This document shows, piece by piece, positions 1 through 64,000 of a stretch of 64,000 bases of DNA. How positions within the stretch are numbered: position 1 is the stretch's first letter; every line of letters begins with the position of its first letter. The DNA is taken from NCBI GenBank assembly GCA_964627215.1, contig CAZVIZ010000003.1, positions 14,685 to 78,684 of the forward strand, given 5' to 3'. The DNA comes from an uncultured Dehalococcoidales bacterium. GTDB taxonomy: Bacteria; Chloroflexota; Dehalococcoidia; Dehalococcoidales; E44-bin46. The notes beneath the pieces are model-generated. The model was not told the origin of the DNA. It saw only the letters and a program-made list of their open reading frames with translations, and made no database searches. A program made the translations under genes and the position numbers.

Positions 1-10295: not shown

Positions 10296-11516
10296 GTGGC
10301 TTTGATAGTTCAGAAGTATGGCGGCTCTTCGGTGGCGGACGCCGAGAAGATAAAGAACGTGGCGCGGCGCATAGTAGAGGCCAGGGACGGTGGCGACGAG
10401 GTGGTGGTGGTGGTCTCCGCCATGGGGGATACCACCGACGAGCTTGTGGCGCTGGCGCGCCAGGTGGCCGAGCACCCTGACAAACGGGAGTTCGACGCCC
10501 TGCTGTCCACGGGGGAGCTTATCTCCATAACGCTTTTAGCTATGGCGCTTAAAGAGATGGGCTGCGAAGCTATATCCCTGAGCGGTGCCCAGGCGGGCAT
10601 ACAGACCACTACGGCCCACAGCCGGGCGCGCATAAAGAAGGTGGATGCCAAGCGGGTGCTCCACGAGCTTAAGAAGGGCAAGGTGGTGATAGTGGCGGGC
10701 TTCCAGGGCATCTCCGAGGGGGAGGACGTCACCACCCTGGGGCGGGGCGGCTCCGATACCACCGCGGTGGCCCTGGCCGCCGCCCTCAAGGCCGAGGAGT
10801 GCCAGATATACACCGATGTGGAGGGGGTCTATACCGCCGACCCCAGGCTCGTCCCCCAGGCCCGCCCCCTGGCCGAGATAGGCTACGAGGAGATGCTGGA
10901 GCTGGCGACATACGGCGCCAGGGTGATGCACCCCCGTGCCGTGGAGCTGGGAGAGCTTTACAACATACCCATACTGGTGGCCTCCAGCTTCAGCCGGACG
11001 CCGGGAACGTTAATTCACGGAGGGGTTTCTATGGAAGTACGCAATAAAGTTAGTGGCATAGTTCATGATATGGACGTGGCCAAGATAACGGTAGTGGGCG
11101 TTCCCGACCAGCCCGGAATCGCCTCGGCTATCTTCCAGCCCCTGGCCGAAGCCGGCATAAGCGTGGACACAATAGTGCAAAACGCCAGCATGGAGGGCGT
11201 TACCGACCTTACCTTCACCCTGGCCGAGAGCGACCTTAAGGGGGCGATGGCGATAGTCCGGCCCATTGCCGCCTCCATAAAGGCCAGGGAGAGTGTGGGG
11301 GATACCAAGCTGGGCAAGGTCAGCATCGTGGGCACAGGCATGCAGAACACGCCGGGATATGCCGCTAAGATGTTCAGGGTTATGCAGGAGAAGGGAGTCA
11401 ACATACAACTCATCACCACCTCGGAGGTGCGCATAACCTGTATAATTGCCGAGGAGCAGGTGGAGGCCGCTGTCCGTGCCCTGCATAGTGCCTTCGTGCT
11501 GGAGGAGGGAGCCTGA
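10296..11516 (+). CDS. lysC: Aspartate kinase
   Basis: [40 protein letters not shown], two ACT domains; internal Met (MEVRNK) at the usual beta-subunit position. Confidence 0.97.
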
Positions 11517-11520
11517 CCGC

Positions 11521-11730
11521 TTATACGGTTACCAGCTCCTCCTTCCGGGGCGGTTCCTCCTGAAGCCGCCGCTCCGTTTTTAGGCGGAATATCATGGGTC
11601 ACCAGGGGCAGCCTGTCCAGGCGTCGATCAACTTAACCTCAACCGTATTACAGCGCACGTCCACCAGTTGGACGTAGACTTCGTCCTGCAGCAGCACGGG
11701 GCGCACCCGGTCCAGGGCCTCTTCTGCCAC
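11521..11730 (-). pseudogene. Nfu/NifU-C-like Fe-S scaffold frame with in-frame TGA (not in ORF track)
   Basis: Manual translation from GTG 11730: MAEEALDRVRPVLLQDEVYVQLVDVRCNTVEVKLIDAWTGCPW*PMIFRLKTERRLQEEPPRKEELVTV-stop; matches the Nfu pattern but CxxC is WTGC and TGA lies at 11599-11601. Confidence 0.7.
11546..11581 (+). terminator. Possible lysC intrinsic terminator
   Basis: CGGGGCGG (11546-11553)/CCGCTCCG (11569-11576) then TTTTT. Confidence 0.45.
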
Positions 11731-11883
11731 CTCTACCGTGACCCTTTATCCATAAACCCGGGTTAACCGTAAAAGCCTCCCGAGGGTTTGTCGATCCCTC
11801 GCTTTGGGCGACGCCATTTCACTTGCTTACCCTCCCCCGCTGGGGTAGAATACGTTTGAATATCGGGCACGGGGAATGAGCTT

Positions 11884-12717
11884 ATGACGTATCAGGAAGA
11901 GGAACAGGTAGGGGAAAGATGGCGGCGCAGTAAGCAAGCCATAGCCTTGGCTATGGAGGGGCGTTGGGAAGAGGCCATAGCGGCCAACCAGGGCCTGATA
12001 GAGCTTTTCCCCAACGACGTGAACGCCTATAACCGTCTGGGGCGCGCCTATATGGAGTGGGGGGAGTACGGTCGGGCGGAGGAGGCCTATCGCCGCGCCA
12101 TGGATATAGACCCCTATAATATGATAGCCAAGCGCAACCTGGGGCGCCTTTCGCACCTGGGGGAGGCCGCCGTGGGTGGCCACGGCGACTCCGATAAGGT
12201 GGAGCCGCAGCAGTTCGTTGAGGAGACCGGCAAGGCGGGCCTGGTTAGCCTGTATGACCTGGCCTCGCCCAAGGTGCTGGCGCAGATGAGTGCCGGGGAC
12301 AAGGTATATGTGAAGGTGAACGGGGGGGAGCTTCAGGCGGAGAATGCCCATAAGGAGCGCCTGGGGCGGGTGGAGCCGGCCCACGAGAGGCGGCTTATGA
12401 AGCTCATGGATGGGGGCAACCGCTACAGCGCTGCCATAGTCACCGCCACCGATGAGGGGGTGACTATAATTATAAGAGAAACGCATCAGGACCCCTCCCA
12501 GGGGGGGCGGTCCTCGTTCCCCGCAAAGGAGTTCAAGAGCCCGCGTCCTTATATAACCGACAGGGCAAGGCGGGAGATAGAGGAGTTTGAGGAGGAAGAG
12601 GGAGAACCCGGCTATACCATAGTGGGTGGGGCTGGGGTGGCACTGTCGCCGGAGGAGTCGGCCAAGCTGGAGTTGGAGGGCCACAACGCCGAAGAGGAAG
12701 AAGAAACAGAGGAATGA
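11884..12717 (+). CDS. Tetratricopeptide-repeat protein with possible HIRAN-like domain and acidic tail
   Basis: TPR (AYNRLGRAYMEWGEYGRAEEAYRRAMDIDPYN), beta-rich middle domain (GDKVYV..RLGRVEP), Glu-rich C-terminus; 16 bp before gyrA. Confidence 0.8.
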   Translation: MTYQEEEQVGERWRRSKQAIALAMEGRWEEAIAANQGLIELFPNDVNAYNRLGRAYMEWGEYGRAEEAYRRAMDIDPYNMIAKRNLGRLSHLGEAAVGGHGDSDKVEPQQFVEETGKAGLVSLYDLASPKVLAQMSAGDKVYVKVNGGELQAENAHKERLGRVEPAHERRLMKLMDGGNRYSAAIVTATDEGVTIIIRETHQDPSQGGRSSFPAKEFKSPRPYITDRARREIEEFEEEEGEPGYTIVGGAGVALSPEESAKLELEGHNAEEEEETEE

Positions 12718-12733
12718 GAGGGTATAACGGCCT

Positions 12734-15169
12734 ATGGTCTCAGGTAATGTTAAACCGGTAAACATAGAGGACGAGGTAAGAGGCTCATATCTGGACTACG
12801 CTATGAGCGTTATAGTCTCTCGTGCACTCCCCGACGTGCGTGATGGCCTGAAGCCGGTGCAGAGGCGCATACTTTTCTCCATGCATGACATGGGCATCAC
12901 ACGCTCAGGTCCCTATAAGAAGAGCGCACGTGTGGTGGGTGACGTTTTGGGTAAGTATCACCCCCATGGCGACGCCTCCGTCTACGATACCATGGTGCGT
13001 ATGGCGCAGGACTTCTCTATGCGCTGCATGCTGATAGATGGCCAGGGCAACTTCGGCAGCGTGGACAACGACCCCCCCGCCGCCATGCGCTACACCGAGG
13101 TGCGCCTGGCGCATATCGCCGAGGCGATGTTGCGCGATATAGACAAGAACACGGTGGGCTTCGCCCCCAACTTCGACGACAGCTTGGAGGAGCCGGTGGT
13201 GCTGCCCACGCGGGTGCCCAACCTGCTGGTCAACGGCAGTGCCGGCATCGCGGTGGGCATGGCCACCAACATACCCCCCCACAACCTGGGCGAGATCTGC
13301 GATGCTATAGCGCATCTTATAGATAACCCCAATGCCGGTGTACACGACCTTATGGAGTTCGTCCACGGGCCCGACTTCCCCACCGCCGGCATAATCATAG
13401 GGCGGGAGGGGATAAAGAGCGCCTACGCTACCGGCCACGGCAAGGCTGTTGTCCGAGCTCAGGCCCGCATAACCACGCCGCCGGAGGGCGGACGGCGCCA
13501 GATACTGGTCACCCAGCTACCCTACCAGGTAAGCAAGGCCGGCCTTATCCAGCGCATAGCCAACCTGGCCAAGGACAAGAAGATAAAGGGCATTGGAGAG
13601 CTTAGGGACGAGTCCGACCGCCAGGGTATGCGCATCGTAATAGAGCTTAAGCGGGACGCCCAGCCCAATCAGGTTCTTATGAGCCTGTATAAGTACACTG
13701 CCATGCAAAGCTCCTTCTTCATCAATATGCTGGCGCTGGTGGACGGGCAGCCCAGGGTAATCAGCCTCAAGGAGGCGCTGCAGTACTTCATCAAGTTCCG
13801 CCGCGAGGTGGTTACAAAGCGTGCTCGGTTTGAGCTTAAGGGCGCCAAGGCTCGGGCCCATATACTGGAGGGCTTCAAGATAGCCCTGGATAACATAGAT
13901 GAGATAATAGCCATCATAAAGAAGTCCCAGACAGCTGATGCCGCTCGCAAGAACCTGATGGAGGGATTTAAGCTCTCTCAGGCGCAGGCTCAGGCCATAC
14001 TGGACATGCAGCTAAGAAGGCTCGCCAACCTGGAGCGGCAGAAGATATTGGACGAGTACGCCGCCGTCCTTAAGACAATCGCATCCCTGGAGGACCTGCT
14101 GGCTAACCCGAGGCGGGTTCTGGATCTGATTAAGGAGGAGCTGGCCGAGATAAAGGCCAAGCACGGCAACGAGCGCCGCACCGAGATACGAGACGACGAG
14201 CCGGTGAACTTCCGCGACGAGGATCTGATACCCCACCAGAGGGTGGTGATAACCTTGAGCGTCAGGGGGTTCATAAAGCGTATCCCCACCCGCACCTATG
14301 AGCCGCAGCACCGCGGCGGCAAGGGCGTCATCGGCATGCTTACCAGGGAGAAGGACGCCATACGCCTGCTGGCGGTGGCCGATACCCACGACGAGTTGCT
14401 CTTCTTCACCAACAGGGGGCGGGTGTTCAAGGTGAAGTGCTATGAGATACCCCCCGACATTTCGCGGCGTACCAAGGGGCTGGCCGTGGTGAACCTGTTC
14501 CCCATAGACGAGGACGAGAAGGTGACCGCTATGGTGGTGGTGGGTGGCGAAAGCAAGGGCGAGTACCTGGTGATGGCCACCCGTTTGGGCGAGGTTAAGA
14601 AGACGGCTATGGAGCGCTTCGCTCAGGTGCGTTCCAGCGGCCTCATAGCCATGGATCTGGAGAAGGCCGACGAGCTGGTGAGCGTTTGTATAGGCACGGA
14701 TAAGGACGACGTTATCCTGGTCACCTGTGAGGGACAGTCTATACGCTTCCCTCTGACCGAGCTTAGGGCCAGCTCTCGCACCAGCGGTGGTGTGAGGGGT
14801 ATACGGCTGGCTAAGGGTGATGGCATAATGGGGGCGGACATTGTGCGCGCAGGGGCATATATGCTGGTGGTCACCGAGGGCGGCTTCGGCAAGATAACCC
14901 CCATGGAGGATTATCCGAGTCAGCACCGCGCCGGAGGCGGTGTGAAGACGTTCAAGATAACAGATAAGACGGGTGGGGTGGCCAACGCCAGGCTGGTTTC
15001 ACCTTCCCAACACCTGATGATTATCTCCGCCGAGGGTATCGTCATTCGCACGCCGGTTAAGGGTAAGGAGGGCAAGGGCATCGCCGTTCAGGGTCGGAGC
15101 ACCCAGGGCGTTACCCTGATGAGGGTGGAAAAGGGCGACAAGGTGGTGGCTATCACCTGCCTGGATTAA
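12734..15169 (+). CDS. gyrA: DNA gyrase subunit A
   Basis: [29 protein letters not shown], GyrA-box QHRGGKG, beta-pinwheel repeats. Confidence 0.98.
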
Positions 15170-16998
15170 GCCTTTTCAGCGCTCTTCTTACAGGACTCCT
15201 GCCAACGCTCCAGGCCGCAGGCGTTGCAGCTTCCCTGACGGCAGTCGGGAGTGGCCTCTCCCGCCAGTGCGCGACGGTATTCCTGCTTTAGAAAATCCGA
15301 ACTTACGCCGACGTCTATATGTCCCCAGGGCAGGGGTTCGTCTTCGGGCCTTTCGCGGTGGGCGTAGAACGCTGGCTCCAGTCCCTCCGCCTTAAAGGCG
15401 TCCTGCCATAACTCAAAGCGGAACTCCTCACTCCAGCTGTCAAACCGTGCCCCCGCCTCCCAGGCGCGATGTATGACGCCCCCTGTTCTGCGGTCGCCCC
15501 TGGATATGGCGGCCTCCAGCAGGCTCACCTGGGGGTCGTTCCACCACATCTTAACCCCCCTGCGCCTAAAGGCCGTCTTTAAAAGCTCATACTTGGGCCA
15601 AAGCTCCTCCTCACGCTGTTGCGCCGCCCACTGGAAGGGGGTGTGTGGTTTGGGTATGAAAGTGGAAAGGCTTATCCTAAAGCGCGGCCTCTTTTTGTAA
15701 GTCTCTTTCCCCAGGGCCTCTATCCGCTCCACGAGGTGCAGTATGGCCTCCACATCGGCCTCGGTCTCGGTGGGCAGCCCCAGCATAAAATAGAGCTTGA
15801 TGCTGTTCCAGCCGCGGGCGAAGGCGGTGGACATGGTGTTCATTATCTCCTCATCGGGGATATTCTTGTTTATTGCGCGCCGCAGTCGCTCGCTGCCCGC
15901 CTCTGGGGCGAAGGTCAGCCCCGTCTTCTTGCCGCGGGGCAGGGAGTCCATCAGCCGCACCGAGAAGCTGTCTATGCACAGGCTGGGTAGGGACAGGTTT
16001 AGGTTGTGCTGCTTGTAGCGGGCGAACAGGTCGGCTATGAGCTCGTCTATATGGGGGTAGTCGCTTGTGTTGAGCGAGACCAGCGAAACCTCGTTGTAGC
16101 CGCAGTTCGCTATTATCTCCCCCACCGCTGCCGCGACCTCCTCTTGGGGGCGCTCACGCACGGGGCGGTAGATGTTGCCCGCCTGGCAGAAACGGCAGCC
16201 GCGGCTGCAGCCGCGCTGTATCTCCACCGCGCCGCGGTTGTGGATTACCTCTATAAAGGGCACCACCGGGCTTATGGGTGGTGGGGGCAGTTGGGATACC
16301 AGCCGTCGTTTTATAACCGGCGGTGCCTGGGGGCTGGTGGGGTTAAGGGCCTTGAAGCAGCCGTCGGAGCCATACTCCGCCTCATACAGGCTGGGGACGT
16401 AGATGCCCTCTATCCCCGCCGCCTGCCTAAATAACTCCTTGCGCCCCCCCCTCCCCGCCTTCCAGTCCTTAAGAAGGTCAATAAGCTCCGGAAGGACGGC
16501 CTCGCCATCGCCGATGACGAATATGTCCACGAAGCGGGACGTCGGCTCCGGGTTGAGTGCCCCGCTGCCGCCGGCTATTATCACGGGGTGGGAATCGTCC
16601 CTATGGGCCGCCAGCAGGGGTATGCGGGCCAGGTCTAAAATGGAGAGCATGTTGGTATATGTCAGCTCGTAGCCCAGCGAGAAGCCGACTGCGTCAAAGT
16701 CCTTGATAGGCCGCCCCGACTCCAGGCTTACAAGAGGTATATCGGCCTCCCGCATCATGTCCTGCATGTCCAGCCAGGGGGCATAGACCCTCTCGGCCAC
16801 TACGTCCTCGTGGTGGTTGAGGAGGCCGTACAGTATAGGTATTGCCATATTGGACGCCGCCACTTCGTATACGTCGGGGTAGGAAAGCGCCACCTTTAGG
16901 GTGGTTCCGCCCCAGTCCTTGATTACGCTGTTCCACTCCCCGCCGGTGTAGCGGGCCGGCCTTATGGCGCGGCGCAGTATGTCTTCGGGATAACTCAA
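15166..16998 (-). CDS. TIGR03960-type radical SAM protein
   Basis: [52 protein letters not shown]-terminal C..C..C. Confidence 0.88.
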
Positions 16999-17101
16999 AC
17001 CTTTCCTCCCATAGACCTATTACTATAAGATATAGGTGCGGTTTTTACAATTCCTGCCGCATGGCCTAAAATAGCTTTGACAGTTTTAAGGAGAGGTGAA
17101 C

Positions 17102-17581
17102 ATGGAGCATATGTGGGCACCGTGGCGAATGGACTACGTAAGCCAGATAAAGGCGGGCGAGGGGGGCTGCTTCCTGTGCGAGGAGGCAAAGGGTCAGGAC
17201 GACGCCCGGGTATATATCCTCCATAGGGAGGAGCTTAACTTCGTTATAATGAACCGGTATCCATATAATCCGGGGCACCTGCTGGTGGCCCCCTACCGTC
17301 ATATCGGCGGCCTTGACGAGATGACCGCCGCCGAGCGCCAGGAGCACTTTGACCTGGTGAGCCGTAGCGTGGACGTGCTGAAAGAGGCCTGCGAGCCGCA
17401 GGGCTTCACCATTGGTATAAACCTGGGACGAGTGGCCGGGGCGGGGCTGGTGGGGCACGTGCATACCCACATAGTGCCCCGTTGGCAGGGGGATACCAAC
17501 TTCATGCCGGTGATATCGGAGTGCAAGATAGTGCCCCAGGCCCTGGAGGATACATACAAAGCGCTTGAGGGGCGTTTTTAA
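17102..17581 (+). CDS. HIT-family hydrolase (Ap4A phosphorylase/hydrolase-like)
   Basis: WAPWRM, CFLC, NRYPYNPGHL, HVHTHIVPRW. Confidence 0.92.
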   Translation: MEHMWAPWRMDYVSQIKAGEGGCFLCEEAKGQDDARVYILHREELNFVIMNRYPYNPGHLLVAPYRHIGGLDEMTAAERQEHFDLVSRSVDVLKEACEPQGFTIGINLGRVAGAGLVGHVHTHIVPRWQGDTNFMPVISECKIVPQALEDTYKALEGRF

Positions 17582-17654
17582 GCGCCCGAGACGGGAAAGC
17601 CGCCTCGAGGGTGTAAATTGACCCCGGCGGAAAAGCCACTTGAGTGGAGGGAAG

Positions 17655-17727
17655 CGCCCCCAACGGAATTCGAATCCGTGTTGCCGGCTTGAAAGGCCGG
17701 TGTCCTAGGCCTCTAGACGATGGGGGC
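17655..17727 (-). tRNA. tRNA-Glu(TTC), CCA not encoded
   Basis: GCCCCCA..CCGGC-CT-TTC-AA-GCCGG..GGATTCGAATTCC..TGGGGGC-G. Confidence 0.95.
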
Positions 17728-17831
17728 AACCTTAAGAGAGTATAGCAGAGGCGGGGATTCAAGGGCAATCGCGCGTGGCGTCTCCTCCCTACCCAGCCTC
17801 CACTCGATGTGCTACTATTTTTATAGGTTGT

Positions 17832-18458
17832 ATGCGTAACATCTTCAGATGGGAGGCGCTTTTCGGAGAGGACGGTTCCCTAGGGGGGCGCAAGAAGGTC
17901 CTCTCTATTCTCGCCCTTTGCCTCGTCATCGCCGTATCGGTGGTGGTGGGGGTGCTCTACTACCGGGGCGAGTTCGCCGCCTTCATGGAGGCGGGCAGGC
18001 TGAGCCACTACGGCTACGGCGGCATCTTCCTGGTGAGCCTGGTGTGGAACTCCACCGTGCTCGTGCCCATACCCAGCTTCTGGATATATTTCTTTCTGGG
18101 CACTATGTTTCACCCCGCTCTTATCGGGCTGGCTGGGGGGAGTGGGGCGGCGGTGGGGGAGCTGACCAGCTACCTGGCGGGGTATAGCGGACGGGCGATT
18201 TTATCGCCCCGGAGGCGAAAGATATATGCCCGGGTGGAGAAATGGTTAAAGAGATGGGGGTTTATCGTTATCTTTAGCTTTAATCTGGTGCCCTTTTTCC
18301 CCTTCGACGTAGTGGGGATAGCGGCGGGGGCTACCCGCTTTCCCCTGCGGAAGTTCTATCTGGCGTGCCTGGCGGGGAGGACGGTATCGTATAGCTTCAT
18401 CGCCTTTGCCGGCTATCGGGGATGGATACCACCCTTACCTTTCCTTAATCCCCCTTAA
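17832..18458 (+). CDS. DedA/VTT (SNARE-associated) membrane protein
   Basis: PIPS, GAAVGELTSYLAGYSGR, PFFPFDVVGIAAG; 3' end overlaps the MFS gene by 24 bp. Confidence 0.85.
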   Translation: MRNIFRWEALFGEDGSLGGRKKVLSILALCLVIAVSVVVGVLYYRGEFAAFMEAGRLSHYGYGGIFLVSLVWNSTVLVPIPSFWIYFFLGTMFHPALIGLAGGSGAAVGELTSYLAGYSGRAILSPRRRKIYARVEKWLKRWGFIVIFSFNLVPFFPFDVVGIAAGATRFPLRKFYLACLAGRTVSYSFIAFAGYRGWIPPLPFLNPP

Positions 18459-19706
18459 CAGCATGGAGCTGGCAATAAGGCAGCCGAAACTGACCCAGAG
18501 CATAATATTATAGCCCATGCCGGCGTGGTAAGAGTTGGCGAAGTCAATCATCGGTCCCTGGAGGCGGGCCAGGATGGAGCCGCCGGCGGTAGCCAGATTG
18601 GTCAGGCCGAGGTATCTGGCCGCTTCCTTCCTGGGCACCAGGTCCACCGCCAGCGCCCAGTTGCTGCCCATAAGCCCCCCCAGCCCGATGCCGAGAAGGC
18701 CGGCGGCGAACAGCATGGAGTGGTAGCTGTGGAGGAAGGAGAGCAGCCCGATCCCCGAAGCGCCGATAACTCCGCAAATGAAGCCTACCGGTCTCCTTCC
18801 CCACCGGTCGGAGAGGCGTCCGGCAGGATAGACCGCCCCTGCCATACAACCGCCGGTCACCAGGGAAAAGTTGCCCATCACCGCCGCCGGGTCGGCGACC
18901 CCGGCCAGGTCTTTGAAGAAATAAAGCCCGAAGGTCATAAAGGTGGTCAGGGGGATGACGAAGAAGAGGCGGGAGACCAGGAATCGCTTAAAATCGGGGG
19001 TAGCCTCAACATCGATCCTGAAACTCTGGCGCAGTATGGACAGTAGGGGCAGTCTAGCCCCGCCCGCTCCCGGCGTCTCCTTAACGGTTGCTACCGTGCC
19101 GATCATGGTGCTTAAGAAAACAATTCCCACTATGCCCAGGCTCAGCCATAGCCACCGGCTCCCCTCTCCCGCGGAGTAGTTGGTCATTAAGTGGCCTGCC
19201 ACCCAGATAAAGGTAGCCCCGCCCGCTATCTCCATCAGCCCCTTCACCCCCGACGCCCTCCCCTTCTTATCTTCGGGCACCATGTCGGGGATAAAGGCTT
19301 GATACGGCCCCAGCGCCGTATTGGCGCTGGTCTGAAGCAGGTAATAGATGGCGAAAAGGACGGCCAGACTGCGGGCCAGGCCTATCCCGGGCAGAAGCGA
19401 CAGGGTCGCTATGGCGCCGATGAGGATAAAGGGCCTTCGCCGCCCCCACCTGAAGCGGGAGCGGTCGCTGAAGGCTCCCGCTACGGGCTGGACTGCTATG
19501 GCCAGGAGCAGGCCGGTGGCGGTGAGAATGCCCAGGTAGGTATTCTTCTGTGCCTCGGTCACGAACTCCAGCAGCCTGAGGGGCAGGATGACGCTGTGCA
19601 GGCTGCTCCAGAGGGCGGTCATGGCAAAGCCGAAGATGGTGATCTTGACATAGTCGACCGGGGCGAATCCCCTGGGACTGATGTTATCTTCCGCTTTTTT
19701 CATCAT
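18435..19706 (-). CDS. MFS transporter (SLC45/MalT-like)
   Basis: GAFSDRSRFRWGRRRPFI and GRLSDRWGRR motifs, about 12 hydrophobic segments. Confidence 0.9.
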   Translation of the reverse strand: MMKKAEDNISPRGFAPVDYVKITIFGFAMTALWSSLHSVILPLRLLEFVTEAQKNTYLGILTATGLLLAIAVQPVAGAFSDRSRFRWGRRRPFILIGAIATLSLLPGIGLARSLAVLFAIYYLLQTSANTALGPYQAFIPDMVPEDKKGRASGVKGLMEIAGGATFIWVAGHLMTNYSAGEGSRWLWLSLGIVGIVFLSTMIGTVATVKETPGAGGARLPLLSILRQSFRIDVEATPDFKRFLVSRLFFVIPLTTFMTFGLYFFKDLAGVADPAAVMGNFSLVTGGCMAGAVYPAGRLSDRWGRRPVGFICGVIGASGIGLLSFLHSYHSMLFAAGLLGIGLGGLMGSNWALAVDLVPRKEAARYLGLTNLATAGGSILARLQGPMIDFANSYHAGMGYNIMLWVSFGCLIASSMLLRGIKER

Positions 19707-19756
19707 GGCTAAAAGCCTAGCAGGGGTACGGGCGGGGGCAATGTTTCAAGCGAAGC

Positions 19757-20800
19757 TTAAGGGTATACCGCCAGCGACTCCAGCCCTGAGGTTTCCTTAA
19801 GCCCTAGCATCAGGTTCATGTTTTGCACCGCCTGTCCCGCCGCTCCCTTTACCAGGTTATCTATGGCGCTAACTGCTATAAGCCTTCCCGTCCTGGGGTC
19901 TATGCAGGGGTGTACCAGGCACATATTGCTTCCCCAGGTGTGCTTGGTGTGGGGTGGGGTTGCGGACACCCGCACGAAGGGCTCGTCGCGGTAGAAGTCC
20001 TGGTATATCTTCATAAGCGCCTCGGCACCCGTCCCGTCGGCGGGTATCTTGGATAGCGCCAGAGGGGCGTAGGCGGTGGTGAGTATGCCCCTGGTCATGG
20101 GGATTAGATGCGGCACGAAGCTTATGGAAAGCATGTGCTGCCTGGAGAGGGCGTTTAGCTCCTGTGATATCTCCGGCAGGTGGCGGTGGCCGGCCAGGGC
20201 ATAGGCGCAGACATCATCATGGGCCTCGGAGAAGTGGGAGGTGAGCTTGAGGCTCCTCCCCGCCCCCGACAGCCCCGATTTGCTGTCCACTATTATATCC
20301 GGGCCTATGATCCCCGCCTTAACCGCCGGCGCCAGTGCCAGTATGGCTCCTGTGGGGTAGCAGCCGGGGTTGGCCACCAGGGAGGCGGGGGCGATTTCGG
20401 CGCGGTGTAGTTCGGGTAGGCCGTATACCGCATCGGCGAGCATATTGGGCAGAGGGTGAGGGGTGCCGTACCACTGTTGGTACTGCCCCGCCTCTTTCAG
20501 GCGGAAGTCGGCGCTTATATCCACCACCCTTACCCCGCGCTTTAAGAGGGGTGCCACCGCCTCGGCGCTGGCCTGGTGTGGCATGGCCGAGAAGGCGATG
20601 GAGACATCGTCCTTAAGCTCCGCCTCAATGGTCAGGTCTATATCGGCCAGGTGGGGGAATACCTCGCCCAGCCCCTGCCCCGCCGCGCTGCGCCCGGTGA
20701 CAGCGGCTAGCTCCACCTCGGGGTGGTGGTGGAGTATGCGGGCTAGCTCCACGCCGGCATATCCGGTTACGTTTATTATGCCTACCTTGGTGCTGTTCAT
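19757..20800 (-). CDS. argC: N-acetyl-gamma-glutamyl-phosphate reductase
   Basis: TGYAGVEL, DISADFRL, VANPGCYPT, SGLSGAGR, DNLVKGAAGQA. Confidence 0.97.
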   Translation of the reverse strand: MNSTKVGIINVTGYAGVELARILHHHPEVELAAVTGRSAAGQGLGEVFPHLADIDLTIEAELKDDVSIAFSAMPHQASAEAVAPLLKRGVRVVDISADFRLKEAGQYQQWYGTPHPLPNMLADAVYGLPELHRAEIAPASLVANPGCYPTGAILALAPAVKAGIIGPDIIVDSKSGLSGAGRSLKLTSHFSEAHDDVCAYALAGHRHLPEISQELNALSRQHMLSISFVPHLIPMTRGILTTAYAPLALSKIPADGTGAEALMKIYQDFYRDEPFVRVSATPPHTKHTWGSNMCLVHPCIDPRTGRLIAVSAIDNLVKGAAGQAVQNMNLMLGLKETSGLESLAVYP

Positions 20801-21814
20801 TTAAGCTGTTTCCTCCTCTACTTCGCAGAGAGATTCCAGACTGGTGAGCTGAGAGGGGGTGCCCATTATAATCAGCATGTCCCCGGCCTCTATGGTGGTG
20901 TCTGCGGGTGGGTTGGTTATCGGTTTGGCGTGCTTGCGATTTATGGCCAGTATGACGGCCTTGCTCTTCTTGCCCAGCTCCGCTATGGTGTGCCCTTTTA
21001 GTGGCGAATCCTTGTCGGCGGTTAGAGTCTCCAACTGCCACTCTTGGCCGCGGCGGAAGGCGACGGTGTCTATAAAGTCAGCCACCGCCGGACGCAGCGC
21101 CAGCATGGCCATGCGGCGGGCTCCGATGTTGGAGGGGAGCACGACGCGGTTGGCGCCGGCGCGCTCTAGCTTGGTGGCGGCCTCCTTGTTGCTGGCCCTG
21201 GCCTCTATGAACAAGTTGGGCCTTAAGCCCCGCGCTGAGAGCGTTATATAGGTGTTGTCCACGTCGGCGCCCACGGCGGCTACCAGCCCCTTGGAGCGTT
21301 CCAGTCCGGCCTCAAGTAGCACCTTGTCGGTGGTGGCGTCACCCAGCATACATAGGTAGCCCTGCGCCTCCGCCATGGCGAAGTTATCGTGACGGCTGTC
21401 TATAACCACGAATTCCACGCCCTCGTCCTTAAAGACGCGGGATATCTCCTCACCCACTCGGCCGTAGCCGCAGAGGATAATATGGTCCTTCAGTTTGGCT
21501 ATCTTGGCATTCATCTGTCGCCTCCTCCGGGTGATGCCCAGGTTTCCCTCTACTATGTATTCTATAAGTGCGGTCAGGGTGAACAGCCCCCCACCGACCC
21601 CACCCACGATGAGGAATATGGTGAACAGCTGTGCCGTGTGGGATAGTGGGCCGACCTCGCCGTAGCCCACAGTGCTTATGGTGATGACAGTCATGTAGAC
21701 AGCGTCTAGAGCGCTCCAGCCCTCTATAGCCATGTAGCCGATTGTGCCGGCGGCCACGATGCTGCTCAGTATGATAAGCCCCCGGCGTAGCCTTTTCTGT
21801 GAGCCCATGTTCAC
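20801..21814 (-). CDS. Potassium channel protein with TrkA-N/TrkA-C (RCK) domains
   Basis: Filter TISTVGYGE, GYGRVG Rossmann motif, C-terminal RCK-C. Confidence 0.93.
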   Translation of the reverse strand: MNMGSQKRLRRGLIILSSIVAAGTIGYMAIEGWSALDAVYMTVITISTVGYGEVGPLSHTAQLFTIFLIVGGVGGGLFTLTALIEYIVEGNLGITRRRRQMNAKIAKLKDHIILCGYGRVGEEISRVFKDEGVEFVVIDSRHDNFAMAEAQGYLCMLGDATTDKVLLEAGLERSKGLVAAVGADVDNTYITLSARGLRPNLFIEARASNKEAATKLERAGANRVVLPSNIGARRMAMLALRPAVADFIDTVAFRRGQEWQLETLTADKDSPLKGHTIAELGKKSKAVILAINRKHAKPITNPPADTTIEAGDMLIIMGTPSQLTSLESLCEVEEETA

Positions 21815-21908
21815 ATGCCCCTTTTAAAGGTGCTATTGGGGCACATTATACCCTATAATTGGCTTTAAGTCCTGCCCTTGCTGTGCTACCATTGCCCCGG
21901 GAGCCTTC

Positions 21909-23018
21909 GTGGAGAAGAACACAGTTGATATGAGGTTGAAGCCCATCGGGGTGGTGAGAACCGTAACCCCCCCCATCCCCCAGCCCAACGAGTTCAAGAC
22001 CGTGCGCGACCTTATCCTGGACGAGTCCCTTGAGCCTTCCCTTGAGGGCATAGAGGGCTTCTCCCATGTTGTGGTTCTCTACTGGATGCACCTCATCCCC
22101 GCGGGGGAGGTGCCTGCGAAGGTGCGTCCCATGGGCAGGAGGGACTTTCCGCTGGTGGGTTTGTTCGTCACCCGCTCCCCCAAGCGCCCCAATCCTATAG
22201 CAATCACCACGGTGCGGCTGGTGGATCGGCGCGGCAGCACCCTGCGGGTGGAGGGGCTGGATGCCATGGACGGCTCGCCTGTTATAGATATAAAGCCCTA
22301 TATCCCCGGCTACGACTCCGTGGATGGTGCTACTATGCCGGGGTGGTTGGCCCGCGCCTTTGATGTCAGTCGGACCTTCCAGGAAGTCTACAAAAGGCTA
22401 ATTGACCGCTACGGCCCCCAGGGATGGTGGCCCGCCGACGGGCCGCTGGAGATGATAGTCGGCGCCATACTCACGCAGTCTGCGGCCTGGGACAACGTAG
22501 AAAAGGCCCTTAACCGCCTTAAAAAGGCGGGGGCGCTCTCGGCGAGTGCCATAAGGCAGATGCCGCAGAACGAGCTAGCCGCCTTAATCCGCCCTTCGGG
22601 GTACTATAACGCTAAAGCCGCCAAACTGAAGGCCTTTGCGCGGTGGCTGGGCGACGAGTATGGGGATGACCTGGCTCGGTTGTGGGCGCTTGATGCCAGC
22701 GAGCTCCGCCGTCGGCTCTTGGCCGTGCACGGCATCGGGGAGGAGACCGCTGACTCCATAATCCTCTACGGGGCGCATAAGCCCGTCTTCGTCATAGATG
22801 CCTATACGCGCCGCATAGTGGATCGTCTCGGCCTCTCCCCCGGTGGCGATAGCTACTCGGACTATCAAAGCCTTTTACAGCACTCCATACCCACAGACGT
22901 GCCCCTGTATCAGGAATATCATGCCCTGCTTGTGAGGCTGGCCAAGGAGGTCTGCCGCCCCTGCCCCCTATGTGCGGAGTGCTGTCTTAAGGCCCTCTGC
23001 CCTAGCGCAGCAGGCTGA
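21909..23018 (+). CDS. Fusion of TsaA/TrmO-like SAM-binding domain and HhH-GPD (endonuclease III-related) DNA glycosylase
   Basis: aa 1-150: LKPIGVV, GFSHVVVLYWMH, GLFVTRSPKRPNPI, LDAMDGSPVIDIKPY. aa 153-369: GPQGWWP, GAILTQ, GIGEETADSI, VIDAYTRR, C-terminal Cys cluster. Confidence 0.88.
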   Translation: MEKNTVDMRLKPIGVVRTVTPPIPQPNEFKTVRDLILDESLEPSLEGIEGFSHVVVLYWMHLIPAGEVPAKVRPMGRRDFPLVGLFVTRSPKRPNPIAITTVRLVDRRGSTLRVEGLDAMDGSPVIDIKPYIPGYDSVDGATMPGWLARAFDVSRTFQEVYKRLIDRYGPQGWWPADGPLEMIVGAILTQSAAWDNVEKALNRLKKAGALSASAIRQMPQNELAALIRPSGYYNAKAAKLKAFARWLGDEYGDDLARLWALDASELRRRLLAVHGIGEETADSIILYGAHKPVFVIDAYTRRIVDRLGLSPGGDSYSDYQSLLQHSIPTDVPLYQEYHALLVRLAKEVCRPCPLCAECCLKALCPSAAG

Positions 23019-23088
23019 TTTCCCCGGCCTGCTTTGAAAAACAAACCCCAATTGGTATAATTTTCGTGTAGATTAGGGGGGTTTATGT

Positions 23089-23823
23089 ATGATGGATATG
23101 TCAATGCTGGCCGAGAGGCTCACTAACTGGATAAGGGACAAAGCTGTCTCCGCCGGTTGCGCAGGGGTGGTGGTGGGTATAAGCGGGGGCATAGACTCCG
23201 CCGTGGCGGCGGCGCTGGGCAAGCGTGCCTTCCCTGACTCTATGCTGGGGGTGATTATGCCCTGCCACAGCGGCCCGCAGGACAAGGAGCACGCCTTAGA
23301 GCTTGCCCGGAGCCTCTCCTTGGCCACCGAGGAGGTTATCCTGGATGCCGCCTACGACGGCCTGGTGGCGGCACTCCCCGATGATGATTTAGATCCTAAC
23401 GGCCTGGTTCTGGCTAACATCAAGCCGCGTCTCAGAATGACCACCCTCTACTACTTCGCCGCCAAGCTGGGCTACTTAGTGGTGGGTGGAAGCAACCGCG
23501 ACGAGCTTAATCTGGGCTACTTCACTAAATACGGCGATGGCGGGGTGGATCTATTCCCCCTGGGCAACCTGGTAAAGTCCCAGGTTAAGGATCTGGCCCG
23601 TGTCTTGGGAGTGCCTCGGTTCATAATAGATAAGCCGCCCTCGGCGGGGCTGTGGTCTGGGCAGACCGACGAGGCTGAGATGGGGCTTTTCTATGATGAT
23701 ATAGACCGTTATATTCTTACTGGCCGCGCCGATGATGGGGTTAAGGCTAAGATTGAGGCCATGATGAAGGCCAGCGCTCATAAGCTTAAGCCCCCGCCGG
23801 TGGCGGATATAGGAGATGGCTGA
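23089..23823 (+). CDS. nadE: NH3-dependent NAD+ synthetase
   Basis: GISGGIDS, NIKPRLRM, GYFTKYGDGG, KPPSAGLW.GQTDE; no glutaminase domain. Confidence 0.95.
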   Translation: MMDMSMLAERLTNWIRDKAVSAGCAGVVVGISGGIDSAVAAALGKRAFPDSMLGVIMPCHSGPQDKEHALELARSLSLATEEVILDAAYDGLVAALPDDDLDPNGLVLANIKPRLRMTTLYYFAAKLGYLVVGGSNRDELNLGYFTKYGDGGVDLFPLGNLVKSQVKDLARVLGVPRFIIDKPPSAGLWSGQTDEAEMGLFYDDIDRYILTGRADDGVKAKIEAMMKASAHKLKPPPVADIGDG

Positions 23824-24686
23824 TGGCGGCCAAGGTTCAGATAGTCACCGACAGTACCGCCTACCTTTCGGCGGAGGAGGCCGCTAGGTACGGCGTTCAC
23901 GTAATCCCGCTCAAGGTCATCTTCGGCGTCGATGCCTATGACGAGGGCATAGATATATCCAACGATGACTTCTACCGCCGTATTATGTCCTCCCACACCG
24001 TTCCCACCACCTCCCAGCCCTCCATAAGAGAGTTCACTCGTATATACTCGGAGATGGCCGCAAGCGGCCGCCCCGTGCTGTCACTTCATATCTCCAGCCG
24101 CTTAAGTGGGGCGGTGAGCTCCGCCAGGGTGGCTAGAGGGGAGCTTCCTCAGGCTGATATAGAGGTGGTGGACTCACTGTCTCTGGCGCTTCGTCTTTTG
24201 GTGCCCCCCGCCGCCCGCGCCGCCGCCGCGGGGATGCCGCTCGGCGAGCTTAAGGAGTATATAGAGCGGCTAAACAAGGCCCTTCACGCCGTGGGCGTTC
24301 TGGAGACCCTGGAGTACCTGTGGAGGGGCGGTCGCATTGGTGGGGCCAAGGCCCTGCTGGGAACAATGCTGCGCATCAAGCCCGTGCTCGCCTTCGAGGG
24401 CGGTGAGCTTAAGGTGGTGGCCAAGCCCAGGACGGTTCATAAGGCCATAGCCTCCCTGCTGGAAATCATCGGGGATCGGGTTGACGGCGACTCCCCCATA
24501 CACGCCATGGTGGTGCACAGCCATAACTCGGAGGCCGCACTGGGACTTAAGGGGGAGATAGAGGCCAAGTTTAACTGCGTCGAGCTGGGAGTAGTAGAGC
24601 TTGGGCCAGTGCTGGGGACGCATGTCGGGCCGGGGTTCTTCGGCCTTGGTTTTTACAGCGAGCGGGACTGGAAACCGCGGTACTAA
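23823..24686 (+). CDS. DegV/FakB-family fatty-acid-binding protein
   Basis: [36 protein letters not shown]. Confidence 0.93.
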
Positions 24687-24763
24687 CTGCTGCCGCCGTG
24701 CCCCTCCGCCCCCCTTACATTTGCTTGTTTGACATATCCCTTTATGCTATCATTGTGGGTAAG

Positions 24764-25783
<1,020 letters not shown>

Positions 25784-25864
25784 TATACACGTTATTTATA
25801 ATTTTAATAACTTCGTTCCAGCATAATCGACGAATAGCTGGCGTATAGCGTTTTGTAAAGGCTG

Positions 25865-25894
25865 AGGCTTTAAGGGCTTCGGCCTTGCCTTTTT
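25865..25894 (+). terminator. Hairpin/terminator between recA and recX
   Basis: AGGC-ttt-AAGGGC-TTCG-GCCTT-GCCT-TTTT. Confidence 0.5.
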
Positions 25895-25905
25895 ATGGAG
25901 ACGTT

Positions 25906-26526
25906 TTGAGCAAGATAACCGCAATAAGGGCGGCTCGGGGGAGAGGGAAACGGGCCCGCGTCTTTCTGGACGAGGGGCATGCCCTTACACTCACCGCCGC
26001 CGTGGTGCTGGAGGAGGGGTTGAGCGTGGGACAGGAACTCACCGCCGCGCGCATTGAGGGACTTTTGGGCTTTGACAGCGTCAGGCGCTGCGTGGATTCC
26101 GCGCTTAGGCTGCTGGACTACCGCCCCCGTAGCGAGTTTGAGCTTGAGACCAGGCTAAAACGGCGCTTCGATGACGAGGTCGTGAGAGCGGCGCTTAAGC
26201 GGCTTAAAGAGCGGAGCCTGGTGGATGATGCCGAGTTCGCTCGCTTCTGGAAGGATAACCGGGAGTCCTTCAGCCCCCGCAGCCGTCGCCTGGTAGGGCT
26301 GGAGTTGAGGCGGAAAGGGGTGGATGGGGGTACCATAGACGGCGTGCTACGGGATATGGATGACGAAGAAAACGCCTACAGGGCTGCTATGGCCAAGGGG
26401 CGTAACCTTTCGCGCGATGACTACGGGGAGTTCCGCCGCAAGCTGGCGGGCTATCTAGCCAGGCGTGGGTTCGGCTACGGGGTTATAACCCGTGTCGTGG
26501 AACGTGTGTGGGGGGAGAATGTATAG
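25906..26526 (+). CDS. recX: Regulatory protein RecX
   Basis: ALRLLDYRPRSEFEL, DDAEFARFW, ELRRKGV, YLARRGF; TTG start after GGAG. Confidence 0.92.
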   Translation: MSKITAIRAARGRGKRARVFLDEGHALTLTAAVVLEEGLSVGQELTAARIEGLLGFDSVRRCVDSALRLLDYRPRSEFELETRLKRRFDDEVVRAALKRLKERSLVDDAEFARFWKDNRESFSPRSRRLVGLELRRKGVDGGTIDGVLRDMDDEENAYRAAMAKGRNLSRDDYGEFRRKLAGYLARRGFGYGVITRVVERVWGENV

Positions 26527-26555
26527 GGCTTTAAGTCAGAAAGTGAGGTGAAAAA

Positions 26556-28106
26556 GTGGACTTTGATGTGTCAACGGTTAATGTTATTACAATAGCCTTT
26601 AGTTTCCTCATCGGTGGTGGGGCTGGGGCGGTGGGGATGTATCTCTTCCGCCGTGCCCACATCAACCGGCAGATGCGTCAGGCGGAGAGGAAAGCACTGA
26701 AGCTCAGCTCTGAGGCCGAAGTCAAGGCCAAGGTCATGCTCCGTGATGCCAAGCAGGAGGCTGACAGGTTCAGGACGGAGGTGGACAAGGAGAACCGCGA
26801 GCGGCGCTCCGAACTCCAGCAACGTGAGAACCGCCTATCCCAGAAAGAGGCCACGTTGGAGCATAAGCTTGAAAGCGTGAACCAGCGAGAGCAGTCCCTG
26901 GGCAGCAAGGAGAAGGAGATAGAGAATACCCGTACCCAGCTTAGGGAGGCTAGGGACAGGGAGCTGAAGCAGCTTGAGATTATCTCCGGGCTCTCCAGTG
27001 CTGAGGCCAAGCAACAGCTCTTGGATGCCATGGAGGTGGAGATGAGCGAGGAGGCCTCGCGGCGCCTTAGGGAGTGGGAAACCGGCCTCAAGGAGGAGGC
27101 TAATAAAAAGGCGCAGGATATCCTATCCCAGGCTATACAGCGATCTGCCTCGGATGTGGTATCCGAGATAACCACAGCTATCGTGCCCCTGCCCAACGAT
27201 GAGATGAAGGGTCGTCTCATCGGGCGTGAGGGCCGCAACATCAGGGCACTGGAGCAGGCCACCGGCGTGGACCTGGTTATTGACGATACGCCGGAGGCGG
27301 TTACCCTGTCCAGCTTCGACCCCGTTCGGAGGGAGGTGGCTCGGGTGGCCTTGAATAAACTTATAGTGGATGGGCGCATTCACCCCGCCCGCATAGAGGA
27401 GGTGGTGAACAAGGCCAAGGAGGAGGTTGACGCCACTATATATAGCGCTGGCGAGCAGGCGGCCTATGAGGTGGGCATACACGGCCTGCACCCCGCACTA
27501 ATCAGGCTGATGGGGCGGCTTAAGTTCCGCACCAGCTATGGGCAGAACGTGCTCCACCACTGTGTGGAGGTTTCCTTCCTGGCTGGCATGATAGCCGCCG
27601 AGGTAGGGGCAGATACCGCCATCGCTAAGAAGGCGGGCTTCCTACACGATATCGGCAAAGCGGTGGACCGCGAGGTGGAGGGTAGCCACGCCGCCATCGG
27701 TGCCGACCTGGTCAAGCAGTGGGAGAAGTCCCCCGAGGTGATCCAGGGGGTCGCCGAACACCACCTGGAGACGGAGAGCGTGGGGCTGTGGGGCTTCCTC
27801 GTCTCCGCTGCGGACGCCATAAGCGGCGCCAGGCCGGGCGCTAGGCGCGAGTCCCTGGAGAACTACCTGAAGAGGCTCAAGGCACTGGAAGACATCGCCG
27901 ATACCTTTGAAGGTGTGGATAAATCCTATGCCATACAGGCCGGCCGTGAGATACGCGTCCTGGTGAAGCCTGAGGAGGTGGACGACCTTGCGGCGATGCG
28001 CGTGGCGCGTGATATAGTTAAGAAGATAGAGGAGAACCTGGACTACCCCGGGCAGATTAAGGTCACCGTGCTTAGGGAGACCAGGGTGGTGGACTTCGCC
28101 AAGTGA
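26556..28106 (+). CDS. rny: Ribonuclease Y
   Basis: N-terminal TM, coiled coil, KH ([14 protein letters not shown]), HD (LHDIGK), ARPGAR. Confidence 0.97.
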
Positions 28107-28116
28107 GGCAAGCGCC

Positions 28117-28890
28117 GTGAAAATACTGGCCATCGGTGATATTGTAGGCAAGCCTGGGCGGAGGGCAGTACGAGAGTTTCTGCCTGGGCTGCGCCAGGAA
28201 TACGGGCTGGATACGGTCATCGCCAACGGTGAGAATGTCGCCGGCGGCCTGGGCCTGACACCGTCCACGGCCAGGGAGCTTCTGGACGCCGGTGTGGACG
28301 TCATCACCTCAGGTAACCATATCTGGGCGCAGAAGGAGATCATCCCTTACCTGGAAGACGGCGACTTGCCCATACTGCGGCCGCTTAATTATCCGCCCAT
28401 CGTCCCCGGCAGGGGCTACATTATAGACGGCGATGTGATGGTGGTAAACCTCATCGGCAGGGCCTTTATGTCCAGCTACGACTGCCCCTTCCGTGCCATG
28501 GACGCCCTGCTGGAGGAGGTTCAGGACAGGCCCCCCGTGGTAATAGTGGACTTTCATGCCGAGGCTACCTCGGAGAAGATGGCCCTGGGGCGCTACCTGG
28601 ATGGTAGGGTTAGCGCCGTCCTGGGCACTCACACCCACGTTGGCACCATAGACGCCCAGGTCCTGGCCGAGGGCACCGCCTACGTGACCGATATCGGCAT
28701 GACGGGTCCGGAGGACTCCGTAATCGGCGACGACACCGACTCCGTCCTGGAGCGTTTCCTGACCATGATGCCCCACCGTCTGACCGTGGGCGACGGTGTG
28801 CCGGTGCTTAACGCGGTTCTGGTTGACGTGGACGTGGCCAGCGGCAGGGCAGCGGGCATATCACGTATAGTCAGGGGGATTGAGCGCTAG
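28117..28890 (+). CDS. ymdB: YmdB/TIGR00282 metallophosphoesterase
   Basis: IGDIVG, ANGEN, TSGNH, DFHAEATSEK, GTHTHV. Confidence 0.93.
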   Translation: MKILAIGDIVGKPGRRAVREFLPGLRQEYGLDTVIANGENVAGGLGLTPSTARELLDAGVDVITSGNHIWAQKEIIPYLEDGDLPILRPLNYPPIVPGRGYIIDGDVMVVNLIGRAFMSSYDCPFRAMDALLEEVQDRPPVVIVDFHAEATSEKMALGRYLDGRVSAVLGTHTHVGTIDAQVLAEGTAYVTDIGMTGPEDSVIGDDTDSVLERFLTMMPHRLTVGDGVPVLNAVLVDVDVASGRAAGISRIVRGIER

Positions 28891-29735
28891 TGTCGCTGGT
28901 GGACCTACATATCCACTCCACTGCCTCCGACGGTAGCATGTCACCCGCCGATATCGTGCATATGGCGGCGGGACAAGGCATGAAGGTTATCGCCCTCTCC
29001 GACCACGATACCGTGGCCGGCGTCCACGAGGCACTGGAAGCGGCGCAGGCGTTCCCCGACCTCAGGGTTATACCATCGGTGGAGCTAAGTACCTACGCCC
29101 CCGGTAGCGAGGTCCATGTTCTGGGCTATTTCGTGGATTATGAGAGCCGCGAGTTCACCCGGCGGCTTAGCGTCATGAAAGATGGCCGTCGTGACCGCGC
29201 CCGGGCTATTATCGCCAAGCTCTCAAGCCTGGGGCTTCCCATCGATTTCCAGCGTGTGGATGAGATAGCCGCCGGCTCCATCGGGCGGCCGCACATCGCC
29301 CAGGCTATGGTGGAGAAGGGCTATGTGGAATCCGTCTCCCTCGCCTTTGAGAAGTATCTGGCTCGCGGCCTGCCGGGCTATGTGGAGTGGAAAAAGATAT
29401 GCCCCGCCGAAGCGGTGAATCTGGTGCTGGAGTCGGGTGGGCTGCCGGTGCTGGCGCATCCCTTCACGGTGGAGAACGCCGAGGCGCGCATAGTAGAGCT
29501 TAAGGCCAAGGGGCTTGTGGGCCTAGAGGCCTACTACAGCTGCTACGCCGAGGAGGATATAGACCGTTTGTTAGCTATAGCCGACTCCAACGACCTCATC
29601 GCCACCGGCGGCAGCGATTTTCACGGCCCCGACAGCGCAGCTGGCTCCGCCCTGGGTGTTCCCGACGTGCCCCTGGAGGCCGCGGAGCGCCTAATCGCCC
29701 TGGCCCGCAGCCGCGGGCTCAAGGTCGCCGACTGA
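28890..29735 (+). CDS. PHP-domain phosphoesterase (YciV/TrpH-like)
   Basis: DLHIHSTASDG, SDHDT, GRPHIA, LAHP, GGSDFHG. Confidence 0.92.
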   Translation: MSLVDLHIHSTASDGSMSPADIVHMAAGQGMKVIALSDHDTVAGVHEALEAAQAFPDLRVIPSVELSTYAPGSEVHVLGYFVDYESREFTRRLSVMKDGRRDRARAIIAKLSSLGLPIDFQRVDEIAAGSIGRPHIAQAMVEKGYVESVSLAFEKYLARGLPGYVEWKKICPAEAVNLVLESGGLPVLAHPFTVENAEARIVELKAKGLVGLEAYYSCYAEEDIDRLLAIADSNDLIATGGSDFHGPDSAAGSALGVPDVPLEAAERLIALARSRGLKVAD

Positions 29736-29793
29736 CCCCTCTTTATTAACACCCTGACCTGGTGTATTATATTACCTAATCGGGCGATAAGAG

Positions 29794-30282
29794 ATGAAGT
29801 GCACCTTTCACCCCAATGTGGAGACCAACCTCCGTTGCGGCAAATGTGGCAAGCCTATATGTCCTAAGTGCATGGTGGAGACACCGGTGGGCGCCCGCTG
29901 TCGGGACTGTGCCCGTGTGACCAAATTGCCCACCTTTGCCCTGGCTGCCAAGCACTACTGGCGGGCAGCACTGGTGGGTACGGGCATGGCCTTCGCCCTG
30001 GGGGCGGCCTGGTGGGGCATCAAGCTGGTGATGCCCTATATATACTTCAACTTCCTCCTGGCCGCTGGCTTCGGCTACGTTATGAGCGAGGTTATAGGCC
30101 TGGCGGTCAACCGCAAGCGGTCGCGTTGGCTGGCTGTAATCGCCGGGGTATGCCTGGTGGGGAGCTTCATGATAAGCCTGTCCCTATTCCCCGTCCTCTT
30201 CGGTGGTTTGGGGCGCTTCGGTATGCTGGACCCCCTGGCGGTGTCCCTGGGCGTCTGGCTGGCTGTAAACCGCCTGCGCTGA
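29794..30282 (+). CDS. B-box-type zinc-finger membrane protein
   Basis: CTFHP..CGKCGKPICPKC..RCRDC followed by about 4 hydrophobic segments. Confidence 0.8.
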   Translation: MKCTFHPNVETNLRCGKCGKPICPKCMVETPVGARCRDCARVTKLPTFALAAKHYWRAALVGTGMAFALGAAWWGIKLVMPYIYFNFLLAAGFGYVMSEVIGLAVNRKRSRWLAVIAGVCLVGSFMISLSLFPVLFGGLGRFGMLDPLAVSLGVWLAVNRLR

Positions 30283-30319
30283 AAGGCGCTCGTTACTCTT
30301 ATCTCAAGGAGAGACTGAT

Positions 30320-31819
30320 TTGGATATTAAGGTTATAGACGGCGATATTACAGACGTTGAGTGCGATGCCCTTGTGCTGCCACATTGGGAGGGGGAAGAG
30401 GCTTGTGAGGGCGCTCTGGCCGCCGCGGACAAGGCCCTGGATGGCGCCGTGTCCCGTCTTGTGGTGCAGGGCGAGATTAAGGGCAAGAAGAACGAGGTGA
30501 CTGTTATCCACAGCCCGCCAGGGCTAGCTGCGGCGCGGGTGGCGGTGGTGGGGTTGGGAAAACGGGACGAGGCAGATGTGGATGGGGTGCGTGAGGCGGC
30601 GGCTGTCGCCTTGCGTGTGCTCAGGGGCAAGGGGGTGCGGAGCGTTGCCTCGGCGGCCCTGGGCATTGGTTTGGATGATATCACCGCCGCATCCTCGGCG
30701 CAGGCGATGGCAGAAGGGGCGCTTTTAGGGCTTTATACCTTCCGCCGTCACATCACCAAGGAGGCGGAGCACGGAGATATAGACGTGTTGACCATAGTAG
30801 CCGACGCCGCCGGCGATATCTCCCTCATGGAGGAGGCCGTGCGCCGAGGGGTGGTGCTCGCCGAGGCGGCCAACCTGGCCCGTGATATGGCCAACGAGCC
30901 GGGAAACTTCATGACCCCTGTTGACATGGCGCGTGTCGCGGCTGAGGTAGCGCGGGACTGCGGCTTGGAGATAACCGTTATTGAGCGTGAGAAGATAGAG
31001 GAGATGGGCATGGGGGCGCTTTTAGGGGTGGCGCAGGGAAGCCGTGAGGCGCCCAAGCTCATAGTGCTGCGGTATGATGGGGGTGGTGGGGGTGGAGTGA
31101 AGCTGGCACTGGTGGGCAAGGGGGTAACCTTTGACTCCGGCGGCATCTCCATAAAGCCCTCCAATAAGATGGAGGAGATGAAGACGGATATGGCTGGCGG
31201 GGCCTCTGTAATCGCCGCTATGGGAGCCATAGCCCGCCTGGGCCTTAAGATAAATGTTTTAGGTGTGGTGCCCGCCGTGGAGAACCTTCCCGGCGGCGCG
31301 GCATTTAAACCAGGAGATGTCCTCACCGCCATGAGCGGCAAGACCATAGAGATTATAACAACCGACGCCGAGGGCAGGCTAATTCTGGCCGATGCCCTGG
31401 GCTACGCCGTTAAGGAGGGCGCCGAGTCTGTTATAGATGTTGCCACCCTTACCGGCGCCTGCTGCGTCGCCCTGGGAGACACGGTTACGGGCGTGTTCAC
31501 CAATGATGACGCCCTGGCGGAGCGCATCGCCGCCGCCGGTAAGACCGCTGGCGAGCGCATGTGGCGCATGCCTATGCCCCCGGAATATGAGGAGCAGCTT
31601 AAGAGCGACGTGGCCGACCTTAAGAACGTGGGCGGCAGATGGGGTGGAGCCATCACCGCGGCTCAGTTCCTGGCTGAGTTTGTCGGCGATACCCCCTGGG
31701 CGCACCTGGATATTGCCGGGCCCAGCCTGGCCGCGAAGGCCAGGGGCTTCGTGGTGAAGGGAGCCACAGGGGTGCCGGTGCGCACACTGGTGAACCTGGT
31801 TATATCGGCTTCCGACTAA
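30320..31819 (+). CDS. pepA: Leucyl aminopeptidase (M17)
   Basis: VGKGVTFDSGG, MKTDMAG, TTDAEGRL, HLDIAG. Confidence 0.96.
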   Translation: MDIKVIDGDITDVECDALVLPHWEGEEACEGALAAADKALDGAVSRLVVQGEIKGKKNEVTVIHSPPGLAAARVAVVGLGKRDEADVDGVREAAAVALRVLRGKGVRSVASAALGIGLDDITAASSAQAMAEGALLGLYTFRRHITKEAEHGDIDVLTIVADAAGDISLMEEAVRRGVVLAEAANLARDMANEPGNFMTPVDMARVAAEVARDCGLEITVIEREKIEEMGMGALLGVAQGSREAPKLIVLRYDGGGGGGVKLALVGKGVTFDSGGISIKPSNKMEEMKTDMAGGASVIAAMGAIARLGLKINVLGVVPAVENLPGGAAFKPGDVLTAMSGKTIEIITTDAEGRLILADALGYAVKEGAESVIDVATLTGACCVALGDTVTGVFTNDDALAERIAAAGKTAGERMWRMPMPPEYEEQLKSDVADLKNVGGRWGGAITAAQFLAEFVGDTPWAHLDIAGPSLAAKARGFVVKGATGVPVRTLVNLVISASD

Positions 31820-31837
31820 CAGAGGAGGGCGTATATT

Positions 31838-32479
31838 ATGAAAATAGAATGGCTGGGGCACTCCTGTTTCCTCATCGCATCAGATAGCGGTTTAAGAATA
31901 ATCACAGACCCCTATACCCCCGGCGGCGACCTCCGCTATGGCGCCATAGACCGGAGCGCGGATATAGTAACCATAAGCCACGACCACTTCGACCACAACA
32001 ACGCCGCCGCCGTGAAGGGAAACCCCCAGGTGGTTCAGGGAACGACGAGCGTTAAAGGTATAGACTTTCGTGCCGTGGCCTCCTATCACGATGGCTCGGG
32101 TGGGAAGGAGCGGGGGGATAACACGATCTTCTGCTTTGCGGTGGACGGCATAAGGCTTTGCCACCTGGGCGACCTGGGTCATGGCCTCAGCGAGGACGAT
32201 GCGGCCCGCATAGGGGTGGTGGACGTTCTGCTCGTGCCCGTGGGCGGCACCTATACCATAGATGCCGCCGCCGCCACCGGGGTGGTGGATGCCTTGAAGC
32301 CCTGTGTGGTCGTGCCCATGCACTACCGCAACCCTAGGTGCTCCTTTCCCATAACCCCCGTGGACGACTTCCTGCGGGGCAAGGGGAACGTAAGACGGCT
32401 GGACGGAAGCTCTGTTGAGCTTATCGCCGATAGCCTGCCCCCCCAGACCCAGATAGTGGTTATGGAGCCGGCGCTTTAA
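31838..32479 (+). CDS. Metallo-beta-lactamase-fold hydrolase
   Basis: WLGHSCF, SHDHFDH, HLGDLGH, PMHY. Confidence 0.92.
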   Translation: MKIEWLGHSCFLIASDSGLRIITDPYTPGGDLRYGAIDRSADIVTISHDHFDHNNAAAVKGNPQVVQGTTSVKGIDFRAVASYHDGSGGKERGDNTIFCFAVDGIRLCHLGDLGHGLSEDDAARIGVVDVLLVPVGGTYTIDAAAATGVVDALKPCVVVPMHYRNPRCSFPITPVDDFLRGKGNVRRLDGSSVELIADSLPPQTQIVVMEPAL

Positions 32480-32485
32480 GCCGCT

Positions 32486-33598
32486 TCAGGCGTAGCACCT
32501 CGCGAGTATGCCCTCCAGCTTGTTCGTTCCTGCCTTTGGGTCGCGGTTCTGCGTCCCCACCCACGTTTTAAGCTTTTTAAGCGCCTCTCCAGAGCGTACC
32601 AGGTCCCTGGCATGGTAGAAGCCCTCCCGTAGGTCCTTGGCCTGCCCTGTCAGGTAGAACATTGGGGCGGCGTTCAGGCAGGCTATCTGCTCCTTGGGGC
32701 CACGCTCCAGCGCTGCCAGCACTGCAACGAAGCTCACGGACTCCTCGTCACGGTCTGCGGATGGGCCTATCGCCTCTGGGGTAGGGCGGTCTATGCCCAG
32801 ATCCTGGGCGTTAAGGGAGAGCTTCTTTATGTCGCCTTCGGCTGTAAGCTCGGATATCATCGTGTCGCCCAGGGTAGATAGCTCGTCCATACCCCGGCCG
32901 TTGCCGTTTGAGCCGTGGAAAACCAGTGCCCTCTGGTAGCCTATGTCCCGCATCACGCGGCTCACTGGCGCCACCAGTTCTGGGGAGTGCACCCCTCGCA
33001 CCCCGTAGTGGGGTAGGGCTGGGTTGGCCAGGGAGCCGGCGATATTCAGTGTGGTGCCGAAGCGTATCTGGCTTAGTATGCGGAACAGGGCGCGGGGGTG
33101 TACCTTCGGGCTCATGCCGTTGAACATACCGATGCCAGCCTCCTCTATGCTGCGCTTCACTACGTCCACTTCGCATTCCACATCCACTCCCACCGCCTCT
33201 AGTATGTCCACCGCGCCGCAGGTGGAGGTCAGCGCCCTCGCCCCGTGTTTGGCCATGCACACGCCGCCGGCGGCGGCGATGACGGCAGCGACGGTGGAGA
33301 TATTGAACGTCTTCATGGTGTCCATGCCCGTGCCGCAGTTTTCCACCAGGGGTTGCGGGACGTCCGGTGTCACCTTCACCGTGTCCAGCTCGTATATAGC
33401 CTCCCAGGCGGCGGCTATCTCCTCTGCGGTTTCCCCCTTTGCGGTGAGAGCCGCAAGGAATGCCCCCTGTTGAAGCTCCGGCTGCTCGTCAAGGAGAACT
33501 TGACGGAACATCTCCTTGGCCTCCTCGCAACTCAGATTCTCTCCTTGAATGAGGCGGACTACAAGTGAGCCGAACTCCTTAAGCCTTTCCTCTGTCAA
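32486..33598 (-). CDS. Anthranilate-phosphoribosyltransferase-like protein (TrpD paralogue)
   Basis: KGETAEEI, CGTGMD, TFNIST, AKHGAR, GMDELS; outside a trp operon; SD AGGAGG before TTG. Confidence 0.85.
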   Translation of the reverse strand: MTEERLKEFGSLVVRLIQGENLSCEEAKEMFRQVLLDEQPELQQGAFLAALTAKGETAEEIAAAWEAIYELDTVKVTPDVPQPLVENCGTGMDTMKTFNISTVAAVIAAAGGVCMAKHGARALTSTCGAVDILEAVGVDVECEVDVVKRSIEEAGIGMFNGMSPKVHPRALFRILSQIRFGTTLNIAGSLANPALPHYGVRGVHSPELVAPVSRVMRDIGYQRALVFHGSNGNGRGMDELSTLGDTMISELTAEGDIKKLSLNAQDLGIDRPTPEAIGPSADRDEESVSFVAVLAALERGPKEQIACLNAAPMFYLTGQAKDLREGFYHARDLVRSGEALKKLKTWVGTQNRDPKAGTNKLEGILARCYA

Positions 33599-33612
33599 CT
33601 TAACCTCCTTAT

Positions 33613-34617
33613 TTAGGGGAATGTGATAATCGTTTTAAGCCCTCGACGTCCTTGGGCAAGCTCAAGACCTCGTTCCAGCCCTTCAAGCGGTAGCCGCTGT
33701 GTAATGAGGCGGCTCGCCGGCACCTCCCCCGAGGCGATGAGACTAAGTGCGCGGCGGTTCTGGCTGGCGGTGGAGCCGTATGCCCCCACCACCGCAAGCT
33801 CGCGGTAGTGGATGAGATCGCCGTTCATAGGGGTCTTGGGGCTGCCCCTTCCTCCCGAGAACAGACACAGCCGTCCTCTCGGCTTAAGCAGGGGCAGCAG
33901 TTGGGCGGGGTCGGCCTGAGAGCAGGCGGGTATTATCACGTCCACCCCCTGCCCCCCGGTCTCCTCGGCCACCGCCCTACCCAGGGGCTCGTTCTGTGAG
34001 TCTATTAAGCGGTCTATGTTAAATCCCTTAGGGGGAGCGAGCCTCTGCGGCAGTGTCTCCGCCACCAGCACGCTTTCAGCGCCGTTTGCGCGAGCCAGCG
34101 CGGCGTTTAGAAGGCCCAAAGGCCCTGCCCCCACTACTAAAACGCTGTCTCCCTGTTTAAGCCCCGCCATCTCATGGCCGTTTATAGCGCTTGCCAGCGG
34201 TTCTGCCAGGGATGCCTCCTCGTAGCTCAAGTTGGGGGGGATTGGGTTTAGTACCCCCCGCGGCGGCACGATAACCCTCTCGGCGAAGCCGCCGTGGTGG
34301 CTGAAGCCGATTATGGCGATGCGGCGGCACTGGTTCTCCGCCCCGCCCAGGCAGGGGGGACACTCTCCGCAGCATATGCCGGGGTATATCTGGACGCGCT
34401 CGCCGATGGCTTCCCCCTCTACCACCACCCCGGCCACCTCGTGGCCCAGTATGCGGGGGTATTTTAGGTCGCGGTGGCCGTTTGCAAACATCTCGGCATC
34501 AGTGGTGCATATGGAGCAGGCCTTTACCGACACCTTTGCCCCCCCAGTGGGGCAGGTCGGCTCGGCTATGTCCTCTATCGTAAGCTTAAGCGGCGCTCTC
34601 AGCAGGGCTGCCTTCAT
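33613..34617 (-). CDS. Zinc-dependent medium-chain dehydrogenase (threonine/sorbitol DH-like)
   Basis: CSICTTD, GHE, CGECPPC..QC, EPLA, GAGPLG; ATG 34617 after GGAGAAGGGG. Confidence 0.92.
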   Translation of the reverse strand: MKAALLRAPLKLTIEDIAEPTCPTGGAKVSVKACSICTTDAEMFANGHRDLKYPRILGHEVAGVVVEGEAIGERVQIYPGICCGECPPCLGGAENQCRRIAIIGFSHHGGFAERVIVPPRGVLNPIPPNLSYEEASLAEPLASAINGHEMAGLKQGDSVLVVGAGPLGLLNAALARANGAESVLVAETLPQRLAPPKGFNIDRLIDSQNEPLGRAVAEETGGQGVDVIIPACSQADPAQLLPLLKPRGRLCLFSGGRGSPKTPMNGDLIHYRELAVVGAYGSTASQNRRALSLIASGEVPASRLITQRLPLEGLERGLELAQGRRGLKTIITFP

Positions 34618-34630
34618 ATACCCCTTCTCC

Positions 34631-34671
34631 AAAATAAGAAAATCCCTGAACCGCGTTCGGCTCAGGGATTT
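34631..34671 (-). terminator. Riboswitch expression-platform terminator
   Basis: Minus strand AAATCCCTGAGCCG-aacg-CGGTTCAGGGATTT then U-rich TCTTATTTT. Confidence 0.85.
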
Positions 34672-34710
34672 GCCATCTCCCCTAAAGCCCCCCAACCCGA
34701 GGGTGCTGAT

Positions 34711-34886
34711 GGTCCGTCGGCAGGTCTTCTGGCTTCCGGCTAAAACCTACTTCTCGGGGCCTTCCCTCCCCGCTTAAGGCGAGGAAGTGGCGTAATTCCG
34801 AGTTTCGTAACCGGTTACAGCGGCGGGACCGCACCCGATTTAAACGGGTTTCCCTTTTAAGCCCCCGTAGGGGGGCGCCGACGACC
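34711..34886 (-). ncRNA. Cobalamin (AdoCbl) riboswitch
   Basis: Minus strand AAAAGGGAA..CCCGCCGCTGTAA..GCCACT..GGGAAGG..B12 box AGCCAGAAGACCTGCC; closing stem GGTCGTCGGC/GCCGACGGACC. Confidence 0.93.
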
Positions 34887-34908
34887 GCTTGTATCAAAAG
34901 CTTGAGGT

Positions 34909-34937
34909 ATGATACATAATAAAGGCTTCTTTGTCAA
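34909..34937 (-). promoter_or_regulatory. Sigma70 promoter of the riboswitch operon
   Basis: TTGACA-17 nt-TATCAT on the minus strand just upstream of the aptamer. Confidence 0.8.
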
Positions 34938-35052
34938 GCAGTCTTTAATGCGGGAAAGCGCCCTTGCCCTTTATTGTTGACCGTAATGGTATAATAAACG
35001 TATAGGGGGGTGAGGTGGGGCTGGCGAGCGACAAAGAAAGATAAGAGATATC

Positions 35053-35658
35053 TTGAATATAGGTTGTATCATCCTTGCTGGGGGCAAGGGCTTACGTTTG
35101 GGGCGAGATAAGGCCTCGGGTATTATCGGTGGTAAGTGCCTGCTGGAGTGGGTGGTGGATGCCGTTGCCTCCCTGGATGGCGACATAATGGTAGTCACCG
35201 CGGTGGGGCAGTCCTTCCCTGGCCTGGAGGAGCGCACAGGCCTTCAGGTGCTTACCGATATATACCCTGGAAAGGGCCCCCTGGGCGGCATCTATACAGG
35301 CCTTAAGGCTTCAAGGGCTTATCACAACATCGTAGTTGCCTGTGACATGCCCTTCCTGAAGGGGCGGTTGCTACGCCATATGGCTGACGTGGCAGAGGGT
35401 TTCGATATGGTCCTGCCCAGGCTGGGTGAGATGGTGGAGCCGCTCTGCGCCGTTTATTCCAAGGGGTGTCTTGCGCCCATAGAGATATTGCTGGGGCGGG
35501 GGGAACTCAGACTGCGGGGGCTACTGCCGATGGTGAAGGTCAGGTATTTGGAGGAGGAGGAAATAGACAGGTTCGACCCCGAGCACCTGAGTTTCTTTAA
35601 CGTGAACAACAACTCTGATATGGAGAGAGCCGAGTCCCTGGCAAGGAGCGAGCTATGA
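35053..35658 (+). CDS. mobA: Molybdenum cofactor guanylyltransferase
   Basis: ILAGGKGLRLGRDKA, GPLGGI, ACDMPF, EPLCAVY, FFNVN. Confidence 0.92.
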   Translation: MNIGCIILAGGKGLRLGRDKASGIIGGKCLLEWVVDAVASLDGDIMVVTAVGQSFPGLEERTGLQVLTDIYPGKGPLGGIYTGLKASRAYHNIVVACDMPFLKGRLLRHMADVAEGFDMVLPRLGEMVEPLCAVYSKGCLAPIEILLGRGELRLRGLLPMVKVRYLEEEEIDRFDPEHLSFFNVNNNSDMERAESLARSEL

Positions 35659-36899
35659 TAACCGTGGATCAGGCACTAGAGCGTATTTTGAGCTACGTGG
35701 ACGTCCTCTCAGAGGAGGATAACCCTATATTGGAGGCACTGGGGCAGGTGGTTAGCCAGGACGTTACCTCTGCTATAGACGTGCCTCCGCTGGATAACTC
35801 GGCCATGGACGGCTATGCGGTGCGGGCGGCCGATACGGCGGGCGCCTCTTCCGAGGAACCCCGCGTCCTCCGTGTCATAGACAGCGTGGCCGCTGGCTAT
35901 GTGTCACGCTCCATTGTGGAGGAAGGCACCGCTGTGCGCATTATGACCGGCGCGCCCGTGCCCCCGGGCGCGGACGCCGTGGTCAAGTTTGAGGACAGCG
36001 ACGAATGCCAGCGCCAGGGTCACCCCCAAGAGATAGGCATCCTCCACGCCGCTGGTAAGGGAGACAACATCCGCCGCGCTGGGGAGGACATTGCCCGGGG
36101 TGGGGTGGTGCTTAAGCGGGGTACGCTGCTAAGGCCCCAGGAGGTAGGCGTATTGGCCTCCCTGGGCATGGTGAATGTGAGCGTGTTCCGCCGCCCCGTG
36201 GTGGCCATACTGGCCACAGGGGATGAGCTGGTGGATATAGGTGAGCCTCTGCCCGAGGGCAAGATATACAACAGCAATACATATGGCTTAGCGGCCCAGG
36301 TGAGGCGCTATGGCGCCCTGCCTCAAGTGCTGGGCATAGCCCGCGATCGCGAGGACTCGGTGATAGCAGGGTTGCGGCGGGGCCTGGACGCCGACATACT
36401 CATAACGAGTGGTGGGGTCTCGGTGGGGGACTACGACTTGGTGAAGGACGTTTTAGCCCAGCAGGGCAAGATAGATTTCTGGACGATTAAGATGAAACCG
36501 GGCAAGCCCATAGCCTTCGGTGTGATAGATGGCGAGTGCGGTCGGCAAGTGCCCCACGTGGGCCTGCCGGGGAACCCTGTAAGCTCTATGATCTCCTTTG
36601 AGCTTTTTATCCGCCCCGCCATACTCAAAATGATGGGGAGACACGATCTGGCCAAGCCTGTAATTAAGGCGGTGGTGGAGGAGGCGGTGGTGAACAGCGA
36701 CGGGCGCCGCATGTTCACCCGTGTCAAGGTGGAGAATAGGGGCGAGGGCTACGTCGCCCACGTCACCGGCCCCCAAGGGTCGGGCATTCTGACCTCCATG
36801 ACGTCTGCGAATGGGCTTATGATTATACCCGAGGATACGGATGGTGTGAGAGCAGGGGATGTGGTTGATGTAATGATGCTTGATTGGGCAGGGAGTTAA
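35655..36899 (+). CDS. moeA: Molybdopterin molybdotransferase MoeA
   Basis: SAMDGYAV, IMTGA, TGDEL, SGGVSVGDYD, GLPGNPVS. Confidence 0.96.
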   Translation: MITVDQALERILSYVDVLSEEDNPILEALGQVVSQDVTSAIDVPPLDNSAMDGYAVRAADTAGASSEEPRVLRVIDSVAAGYVSRSIVEEGTAVRIMTGAPVPPGADAVVKFEDSDECQRQGHPQEIGILHAAGKGDNIRRAGEDIARGGVVLKRGTLLRPQEVGVLASLGMVNVSVFRRPVVAILATGDELVDIGEPLPEGKIYNSNTYGLAAQVRRYGALPQVLGIARDREDSVIAGLRRGLDADILITSGGVSVGDYDLVKDVLAQQGKIDFWTIKMKPGKPIAFGVIDGECGRQVPHVGLPGNPVSSMISFELFIRPAILKMMGRHDLAKPVIKAVVEEAVVNSDGRRMFTRVKVENRGEGYVAHVTGPQGSGILTSMTSANGLMIIPEDTDGVRAGDVVDVMMLDWAGS

Positions 36900-36902
36900 G
36901 CG

Positions 36903-37619
36903 GTGATATTCCGTGATTCCGAGTTCGTCTTTGAGCCGCCGGCGGTGGTGGCGCGGGCGCGGCGAATACTCATTAAGCCCAGCGCTTCGTCTCCCTTGCC
37001 GTATCCGGTGAGCACCAGCCCTGAAATGCTGGTGGCTATCATAGACGGCATCAGGAGGGTGAGCGAGGCAGATATCATTCTGCTGGAGGGCACGCCGGAC
37101 GGCAGTCCCATCCAGTCCGTCTATCACTCTTTGGGCTACGAATTCCCCCGCGTTCTCACCCTGGACGTGAATAGCTGTGTATGGGTGGAGGTGGATAACC
37201 CCCTGCCCAAGCCCTCGGTTATGCCCACCTTCTGGGTGCCCAACGTGGTCCTCTCCAGCGACTACCTGATAAGCGTGGTTCCGTTGAAGGTGGTGGATGG
37301 CCTGGGTTATTTAAGCCTGATGAACCTGCTCTCCCTGCTCCCCGTGGAGAAGTACGGCAATGGCCTGGTCGATCTATATCAGCTGGGCATAGAACAGGTG
37401 GTGGCCGACCTCTATTTCACACTGCCCTTTGACCTGGGTATCATAGAGGCGCGGCAGAGGTTCGTCGGGGACAACTCCGTTAATGGGAAGGCTGAGGAGT
37501 GCGGCAAGATATTCGTCGGCGAGCCATTCCACGCTGACTGCGAGGTATCGGAGACGCTGGGTATCAAGATTCCCTACCTGGACTGGATAGCCGCCTCCAA
37601 GATAGGGTTTGAGTCCTGA
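36903..37619 (+). CDS. DUF362-like protein (divergent)
   Basis: ILIKPS, STSPEM, LLEG, DYLISVVPLK..SLMNL layout resembles DUF362. Confidence 0.6.
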   Translation: MIFRDSEFVFEPPAVVARARRILIKPSASSPLPYPVSTSPEMLVAIIDGIRRVSEADIILLEGTPDGSPIQSVYHSLGYEFPRVLTLDVNSCVWVEVDNPLPKPSVMPTFWVPNVVLSSDYLISVVPLKVVDGLGYLSLMNLLSLLPVEKYGNGLVDLYQLGIEQVVADLYFTLPFDLGIIEARQRFVGDNSVNGKAEECGKIFVGEPFHADCEVSETLGIKIPYLDWIAASKIGFES

Positions 37620-37633
37620 GAGGGGTATGGTAT

Positions 37634-38041
37634 ATGCTTATGGACAGTAATATGGATGTGACCGATATGGCTTCACGGCGCTGGTTCATTGATCTCGGTT
37701 GGTATGAGGAGAACGCTCGTTCCTTCGTCTCGCTGGCCAAGGGCTGTCTCTGCTATGAGCACCGCAGACTGTGGGAGGATGGCGGGCTTGCCGCAGATGA
37801 TTTTCTGGCCACCATCAGGGATTGCTGCTCCGCCGCTGAGGGCTTCATCACTGCCAACACCCCCATCCTGGAGACCGTGTTCCGTCTGTTGCTGTCCCGT
37901 GGCAATGAGCCACTAACCTTGGGAGAGCTTGTGGATATGGTGCGGGAGCACCACGGTGGGGGATATGCTGCCTCCCCTGGAGCATTAAATCGCCTGCTGG
38001 CGGAGGACCGCTTCTACGGCTTTGCGCCTTCCGGGGATTAA
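37634..38041 (+). CDS. Hypothetical protein, Cys-containing
   Basis: Operon spacing, SD-like GAGGGG; CLC..H and CC motifs. Confidence 0.7.
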   Translation: MLMDSNMDVTDMASRRWFIDLGWYEENARSFVSLAKGCLCYEHRRLWEDGGLAADDFLATIRDCCSAAEGFITANTPILETVFRLLLSRGNEPLTLGELVDMVREHHGGGYAASPGALNRLLAEDRFYGFAPSGD

Positions 38042-38057
38042 GCCCCGCCAACTGTGG

Positions 38058-38354
38058 CTAGCATATCACTCGGAAGTCCTTGTATTCGTTGCTATATTCT
38101 GTCCAGTCAGTGATAACCCGGTTTACATCTGCTGACGGCGGGCCCACCTTCAGGTGGCTTAACAGCCTCACCAGTCTCTCCCTCTCTCCCTCGGCTACCA
38201 CCTCCACTGCCTCTATGCCGCTCATATTGCGCGTGTAGCCCGTAAGTCCCAGCTCTATGGCGTGGCGACAGGCGAAGTCACGGTAATAGACTCCCTGAAC
38301 GTGTCCGTAGACCACTGCCCTAAGCCCAGCCATATCACCCATGTCTTCTTTCAC
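38058..38354 (-). CDS. acyP: Acylphosphatase
   Basis: GHVQGVYYR, GYTRN, VEVVAEG, GPPSA; exact start uncertain. Confidence 0.92.
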   Translation of the reverse strand: MKEDMGDMAGLRAVVYGHVQGVYYRDFACRHAIELGLTGYTRNMSGIEAVEVVAEGERERLVRLLSHLKVGPPSADVNRVITDWTEYSNEYKDFRVIC

Positions 38355-38384
38355 CCGTCGTCGCCCTTGCCCGTGTGGAGGAAG

Positions 38385-38528
38385 TTATTCCTCTTTAGGC
38401 TCTTTCTTTCCCTTGTTCTTGATTATCTCCACTGGGGGAGGGGTGTGGAAGATGCTTTCGCTGGATAGCTTTTTGGCGTCCTTCTTAGGCTTCTTTGTCT
38501 CTCTGTGTCTGTAATCCCTCTTTCCCAT
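38385..38528 (-). CDS. 47-aa Lys-rich small protein (below ORF-track cutoff)
   Basis: MGKRDYRHRETKKPKKDAKKLSSESIFHTPPPVEIIKNKGKKEPKEE; SD GAGAGGTG 5 nt before ATG; co-oriented with rnc and acyP. Confidence 0.72.
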   Translation of the reverse strand: MGKRDYRHRETKKPKKDAKKLSSESIFHTPPPVEIIKNKGKKEPKEE

Positions 38529-38606
38529 AATGGCACCTCTCGTGTATAAAAAGATTCAGGTAACTCTCTATTCTGAAGTTTAGCTCAAGTGGGCTGGGGT
38601 GTAAAG

Positions 38607-39296
38607 TTAGTCCTTAAGCTTCTTAAGTGCCTGGTGAGCAGCCTCAATCTCAGCCGCTTTCTTGCTCTTGCCGCTGCCCCTGCCCAGCACGGTTCCTCCC
38701 ACCTTGGCCTCTACGGTGAACCGCTTGTCGTGGTCAGGGCCCTCGGATTCCACCACGTGGTATGATGGCGTCCTCTGCACCCTGGCCTGTATTATCTCCT
38801 GAAGCTGTGACTTGTAGTTGGCCTCGCCGCCCTTGGTGACGATGTTCTTGAACTCTTCCCGGAACAGTTTGAGGATAAACCCCTTCACCACCTCCTGCCC
38901 TTGGTCCAGGAACACGGCGGCTATGAGCGATTCCAGGGCGCCGGCCAGGTTTATCGGCTTGTCGCAGCCACCGCTCCCCTTCTCCCCCCGCCCCAGGTAG
39001 AGGAAGTCTCCCAGGTGGATGGTTCTGGCCAGGCGTGCCAATGTCTCGCGGCGCACCAGGTCGGAGCGGAGCTTGGTCATCTCGCCCTCGTCGCAGGAGG
39101 GCAGGTCGTGGTAAAGCCTCTCCGTTATCACCATGTCCAGTACGGCGTCACCCAGGAACTCCAGTCGCTCGTTGGAGGTGGGGGCTATGTGAGGGTTCTC
39201 ATTTACGTAGGAACTGTGAACCAGAGACCGTTCCAGCAGCGAGGCATCTATAAAATCCACGCCTATCGTCTTTTGTAGGGTGGCTAAATCAGCCAC
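38607..39296 (-). CDS. rnc: Ribonuclease III
   Basis: NERLEFLGDAVL, dsRBD NYKSQLQE..GPDH..GKSKKAAE; GTG start after GGGGAG. Confidence 0.97.
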   Translation of the reverse strand: MADLATLQKTIGVDFIDASLLERSLVHSSYVNENPHIAPTSNERLEFLGDAVLDMVITERLYHDLPSCDEGEMTKLRSDLVRRETLARLARTIHLGDFLYLGRGEKGSGGCDKPINLAGALESLIAAVFLDQGQEVVKGFILKLFREEFKNIVTKGGEANYKSQLQEIIQARVQRTPSYHVVESEGPDHDKRFTVEAKVGGTVLGRGSGKSKKAAEIEAAHQALKKLKD

Positions 39297-39428
39297 GGTA
39301 TGCTCTCCCCGTTTCAGTGTAGCTTGATTTAGCATAAACACTGCGTGCTATCCTGTCAAATTAGGTTGCCGTGTGACCGGCGCCGTTGTTGCTTTATTGA
39401 CGAGCGTGTTATAATACCGCTGAGGCAC

Positions 39429-39502
39429 TGGGGAATCGTCTAGTGGTAGGACGGCGGACTCTGGATCCGTAAGGGAAGGTTCGAATCCTTCTTCCCCAGC
39501 CA
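39429..39502 (+). tRNA. tRNA-Gln(CTG)
   Basis: TGGGGAA..GCGGA-CT-CTG-GA-TCCGT..GGTTCGAATCC..TTCCCCA-GCCA. Confidence 0.96.
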
Positions 39503-39512
39503 TATTTTATGC

Positions 39513-39589
39513 GGCGCATTCGTCTAGTGGCTTAGGACACCGCCCTCTCAAGGCGGAGATCACGGGTTCGAATCCCGTATGCGCTACCA
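39513..39589 (+). tRNA. tRNA-Glu(CTC)
   Basis: GGCGCAT..CCGCC-CT-CTC-AA-GGCGG..GGTTCGAATCC..ATGCGCT-ACCA. Confidence 0.96.
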
Positions 39590-39600
39590 AGCAAGATTAG

Positions 39601-39627
39601 AGGGGGAGCATCTCGCTCCCCCTTTTT
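39601..39627 (+). terminator. Intrinsic terminator after tRNA-Gln/Glu
   Basis: AGGGGGAGC-atctc-GCTCCCCCT-TTTT. Confidence 0.85.
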
Positions 39628-39674
39628 GATGCGTCTTCTCGCCCCGTGCCTGCGGGCAGCATTTCATCTCTTCC

Positions 39675-39703
39675 TTGACTTTTAGCCTGGCCATTCCTAT
39701 AAT
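39675..39703 (+). promoter_or_regulatory. Sigma70 promoter of the tRNA-tuf operon
   Basis: TTGACT-17 nt-TATAAT. Confidence 0.8.
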
Positions 39704-39747
39704 ATTCGGGTTGGTTATTTTAGGGTGGGAAAGCCTCGAGAGGCGGT

Positions 39748-39820
39748 GCCCGAGTGGCGCAATGGTAGCGCAACCGACTTGTAATCGGTAGGTTAGTGGG
39801 TTCGAATCCCCTCTCGGGCT
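39748..39820 (+). tRNA. tRNA-Thr(TGT)
   Basis: GCCCGAG..ACCGA-CT-TGT-AA-TCGGT..TTCGAAT..CTCGGGC-T; irregular T-stem. Confidence 0.9.
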
Positions 39821-39848
39821 TGGTTGTTTAGTGGGGGTGGCTATGTGG

Positions 39849-39932
39849 GGAGGGGTGCCGGAGTGGTTAATCGGAGCAGTCTGTAAAACTGCCGCCTTTA
39901 GGGCTACGCAGGTTCGAATCCTGCCCCCTCCA
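39849..39932 (+). tRNA. tRNA-Tyr(GTA)
   Basis: GGAGGGG..GCAGT-CT-GTA-AA-ACTGC, long variable arm, GGTTCGAATCC. Confidence 0.95.
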
Positions 39933-40017
39933 GTCTGTCCGTGTTGAAGTTGGCACTGGACACTGTGTGAGCTAATTCTATATAATGAATATCTAATAAT
40001 ATCAATGAGGAGAGAGC

Positions 40018-40090
40018 GCCCACATAGCTCAGTTGGTAGAGCGCGTTCTTGGTAAGAACGAGGTCAGCAGTTCGAATCTGCTTGTGGGCT
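40018..40090 (+). tRNA. tRNA-Thr(GGT)
   Basis: GCCCACA..CGTTC-TT-GGT-AA-GAACG..TTCGAAT..TGTGGGC-T. Confidence 0.95.
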
Positions 40091-40113
40091 GTCTAAAAGG
40101 GGGCTAAAGAAAA

Positions 40114-41316
40114 ATGGGAAAACAGAAGTTTGAGCGTACTAAGCCGCATTGTAACGTGGGCACCATCGGTCATGTAGACCATGGCAAAACGACACTGACG
40201 GCGGCGATAACGATGGTCTTGTCCAAGGCGGGCTTCGCCGACTTCCGTGCCTTTGAGAGCATCGATAATGCGCCCGAGGAGAAGGCGAGGGGTCTTACCA
40301 TCGCCATCGCCCATGTGGAGTATGAGACAGATAAACGGCACTATGCCCATATAGACTGTCCCGGGCATGCCGACTTTGTTAAGAATATGATCACCGGCGC
40401 CGCCCAGATGGATGGGGCCATAATGGTGGTCAGCGCCCCTGATGGCCCTATGCCTCAGACCAGGGAGCATTTGCTCCTGGCCCGCCAGGTTGAGGTTCCC
40501 GCAATGGTGGTTGCCCTCAATAAGGTGGATATGATGGACGACGAGGAGCTGCTGGAGCTGGTGGAGATGGAGATGAGGGAGCTCCTTTCCAAGCACAAGT
40601 TCCCCGGCGACGAGGTTCCTATCGTCAGGCTGAGCGCGATTAAGGCTCTGGAGTGCGGCTGCGGCAAGAGGGATTGCGAGTGGTGCGGCAAGATATGGGA
40701 GCTTATGGATCAGGTGGATTCATACATCCCCGTTCCGGATCGTCCCAAGGACAAGCCTTTCCTTATGGCAATAGAGGATGTGTTCAGCATCAAGGGTCGC
40801 GGCACTGTGATCACCGGTAGGGTTGATCGCGGCATCGTCAATCCCGGCGATGAGGTAGAGATAGTCGGTCTTCACCACGAGCCTTTCAAGACTGTGGTCA
40901 CCAGCCTGGAGATGTTCCACAAGACCTTGGAGAATGCCGAGCCTGGCGATGCCGTCGGCTGTCTGGTCAGAGGGCTGGAGAGGACGGATGTGGAGAGGGG
41001 TCAGGTTCTCGCTGCCCCCGGCACCATAAAGCCCCACACCGAGGCCGAGGCCGAGATATATGTATTAAGCAAGGATGAGGGGGGTAGACATACCCCGTTC
41101 TTCACCGGATATAAGCCGCAGTTCTATATCGGCACCGCCGATGTAACCGGCGAGATTACATTACCCGATGGCGTGGAGATGGTTATGCCTGGAGATAACA
41201 TCACCATGACTATGAAGCTCATCTATCCGGTGGCCCTGGAGAAGGGTCTCAGATTCGCTGTCAGGGAGGGGGGCAAGACGGTAGGTGCTGGTAGCATAAG
41301 CCGTATCGTCAAGTAA
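40114..41316 (+). CDS. tuf: Elongation factor Tu
   Basis: [38 protein letters not shown]. Confidence 0.99.
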
Positions 41317-41325
41317 CATAGGGCT

Positions 41326-41493
41326 ATGGCTAGAAAAGCAGAGGCTAGGATTGTTATTCATCTTGCCTGTGGTGAGTGCAAGGAGCAGACCTACACCACC
41401 TCCAAGAACAGGAAGAACGATACCCAGCGTTTGGAATTGAATAAGTATTGCCCGCGCTGTCGCAAGTGTACCCCTCATAAAGAGGTGAAGTAG
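41326..41493 (+). CDS. rpmG: 50S ribosomal protein L33, Zn-binding form (not in ORF track)
   Basis: [55 protein letters not shown]. Confidence 0.96.
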
Positions 41494-41515
41494 CCCGTAA
41501 AGGGTTCCTTATACT

Positions 41516-41740
41516 ATGTCTAAGCACGCTGCCAAACAGCTCCCTAAGCAGGAGCCTGCCCGTTTCGGGCGCTTCGGTGAGGTTATCGCCGAGCTTAGGA
41601 AGGTGGTATGGCTGCCTAAGCAGGAGGCGGCCTATCTCACCGGTATGGTGCTGCTCGTCACTGCCATCTTCGGTGCTATGCTGGGGGGGCTTGATTTCGG
41701 TTTCGCAGAGGCCGTTAGCAAACTGCTGTTGGGTGGATGA
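41516..41740 (+). CDS. secE: Preprotein translocase SecE
   Basis: ELRKVVW.P plus one TM segment; between rpmG and nusG. Confidence 0.92.
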   Translation: MSKHAAKQLPKQEPARFGRFGEVIAELRKVVWLPKQEAAYLTGMVLLVTAIFGAMLGGLDFGFAEAVSKLLLGG

Positions 41741-41809
41741 TGAGGGGCGCTTGGCATTGCGGGCGATTGGACTTTCCTTAACGACTATGTTCCGTTACGG
41801 GGTTAGCTT

Positions 41810-42343
41810 TTGAGCGAACAGGATAATACGTGGTTTGTGGTGCACACCTACTCGGGCCATGAGGAGCGAGTCAGGAAGAACCTGTTGCAGCGCAAGGAGT
41901 ATATGGACTTGGGTGGCGAGATAACCGACGTTGTAATCCCCACCGAGGACGAGATAGAAGTCAAGGATGGGCAGAGGCGGACGGTGGCCAAGAAGATACT
42001 GCCGGGGTATGTGCTCATCCAGATGAACATGAGCGATCGGAGTTGGAGCATAGTTCGCAATACCCCTGGCGTAACCGGCTTTGTGGGCAGTGGCAACAAG
42101 CCCTCGCCGCTGCGCGAAAACGAGGTCAAGCAGATATTGAAGCAAATGGAGGCCGAGACGCCCAGGATGAAGATCGGCTTCCGCGAGGGGCAGAGCGTTA
42201 GGGTTATAGACGGCCCCTTCATAGACTTCATCGGTGTGGTAGACAGCATAAATACGGAGAAGGGTAAGGTACGAGTTATGCTCTCACTATTCGGGCGTGA
42301 GACCCCGGTGGAGCTTGACTTTTTACAAGTGGAGAAGCTATAA
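41810..42343 (+). CDS. nusG: Transcription factor NusG
   Basis: WFVVHTYSGHE, PGYVL, TPGVTGFVG, KOW, FGRETPVEL. Confidence 0.98.
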   Translation: MSEQDNTWFVVHTYSGHEERVRKNLLQRKEYMDLGGEITDVVIPTEDEIEVKDGQRRTVAKKILPGYVLIQMNMSDRSWSIVRNTPGVTGFVGSGNKPSPLRENEVKQILKQMEAETPRMKIGFREGQSVRVIDGPFIDFIGVVDSINTEKGKVRVMLSLFGRETPVELDFLQVEKL

Positions 42344-42361
42344 AGCTTGGGTGGTGAATAA

Positions 42362-42784
42362 ATGGCTAAGAAAGTAAAAGCGGTAATAAAACTACAGATT
42401 CCGGCGGGCAAGGCTAATCCAGCGCCGCCCGTGGGCTCGGCGTTGGGCCAGCATGGTATAAACATCATGGGGTTCTGCAAGGATTTCAATTCCCGCACCT
42501 CCGATAAAGCGGGTTCCGTTATCCCCGTAGTGATCACCGTGTATGAGGACAGGTCGTTCCGCTTCGTCACCAAGACGCCTCTGGCATCGGATATGATTAA
42601 GAAGGCGATAGGCCTGGACAAGGGTGCTAGCGAGGTCGGGCGTGAGGTGGTGGGCAAGATACCACGGGACAAGCTTCGCCAGATAGCCGAGGCCAAGGCC
42701 AAGGACCTCAACGCCACCACCATAGAGGCGGCGGAGAGGATTATAGAGGGCACCGCCCGCAGTATGGGGGTGGAGGTAGAGTAA
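42362..42784 (+). CDS. rplK: 50S ribosomal protein L11
   Basis: [24 protein letters not shown]. Confidence 0.98.
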
Positions 42785-42786
42785 AA

Positions 42787-43500
42787 ATGACACGACACGG
42801 TAAGAATTACGCCAAGGCATTGGATACCCTGGAGAAGGACAAGCTCCACACGCCGGAGGAGGCGATCGCCCTCATTAAGCAGATGGCTTATGCCAAGTTC
42901 GACGAGACGGTGGAGCTTCATCTGCGCATGGATGTGGATCCCCGCAATGCTGCCCAACAGGTGCGCGGCGTGGCACTGCTACCCCACGGCTTGGGTAAGA
43001 AGACGCGCATACTGGTCTTCGCTGAGGGCGAGGCCGAGAAGATAGCCAAAGAGGCCGGTGCGGACTACGTAGGTGGGGACGAACTGATAAAGAAGATAGA
43101 GGGCGGTTGGCTGGATTTCGACACCACCATCGCCACCCGCGATATGATGGGCAAGGTGGGCAAGCTGGGCAAGATACTGGGACGCCGTGGCCTTATGCCT
43201 AACCCCAAGGTAGGCACGGTTGTGGCCGCCGAGGACCTGCCGCGTGCCATAGAGGACGCCGGCAAGGGTCGGGTGGAGTTTAAGCTGGACCGCACCGCAA
43301 TAATACACATAGTGTTGGGCAAGGTGAGCTTTGAGGAAGACAAGCTGATGGGGAACCTCACCACCATGATAGATGCCCTGATGAAGGCCAAGCCCGCAGC
43401 GCTCAAGGGGCAGTATATCAGGACGGCCACGCTGTCCTCTACCATGGGGCCGGGGGTGGCTCTTGACCTTAAACCCACGCTTGCGCTATCATCTAGCTGA
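42787..43500 (+). CDS. rplA: 50S ribosomal protein L1
   Basis: KFDETVE, LPHGLGK, GLMPNPK, SSTMGPG. Confidence 0.98.
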   Translation: MTRHGKNYAKALDTLEKDKLHTPEEAIALIKQMAYAKFDETVELHLRMDVDPRNAAQQVRGVALLPHGLGKKTRILVFAEGEAEKIAKEAGADYVGGDELIKKIEGGWLDFDTTIATRDMMGKVGKLGKILGRRGLMPNPKVGTVVAAEDLPRAIEDAGKGRVEFKLDRTAIIHIVLGKVSFEEDKLMGNLTTMIDALMKAKPAALKGQYIRTATLSSTMGPGVALDLKPTLALSSS

Positions 43501-43511
43501 TATCTTTAACA

Positions 43512-43652
43512 ACTGAATATTTTTCCCAAGATAGTGGGTGCCCCTTTAAGGGGCTTAAACTTGTGAAGTCGCCTGCCGAGGAATCTTAAAAATAGCGAGG
43601 CTACGCCCCCGCTTATGGTCCTTGCGCTATAGGCGCTGGGGCCTTAATTTTT
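43512..43652 (+). promoter_or_regulatory. L10 leader (r-protein autoregulatory RNA) with downstream terminator-like hairpin
   Basis: CCAAGATAGTGGGTG..GCTTAA..CCTGCCGAGG pattern upstream of rplJ; hairpin GGTCCTTGCGC/GCGCTGGGGCC then TTAATTTTT. Confidence 0.75.
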
Positions 43653-43688
43653 GTCATAAGGGGCTTTATCGGGATAAGGAGGATTTAT

Positions 43689-44213
43689 ATGTCTAGAGAG
43701 AAGAAGGCGGAGCAGATAGCCGAGCTTAAGGATACTATCCTTAAGTGTAGTGTGGGTATACTCACTGACTACCGCGGACTCTCCGCGGCGGATATAACCA
43801 CCCTCAGGCGCCGCTTGGGGGACGCGGGCGTGGAATATAAGGTGGTCAAGAACACCTTAGCCCGTTTCGCCGCCGAGGAGGCCAGCCGCGGCGATCTGGC
43901 GCCGTCCTTCGTAGGGCCGGTAGCCGTGGCCTTCGGCTACGGGGATGTGATTGAGCCTGCCAAGGTCATCGCCAAGTTCGCCGCAGATATGCGGCTTGAG
44001 GTCGCCGTAAAGGGCGGCTTCCTGCCGGAGCGGATGCTCACCGCAGCGGATGTCAAAGCCCTGGCCAAGATGCCGCCCAGGGAAGTCCTGCTGGCCATGG
44101 TTGTGGGCGGTATCAACAGTCCCCTAACACGCTTGGCAGGTTGCCTTAACGCCCCCATATCTGGGCTCGCCAGGGTCCTGGGGGCTAGAATTAAACAACT
44201 GGAGGAAGCATAA
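43689..44213 (+). CDS. rplJ: 50S ribosomal protein L10
   Basis: DYRGL, VVKNTL, GPVAVAF, PPREVLL. Confidence 0.97.
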
Positions 44214-44215
44214 AA

Positions 44216-44722
44216 ATGGCGGAAAAAGAGGAGAAGAAGGTAGAGGAGGCCGCGGAGGAGAAAGCCCCTGCTAAGGCGGAGGAGAAAGCTCCGGCTAAGG
44301 AAGAGAAGAAGGCGCCGGCCAAGAAGGCCAAGAAGGCTGAGTCGGCCGATATAGGCTCCATTATGGAAGCCATAAAAACTATGAGCGTCTTGGAGCTATC
44401 GGAGTTGGTGAAGGCCCTGGAGGAGGAGTTCGGCGTGAGCGCCGCCGCCCCGATGATGGCCGCGCCGGTCGCTGCTGCTGAGGGTGCCGCCGCTGCCGAT
44501 GATGAGGAGAAGACGGAGTTTGACGTCATCCTCAAGGATGCCGGCTCCAACCGCATCGCCGTAATCAGGGCGGTGAGGGAGCTTACCAACCTGGGGCTTA
44601 AGGAGTCCAAGGATCTAGTGGAGGGTGCCCCCAAGCCGATTAAGGAGGCGGTGAACAAGGAAGAGGCCGCTGGCGCCAAGCAGAAACTGGAGGAGGCTGG
44701 AGCCACCGTAGAGGTCAAGTAA
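44216..44722 (+). CDS. rplL: 50S ribosomal protein L7/L12 with about 40-aa N-terminal extension
   Basis: [42 protein letters not shown]. Confidence 0.97.
44252..44323 (+). repeat. 3 x 24-nt coding tandem repeat ([12 protein letters not shown])
   Basis: gcggaggagaaagcccctgctaag / gcggaggagaaagctccggctaag / gaagagaagaaggcgccggccaag. Confidence 0.85.
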
Positions 44723-44806
44723 GGACTTCCCCCCAAATTAGAGTTTGAAAATAACGTCGGCGGCGGTTATAATTTTAGTAAGAACCGCTGCCGACGAGGT
44801 ATTTAG

Positions 44807-45061
44807 ATGACTCCTGACACCTTCATTATGATGGTTATGGGTGGGGCCTTTATAGGGGTGGGTATAGGCGTGCTCTCCTGGGCGAAGAAGTCGGAGAAGT
44901 CCTACTATGATGGCCTGGTCACTCACCATGACCTCAGGGAGTTTGTGGAGCGCTCTCCAGAACAGCCCACCCACGCCTCGCATAAGCTAGGCGGCTGGAT
45001 AACCCTCATCGTGGGCATCGTGCTCTTGGGCATGGGTGGTGGCTTCAGGTTGATGGGTTAA
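44807..45061 (+). CDS. Small two-TM hypothetical membrane protein
   Basis: SD GAGGT; two hydrophobic segments around a polar loop. Confidence 0.75.
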   Translation: MTPDTFIMMVMGGAFIGVGIGVLSWAKKSEKSYYDGLVTHHDLREFVERSPEQPTHASHKLGGWITLIVGIVLLGMGGGFRLMG

Positions 45062-45072
45062 GCGGACGCCGT

Positions 45073-45330
45073 CTAGCTCCGTCCGTACTTGATCTTGGCA
45101 TATATCAGCGCTATGGCAGACCCGATGCTCACCCCGTTCCACAGGATAACCGGCCTTAGATTCAAGACCAGGCCGTAGCTCAGCCAGAACGCAAGCCCGA
45201 CGAGCAGCAGGATGGTGAAGTGCAGGCTGATATCGCGGGCGCTCCTCCTCTTGAACACGCGGTAGATCTGTGGGAGTAGGCTGACGGTTACCAGCGCCCC
45301 GCCGACGAAACCTATGATCTCTGCTGACAA
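45073..45330 (-). CDS. SemiSWEET/PQ-loop transporter
   Basis: SLLPQ, ARDIS, WLSYG, PVILWN; three TMs. Confidence 0.9.
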   Translation of the reverse strand: MSAEIIGFVGGALVTVSLLPQIYRVFKRRSARDISLHFTILLLVGLAFWLSYGLVLNLRPVILWNGVSIGSAIALIYAKIKYGRS

Positions 45331-45450
45331 CTTATCAATTCTCCTTGTCTATTTCAGTATCCGCCACGGCCTATGTTGCCGTCCGTTTACACTGTCTGCC
45401 TGGGCCCCTTGATACCTGTTTAAATCTCCTATCCCGACCTATGTGTTCGT

Positions 45451-46971
45451 TTATAGTGTCTGCCTGGGCCTATACTGGATGGCCTCAGCGGCGTGGTGCG
45501 CCTTTATGGCCTCCGCCCCCTCCAGGTCGGCGATGGTGCGTGCCAGCTTTAAGATGCGGTGGTAGGCTCGCGCCGAGAGGTGGAGCTTGTTCATGGCGGC
45601 CTTTATAAGGCCCTGTGCCGCGTCGTCTCCACGGCAGAAGCCTCTTATCTCGGCTGGGGTCATATCTGCGTTAGAGGCGGACACCCCGTCGTCGAATCTC
45701 CTTTTCTGTATGGAACGAGCGGCCTCCACCCTGTCCCTCACGCTCGCGGCGCCCTCTCCTAATCGGTTGTCGGACAGCTTGTCGTATTCTATATGCGGCA
45801 CTTCTATAAAGATGTCCACCCTGTCCAGGAATGGCCCGCTGATGCGCTTCTGGTAACGGCTCACCAGCCCCGATGAGCAGGTACACTGACGAAAAGGGTC
45901 GCCGTAGAAACCGCAGGGGCAGGGGTTCATCGCCCCCGCCAGTATGAAGTTAGCCGGGAAGGTAACGCTGCCCTGGGCGCGGCTGATGGTGACTACCTTG
46001 TCCTCAAGCGGCTGCCTGAGCACCTCCAGAACGGAATGGCCGAACTCGGGCATCTCGTCCAGGAACAGCACCCCGCGGTGGCTCAGGGTTATCTCCCCCG
46101 GCCGAGGGAAGCGCCCTCCGCCCACCAGCCCCGCCGTGGATATGGTGTAGTGCGGGGAGCGGAAAGGCCTCTGCCGAATCATGGGGGTATCGGGGGGTAA
46201 GAGGCCGCTGACGCTGTATATCTTGGTAACCTCCAGGGACTCCGATGTCGTCATAGAGGGCAGTATGGAGGGCAGGGCGCGCGCCAGCATGGTCTTGCCG
46301 CTTCCGGGCGGGCCCATCATTACGATGTTGTGCCCCCCCGCCGCCGCCACCTCCAGCGCCCTCTTAACGTGCTCCTGGCCCTTGATGTGGGCTATATCGG
46401 TGGTCTGGGCCTCCACGGGGCTGTATTCATCGTCCTGGGGTGGCTCGGGGTGGGGTGGGGGTATCTCCCCCTTCAGGTAGGCCGCCAGCTGGGTGAGCGA
46501 ATCCACGGGTATTATCTGGGCGCCCTCTATCAGTGCCGCCTCCCTGGAGTCCACACGGGGCACGACGATGGTGTCGTAGCCCTCCTTTTGTGCCAGCGCG
46601 GCCATGGGCAGTATGCCGCTGGTGTGCCTTAAACCCCCGTCCAGGGAAAGCTCTCCCAGGAACACCGTCCCTGCTGTTACGGCGTCCAGCTGTCCGGAGC
46701 TTAGCAGTATGCCCACCGCTATGGGCATATCGTAGGCCGGCCCCGCTTTTTTGAGGTCGGCGGGGGCCAGGTTAACCACTATGCGCTTTAAGGGAAAGGT
46801 GTAGCCGCAGTTCTTTATGGCTGCCCTCACCCGCTCCCTGGCCTCCTGGACGGCGGCGTCGGGCAGCCCCACGATGGTGAACGCGGGCAGGCCCGGGGAG
46901 ATATCCACCTCCACCTCCACCATGGCACCTTCCAGCCCCACCACGGCGCAGCTTATCACCTTGGCTAACAT
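45451..46971 (-). CDS. comM: YifB/ComM Mg-chelatase-like AAA+ ATPase
   Basis: [47 protein letters not shown]. Confidence 0.93.
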
Positions 46972-47074
46972 ATGGAATATGTTACTCGCTGGGCTTTATG
47001 ACTGTCAACGCGCGCACCCGAGTTGTTGTCCCCCAGACGCAGGTGCTAGAATTGGCGTGCGAGGGGAGGTGGGC

Positions 47075-49927
47075 ATGTCGCTTGGGTCCATAGTGGTCAA
47101 GGGTGCTCGTGAGCACAACCTGAAAAACATAGACGTCACCATACCCCGCGATAGGCTGGTGGTCATCACCGGCGTGTCGGGTTCGGGCAAGAGCTCACTC
47201 GCGTTCGATACCATCTACGCCGAGGGGCAGCGCCGCTATGTGGAGTCACTCTCGGCCTACGCGCGCCAGTTCCTGGGCCGTATGGAGAAGCCGGATGTGG
47301 ACTACATAGAGGGCCTCAGCCCGGCCATCTCCATAGACCAGAAGGGGCCAGGTCGCAACCCCCGCTCCACGGTGGGCACGGTTACGGAGATATACGACTA
47401 CCTCAGGCTGCTGTTTGCCCGCGTGGGGCATCCCCACTGCCCCCAGTGCGGGCGGGAGATAGCAATGCAGACGGTGGAGCAGATTGTGGACGCCGTCTCC
47501 GCGCTCCCAGAGGGTAGCCGCATAATGATACTGGCGCCGCTTATACGGGGCCGCAAGGGTGAGCACCAGGCGGTCTTTGATGACCTTACAAAGGCTGGAT
47601 ACGTGCGGGTGCGCCTGGACGGGCGCATCTACGACCTCGCCGAGGGCTTCTCCCTGGACAAGAACAAGAAGCATACGATAGAGGCGGTTGTGGATAGGCT
47701 GGTGATAGGGCGAGGCGGCGGCGACAGGCTGGCCGATTCCGTGGAGACGGCCTTGAAGCTGGGGGCGGGGGTGGTGCTGGTGTCCATAGAGGGCGGCGAG
47801 GAGCTTCTGTTCTCAGAGCACTTCGCCTGCGTCCACTGCGGCGTAAGCCTGGGGGAGATAGCCCCCCGCACCTTCAGCTTCAACTCCCCCCACGGCGCCT
47901 GCCCGGTCTGCACCGGCCTGGGGGTGAGGATGGAGATAGACCCCGACCTGGTAATACCCGATAGGAGCCTCTCCATCTATGAGGGCGCCATACGCCCGTG
48001 GCAGTTCCACACCTGGTACATGGGACGGGTGGAGTCCCTGGCCAGCCAGAACGGCTTCTCCGTGCACACGCCTATAAAGGACCTCACCCCCAAACAGCTG
48101 GATCTGCTGCTCTATGGGGAGGGTGGGGAGACACGCTTCAAGCGCAACCGCTTTGGGCAAGTGAGGGAGTACACGGTCGGCTTCGAGGGGGTTGTCCCCG
48201 CAATGGAGCGCATATACCGCAACACGGAGTCGGAGCACTCCCGCCTCAACACAGAGCGCTATATGGTGTCCCGTCCCTGCCCCCAGTGCGAGGGCAAGCG
48301 CCTCAAGCCGGAGGCGCTATCGGTAACCATTGGCGGCATGAATGTAATGGACATAAGCGCCATGTCCGTGGTTCAGGCGCTGGGGTGGGTAAGGGCGCTT
48401 GCCGCCCCCCGCAAGACCGAGCTCAGCCAGCGTGAGGGCATGATCGCCCGCGAGATATTAAAGGAGATAGCGTCGCGCTTGGGCTTCCTGGAGGCGGTGG
48501 GGTTGGACTACCTCACCCTTGGGCGCACCTCGGCCACCCTTTCGGGGGGGGAGGCGCAGCGCATCCGCCTGGCCACCCAGATAGGCAGCGGCCTGCAGGG
48601 CGTCCTCTATGTTTGTGACGAGCCCACGGTGGGTCTGCACCCCGCCGACGACCAGCGCCTTATAGATACGCTTAAACGCCTCAAAGGCCTGGGCAACACC
48701 ATACTGGTTGTGGAGCACGACGAGGCCATGATGCGCGCCGCCGACCACATAATAGATATGGGGCCCGGCGCCGGTGCGCATGGGGGGCGCATCGTGGCAG
48801 CGGGCACGCTTGAGGACATAGTCGGCTGTGAGCGCTCCTCCACCGGGCGATATTTAAGCGGGAAGCAGGCCATACCTCTCCCCACCCGCCGCCGCCCTGG
48901 CTCCGGGGGCAAGCTGATGATACGCGGCGCCAGGGAGAACAACCTCAAAAATATAGACGTCAACATACCATTGGGAGAGTTCGTCTGCGTCACGGGCGTC
49001 TCCGGCAGCGGCAAGAGCACGCTTGTAAACGATATACTTTATAGATACCTGGCACAGCGCCTATATAGGGCGCGGGGGAGGGTGGGCCATTGTGACGGCA
49101 TAGATGGTATAGAGTTTATAGATAAGGTCATAAATATAGACCAGTCTCCCATAGGGCGCACCCCTCGCTCCAACCCCGCTACCTACACCGGCGTGTTCAC
49201 CGCCATAAGGCAGCTCTTCGCCACCGTGCCAGAGGCCAGGATGCGGGGCTACGCCCCGGGGCGGTTCTCCTTCAACGTCAAAGGGGGGCGTTGCGAGGCC
49301 TGCCGTGGTGAGGGCTATACCCAGATTGAGATGCAGTTCCTCCCCGACGTAACCGTCCCCTGCGAGGTGTGTAAGGGCAGGCGCTACAACCGCGAGGCGC
49401 TGGAGATAAGGTTCAAGGGCAAGAACATCGCCGAGGTGCTGGATATGACCGTGGAGCAGTCCCTGGACTTCTTTAAGAACCTCCCTGCCGTTAAGCGCAA
49501 GATGGAAACCCTGAACGACGTTGGGTTGGGCTATATACACCTGGGCCAGCCGGCGCCTACCCTTTCAGGGGGTGAGGCTCAGCGGGTCAAGCTGGCCACC
49601 GAACTCTCCAAGCGGGCCACGGGGCAGACGCTCTATATCCTGGATGAGCCTACTACCGGCCTGGCCTTTGCCGACGTGGACGCCCTTTTAGGGGTGCTGC
49701 AGCGCCTGGTGGATGCCGGCAACACGGTGGTTGTCATAGAACACCACCTGGACGTGATAAAGAATGCCGACTGGGTGATAGACCTGGGGCCGGGGGCGGG
49801 GGAGAAGGGTGGTGGGGTGGTGGCCGCCGGCACCCCGGAGGACATAGCGGCGCGGAGGCCATCTGTAACGGGGCGTTATTTGAGTAAAGCGCTCGGTAGG
49901 AGTATGCTTGAAGTGAGTGAGGGCTGA
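47075..49927 (+). CDS. uvrA: Excinuclease ABC subunit A
   Basis: GAREHNLKN, two GVSGSGKS, two LSGGEAQR, Zn fingers; ATG 47075 after GGAGGT. Confidence 0.98.
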
Positions 49928-49959
49928 TGTATCCCCCATCGGTATAGAGGAGGCGGCCT

Positions 49960-50511
49960 ATGAATCGCGAAGAGGCGCTTGAAGCGATAAAAGAGAACAT
50001 AGAGAACGCAAACCTCGTAAAGCACATGCTGGCCACCGAGGCCGTCATGCGGGCGCTGGCCCGCCGCCTGGGGGAGGATGAGGAGGAGTGGGGTCTCACA
50101 GGCCTTTTACACGACATAGATATAGACCTCACCCAGGCCGATATGCACATCCACGGCAAGCTGGGCGCGGACCTGGTTGGGGAGATGGGTGGAAGCCATG
50201 CCATGGCCCATGCCATACTGGCGCATAATCCCGCCCACGGCGCGGAGCGAACCTCCCTCTTGGATAAGGCCCTATACTGCGCCGACCCCCTTACGGGTCT
50301 CATAACAGCCGCAGCGCTTATAATGCCTGATAAGAGACTTGACGCTTTGGAGGCCAAGTCCGTGCGCAAGCGCTTAAAGGAGGAGCGCTTCGCCCCCGGC
50401 GCCGACAGGGAGCAGATAGCCTCCTCAAGCGAGCTGGATATACCACTGGACGAGTTCATAGAGCTGGGGCTTAATGCCATGAAGGTCATCTCCGCCGACC
50501 TGGGTCTCTAA
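49960..50511 (+). CDS. HDIG/HD-domain metal-dependent phosphohydrolase
   Basis: KHMLATE, GLLHDID, AILAH, DPLTGLI. Confidence 0.9.
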   Translation: MNREEALEAIKENIENANLVKHMLATEAVMRALARRLGEDEEEWGLTGLLHDIDIDLTQADMHIHGKLGADLVGEMGGSHAMAHAILAHNPAHGAERTSLLDKALYCADPLTGLITAAALIMPDKRLDALEAKSVRKRLKEERFAPGADREQIASSSELDIPLDEFIELGLNAMKVISADLGL

Positions 50512-50541
50512 AGGGCCGCATTCAGCGCCTCTTTTTCGGGT

Positions 50542-53112
50542 TCAACTTATATAGAGGGTAGAGCCTTGAGCTGTTTTTTCCACGTTTATGCGGGTGGGGA
50601 ATGCGTCCTTTAGCTCCTCTATATGGGTGATGACCAGTATCTTCACAAAGTCGTCCTGGATGGAGTTTATGGCCTCCTTGAGCTTCTCTATGCCGGCGGC
50701 GTCCTGTGTGCCGAAGCCCTCGTCTATGATGAGGGTGGGCAGCGGCGCCCCCGCCCTGCGGGCGAGCAGGCGGGATAGCGCGATGCGGACGGCGAAGTTT
50801 ATACGGAAGGCCTCCCCGCCGCTGAACATCTCGTAGTTCCTCGTGCCCAGCTCGTCGGAGATGTTTATATCCAGGGTTTCGGCCACGTCTCCCTTCTTGG
50901 TGAGTTTCTGCGTCTCCATCTTGAGGTGCATGCGGTTATCGGTCATGCGCCCAAGCAGGCGGTTAGCCTCGTCCTCTATCTCCGGAAGCGCCCTCTCTAT
51001 GATGAGCGCCTGTATGCCCTTCTTGCCGAAGGCCGCGGCCAGGTCCCTATACACACCCTCTAGTTCAGCGGCCTGGGTCATAAGCTTGCCCTTCTCCTTC
51101 CGCCTAGCCTCAACCTCCTTTATTTGCGCAAGCCTTGCCTTCGCCTGTGCCACCGCCTCTCGCCCCGCTCTCTGGCGCTCCGCCGCGCGCTGGTATTCCT
51201 CCTCCGCCCGGGCCAGGTTTTCCTTAATCCCCTCCAGGGCGGTGAGCTTAGCGGCCAGCACCTCCTGCTCATGGCGCTCGGTCGCTAAGGCTTCAGACAG
51301 CTCTCGTGCCGCCTCCCCGGCGCGTTTTGCCCCCGTTCTCTCCTCCCCTATAAGCCTCTCTGCATCGGCGAGATTGCGGTGGAGTTCATCATACCTCTCG
51401 AATTGCTGGAGGCTTTTTCGCGCCGCATCGTGGGCTGTTGGGTCGTATTCTATGCCGTTAAGCTCTGCCTCCACCCTGCCCAGTGCCTCCGCCTCCCCCG
51501 GGGCGTAGTCTCCCTTGGCCAGTCGCTCCTCTATGTCGGCGAGGGCCTTCTTCTCCTCCTCTAAGGTGGCTCTCGCCGCCTCGGCATCGGCTATGTCTTT
51601 GTTAAAGGCCGCAATCTTAACCTTGGCGGCGTCCGTAAGCTCTACTTGCTCGGCCTCCTTGAGGCGGAGGTCTTCCTCAAGGCGGGCGGCCTCCTTCTCC
51701 GCCTGCTGCTTCTCGGCGCGGGCATCGGTGAGCGCTTGGCGATATAATCCCAGCTCTTCCTCGTATTTAGACCGAATAAGCTCTAGGCCATCCTCCTTAA
51801 GCTCGCTCTCGCACAGGGGGCACTTATCCCCACCCCCCGTCTTAAGCATCTCCACCTTCTCCCCTGTCTCCTCTATCCGACTTTTAACCTGGGCTATGGA
51901 CGCTTCCAGCCTGTTTACCTGGTAGCGTGCCTGGTTCAGCCCCTCCCTGGCTTGGTTGAGCTGTTTCTGCCCGCCGGTGAGCTGCTCCAGATTGGCCTGG
52001 GACTTTTTGCGTTCCGTCTTAAGCTCGGCGAGATGCCCCACCTGCCTATCAAGCTGACTTATGCGCGTCATTGTGGCGGCGTGCTCATTCTTAAGCGCTC
52101 CCGCTGCCTGGGTGAGGTGCATTTCCAGCTCGTGCTTGCGTTCCCCTAAACGGCTTGTAAGCCTCAACTTGGCATCCATATCGGCGGCGAGCCCCTTCGC
52201 CTCCGCGAAGCGTGCGTAGCCTTGGGTGATATCGTCCTTCTTTGTGATAAGCCCCTCGTATTCGGCTATGCGGATATGGTGGTGCTTGTTAAGCTCTTCC
52301 CAGCGCGCCATGTCTCGCTCTGCCTTGGCAGTGCGCTCTTTAAGCTCCTTAACTCGCTGTGCCTTGTGCCTCAACTCATCCGCCTCTCCCTTAAGGCGCG
52401 TAAGCTCACGCTCGCTCCCCTCGGCCTCCTTATCCGCCCTGGCCAGGCCTTCCTCGGCGCTTTTAAGCTCCTCCTGGCGGGACTCCTTCTGGGCAAGCTC
52501 CTCGTCCATTTCTTTTAAGGAGGCCGCAAGTGCCGCCTCCTCTGCTGCCTGACCTCCTGCCATCTCCTTGGCGCGGGCCTCCAGGGCTTCGTAGACATCA
52601 AGCTCCAGTATGCTGCCCAGCACCTCCTTGCGCTTAGAGGGATTGGCGGTGGTGAACTCGTCGGCGTGGCCCTGGCGCAGGAAGGCACTGTTTATAAAGG
52701 TGGCATAGTCCATGTGGAGAAGGTCTATGATCCTCTGCTGGGTTGAGGCTATGGTATCGGCGGAGATGGTCTTGAAGCCCTCATCGTCCTTGATGAGCAG
52801 GTCCAGGCTGCTCTGGCCGGAGCGCCCTGCCTTCTTGGGTCCGGAGTGCTTTCTTACGATACGGTAGGTGTGTCCCCCCGCCCCGAAGTCGAATTCCACC
52901 CCTACCTCAGCACTACCCTGGTGGATAAGGCTGTCGTCGCTCTTGGCCCTGGTCTTGCCCCACAACGCCCAGGTGACGGCGTCAATGAGGGCCGATTTGC
53001 CGTTGCCGTTGCCTCCGCAGATACAGGCGGTATGTATGCCGTTGAACTCAAGCGGGGGCACGTCGCCGGCATAGCACATAAAGTTACGCAGGCTGAGCTT
53101 TATTGGAATCAT
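50542..53112 (-). CDS. sbcC: SbcC/Rad50-family SMC ATPase
   Basis: Walker A GGNGNGKS, Q-loop, coiled coil with Zn-hook CPLC, FSGGE, IIDEGFG, ITH. Confidence 0.92.
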   Translation of the reverse strand: MIPIKLSLRNFMCYAGDVPPLEFNGIHTACICGGNGNGKSALIDAVTWALWGKTRAKSDDSLIHQGSAEVGVEFDFGAGGHTYRIVRKHSGPKKAGRSGQSSLDLLIKDDEGFKTISADTIASTQQRIIDLLHMDYATFINSAFLRQGHADEFTTANPSKRKEVLGSILELDVYEALEARAKEMAGGQAAEEAALAASLKEMDEELAQKESRQEELKSAEEGLARADKEAEGSERELTRLKGEADELRHKAQRVKELKERTAKAERDMARWEELNKHHHIRIAEYEGLITKKDDITQGYARFAEAKGLAADMDAKLRLTSRLGERKHELEMHLTQAAGALKNEHAATMTRISQLDRQVGHLAELKTERKKSQANLEQLTGGQKQLNQAREGLNQARYQVNRLEASIAQVKSRIEETGEKVEMLKTGGGDKCPLCESELKEDGLELIRSKYEEELGLYRQALTDARAEKQQAEKEAARLEEDLRLKEAEQVELTDAAKVKIAAFNKDIADAEAARATLEEEKKALADIEERLAKGDYAPGEAEALGRVEAELNGIEYDPTAHDAARKSLQQFERYDELHRNLADAERLIGEERTGAKRAGEAARELSEALATERHEQEVLAAKLTALEGIKENLARAEEEYQRAAERQRAGREAVAQAKARLAQIKEVEARRKEKGKLMTQAAELEGVYRDLAAAFGKKGIQALIIERALPEIEDEANRLLGRMTDNRMHLKMETQKLTKKGDVAETLDINISDELGTRNYEMFSGGEAFRINFAVRIALSRLLARRAGAPLPTLIIDEGFGTQDAAGIEKLKEAINSIQDDFVKILVITHIEELKDAFPTRINVEKTAQGSTLYIS

Positions 53113-53123
53113 TTGCGGCTATT

Positions 53124-53786
53124 TTAGCACAATTTGCGGCTGGGGCAGAGTTCAGCTACAGCGCATTGGTCGCATAAGGGGCGGGCGGCCTTACATACCC
53201 TGCGGCCGTGCTCTATGAGCAGCAGGTGGAAGGGGTAGACCAACTTTGACGGCACGATATCCTCCAGTATGTGGTGGGCGGCGTCGGCAGATGCCTTTAA
53301 CTCCACCAGCCCCAGTCTCTTGGCGACGCGGAGGACATGGGTATCCACCGGCAGGGCCGGCATGTCCAGGGAGAAGAGGAGCACACAGGCCGCAGTCTTG
53401 GGCCCCACCCCTGAAAGTCCCGTAAGCCACCGCCGAGCCTCGGCTAGGGGCATATCGGCCAGGAAACCCAGGGAAAGCCCGCCGTGGCGGCGCTTTATCT
53501 CCCCCAGCACCTTTATTATGCGGCGGGACTTGATGTCTCCCAGCCCCCCCGTTTTTATGGCGGCGAATACGGCCTCGGGTTGTGCCTGGGACACCTCCTC
53601 CCAGCCGCTGAAGGCGGTGCAGAGGTTGTCGTAGGCGCGCAGGGAGTTAGTGTCCGAGGTGTTCTGGGAGAGGATGGTTTTTATAAGCGTCTCTAGGGGG
53701 GTGGGGCGCCGCCCTCTGACGGGGCTGCCGTATTCCTCCCCTAGCCTCTTTACTATTCGGCCTACTCTTTCAACACTTGCCTTCAT
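53124..53786 (-). CDS. nth: Endonuclease III (Nth)-family DNA glycosylase/AP lyase
   Basis: ILSQNT, HhH GVGPKTA with catalytic Lys, VDTHV, C-X6-C-X2-C-X5-C. Confidence 0.88.
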   Translation of the reverse strand: MKASVERVGRIVKRLGEEYGSPVRGRRPTPLETLIKTILSQNTSDTNSLRAYDNLCTAFSGWEEVSQAQPEAVFAAIKTGGLGDIKSRRIIKVLGEIKRRHGGLSLGFLADMPLAEARRWLTGLSGVGPKTAACVLLFSLDMPALPVDTHVLRVAKRLGLVELKASADAAHHILEDIVPSKLVYPFHLLLIEHGRRVCKAARPLCDQCAVAELCPSRKLC

Positions 53787-54042
53787 ACTAACACTTATTA
53801 TATAGCACTATTAATATAGGCATACTTCTATAAACCCTTTAGTCGCTTTACTACGCGGCGCGCTTTTGATATAATCCCGTAGAGTGTTGGCTGGCTTGGA
53901 GAGTGTTCTTATTGGTTAGATCGCGGTGGCTGCGTGGCTTCGCTTGTGGAACCAGAGCCGCCCTATTTTCAAATTCACCTCCTATAATATCACCTGAGGG
54001 CCGGCGTTTGCATTCAGACCATTTTCCCCAGGGGGTAAGGCT

Positions 54043-54363
54043 ATGTCTGCTAAGGATGTAAAGAGCGGTATCGAGGGTATTGAGACCAAGGCGGAGCAGG
54101 CATTGGAGCAGTCTCGGCAAGAGGCTGCCCAGATAGCAGCCTCGGCCAGGGAGGAGGCGGAGAAGATAGCTGTCGCCCCGATCTCCCTGCAGGATGTGGA
54201 AAGGGAGCAAGAGCGGCTTATCTCCAAGGCTCGCAAGCGGGCGGATGAAGAGGTAGCGGCTTCCAAGGAGAGGGCTGCCAAGATAAAGCGTGATGCCGCT
54301 GCTAAGTCCGAGAAGATAGTCCAGCGAATAGTGGATGCTGTCACCGGAGTCCGCAGCGTATGA
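54043..54363 (+). CDS. A/V-type ATPase subunit H/G
   Basis: Charged coiled coil, first gene of the operon, overlaps subunit I start. Confidence 0.8.
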   Translation: MSAKDVKSGIEGIETKAEQALEQSRQEAAQIAASAREEAEKIAVAPISLQDVEREQERLISKARKRADEEVAASKERAAKIKRDAAAKSEKIVQRIVDAVTGVRSV

Positions 54364-56348
54364 TACCGGTAGCGTTAAACTCCCCCCAGTCCATGGTCAG
54401 AATGAGGCTTATTACCCTCAAGGACCATGCCGATAAGGCTTTGAAGGCCCTGCATCGCGCGGGTGTGCTCCATGTGGAGCAGGGCGAGGAGCTGAAGGCG
54501 GTGGACAGGGAGGCCCTGGAGAAGAACAGGCGAGACGTAGAGGGAATGCTCGGTGTGGTGGATGAGGTTTTGGGCTACGTTACCGTCAAGAAAGAGGTTT
54601 CCCCTGCCGAGGACGTGGAGGTTATTTACACCCGTCCCTTTGCCGAGGTCGGCTCCGAGGTAGATGAGCTTAAGCAGCGCTTCGGAGAACTCGCCGCTAG
54701 GGCGGCCAAGCTGGCCGCAGATATGGAAGAAACCGCCCGTCAGGCAAGGTATCTGGCGGCGCTACCCGGGGTCGGCGAGATGAAGTTTGAAGACCTCGAT
54801 TTCAGGGGAGAATACCTGTTCTCCCGCGTATTCATCCTGTCGGCGGAGGCGTATCAGAGCCTGGGCGATAGGCTCTCCGGAAGGCTGTTCTCCTCGGCTC
54901 AGGGCGAGTCCGAGGGCGAGGCCGTGTTCCACGGAGTGGGCAAGGCATCAGACCTTGAGGAGATAGAGCGCCTGGTTACAAGCGCTGGCGGCGGAGCGCT
55001 CGCCCTGCCGCGCGGCGATGGCACGGTAGGCGCATTTATCGCCGAGAGCGAAGCGGAGATAGATCGGCTGGGAGAAAAGCGTGGCGACCTCTTAAAGAAG
55101 CTTGAGGGAAAGGTTGCCGAGGAGCTGCCTCGCCTGGCTCTCATCAGGGGGGCGCTTACCGCTGAGATGGAGAAGCTTGACGTGCTGGTCAAGGCCGGTG
55201 AGGCTGAGTATGTGACCCTGATAGAGGGTTGGGTCCCCGAAAATAGCGCGGAGACGACCGTCGCCGCCTTGAAGCGCGATATAGACAGCATATTTATAGA
55301 TACCAGGGAGCCGGAGTCCATAGAGGAGCCCCCCACCAAGATGGCTAACCCCAAGCCCTTGAAGCCGTTTGAGGTGATAGTGGGCCTGTTCGGCGTCCCT
55401 CGATATAGAGAGTGGGATCCCACTCCCATAATTGCCTACTCCTTCGCCGCCTTCTTCGGCCTCATGCTGGCCGATGTGGCCTATGCCGTGGGGCTTATAA
55501 TGCTGGGCAAGTATTTGGTGCCCCGCTTCTTTGGCTCAGCGTCGCCGGCGGTGAGGATGCTGCAGAAGGTGATATACATCTGCGGCGCGGTGGGCATAAC
55601 CCTGGGCGTGATGAGCGGCACCTATCTGGGCGATATCCATGCCTTCTTCGGCTTTGAGAGCCCGGCGCTGGTGTCGGTTGTGCAGCTGGTGCTTCAAGAC
55701 CCGTTGCTGTTTATTATGATATCCCTGGTTATCGGCTTTATTCACGTGAATATAAGCCACTTAATCGCCCTTATTAAGGCGGTGCGTGATAGAAACCGCG
55801 GCGCTACGATAAACAAGGTGGGGCTTTTCCTGTTGGAGCTGGGCATACCCTTCCTGATGCGCACTATGCTCAACGTAACCCTGCCATTACCCGACCAACT
55901 ATATGCGCTGTCGCTGTACTTCATCATCGCGGGGTTGGGGATGGTGGTGGGCGGCGCTATTATGGAGCGCGGCGGCATGGGTGCCATACTGGGGCTTTTC
56001 GACCTCACCGGACTATTGGGTGATGTCATGTCCTACGCCCGCTTGGCGGGGGTGGGGCTGGCCACCTACTACCTGGCGGTGGTTTTCAATATGCTAGCGC
56101 CGCTCTTTGGCGGGTTAATACCCGTAAAGGGCGTGGGCGGCGTCATCCTGGGGGGAGGCCTAACCATTGCTATACTGGTGATGGGCCACGCCCTCAACCT
56201 GATATTGAGCGCCCTTACCGGCTTTATCCACTCGCTCCGTCTGTGCTTCGTGGAGTTTCTGTTCAAGTTCTACGAGGGCGGGGGCAGGGGGTACAGCCCA
56301 TTCATACTTAGAAAACGCCCTACCCTTACGGTGGGAGCGAGATCTTAA
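54360..56348 (+). CDS. A/V-type ATPase subunit I (a)
   Basis: IEGWVP, PPT, P.YREWDPT, FFGLMLAD, DVMSYARL, FIHSLRL..VEF..KFYEGGG. Confidence 0.95.
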   Translation: MIPVALNSPQSMVRMRLITLKDHADKALKALHRAGVLHVEQGEELKAVDREALEKNRRDVEGMLGVVDEVLGYVTVKKEVSPAEDVEVIYTRPFAEVGSEVDELKQRFGELAARAAKLAADMEETARQARYLAALPGVGEMKFEDLDFRGEYLFSRVFILSAEAYQSLGDRLSGRLFSSAQGESEGEAVFHGVGKASDLEEIERLVTSAGGGALALPRGDGTVGAFIAESEAEIDRLGEKRGDLLKKLEGKVAEELPRLALIRGALTAEMEKLDVLVKAGEAEYVTLIEGWVPENSAETTVAALKRDIDSIFIDTREPESIEEPPTKMANPKPLKPFEVIVGLFGVPRYREWDPTPIIAYSFAAFFGLMLADVAYAVGLIMLGKYLVPRFFGSASPAVRMLQKVIYICGAVGITLGVMSGTYLGDIHAFFGFESPALVSVVQLVLQDPLLFIMISLVIGFIHVNISHLIALIKAVRDRNRGATINKVGLFLLELGIPFLMRTMLNVTLPLPDQLYALSLYFIIAGLGMVVGGAIMERGGMGAILGLFDLTGLLGDVMSYARLAGVGLATYYLAVVFNMLAPLFGGLIPVKGVGGVILGGGLTIAILVMGHALNLILSALTGFIHSLRLCFVEFLFKFYEGGGRGYSPFILRKRPTLTVGARS

Positions 56349-56366
56349 AGGAAAGGAGAAGCGAAA

Positions 56367-56837
56367 ATGTCAATTGATCCGGCAGCCTTGGCCATTATCG
56401 GCGGCGCGGTAGCCCTCGGTGGTGGTCTGGTGGGTTCCTCGGTGGGAATAGCCAATGCCGCTTCCTCTGGGATAGCGGTGCTTTCAGAGGACAAGGGACA
56501 GCTTAGGAACGTGATTGTCCTGGCGTCCTTGCCTATGACTCAGACCTTCTACGGACTCATCATACTTATACTTATCCTTACCAGGGTGGTGCCCACCCTC
56601 CCCGCGGATGGAACCGCAGGATATGCCGTGCTCGGTCTGGGCATAATGACCGGTATGTCCGAGTTCTTCTCGGCGACATACCAGGGCTCGGTATGTGCTT
56701 CGGGCATCTCGCTTCTGCCCAAGACTAAGGGGCGGATACTGACTAACTCCATGATGATGGCGGTGTTTGTTGAGCTTTTGGGTGTGCTGGGCCTGGTGTT
56801 CAGCATCATGATGCTTACACTGCTTAAGCTAATGTAA
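56367..56837 (+). CDS. A/V-type ATPase subunit K (c), duplicated 4-TM form
   Basis: LPMTQTFYG in helix 2, YQG in helix 3, VEL in helix 4. Confidence 0.93.
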   Translation: MSIDPAALAIIGGAVALGGGLVGSSVGIANAASSGIAVLSEDKGQLRNVIVLASLPMTQTFYGLIILILILTRVVPTLPADGTAGYAVLGLGIMTGMSEFFSATYQGSVCASGISLLPKTKGRILTNSMMMAVFVELLGVLGLVFSIMMLTLLKLM

Positions 56838-56853
56838 ATTAAGGGGTATTCCT

Positions 56854-57432
56854 ATGGCTGAGATGGATAAAATAGGCCAGGCCGTCTTGGACAAGGTTAA
56901 GGCGGAGGCCGAAGATATCGTCAAGGAGGCTCGCAGCAGGGCCAAGGCGGAGATAGCCAAGGCCGAGGAGCAGCACAGGCTGCGGGCGGAGGAGAGAAAG
57001 GCCATTGCCCTGAGTGAGGTTCAGGAGGAGGCGGCTCGCATGGCGGCGCAGGCCCAGGTGGTCGCCCGCCGCGAGGTCTCCCGCGCTAAGGCAGAGGTGA
57101 TAGATGCCATGGTGGCCGAGGCCAAGAAGCGCCTCGCGGCTGGCCATGGCGATAAGGAAGTTATGAAGGCGCTCTTCCAGGAGGCGGCGGCCTCGTTCGG
57201 CGGTGGTAAGGTGAAGGTCTCTGTATCCGCACGGGACCTGAAGACGGCCCAGGCCCTGAAAGAGGAGCAGGGGCTTATAGCTGAGATAGTGGAGATAGAA
57301 GAGAGCGCTGTAAGTGGGGGCATCGTCGTGGAGCATATAGAGGGTGGGGTGCGGGTGGATAATACCTACGATACCAGGCTGGATATGTTGCTCCCTAAGC
57401 TGATGCCCGAGATAGCGGAGGAACTGTTTTAA
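56854..57432 (+). CDS. A/V-type ATPase subunit E
   Basis: Coiled coil plus GGIVV..VDNTYDTRL. Confidence 0.9.
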   Translation: MAEMDKIGQAVLDKVKAEAEDIVKEARSRAKAEIAKAEEQHRLRAEERKAIALSEVQEEAARMAAQAQVVARREVSRAKAEVIDAMVAEAKKRLAAGHGDKEVMKALFQEAAASFGGGKVKVSVSARDLKTAQALKEEQGLIAEIVEIEESAVSGGIVVEHIEGGVRVDNTYDTRLDMLLPKLMPEIAEELF

Positions 57433-57449
57433 CATAAAGGAGGCAGGCC

Positions 57450-58469
57450 TTGCCCAACGTTGGGTATGCCTTTATATCGGCCTACATAAAGAGCGCCGAG
57501 TCCAGGACGGTGGGGGTGGACATTCTAGATGGACTGTCCCAACAGCCCGAGCCGCAGGACGTGCTGAATGCCCTTAAGGGGACGCACGTTGGCTCGTATC
57601 TGGAGGAGGTGACCCAGGATACCTTCCGCGATGTGGACATGAACCTGTGGCGTTACTTCAGCGCCTGTATAGCGGAGCTCGGTTGGTTTAAGCTCATGCC
57701 GAGCGATATGCGGCGCATACTCGCCGCATATTCGGAGAGGTACACCGTGTTCAACATCAAGGCTGCCCTTCGCTCGCTGGGTGTGGGTGGTGGGGCGGAT
57801 ATGATACCGGTGGGCACCCTCTCCGATAGGGGGCTTCTGGGCAGGCTAGCCGAGGCCGGCGATACGGATGTGCTGGCGGATGTGCTGGCGGACGCCGACC
57901 TTCCTGAGTATGCCTCCATAGTCAGGGGCTATAAAGAAGGGGAGGACATGGCGCTAACCGCCGAGGCTGCCCTGGACAGGGCCTATTACAGGAGCCTGCT
58001 CTCCCTGCCCGTTAAGGACGGGGAGCTTTCTAAGGCGCTTCGGCTTATGGTGGATATGGCTAACCTAAAGCTTATAGTGAGGGCGCTGGCGGCGGATAGG
58101 GCACAAGCCGCCGTGGGTCTGGTTATAGAGGGGGGCTATGTTATCTCGGAGGTGGTGGCGGGGCAGCTGCTTACGCAGAGGATAGCCGATATGGCCTCCG
58201 TCGTGGGTGGTGGGCCGTATCTGGACATGGTGCGAGATGTCGCTGCTGCCTACGAGCGCGATGGAGCCGCCGTGGCGGAGGAGGTTATAGAGCAGTACCG
58301 CTTTGCCATGCTCAAGGATATGCTGGCCATAAGGCTTATGAGCCCGGTGATGATACTGTGGCACCTTATCGCCAAGGAGACGGAGGTGAGAAACCTGCGC
58401 CTTCTCTTTAAGGCTGCCTTTGACGGCCTGCCCATAGCCCGGATAAGGGGGTATATGCTGTTCTCATGA
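57450..58469 (+). CDS. A/V-type ATPase subunit C
   Basis: NIKAALR, LDRAYY, DMANLK, KETEVRNLR; operon position. Confidence 0.88.
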   Translation: MPNVGYAFISAYIKSAESRTVGVDILDGLSQQPEPQDVLNALKGTHVGSYLEEVTQDTFRDVDMNLWRYFSACIAELGWFKLMPSDMRRILAAYSERYTVFNIKAALRSLGVGGGADMIPVGTLSDRGLLGRLAEAGDTDVLADVLADADLPEYASIVRGYKEGEDMALTAEAALDRAYYRSLLSLPVKDGELSKALRLMVDMANLKLIVRALAADRAQAAVGLVIEGGYVISEVVAGQLLTQRIADMASVVGGGPYLDMVRDVAAAYERDGAAVAEEVIEQYRFAMLKDMLAIRLMSPVMILWHLIAKETEVRNLRLLFKAAFDGLPIARIRGYMLFS

Positions 58470-58810
58470 CACCGGATTTAGCGAGACTGGATATAGCGGT
58501 TCTAGGTGACGAGGACCTGGTGAGCGGTATGAGGCTCGCCGGCGTACGCCGGGCGCGGGTGGTGGAGGGTGGCGCCGAGGAGGTGCAGAGGGAGCTTTCA
58601 GCGCTTATCGGTGACCCTTCGGTGGGGATTATCATTATCCTGGAGGAGTATGCGGAGCTTGCCGCTGATATAGTGCGCCGAGCAAGGGAGACCAAGGATG
58701 CCCCCATTATGGTGGAAGTCCCGTCCAAGCACGGCACACGCTTCGGCGATGTGTCCGCTTATTATCGGTCTTATATTAGAGAGTTTATCGGTTTTGATAT
58801 AGAGATGTGA
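58466..58810 (+). CDS. A/V-type ATPase subunit F
   Basis: IAVLGDEDLVSGMRLAGV, VGIIII, VEVP. Confidence 0.92.
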   Translation: MTPDLARLDIAVLGDEDLVSGMRLAGVRRARVVEGGAEEVQRELSALIGDPSVGIIIILEEYAELAADIVRRARETKDAPIMVEVPSKHGTRFGDVSAYYRSYIREFIGFDIEM

Positions 58811-58837
58811 GGGTTTTTAAAGGCAGGAGGCAGACAA

Positions 58838-60586
58838 ATGGGTAAGGTATGGCGTATCTCAGGGCCCCTGGTGATCGGCGAGGATATGAAGGGGGCGCAG
58901 GTATACGAGATTGTGGAGATAGGTGACGAGGGGCTGGTGGGGGAGGTAATCGGCCTGGAGGAGGACAAGGCCATAATCCAGGTTCACGAGGATACATTAG
59001 AGCTTCAGGTGGGCGAGACCATCAGGCAGACGGGGACCATTCTCACTGTGGAGCTGGGCCCCGGCATCGTTGGCTCCATCTATGACGGCTTACAGAAGTC
59101 GCTCACCGTGCTTATGGAGACCGATCCCTTCCTGCGCCGCGGCGCCAAGGCGGCGGCGCTGTCCCGCCACAAGAAGTGGCACTTCACCCCCAAGATCAAG
59201 GTAGGCGACAGCGTCTTGGAGGGGGATATCCTGGGGGTGGTGCCAGAGACCCACTTGGTGGAACACCGCCTGATGGTGCCGGTGGGGATGAAGGGGGTGG
59301 TCAAGGATATAAAGAAGGGCGACTTCACTGTTGAGGAGACAGTGGCCGTCCTGGAGGCGGATGGGGGGAATAAAGAGATAACCATGCTCCAGCGCTGGCC
59401 GGTGAGGAAGCCCAGGCCCTACAAGCGGCGCCTGGATCCTTCTAAGCTGCTGGTCACGGGCATGCGCATATTGGACTATATGTTCCCCCTGGCCATGGGC
59501 GGCAAGGCCACCGTACCCGGTGGCTTCGGCACGGGAAAGACGGTTACGCTTCAACAGCTGGCGCGCTGGGCGCAGACACAGCTCAATATCTACATCGGCT
59601 GTGGGGAGCGGGGCAACGAGATGGCGGACGTCCTCTATAGCTTCAAGGAGCTCAAGGACCCGGCCACGGGCAGGCTTTTACAGGAGAAGGAGATATTCAT
59701 CGCCAACACCTCCAATATGCCGGTGGTTGCCCGCGAGGCCAGCGTCTACGTGGGCATAACCCTGGGGGAGTACTACCGCGATATGGGCTATGACATACTG
59801 CTGGTGGCCGATTCCACCTCCAGGTGGGCCGAGGCCATGAGGGAGATAGGTGGACGCTTGGAGGAGATGCCCGGCGAGGAGGGCTTCCCCGCCTACCTGG
59901 GTTCGCGCCTTTCCGCCTTCTACGAGAGGGCGGGGCTGGTGGACTGCCTGGGCGGGCCGGATCGGCAGGGGTCGGTGACGGTGGCGGGTGCGGTTAGCCC
60001 TCCGGGCGCTGACTTCAGCGAGCCGGTTACCCAGAATACCCTGCGTATAGTGGATGCTCTGTATTCACTGGATGTGTCCTTGGCCAATAAGAGGCACTTT
60101 CCTGCTATTAACTGGCTGGCTAGCTACAGCCTGTATGTTGACGACGTCAAGGGGTGGTGGTCCGAGATCAGCCCTGAGTGGGAGGACACCCGTTCCACGG
60201 CCTTGAAGCTCTTACAGCAGGAGGCGGATCTGGAGGAGATAGTGCGTCTGGTGGGCCCGGAGGCTCTTCCCGAGGGCGACAAGCTGATACTCATGGTTAC
60301 CAGGATGATACGGGAGGACTTCCTCATGCAGAGTGCCTACCACGACGTAGATACCTACTGCGAACCGCCCAAGGCGCAGTTGATGCTCAAGACTATAACC
60401 AAGTTTTATGGGCTCGCTCAGAGGATGTTGGACGAGGGTGCCACGATGGCCCAGATACGCGGGCTTTCAGTAGTGCCCCGGATAGCCAGAATGAAGGATA
60501 TACCCAATGAGGAGATGGAGACCAGGATAAAGGAGCTGTGGACGGAGATGGAGGCCAGCCTGGTCGCTCAGAAAGGGGGCGCTTAA
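58838..60586 (+). CDS. A/V-type ATPase catalytic subunit A
   Basis: PGGFGTGKTV, GCGERGNEM, ANTSNMPV, DSTSRWAEA, PGEEGFPAYL; no intein. Confidence 0.97.
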   Translation: MGKVWRISGPLVIGEDMKGAQVYEIVEIGDEGLVGEVIGLEEDKAIIQVHEDTLELQVGETIRQTGTILTVELGPGIVGSIYDGLQKSLTVLMETDPFLRRGAKAAALSRHKKWHFTPKIKVGDSVLEGDILGVVPETHLVEHRLMVPVGMKGVVKDIKKGDFTVEETVAVLEADGGNKEITMLQRWPVRKPRPYKRRLDPSKLLVTGMRILDYMFPLAMGGKATVPGGFGTGKTVTLQQLARWAQTQLNIYIGCGERGNEMADVLYSFKELKDPATGRLLQEKEIFIANTSNMPVVAREASVYVGITLGEYYRDMGYDILLVADSTSRWAEAMREIGGRLEEMPGEEGFPAYLGSRLSAFYERAGLVDCLGGPDRQGSVTVAGAVSPPGADFSEPVTQNTLRIVDALYSLDVSLANKRHFPAINWLASYSLYVDDVKGWWSEISPEWEDTRSTALKLLQQEADLEEIVRLVGPEALPEGDKLILMVTRMIREDFLMQSAYHDVDTYCEPPKAQLMLKTITKFYGLAQRMLDEGATMAQIRGLSVVPRIARMKDIPNEEMETRIKELWTEMEASLVAQKGGA

Positions 60587-61984
60587 ATGACACCGCTTTA
60601 TATTAAAGAGACCAGCGCCATCAGCCGAACCAGGGGCTCTCTGCTGATAGCTAAGAGCATACCCGGCATAAAATACGGCGAGATAGTGGACGTGTTGCTG
60701 GCCAATGGCGAGGTGAAGCGCGGCGAGGCTATAGACATCAGCCGCGAGGTCACTGTGGTTCAGGTATTTGGTGGAGTGAGCGAGGTGGACCTCCTAGGCA
60801 GCCGTGTGCGGTGTCGGGGGGAAACCCTGAAATTGCCCGTGGCCGAGGACATCTTAGGCCGCGTGTTCAACGGCATCGGCGATCCCATAGACGACGGGCC
60901 GATGGTGGTGCCGGAGGACTACATGGACGTTAACGGCGAGGCCATAAACCCCGCCGGGCGCGAGCCGCCCGCCGAGTTCATAGAGACCGGCATCTCCTGT
61001 ATAGACGGCCTGAATGCCCTGGTGAGAGGGCAGAAACTGCCCATTTTCAGCGGCTCGGGGCTGCCCCACAACCGCATCGTGGCGCAGGTTATACGGCAGG
61101 CCTCGGTGAAGGGCAAGGAGGAGCAGTTCGCCATAGTTTTCGCCGCCATCGGCGTGAGCTACGACGACGCCGCTTTCTTTATGCGCAACCTGGAGAAGAC
61201 CGGTGCCAGGGAGAGAACGGTGGCCTTTATCAACACCGCCTCCGACCCGGTTATAGAGAGGATATCCACTCCCAGATTAGCCCTCACCGCTGGCGAGTAC
61301 CTCGCCTGGCGCAAGGGTATGCACGTCCTGGTTATCCTCACAGATATGACTAACTACTGCGAGGCCTTACGGGAGCTTTCGGCCATGCGGGAGGAGATAC
61401 CTTCCCGGCGCGGCTACCCGGGTTATATGTATACCGACCTGGCTACCATGTATGAGAGAGCGGGTAGGATATTTGATAAAGAGGGTTCGGTGACTATCAT
61501 GCCCATTCTCACCATGCCCGACGACGACATAACCCACCCTATCCCCGACCTCACCGGCTACATTACCGAGGGCCAGATAGTCCTCTCCAGGGAGTTGGAG
61601 AGGAAGGGAATCTACCCCCCTATCAACGTGTTCCTGTCGCTCTCGCGTATGATGAAGGAGGGTATTGGGCCGGGGAAGACCAGGGAGGACCACAACAACG
61701 TCTTCATGCAGCTCTACGCAGCCTACGCCGAGGGGTGTAACTTAAGGGAGATATCCACCATCATCGGCACCGAGGCCCTGGGTGATAGGGACAAGATATA
61801 CCTGGCCAATGCCGATAGGTTTGAGAAGGAGTTCATCTCTCAAGGTGAGGGCGAGAAGCGTGAGGTGGAGAAGACCCTGGACGTCGGATGGGAGCTTTTT
61901 AGCGCGCTTCCGGAGGAAGACCTGAAGCTCATCAGCGAGCAGCTTATCAAGAAATACCTGCCCAAGTACCGCAAGAAGGCTTAA
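60587..61984 (+). CDS. A/V-type ATPase subunit B
   Basis: [54 protein letters not shown]. Confidence 0.97.
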
Positions 61985-61997
61985 GAGAAGGGAAGAA

Positions 61998-62624
61998 GTG
62001 GCACAGATAAAGCTGGCCCGACCCACAAAGATCGAGCTTATAAGGCTCAGGCGTCGCCTTACCCTGGCGTCTCGCATACGGCGCATAGTAAAGGACAGGG
62101 TGGCCATACTTATAATGGAGTTCCTGGATATAGCCCGACAGACGGTGGCTACCAAGCGCCGCCTGCTGGAGGATATGTCTCAGGGCTATAGCTCTCTCAC
62201 CGTGGCCGCCGGCTATCATGGCTATGTTGCCCTGGAGAAGGAGTTCCTTGCAAGCAAGCGGGACTTGGCCGTGGTTGCCGGACAGAGGAACATCGGTGGG
62301 GTGAGGATACCCGCCCTGGAGCTGGAGGAGGGGGAGGCTGGGGGCGGATACAGCCTGGCCGACACCTCCGCCTGGGTGGACCAGGCGGCGCGCCACTCCT
62401 CTAAGGCACTGGGCACGATAGTGGAGCTGGCGGAGCTTCAGCGCAGCCTAGAGTTATTGGGCAGGGAGATAAACCGTACCAAGCGTATTGTTAATGCCTT
62501 GGAATACCTCATCATTCCCAGCCTGGAGGAGACCATAAAATACCTCTATATGAAGTTTGAGGAGCGGGATAGGGAGGAGAAGGCGCGCTTGAAGAGGGTG
62601 AAGGTAATCCTGGAGCAGAAGTGA
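61998..62624 (+). CDS. A/V-type ATPase subunit D
   Basis: PTKIELIRLRRRL, NIGGVRIP, TKRIVNALEY..IP, LKRVK. Confidence 0.94.
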   Translation: MAQIKLARPTKIELIRLRRRLTLASRIRRIVKDRVAILIMEFLDIARQTVATKRRLLEDMSQGYSSLTVAAGYHGYVALEKEFLASKRDLAVVAGQRNIGGVRIPALELEEGEAGGGYSLADTSAWVDQAARHSSKALGTIVELAELQRSLELLGREINRTKRIVNALEYLIIPSLEETIKYLYMKFEERDREEKARLKRVKVILEQK

Positions 62625-62631
62625 GGCCGAT

Positions 62632-63081
62632 ATGCCCGGTGAGCCGTCCTATAATCATCTACTTGGAGAGTGTCTTAAAGACGAGCTGAAGGTGGTGAAT
62701 GCCCACCTCCCCGCCAGTAGGAAGTCTCTGAAGCAGCTGCTTGCCGAGGCGCACCCCCACGTTCTCTGCCAGGACGGCTCTACGCACCTTTTCAGCAAGA
62801 AGGAACTCAAGTTCCTGGCCGATGTCCTGGAGGCGGACGAGGCCGAGAAGCTTAAGCTCCCTATGATGATACGTGTGGGGGGAGAGGGGGGTGAGATGGC
62901 GGTGCTGGCACCCACGCCGGTAGAGGCCAAGGTGCTCGGACTGGTGTTGGATATGGAGCTTGCGCGCCAGGCTGATAAGGTGATTATATACCGCCCTCAG
63001 CTTGCGGCGCTCCGGGGACGTCTCAGGACGGTCACCCAGTACGTGTTCACCCCGCTGGGAGGGTTGTCAACCAGCACGTAA
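62632..63081 (+). CDS. DUF61 (UPF0216)-like protein
   Basis: NAHLP..RKSLKQLL.E..P.V..DGS.H.F..EL..LKLP..YRPQ..LR..T.TQY pattern recalled for DUF61. Confidence 0.72.
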   Translation: MPGEPSYNHLLGECLKDELKVVNAHLPASRKSLKQLLAEAHPHVLCQDGSTHLFSKKELKFLADVLEADEAEKLKLPMMIRVGGEGGEMAVLAPTPVEAKVLGLVLDMELARQADKVIIYRPQLAALRGRLRTVTQYVFTPLGGLSTST

Positions 63082-63116
63082 GATGCTAGTATGTATCGCG
63101 GATTAGCTATAAATCT

Positions 63117-63189
63117 GCCCCTGTAGCTCAGTTGGATAGAGCACCAGCCTCCGGAGCTGGGAGCGGGCGTTCGAGTCGCCCCGGGGGCG
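63117..63189 (+). tRNA. tRNA-Arg(CCG), CCA not encoded
   Basis: GCCCCTG..CCAGC-CT-CCG-GA-GCTGG..GTTCGAGTC..CGGGGGC-G. Confidence 0.95.
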
Positions 63190-63215
63190 TTTTAAAACAT
63201 ACCAAGGAGGATCAG

Positions 63216-63791
63216 TTGACCGAGAACTCGTCTTGCACCGAGATAAGATGGCACGGTCGGGGCGGGCAGGGTGCGGTTACCTCCGCCGAGTTGGTGGCGC
63301 GGGCGGCCATAGACGAGGGCAAGTTTGCCCAGGCCTTCCCTGCCTTCGGCGCGGAGAGGCGGGGGGCGCCCGTGGTGGCCTTCGTCCGCGTGGACCCTGG
63401 CTCCCCAATCCGAGTCCGGGCCGAGGTTACGAACCCCGATATAGTAGTAGTTTTGGACCCTGGATTGCTGCGCGTGGTTAATGTGACCGATGGCCTTAAG
63501 CCCGACGGGCTTTTGGTGGTAAACAGCAAGAAGACCCCCGAAGAGGTGTCTCAGGCTTTCGGCTTCAAGGGGTCTCTGGCCACGGTGGATGCTGGAACCA
63601 TCGCGCGGGAGGTGCTGGGGGTGAACATCGTCAATACCTCCATGATAGGGGCCCTTATAAAGGCTTCTTCCCTGGTGGGGCTGGACGCCGTTGTGGAGCC
63701 GATGAAGGACAGGTTCGGTCGTCTGGGCCAGAGGAACATAGATGCCATGAAGCGGGCCTACGAGGAAACCGTGTTGAAGGAGGCTGTTTAA
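63216..63791 (+). CDS. porG: 2-oxoacid:ferredoxin oxidoreductase gamma subunit
   Basis: EIRWHGRGGQGAVT, FGAERRGAPV, PDIVVVLD, NTSMIGA; TTG after AAGGAGG. Confidence 0.92.
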   Translation: MTENSSCTEIRWHGRGGQGAVTSAELVARAAIDEGKFAQAFPAFGAERRGAPVVAFVRVDPGSPIRVRAEVTNPDIVVVLDPGLLRVVNVTDGLKPDGLLVVNSKKTPEEVSQAFGFKGSLATVDAGTIAREVLGVNIVNTSMIGALIKASSLVGLDAVVEPMKDRFGRLGQRNIDAMKRAYEETVLKEAV

Positions 63792-64000
63792 GTGGCAAGT
63801 TCTGATGAATTGACGTGGCGTGACTTGGAGGTAGGGGGCATAGTTACCCAGCCGGGTAGCACCGCTGAGTACGAAACCGGCACCTGGCGCTCTGAGAGGC
63901 CGGTGCTTGATGAAGAGAAATGCAACCAGTGCGGCTTATGCTATATCTACTGCCCCGATGCCTCCATAGACTTTGATAACGATACCTATCCTAAGGTTAA
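63792..64000 (+). CDS. porD: 2-oxoacid:ferredoxin oxidoreductase delta subunit (3' truncated)
   Basis: MASSDELTWRDLEVGGIVTQPGSTAEYETGTWRSERPVLDEEKCNQCGLCYIYCPD, with TG.WR and CxxCxxCxxxCP. Confidence 0.9.
   Translation, partial: MASSDELTWRDLEVGGIVTQPGSTAEYETGTWRSERPVLDEEKCNQCGLCYIYCPDASIDFDNDTYPKV

What the first reader, a model, noticed from the sequence alone, without database searches (positions are those of the whole stretch)
32486..34937. B12-riboswitch operon: Zn dehydrogenase plus a TrpD paralogue with a rewired acceptor site (candidate uncharacterised cobamide-related pathway)
Seen: promoter (TTGACA-17-TATCAT), AdoCbl aptamer, strong terminator, an MDR dehydrogenase and a TrpD-like gene form a closed two-gene unit, away from any trp gene. 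The TrpD paralogue keeps PRPP/Mg features (TFNIST, DE) but changes GTGGD to GTGMD and KHGN to KHGA, and has no Arg at the usual anthranilate-carboxylate position (ILSQIRFGTTLN vs VR..LG.RT.FN). Established: cobalamin riboswitches mark cobamide synthesis, salvage or B12-independent bypass genes, and neither enzyme is in the textbook cob/cbi/bza sets. Inference: a phosphoribosyl transfer or phosphorolysis on a non-anthranilate base, plus a threonine/aminoacetone-type redox step toward the aminopropanol linker. Caveat: TrpD-fold enzymes give beta-ribotides, so it is unlikely to replace CobT directly. I recall a similar B12-responsive pair in Dehalococcoides, so the pair may be known while its function is not.
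Basis: partly seen in the sequence, partly recalled or inferred. Interest (0 to 1): 0.78.

Follow-up and report, generated by a model that had tools for sequence, protein, structure and literature searches.

The report
B12-switched enzyme pair feeding CobT
A vitamin-B12-sensing RNA switch sits ahead of a zinc dehydrogenase and a remodelled copy of the tryptophan enzyme TrpD, a pair that in many other anaerobes lies beside or is fused to CobT (the enzyme that activates B12's lower base), so it likely supplies that base by an undescribed salvage route, possibly by turning an aromatic diamine into a benzimidazole without oxygen.

Summary
Observation confirmed: promoter, cobalamin riboswitch (114.5 bits, the genome's only one), terminator, Zn-dehydrogenase (MDR) and TrpD paralogue form one unit. 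The genome has a separate canonical trp operon. The paralogue keeps PRPP motifs but has lost both residues that hold anthranilate's carboxylate (N to A, R to L).

The pair is a fixed module. The MDR is adjacent in 82 of 87 loci (the other 5 at contig ends), a riboswitch precedes it in 40 of 44 bacterial loci, and cobT lies within 2 kb in 43 of 87. MDR::CobT fusions occur. Sister contigs lack exactly the 2.4 kb pair yet keep the riboswitch and a closely related CobT.

So it most likely serves lower-base supply (about 0.7), not the linker. cobD and cbiB share its operons, pduX once. D. mccartyi has the pair yet needs DMB, arguing for salvage. The leading chemistry, untested (0.33), is PRPP ribosylation of an o-phenylenediamine-type amine, then NAD oxidation to a benzimidazole. 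This assembly (88% complete) shows no cobT. No paper surfaced in ten searches; key Dehalococcoides papers were unreadable. This scan reported the pair at least 11 times on other DNA.

The parts
34909..34937 (-). sigma-70-type promoter-like site TTGACA-17-TATCAT
   Evidence: 11 of 12; 2 sites found, 1.5 expected; function not tested
34702..34897 (-). cobalamin riboswitch aptamer (Rfam RF00174)
   Evidence: 114.5 bits, E 5.9e-28; sole match in the genome
34630..34671 (-). intrinsic-terminator-like hairpin (14 pairs) with U-rich tail, the likely expression platform; its 5' arm can pair instead with the G-rich stretch just upstream (-15.2 kcal/mol, predicted anti-terminator)
33613..34617 (-). Zn-dependent medium-chain dehydrogenase, 334 aa, of the polyol/threonine-dehydrogenase-like branch; catalytic C37/H59/E60/E139, structural C83/C86/C89/C97, GAGP and E187 conserved (ligand roles and NAD preference assigned by recall of the MDR family)
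32486..33598 (-). TrpD-fold phosphoribosyltransferase paralogue, 370 aa, GTGMD/KHGAR/RILSQ clade; PRPP and Mg motifs kept, anthranilate-carboxylate residues lost

Best explanation
The riboswitch-led pair is likely a dispensable add-on that supplies the lower base to CobT when B12 is scarce: the TrpD-like enzyme is predicted to use PRPP to ribosylate a neutral aromatic amine (most likely an o-phenylenediamine such as 4,5-dimethylphenylenediamine), and the zinc dehydrogenase would then oxidise the labile sugar adduct with NAD so that it closes and fragments to a benzimidazole, which CobT would activate. Shown: the regulatory elements, the fixed pairing, the linkage and fusion to CobT, the joint absence of both genes in sister contigs, the kept PRPP motifs and the lost carboxylate contacts. 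From family knowledge: bound cobalamin would favour the terminator and shut the genes off. Inferred: action on the lower-base side of CobT (about 0.7), and salvage rather than synthesis from central metabolites (about 0.55). Guessed: the diamine substrate and the order TrpD-like, MDR, CobT (about 0.33, the figure given). It would be an enzyme-run, oxygen-free form of the diamine + ribose-5-phosphate oxidative route to DMB (chemistry recalled; only the paper's title was seen).
For: Module: the MDR is adjacent in 82 of 87 loci, the other 5 at contig ends. One MDR::TrpD-like fusion exists, a singleton. B12 control: 40 of 44 bacterial pair loci have RF00174 upstream. CobT link: same-strand cobT within 2 kb in 43 of 87 loci, archaeal type in 33 and bacterial type in 10, with two gene orders. 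cobT was found in 38 of 45 pair-bearing genomes. MDR::CobT fusions: P0276 and P0277, and 10 of 35 metagenome loci, with the TrpD-like gene directly upstream in all 8 that have upstream DNA. L109 reads btuF-btuC-btuD-cbiZ-cbiB-cobD-[riboswitch]-MDR-TrpD-like-cobT-cobS-cobC-cobU. Accessory: L121 and L114 match L122 and L116 at 77-87% on both sides but lack exactly the 2.4 kb pair; they keep the riboswitch, and their CobT interleaves in the tree with the fused ones. One of two pair-less genomes of genus g4 has a cobT-bzaC-bzaD-bzaE-like-bzaA-like-bzaB cluster instead. Salvage: CbiZ in 8 of 11 pair-bearing against 46 of 290 other genomes of one phylum sample (Fisher 7e-5, kin not independent). D. 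mccartyi still needs DMB (PMC11321594 and PMC4285132 passages). Acceptor: R193 and N138 hold the carboxylate in Mtb TrpD (PMC9835598). They read L and A/S in all 120 homologues tallied, apart from 2 whose KHG motif the pattern missed, and GTGMD is in 120 of 120. The lab variant N138A reads KHGARA like this protein.
Against: No substrate was tested, and no natural source of the diamine in anaerobes is known to me. The invariant Arg173 might still bind an anion. The pair also occurs in genomes with tandem bzaAB-like genes (G322, G335) or 2-3 ThiC-like genes (Methanothrix-type genomes), so it is not simply an alternative to bza. G132 and G268 have cobT but neither the pair nor extra ThiC-like genes, and three pair-less genomes of this window's family have cobT. 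In 44 of 87 loci cobT is not nearby, and in G841 the fusion and the TrpD-like gene are unlinked. This assembly shows no cobT, cobS, cbiB, cobU or cbiZ. It is 88% complete, and the syntenic relative G936 has cobT-cobS-cobC on another contig. A fusion does not prove consecutive steps. The loci are the best 80 of 540 and rich in Methanothrix and Methanomassiliicoccales kin.
Confidence: 0.33

Rival explanations
1. Trap or anomer route for free benzimidazoles. The TrpD-like enzyme ribosylates DMB or a related azole to the beta-ribotide, concentrating a scarce base. The MDR, by transient oxidation at C2' or C3', inverts C1' or releases the base next to CobT.
For: Hydrophobic acceptor pocket; CobT fusion; enrichment with CbiZ; free benzimidazoles occur in the environment (PMC4230183 passages); consistent with D. 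mccartyi needing DMB.
Against: If it made the alpha-ribotide, CobT would be redundant, yet the two are linked and fused. If it only released the base, the cycle wastes PRPP. An azole nitrogen is not the aryl-amine nucleophile of TrpD.
Confidence: 0.2
2. Editing or recycling. The pair removes a wrong base or wrong ribotide isomer before CobT/CobS use it, or reclaims the ribose and base of the nucleotide tail that CbiZ cuts off during remodelling.
For: CbiZ in 41 of 58 pair-bearing genomes against 2 of 9 pair-less ones and 8 of 11 against 46 of 290. The pair-less operons L176 and L178 lack cbiZ too. Dispensable and blind to bza status.
Against: A TrpD fold acts on beta-ribotides, while cobamide leftovers are alpha (family knowledge). 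G132 and G150 have CbiZ without the pair. The CbiZ enrichment was not conditioned on cobT.
Confidence: 0.15
3. Ribosyl-donor supply. The TrpD-like enzyme makes a beta-ribotide from PRPP (NaMN from the nicotinate that CobT releases, or a substitute), which CobT inverts to the alpha product. The MDR makes or recycles the carrier.
For: The stereochemistry alpha-PRPP to beta to alpha fits. No PncB-like gene was found in the Methanothrix-type, ANME-1 and Syntrophoarchaeum genomes searched, where the pair abuts cobT. nadB lies in the L056 operon.
Against: A PncB-like gene is present in all 9 family-f3 genomes, with and without the pair, and in this genome. The carboxylate-binding residues are lost, which suits nicotinate badly. 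By eye, CobT active-site motifs do not differ with or without the pair. It gives the MDR no clear job.
Confidence: 0.12
4. One reading: the MDR performs a threonine/aminoacetone/aminopropanol redox step, and the pair stands in for PduX or CobD.
For: Threonine dehydrogenases are among the nearest solved structures, at about 30% identity. No PduX-like gene was found in 33 of 40 genomes searched with one query. cobD and cbiB are frequent neighbours.
Against: Far below TDH cut-offs. All 7 PduX-like hits are in pair-bearing genomes, one in the same operon. Pair-less G132, G150 and G268 have cobD and cbiB with no PduX-like hit either. The MDR fuses to CobT, and no fusion to CobD or CbiB was found. 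It leaves the PRPP enzyme unexplained.
Confidence: 0.08
5. A second anthranilate phosphoribosyltransferase, or a B12-independent bypass unrelated to cobamide assembly.
For: Scores 260 bits on TIGR01245, above the 199 cut-off. The fold matches TrpD at TM 0.78-0.86. Databases name it so.
Against: A canonical trpD is in the same genome. Grouping the two is rejected (p-AU 2e-49). Carboxylate contacts are lost. Neighbours are cob genes; a trp operon abuts it only once, in L181.
Confidence: 0.03

Closest known systems
Anthranilate phosphoribosyltransferase TrpD (EC 2.4.2.18; TIGR01245; PF02885+PF00591; PDB 9UCW, 1ZVW, 1ZYK)
   Same: Fold (TM 0.78-0.86, 26-35% identity); GTGxD, NIST, KHGxR and DE motifs for PRPP and Mg; passes the TIGR01245 cut-off.
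   Different: GTGMD for GTGGD, Ala for the carboxylate Asn, Leu for the carboxylate Arg, Ser for the Pro of GP, and a two-residue FNGMS insertion; separate clade; B12 riboswitch, MDR partner and cob context instead of trp context.
YbiB / 'TrpD2' DNA-binding proteins (NF006005; PDB 4MUO)
   Same: TrpD fold, not in trp operons.
   Different: YbiB lacks the PRPP motif (PMC9835598); this protein keeps it and scores 42 bits against a cut-off of 185. The label trpD2 in my scripts is only shorthand.
Zn-dependent MDRs: L-threonine 3-dehydrogenase (TIGR00692, 2DFV), scyllo-inosose dehydrogenase IolM (NF041097), polyol dehydrogenases, S. meliloti 4EJ6
   Same: Two-zinc MDR fold (TM about 0.9) and NAD-type binding motif.
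   Different: About 30% identity and below every NCBIfam cut-off shown; its own conserved motifs (GH.DL.YPR, GF..DGGFAE, FSG, HY.E, GAYG); fused to CobT in some bacteria.
Lower-ligand supply cassettes tied to CobT: bzaABCDE/bzaF, BluB and BluB-CobT2 fusions, CblT/CblS
   Same: Cobalamin riboswitch, position next to cobT, fusion to CobT (BluB/CobT2 seen as a search listing), optional in close relatives.
   Different: No radical-SAM, flavin-destructase or kinase domain; occurs with or without bza-like genes; does not free D. mccartyi from needing DMB. CblT/CblS details are recalled.

Membership tests
Cobalamin riboswitch (RF00174) | Covariance-model score above 31.5 bits over the whole model | tested here: met
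   114.5 bits, positions 1-189 of 189
Cobalamin riboswitch (RF00174) | Expression platform between aptamer and first gene | tested here: met
   14-pair terminator with U tail, alternative pairing predicted, similar hairpin in 16 relatives
Cobalamin riboswitch (RF00174) | Cobalamin binding and repression | not testable with these tools
   No RNA holder listed
TrpD (anthranilate PRT) | Type III PRT fold and family score | tested here: met
TrpD (anthranilate PRT) | PRPP/Mg-binding motifs (GTGGD loop, loop after KHG, Asp-Glu) | tested here: inconclusive
   All present, but the fourth position of GTGGD is Met in 85 of 86 loci proteins and 120 of 120 homologues; binding itself not tested
TrpD (anthranilate PRT) | Arg (Mtb R193) and Asn (N138) holding the anthranilate carboxylate | tested here: not met
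   Leu175 and Ala120; invariant Arg173 not placed in 3D
TrpD (anthranilate PRT) | Groups with canonical TrpD and lies in trp context | tested here: not met
   Separate clade, p-AU 2e-49 against grouping with the genome's own TrpD; cob context
TrpD (anthranilate PRT) | Converts anthranilate + PRPP to PRA | not testable with these tools
   Needs assay or complementation
YbiB/TrpD2 | Loss of the PRPP-binding motif; NF006005 cut-off | tested here: not met
   Motif kept; 42 against 185 bits
Zn-dependent MDR superfamily | ADH_N + ADH_zinc_N domains, zinc ligands, GxGxxG | tested here: met
L-threonine 3-dehydrogenase | TIGR00692 / NF003808 equivalog cut-offs | tested here: not met
   154 against 458 and 140 against 380 bits
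bza anaerobic benzimidazole pathway | ThiC-like BzaA/B/F radical-SAM enzyme in the cassette | tested here: not met
   Neither gene is ThiC-like; this genome and 7 of 7 pair-bearing f3 genomes have a single ThiC-like gene
Cobamide lower-ligand supply module (works like) | B12 control plus linkage or fusion to CobT | tested here: met
   met in relatives, cobT not found in this assembly
Cobamide lower-ligand supply module (works like) | Makes a base or ribotide that enters a cobamide | not testable with these tools
   Needs biochemistry

The most novel reading that the evidence does not exclude
The pair is a third route to the benzimidazole base of B12, beside BluB and Bza: a PRPP- and NAD-dependent, oxygen-free conversion of aromatic ortho-diamines (perhaps flavin breakdown products) into benzimidazoles, handed straight to CobT. 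It would be shared by Dehalococcoides, Methanothrix, Methanomassiliicoccales, ANME-1 and sulfate-reducer kin, and would reveal a hidden cross-fed B12 precursor in anaerobic communities.
Probability: 0.3. Interest if true: 0.88.

Novelty: new variant of a known kind. Interest (0 to 1): 0.7.

Why it matters
Where anaerobes such as Dehalococcoides get the lower base of their cobamides is stated as unclear in a 2024 review (PMC11321594, passage read), and that base limits dechlorination. Here is a two-enzyme module, present at about 540 places among species-representative genomes. Databases label it ordinary TrpD plus an alcohol dehydrogenase. Riboswitch, operon position, fusion and clean gain or loss tie it to CobT. 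Whatever the exact substrate, it points to an unassigned step of cobamide assembly that a few small-molecule assays can settle. It also gives the TrpD fold a probable new acceptor, and it flags a systematic mis-annotation, since the protein passes the TrpD equivalog cut-off.

Tried and rejected
Literature. Ten full-text searches found no paper describing the pair; four returned nothing. Johnson 2009, Yi 2012, Men 2012, both Men 2014 papers and Men 2017 on D. mccartyi corrinoid responses are not held. I recall that such transcriptome work lists this gene pair as B12-responsive, so its regulation may be in print; their supplements could bear on novelty.

Complex prediction of the two proteins was not available, so nothing is claimed about binding. 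No RNA holder was listed.

Replacement of CobT: rejected, as cobT is adjacent, fused or elsewhere in 38 of 45 genomes. Replacement of bza: not supported, as they co-occur in some genomes. Replacement of PncB: mixed. Replacement of PduX: no complementarity, from a single-protein query only. A CobT specialised for the pair: no difference seen by eye, and the sequences interleave in the tree.

TrpD-like::CobT fusions: none found, but lengths 649-707 were not covered, and one search lists only representatives. P0124 and P0275 look like read-through artefacts. Archaeal riboswitches: 0 of 9 loci. The ESM Atlas and fold searches for the MDR gave only generic MDR hits. A link to 5-methylbenzimidazole producers (recalled for Methanothrix) could not be checked.
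Full report
1. Observation. These are a promoter-like site at 34937-34909, a cobalamin aptamer at 34897-34702 (114.5 bits; the only one in this 929 kb, 88% complete genome), and a 14-pair terminator at 34671-34640. A 334-aa MDR (34617-33613) and a 370-aa TrpD-like gene (33598-32486) follow, 14 nt apart. A convergent gene closes the unit. The host is a Dehalococcoidia-type bacterium by its nearest named homologues. It has two B12-binding-type proteins by motif, so it probably uses cobamides.

2. The TrpD-like protein. It passes the TrpD equivalog cut-off (260 against 199 bits) and folds like TrpD (pLDDT 92; TM 0.78-0.86). The genome has a canonical trpD in a trp cluster. The paralogue belongs to a separate clade, and grouping it with that TrpD is rejected (subsets of 67 and 24 rows chosen from 197). 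A review (PMC9835598; I read part 1 of 5 and passages) assigns the PRPP contacts to the GTGGD loop, S142/S143 and D251, and the carboxylate contacts to R193 and N138 of the Mtb enzyme. Here the PRPP motifs are kept, GTGGD reads GTGMD (85 of 86 loci proteins; 120 of 120 top homologues), N reads A or S, and R reads L. The lab variant N138A aligns as KHGARA, as in this protein. The simplest reading is a PRPP enzyme for an anthranilate-like acceptor without a carboxylate. Against: Arg173 is invariant and I could not locate it in the model.

3. The MDR. Both zinc sites and an NAD-type motif are conserved over 38 aligned members. The nearest solved structures are an unassigned S. meliloti enzyme, threonine dehydrogenases and polyol dehydrogenases at about 30%. 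It falls far below every equivalog cut-off. Its substrate cannot be read from the family.

4. The pair is one module. A scan of species-representative genomes found 540 stretches encoding a relative; the best 80 were returned and 7 more came from a phylum sample (8 of 301 positive, this genome included). The MDR is adjacent in 82 of 87 loci, and the other 5 end within 235 nt of the gene. Hosts named in record titles include Dehalococcoidales, Methanothrix, Methanomassiliicoccales, ANME-1, Syntrophoarchaeum, Formimonas and Thermodesulfobacteriota. The pair is patchy: 8 of 301 in a Bacillota-type sample, and 11 of 301 recognised in a Thermodesulfobacteriota-type sample (low-scoring copies may be missed). 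A cobalamin riboswitch lies upstream in 40 of 44 bacterial pair loci scanned (10 of 10, 13 of 16, 8 of 8, 3 of 4, 6 of 6; L196 dropped as a duplicate of L004). Two misses lie deep in cob operons, one at a contig start and one in a divergent copy. The two unlinked loci of G841 have none. None was found in 9 archaeal loci.

5. It is tied to CobT. A same-strand cobT lies within 2 kb in 43 of 87 loci, archaeal type in 33 and bacterial type in 10, and the gene order differs between lineages. Most of the 33 are Methanothrix kin, so they are not independent. L109 holds the pair inside a whole salvage operon directly before cobT-cobS-cobC-cobU. L056 holds it after nadB, a PduX-like GHMP kinase (name by recall), cobD and cbiB, and before cobT. 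Prompted by earlier notes of this scan, I searched for fusions and found MDR::CobT proteins. In metagenomes 10 of 35 loci encode the full fusion, and all 8 with upstream DNA have the TrpD-like gene right before it. cobT of either type was found in 38 of 45 pair-bearing genomes. This assembly is among the 7 without and also lacks cobS, cbiB, cobU and cbiZ. A gap is likely, because 4 of 5 same-family genomes have cobT, including syntenic G936, and in G301 the cbiZ-cbiB stretch runs off a contig end.

6. It is optional. Contigs L121 and L114 match L122 and L116 on both sides but lack exactly the 2.4 kb holding the TrpD-like gene and the MDR domain. They keep the riboswitch, and their CobT interleaves with the fused ones in a tree of 33. 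In genus g4 the same operon occurs with the pair (G057) and without it (G150, G132). G150 carries a cobS-cobT-bzaC-bzaD-bzaE-like-bzaA-like-bzaB cluster instead, but G132 carries neither, and G322 and G335 carry both the pair and tandem ThiC-like genes. CbiZ is over-represented with the pair: 41 of 58 against 2 of 9, and 8 of 11 against 46 of 290. Neither comparison is corrected for kinship or for cobT.

7. Mechanism. The module acts most plausibly upstream of CobT on the base side (about 0.7). It is not a complete synthesis from central metabolites: D. mccartyi has it and remodels cobamides only when DMB is given (passages of PMC11321594 and PMC4285132). I commit to salvage of an aromatic ortho-diamine. 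TrpD chemistry on an aniline nitrogen would be kept while the carboxylate contacts are dropped. The N-ribosyl amine anomerises and can open (anomerisation per PMC9835598). A two-electron NAD oxidation would stand in for the oxygen of the non-enzymatic diamine + ribose-5-phosphate route to DMB (Maggio-Hall 2003: title seen in a reference list; content recalled). That would explain the anaerobic host range, the fusion and the gene order TrpD-like, MDR::CobT. Its weakness is that I know no natural source of the diamine. Probability about 0.33. Rivals: benzimidazole trap or anomer route 0.2, editing or recycling 0.15, ribosyl donor for CobT 0.12 (mixed), linker redox 0.08, plain TrpD or bypass 0.03.

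8. Comparison and novelty. It works like the known lower-ligand cassettes (bza, BluB, CblTS) in control and position but shares no enzyme family with them. It is not a member of TrpD (carboxylate contacts and clade not met), YbiB/TrpD2 (keeps the PRPP motif) or threonine dehydrogenase. Ten searches of an open-access library found no description. The main D. mccartyi transcriptome papers could not be read, and I recall that they list the pair as B12-responsive. Shelton 2019 and a 2021 review were seen only as passages. This scan has reported the same pair on other DNA at least 11 times; those notes are unchecked leads, not support. I did not see in their short texts the sister-contig deletions, the CbiZ, PduX, PncB and bza profiles or the diamine proposal.

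9. Verdict. A real, conserved, B12-regulated and apparently uncharacterised two-enzyme module of cobamide lower-base supply, mis-annotated as TrpD plus alcohol dehydrogenase. New variant of a known kind; interest 0.7.

Noticed in passing
L103:13714-17070: A second cobalamin riboswitch precedes a 188-aa hydrophobic protein with no Pfam match, a ferredoxin-like gene and an aldehyde:ferredoxin oxidoreductase; possibly an unknown B12-controlled transporter and redox unit.
   Followed up: partly
L110:3722-12872 (G150): A genome of the same family as D. mccartyi carries a riboswitch-led cobS-cobT-bzaC-bzaD-bzaE-like-bzaA-like-bzaB cluster, i.e. a probable complete anaerobic DMB pathway in a group usually described as needing supplied DMB.
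   Followed up: partly
P0128, P0130, P0146, P0150, P0155: Deeper-branching relatives keep the R.LSQ.RF helix but have other loops (GTGGD/GTGAD/GTGSD, KKGA, RHAA); their gene context was not seen.
   Followed up: partly
L085-L089, L006, L008, L011 leaders: Two terminator-like hairpins in tandem follow the aptamer in these relatives, against one in this window.
   Followed up: no
L020: The record is titled Actinomycetota but has archaeal-type cobT and the same gene order as Methanothrix loci, with many broken frames; probably a mis-binned contig.
   Followed up: no
L183:7268-11108 (G861): A related MDR lies between a PRA-isomerase-like gene and a DeoC/LacD-type aldolase, a different unexplained cassette.
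   Followed up: no
L014, L018, L022 and other Methanomassiliicoccales loci: The pair is flanked by a 4Fe-4S protein upstream and a convergent dihydropteroate-synthase-like gene downstream; probably plain synteny among kin.
   Followed up: partly
G033, G096, G069, G276: Four to seven CbiZ-family copies per genome.
   Followed up: no
window 35053-36899: A MobA-like gene and an MoeA-like gene (the second named by recall) start divergently from the riboswitch promoter; the arrangement is syntenic in G936.
   Followed up: no
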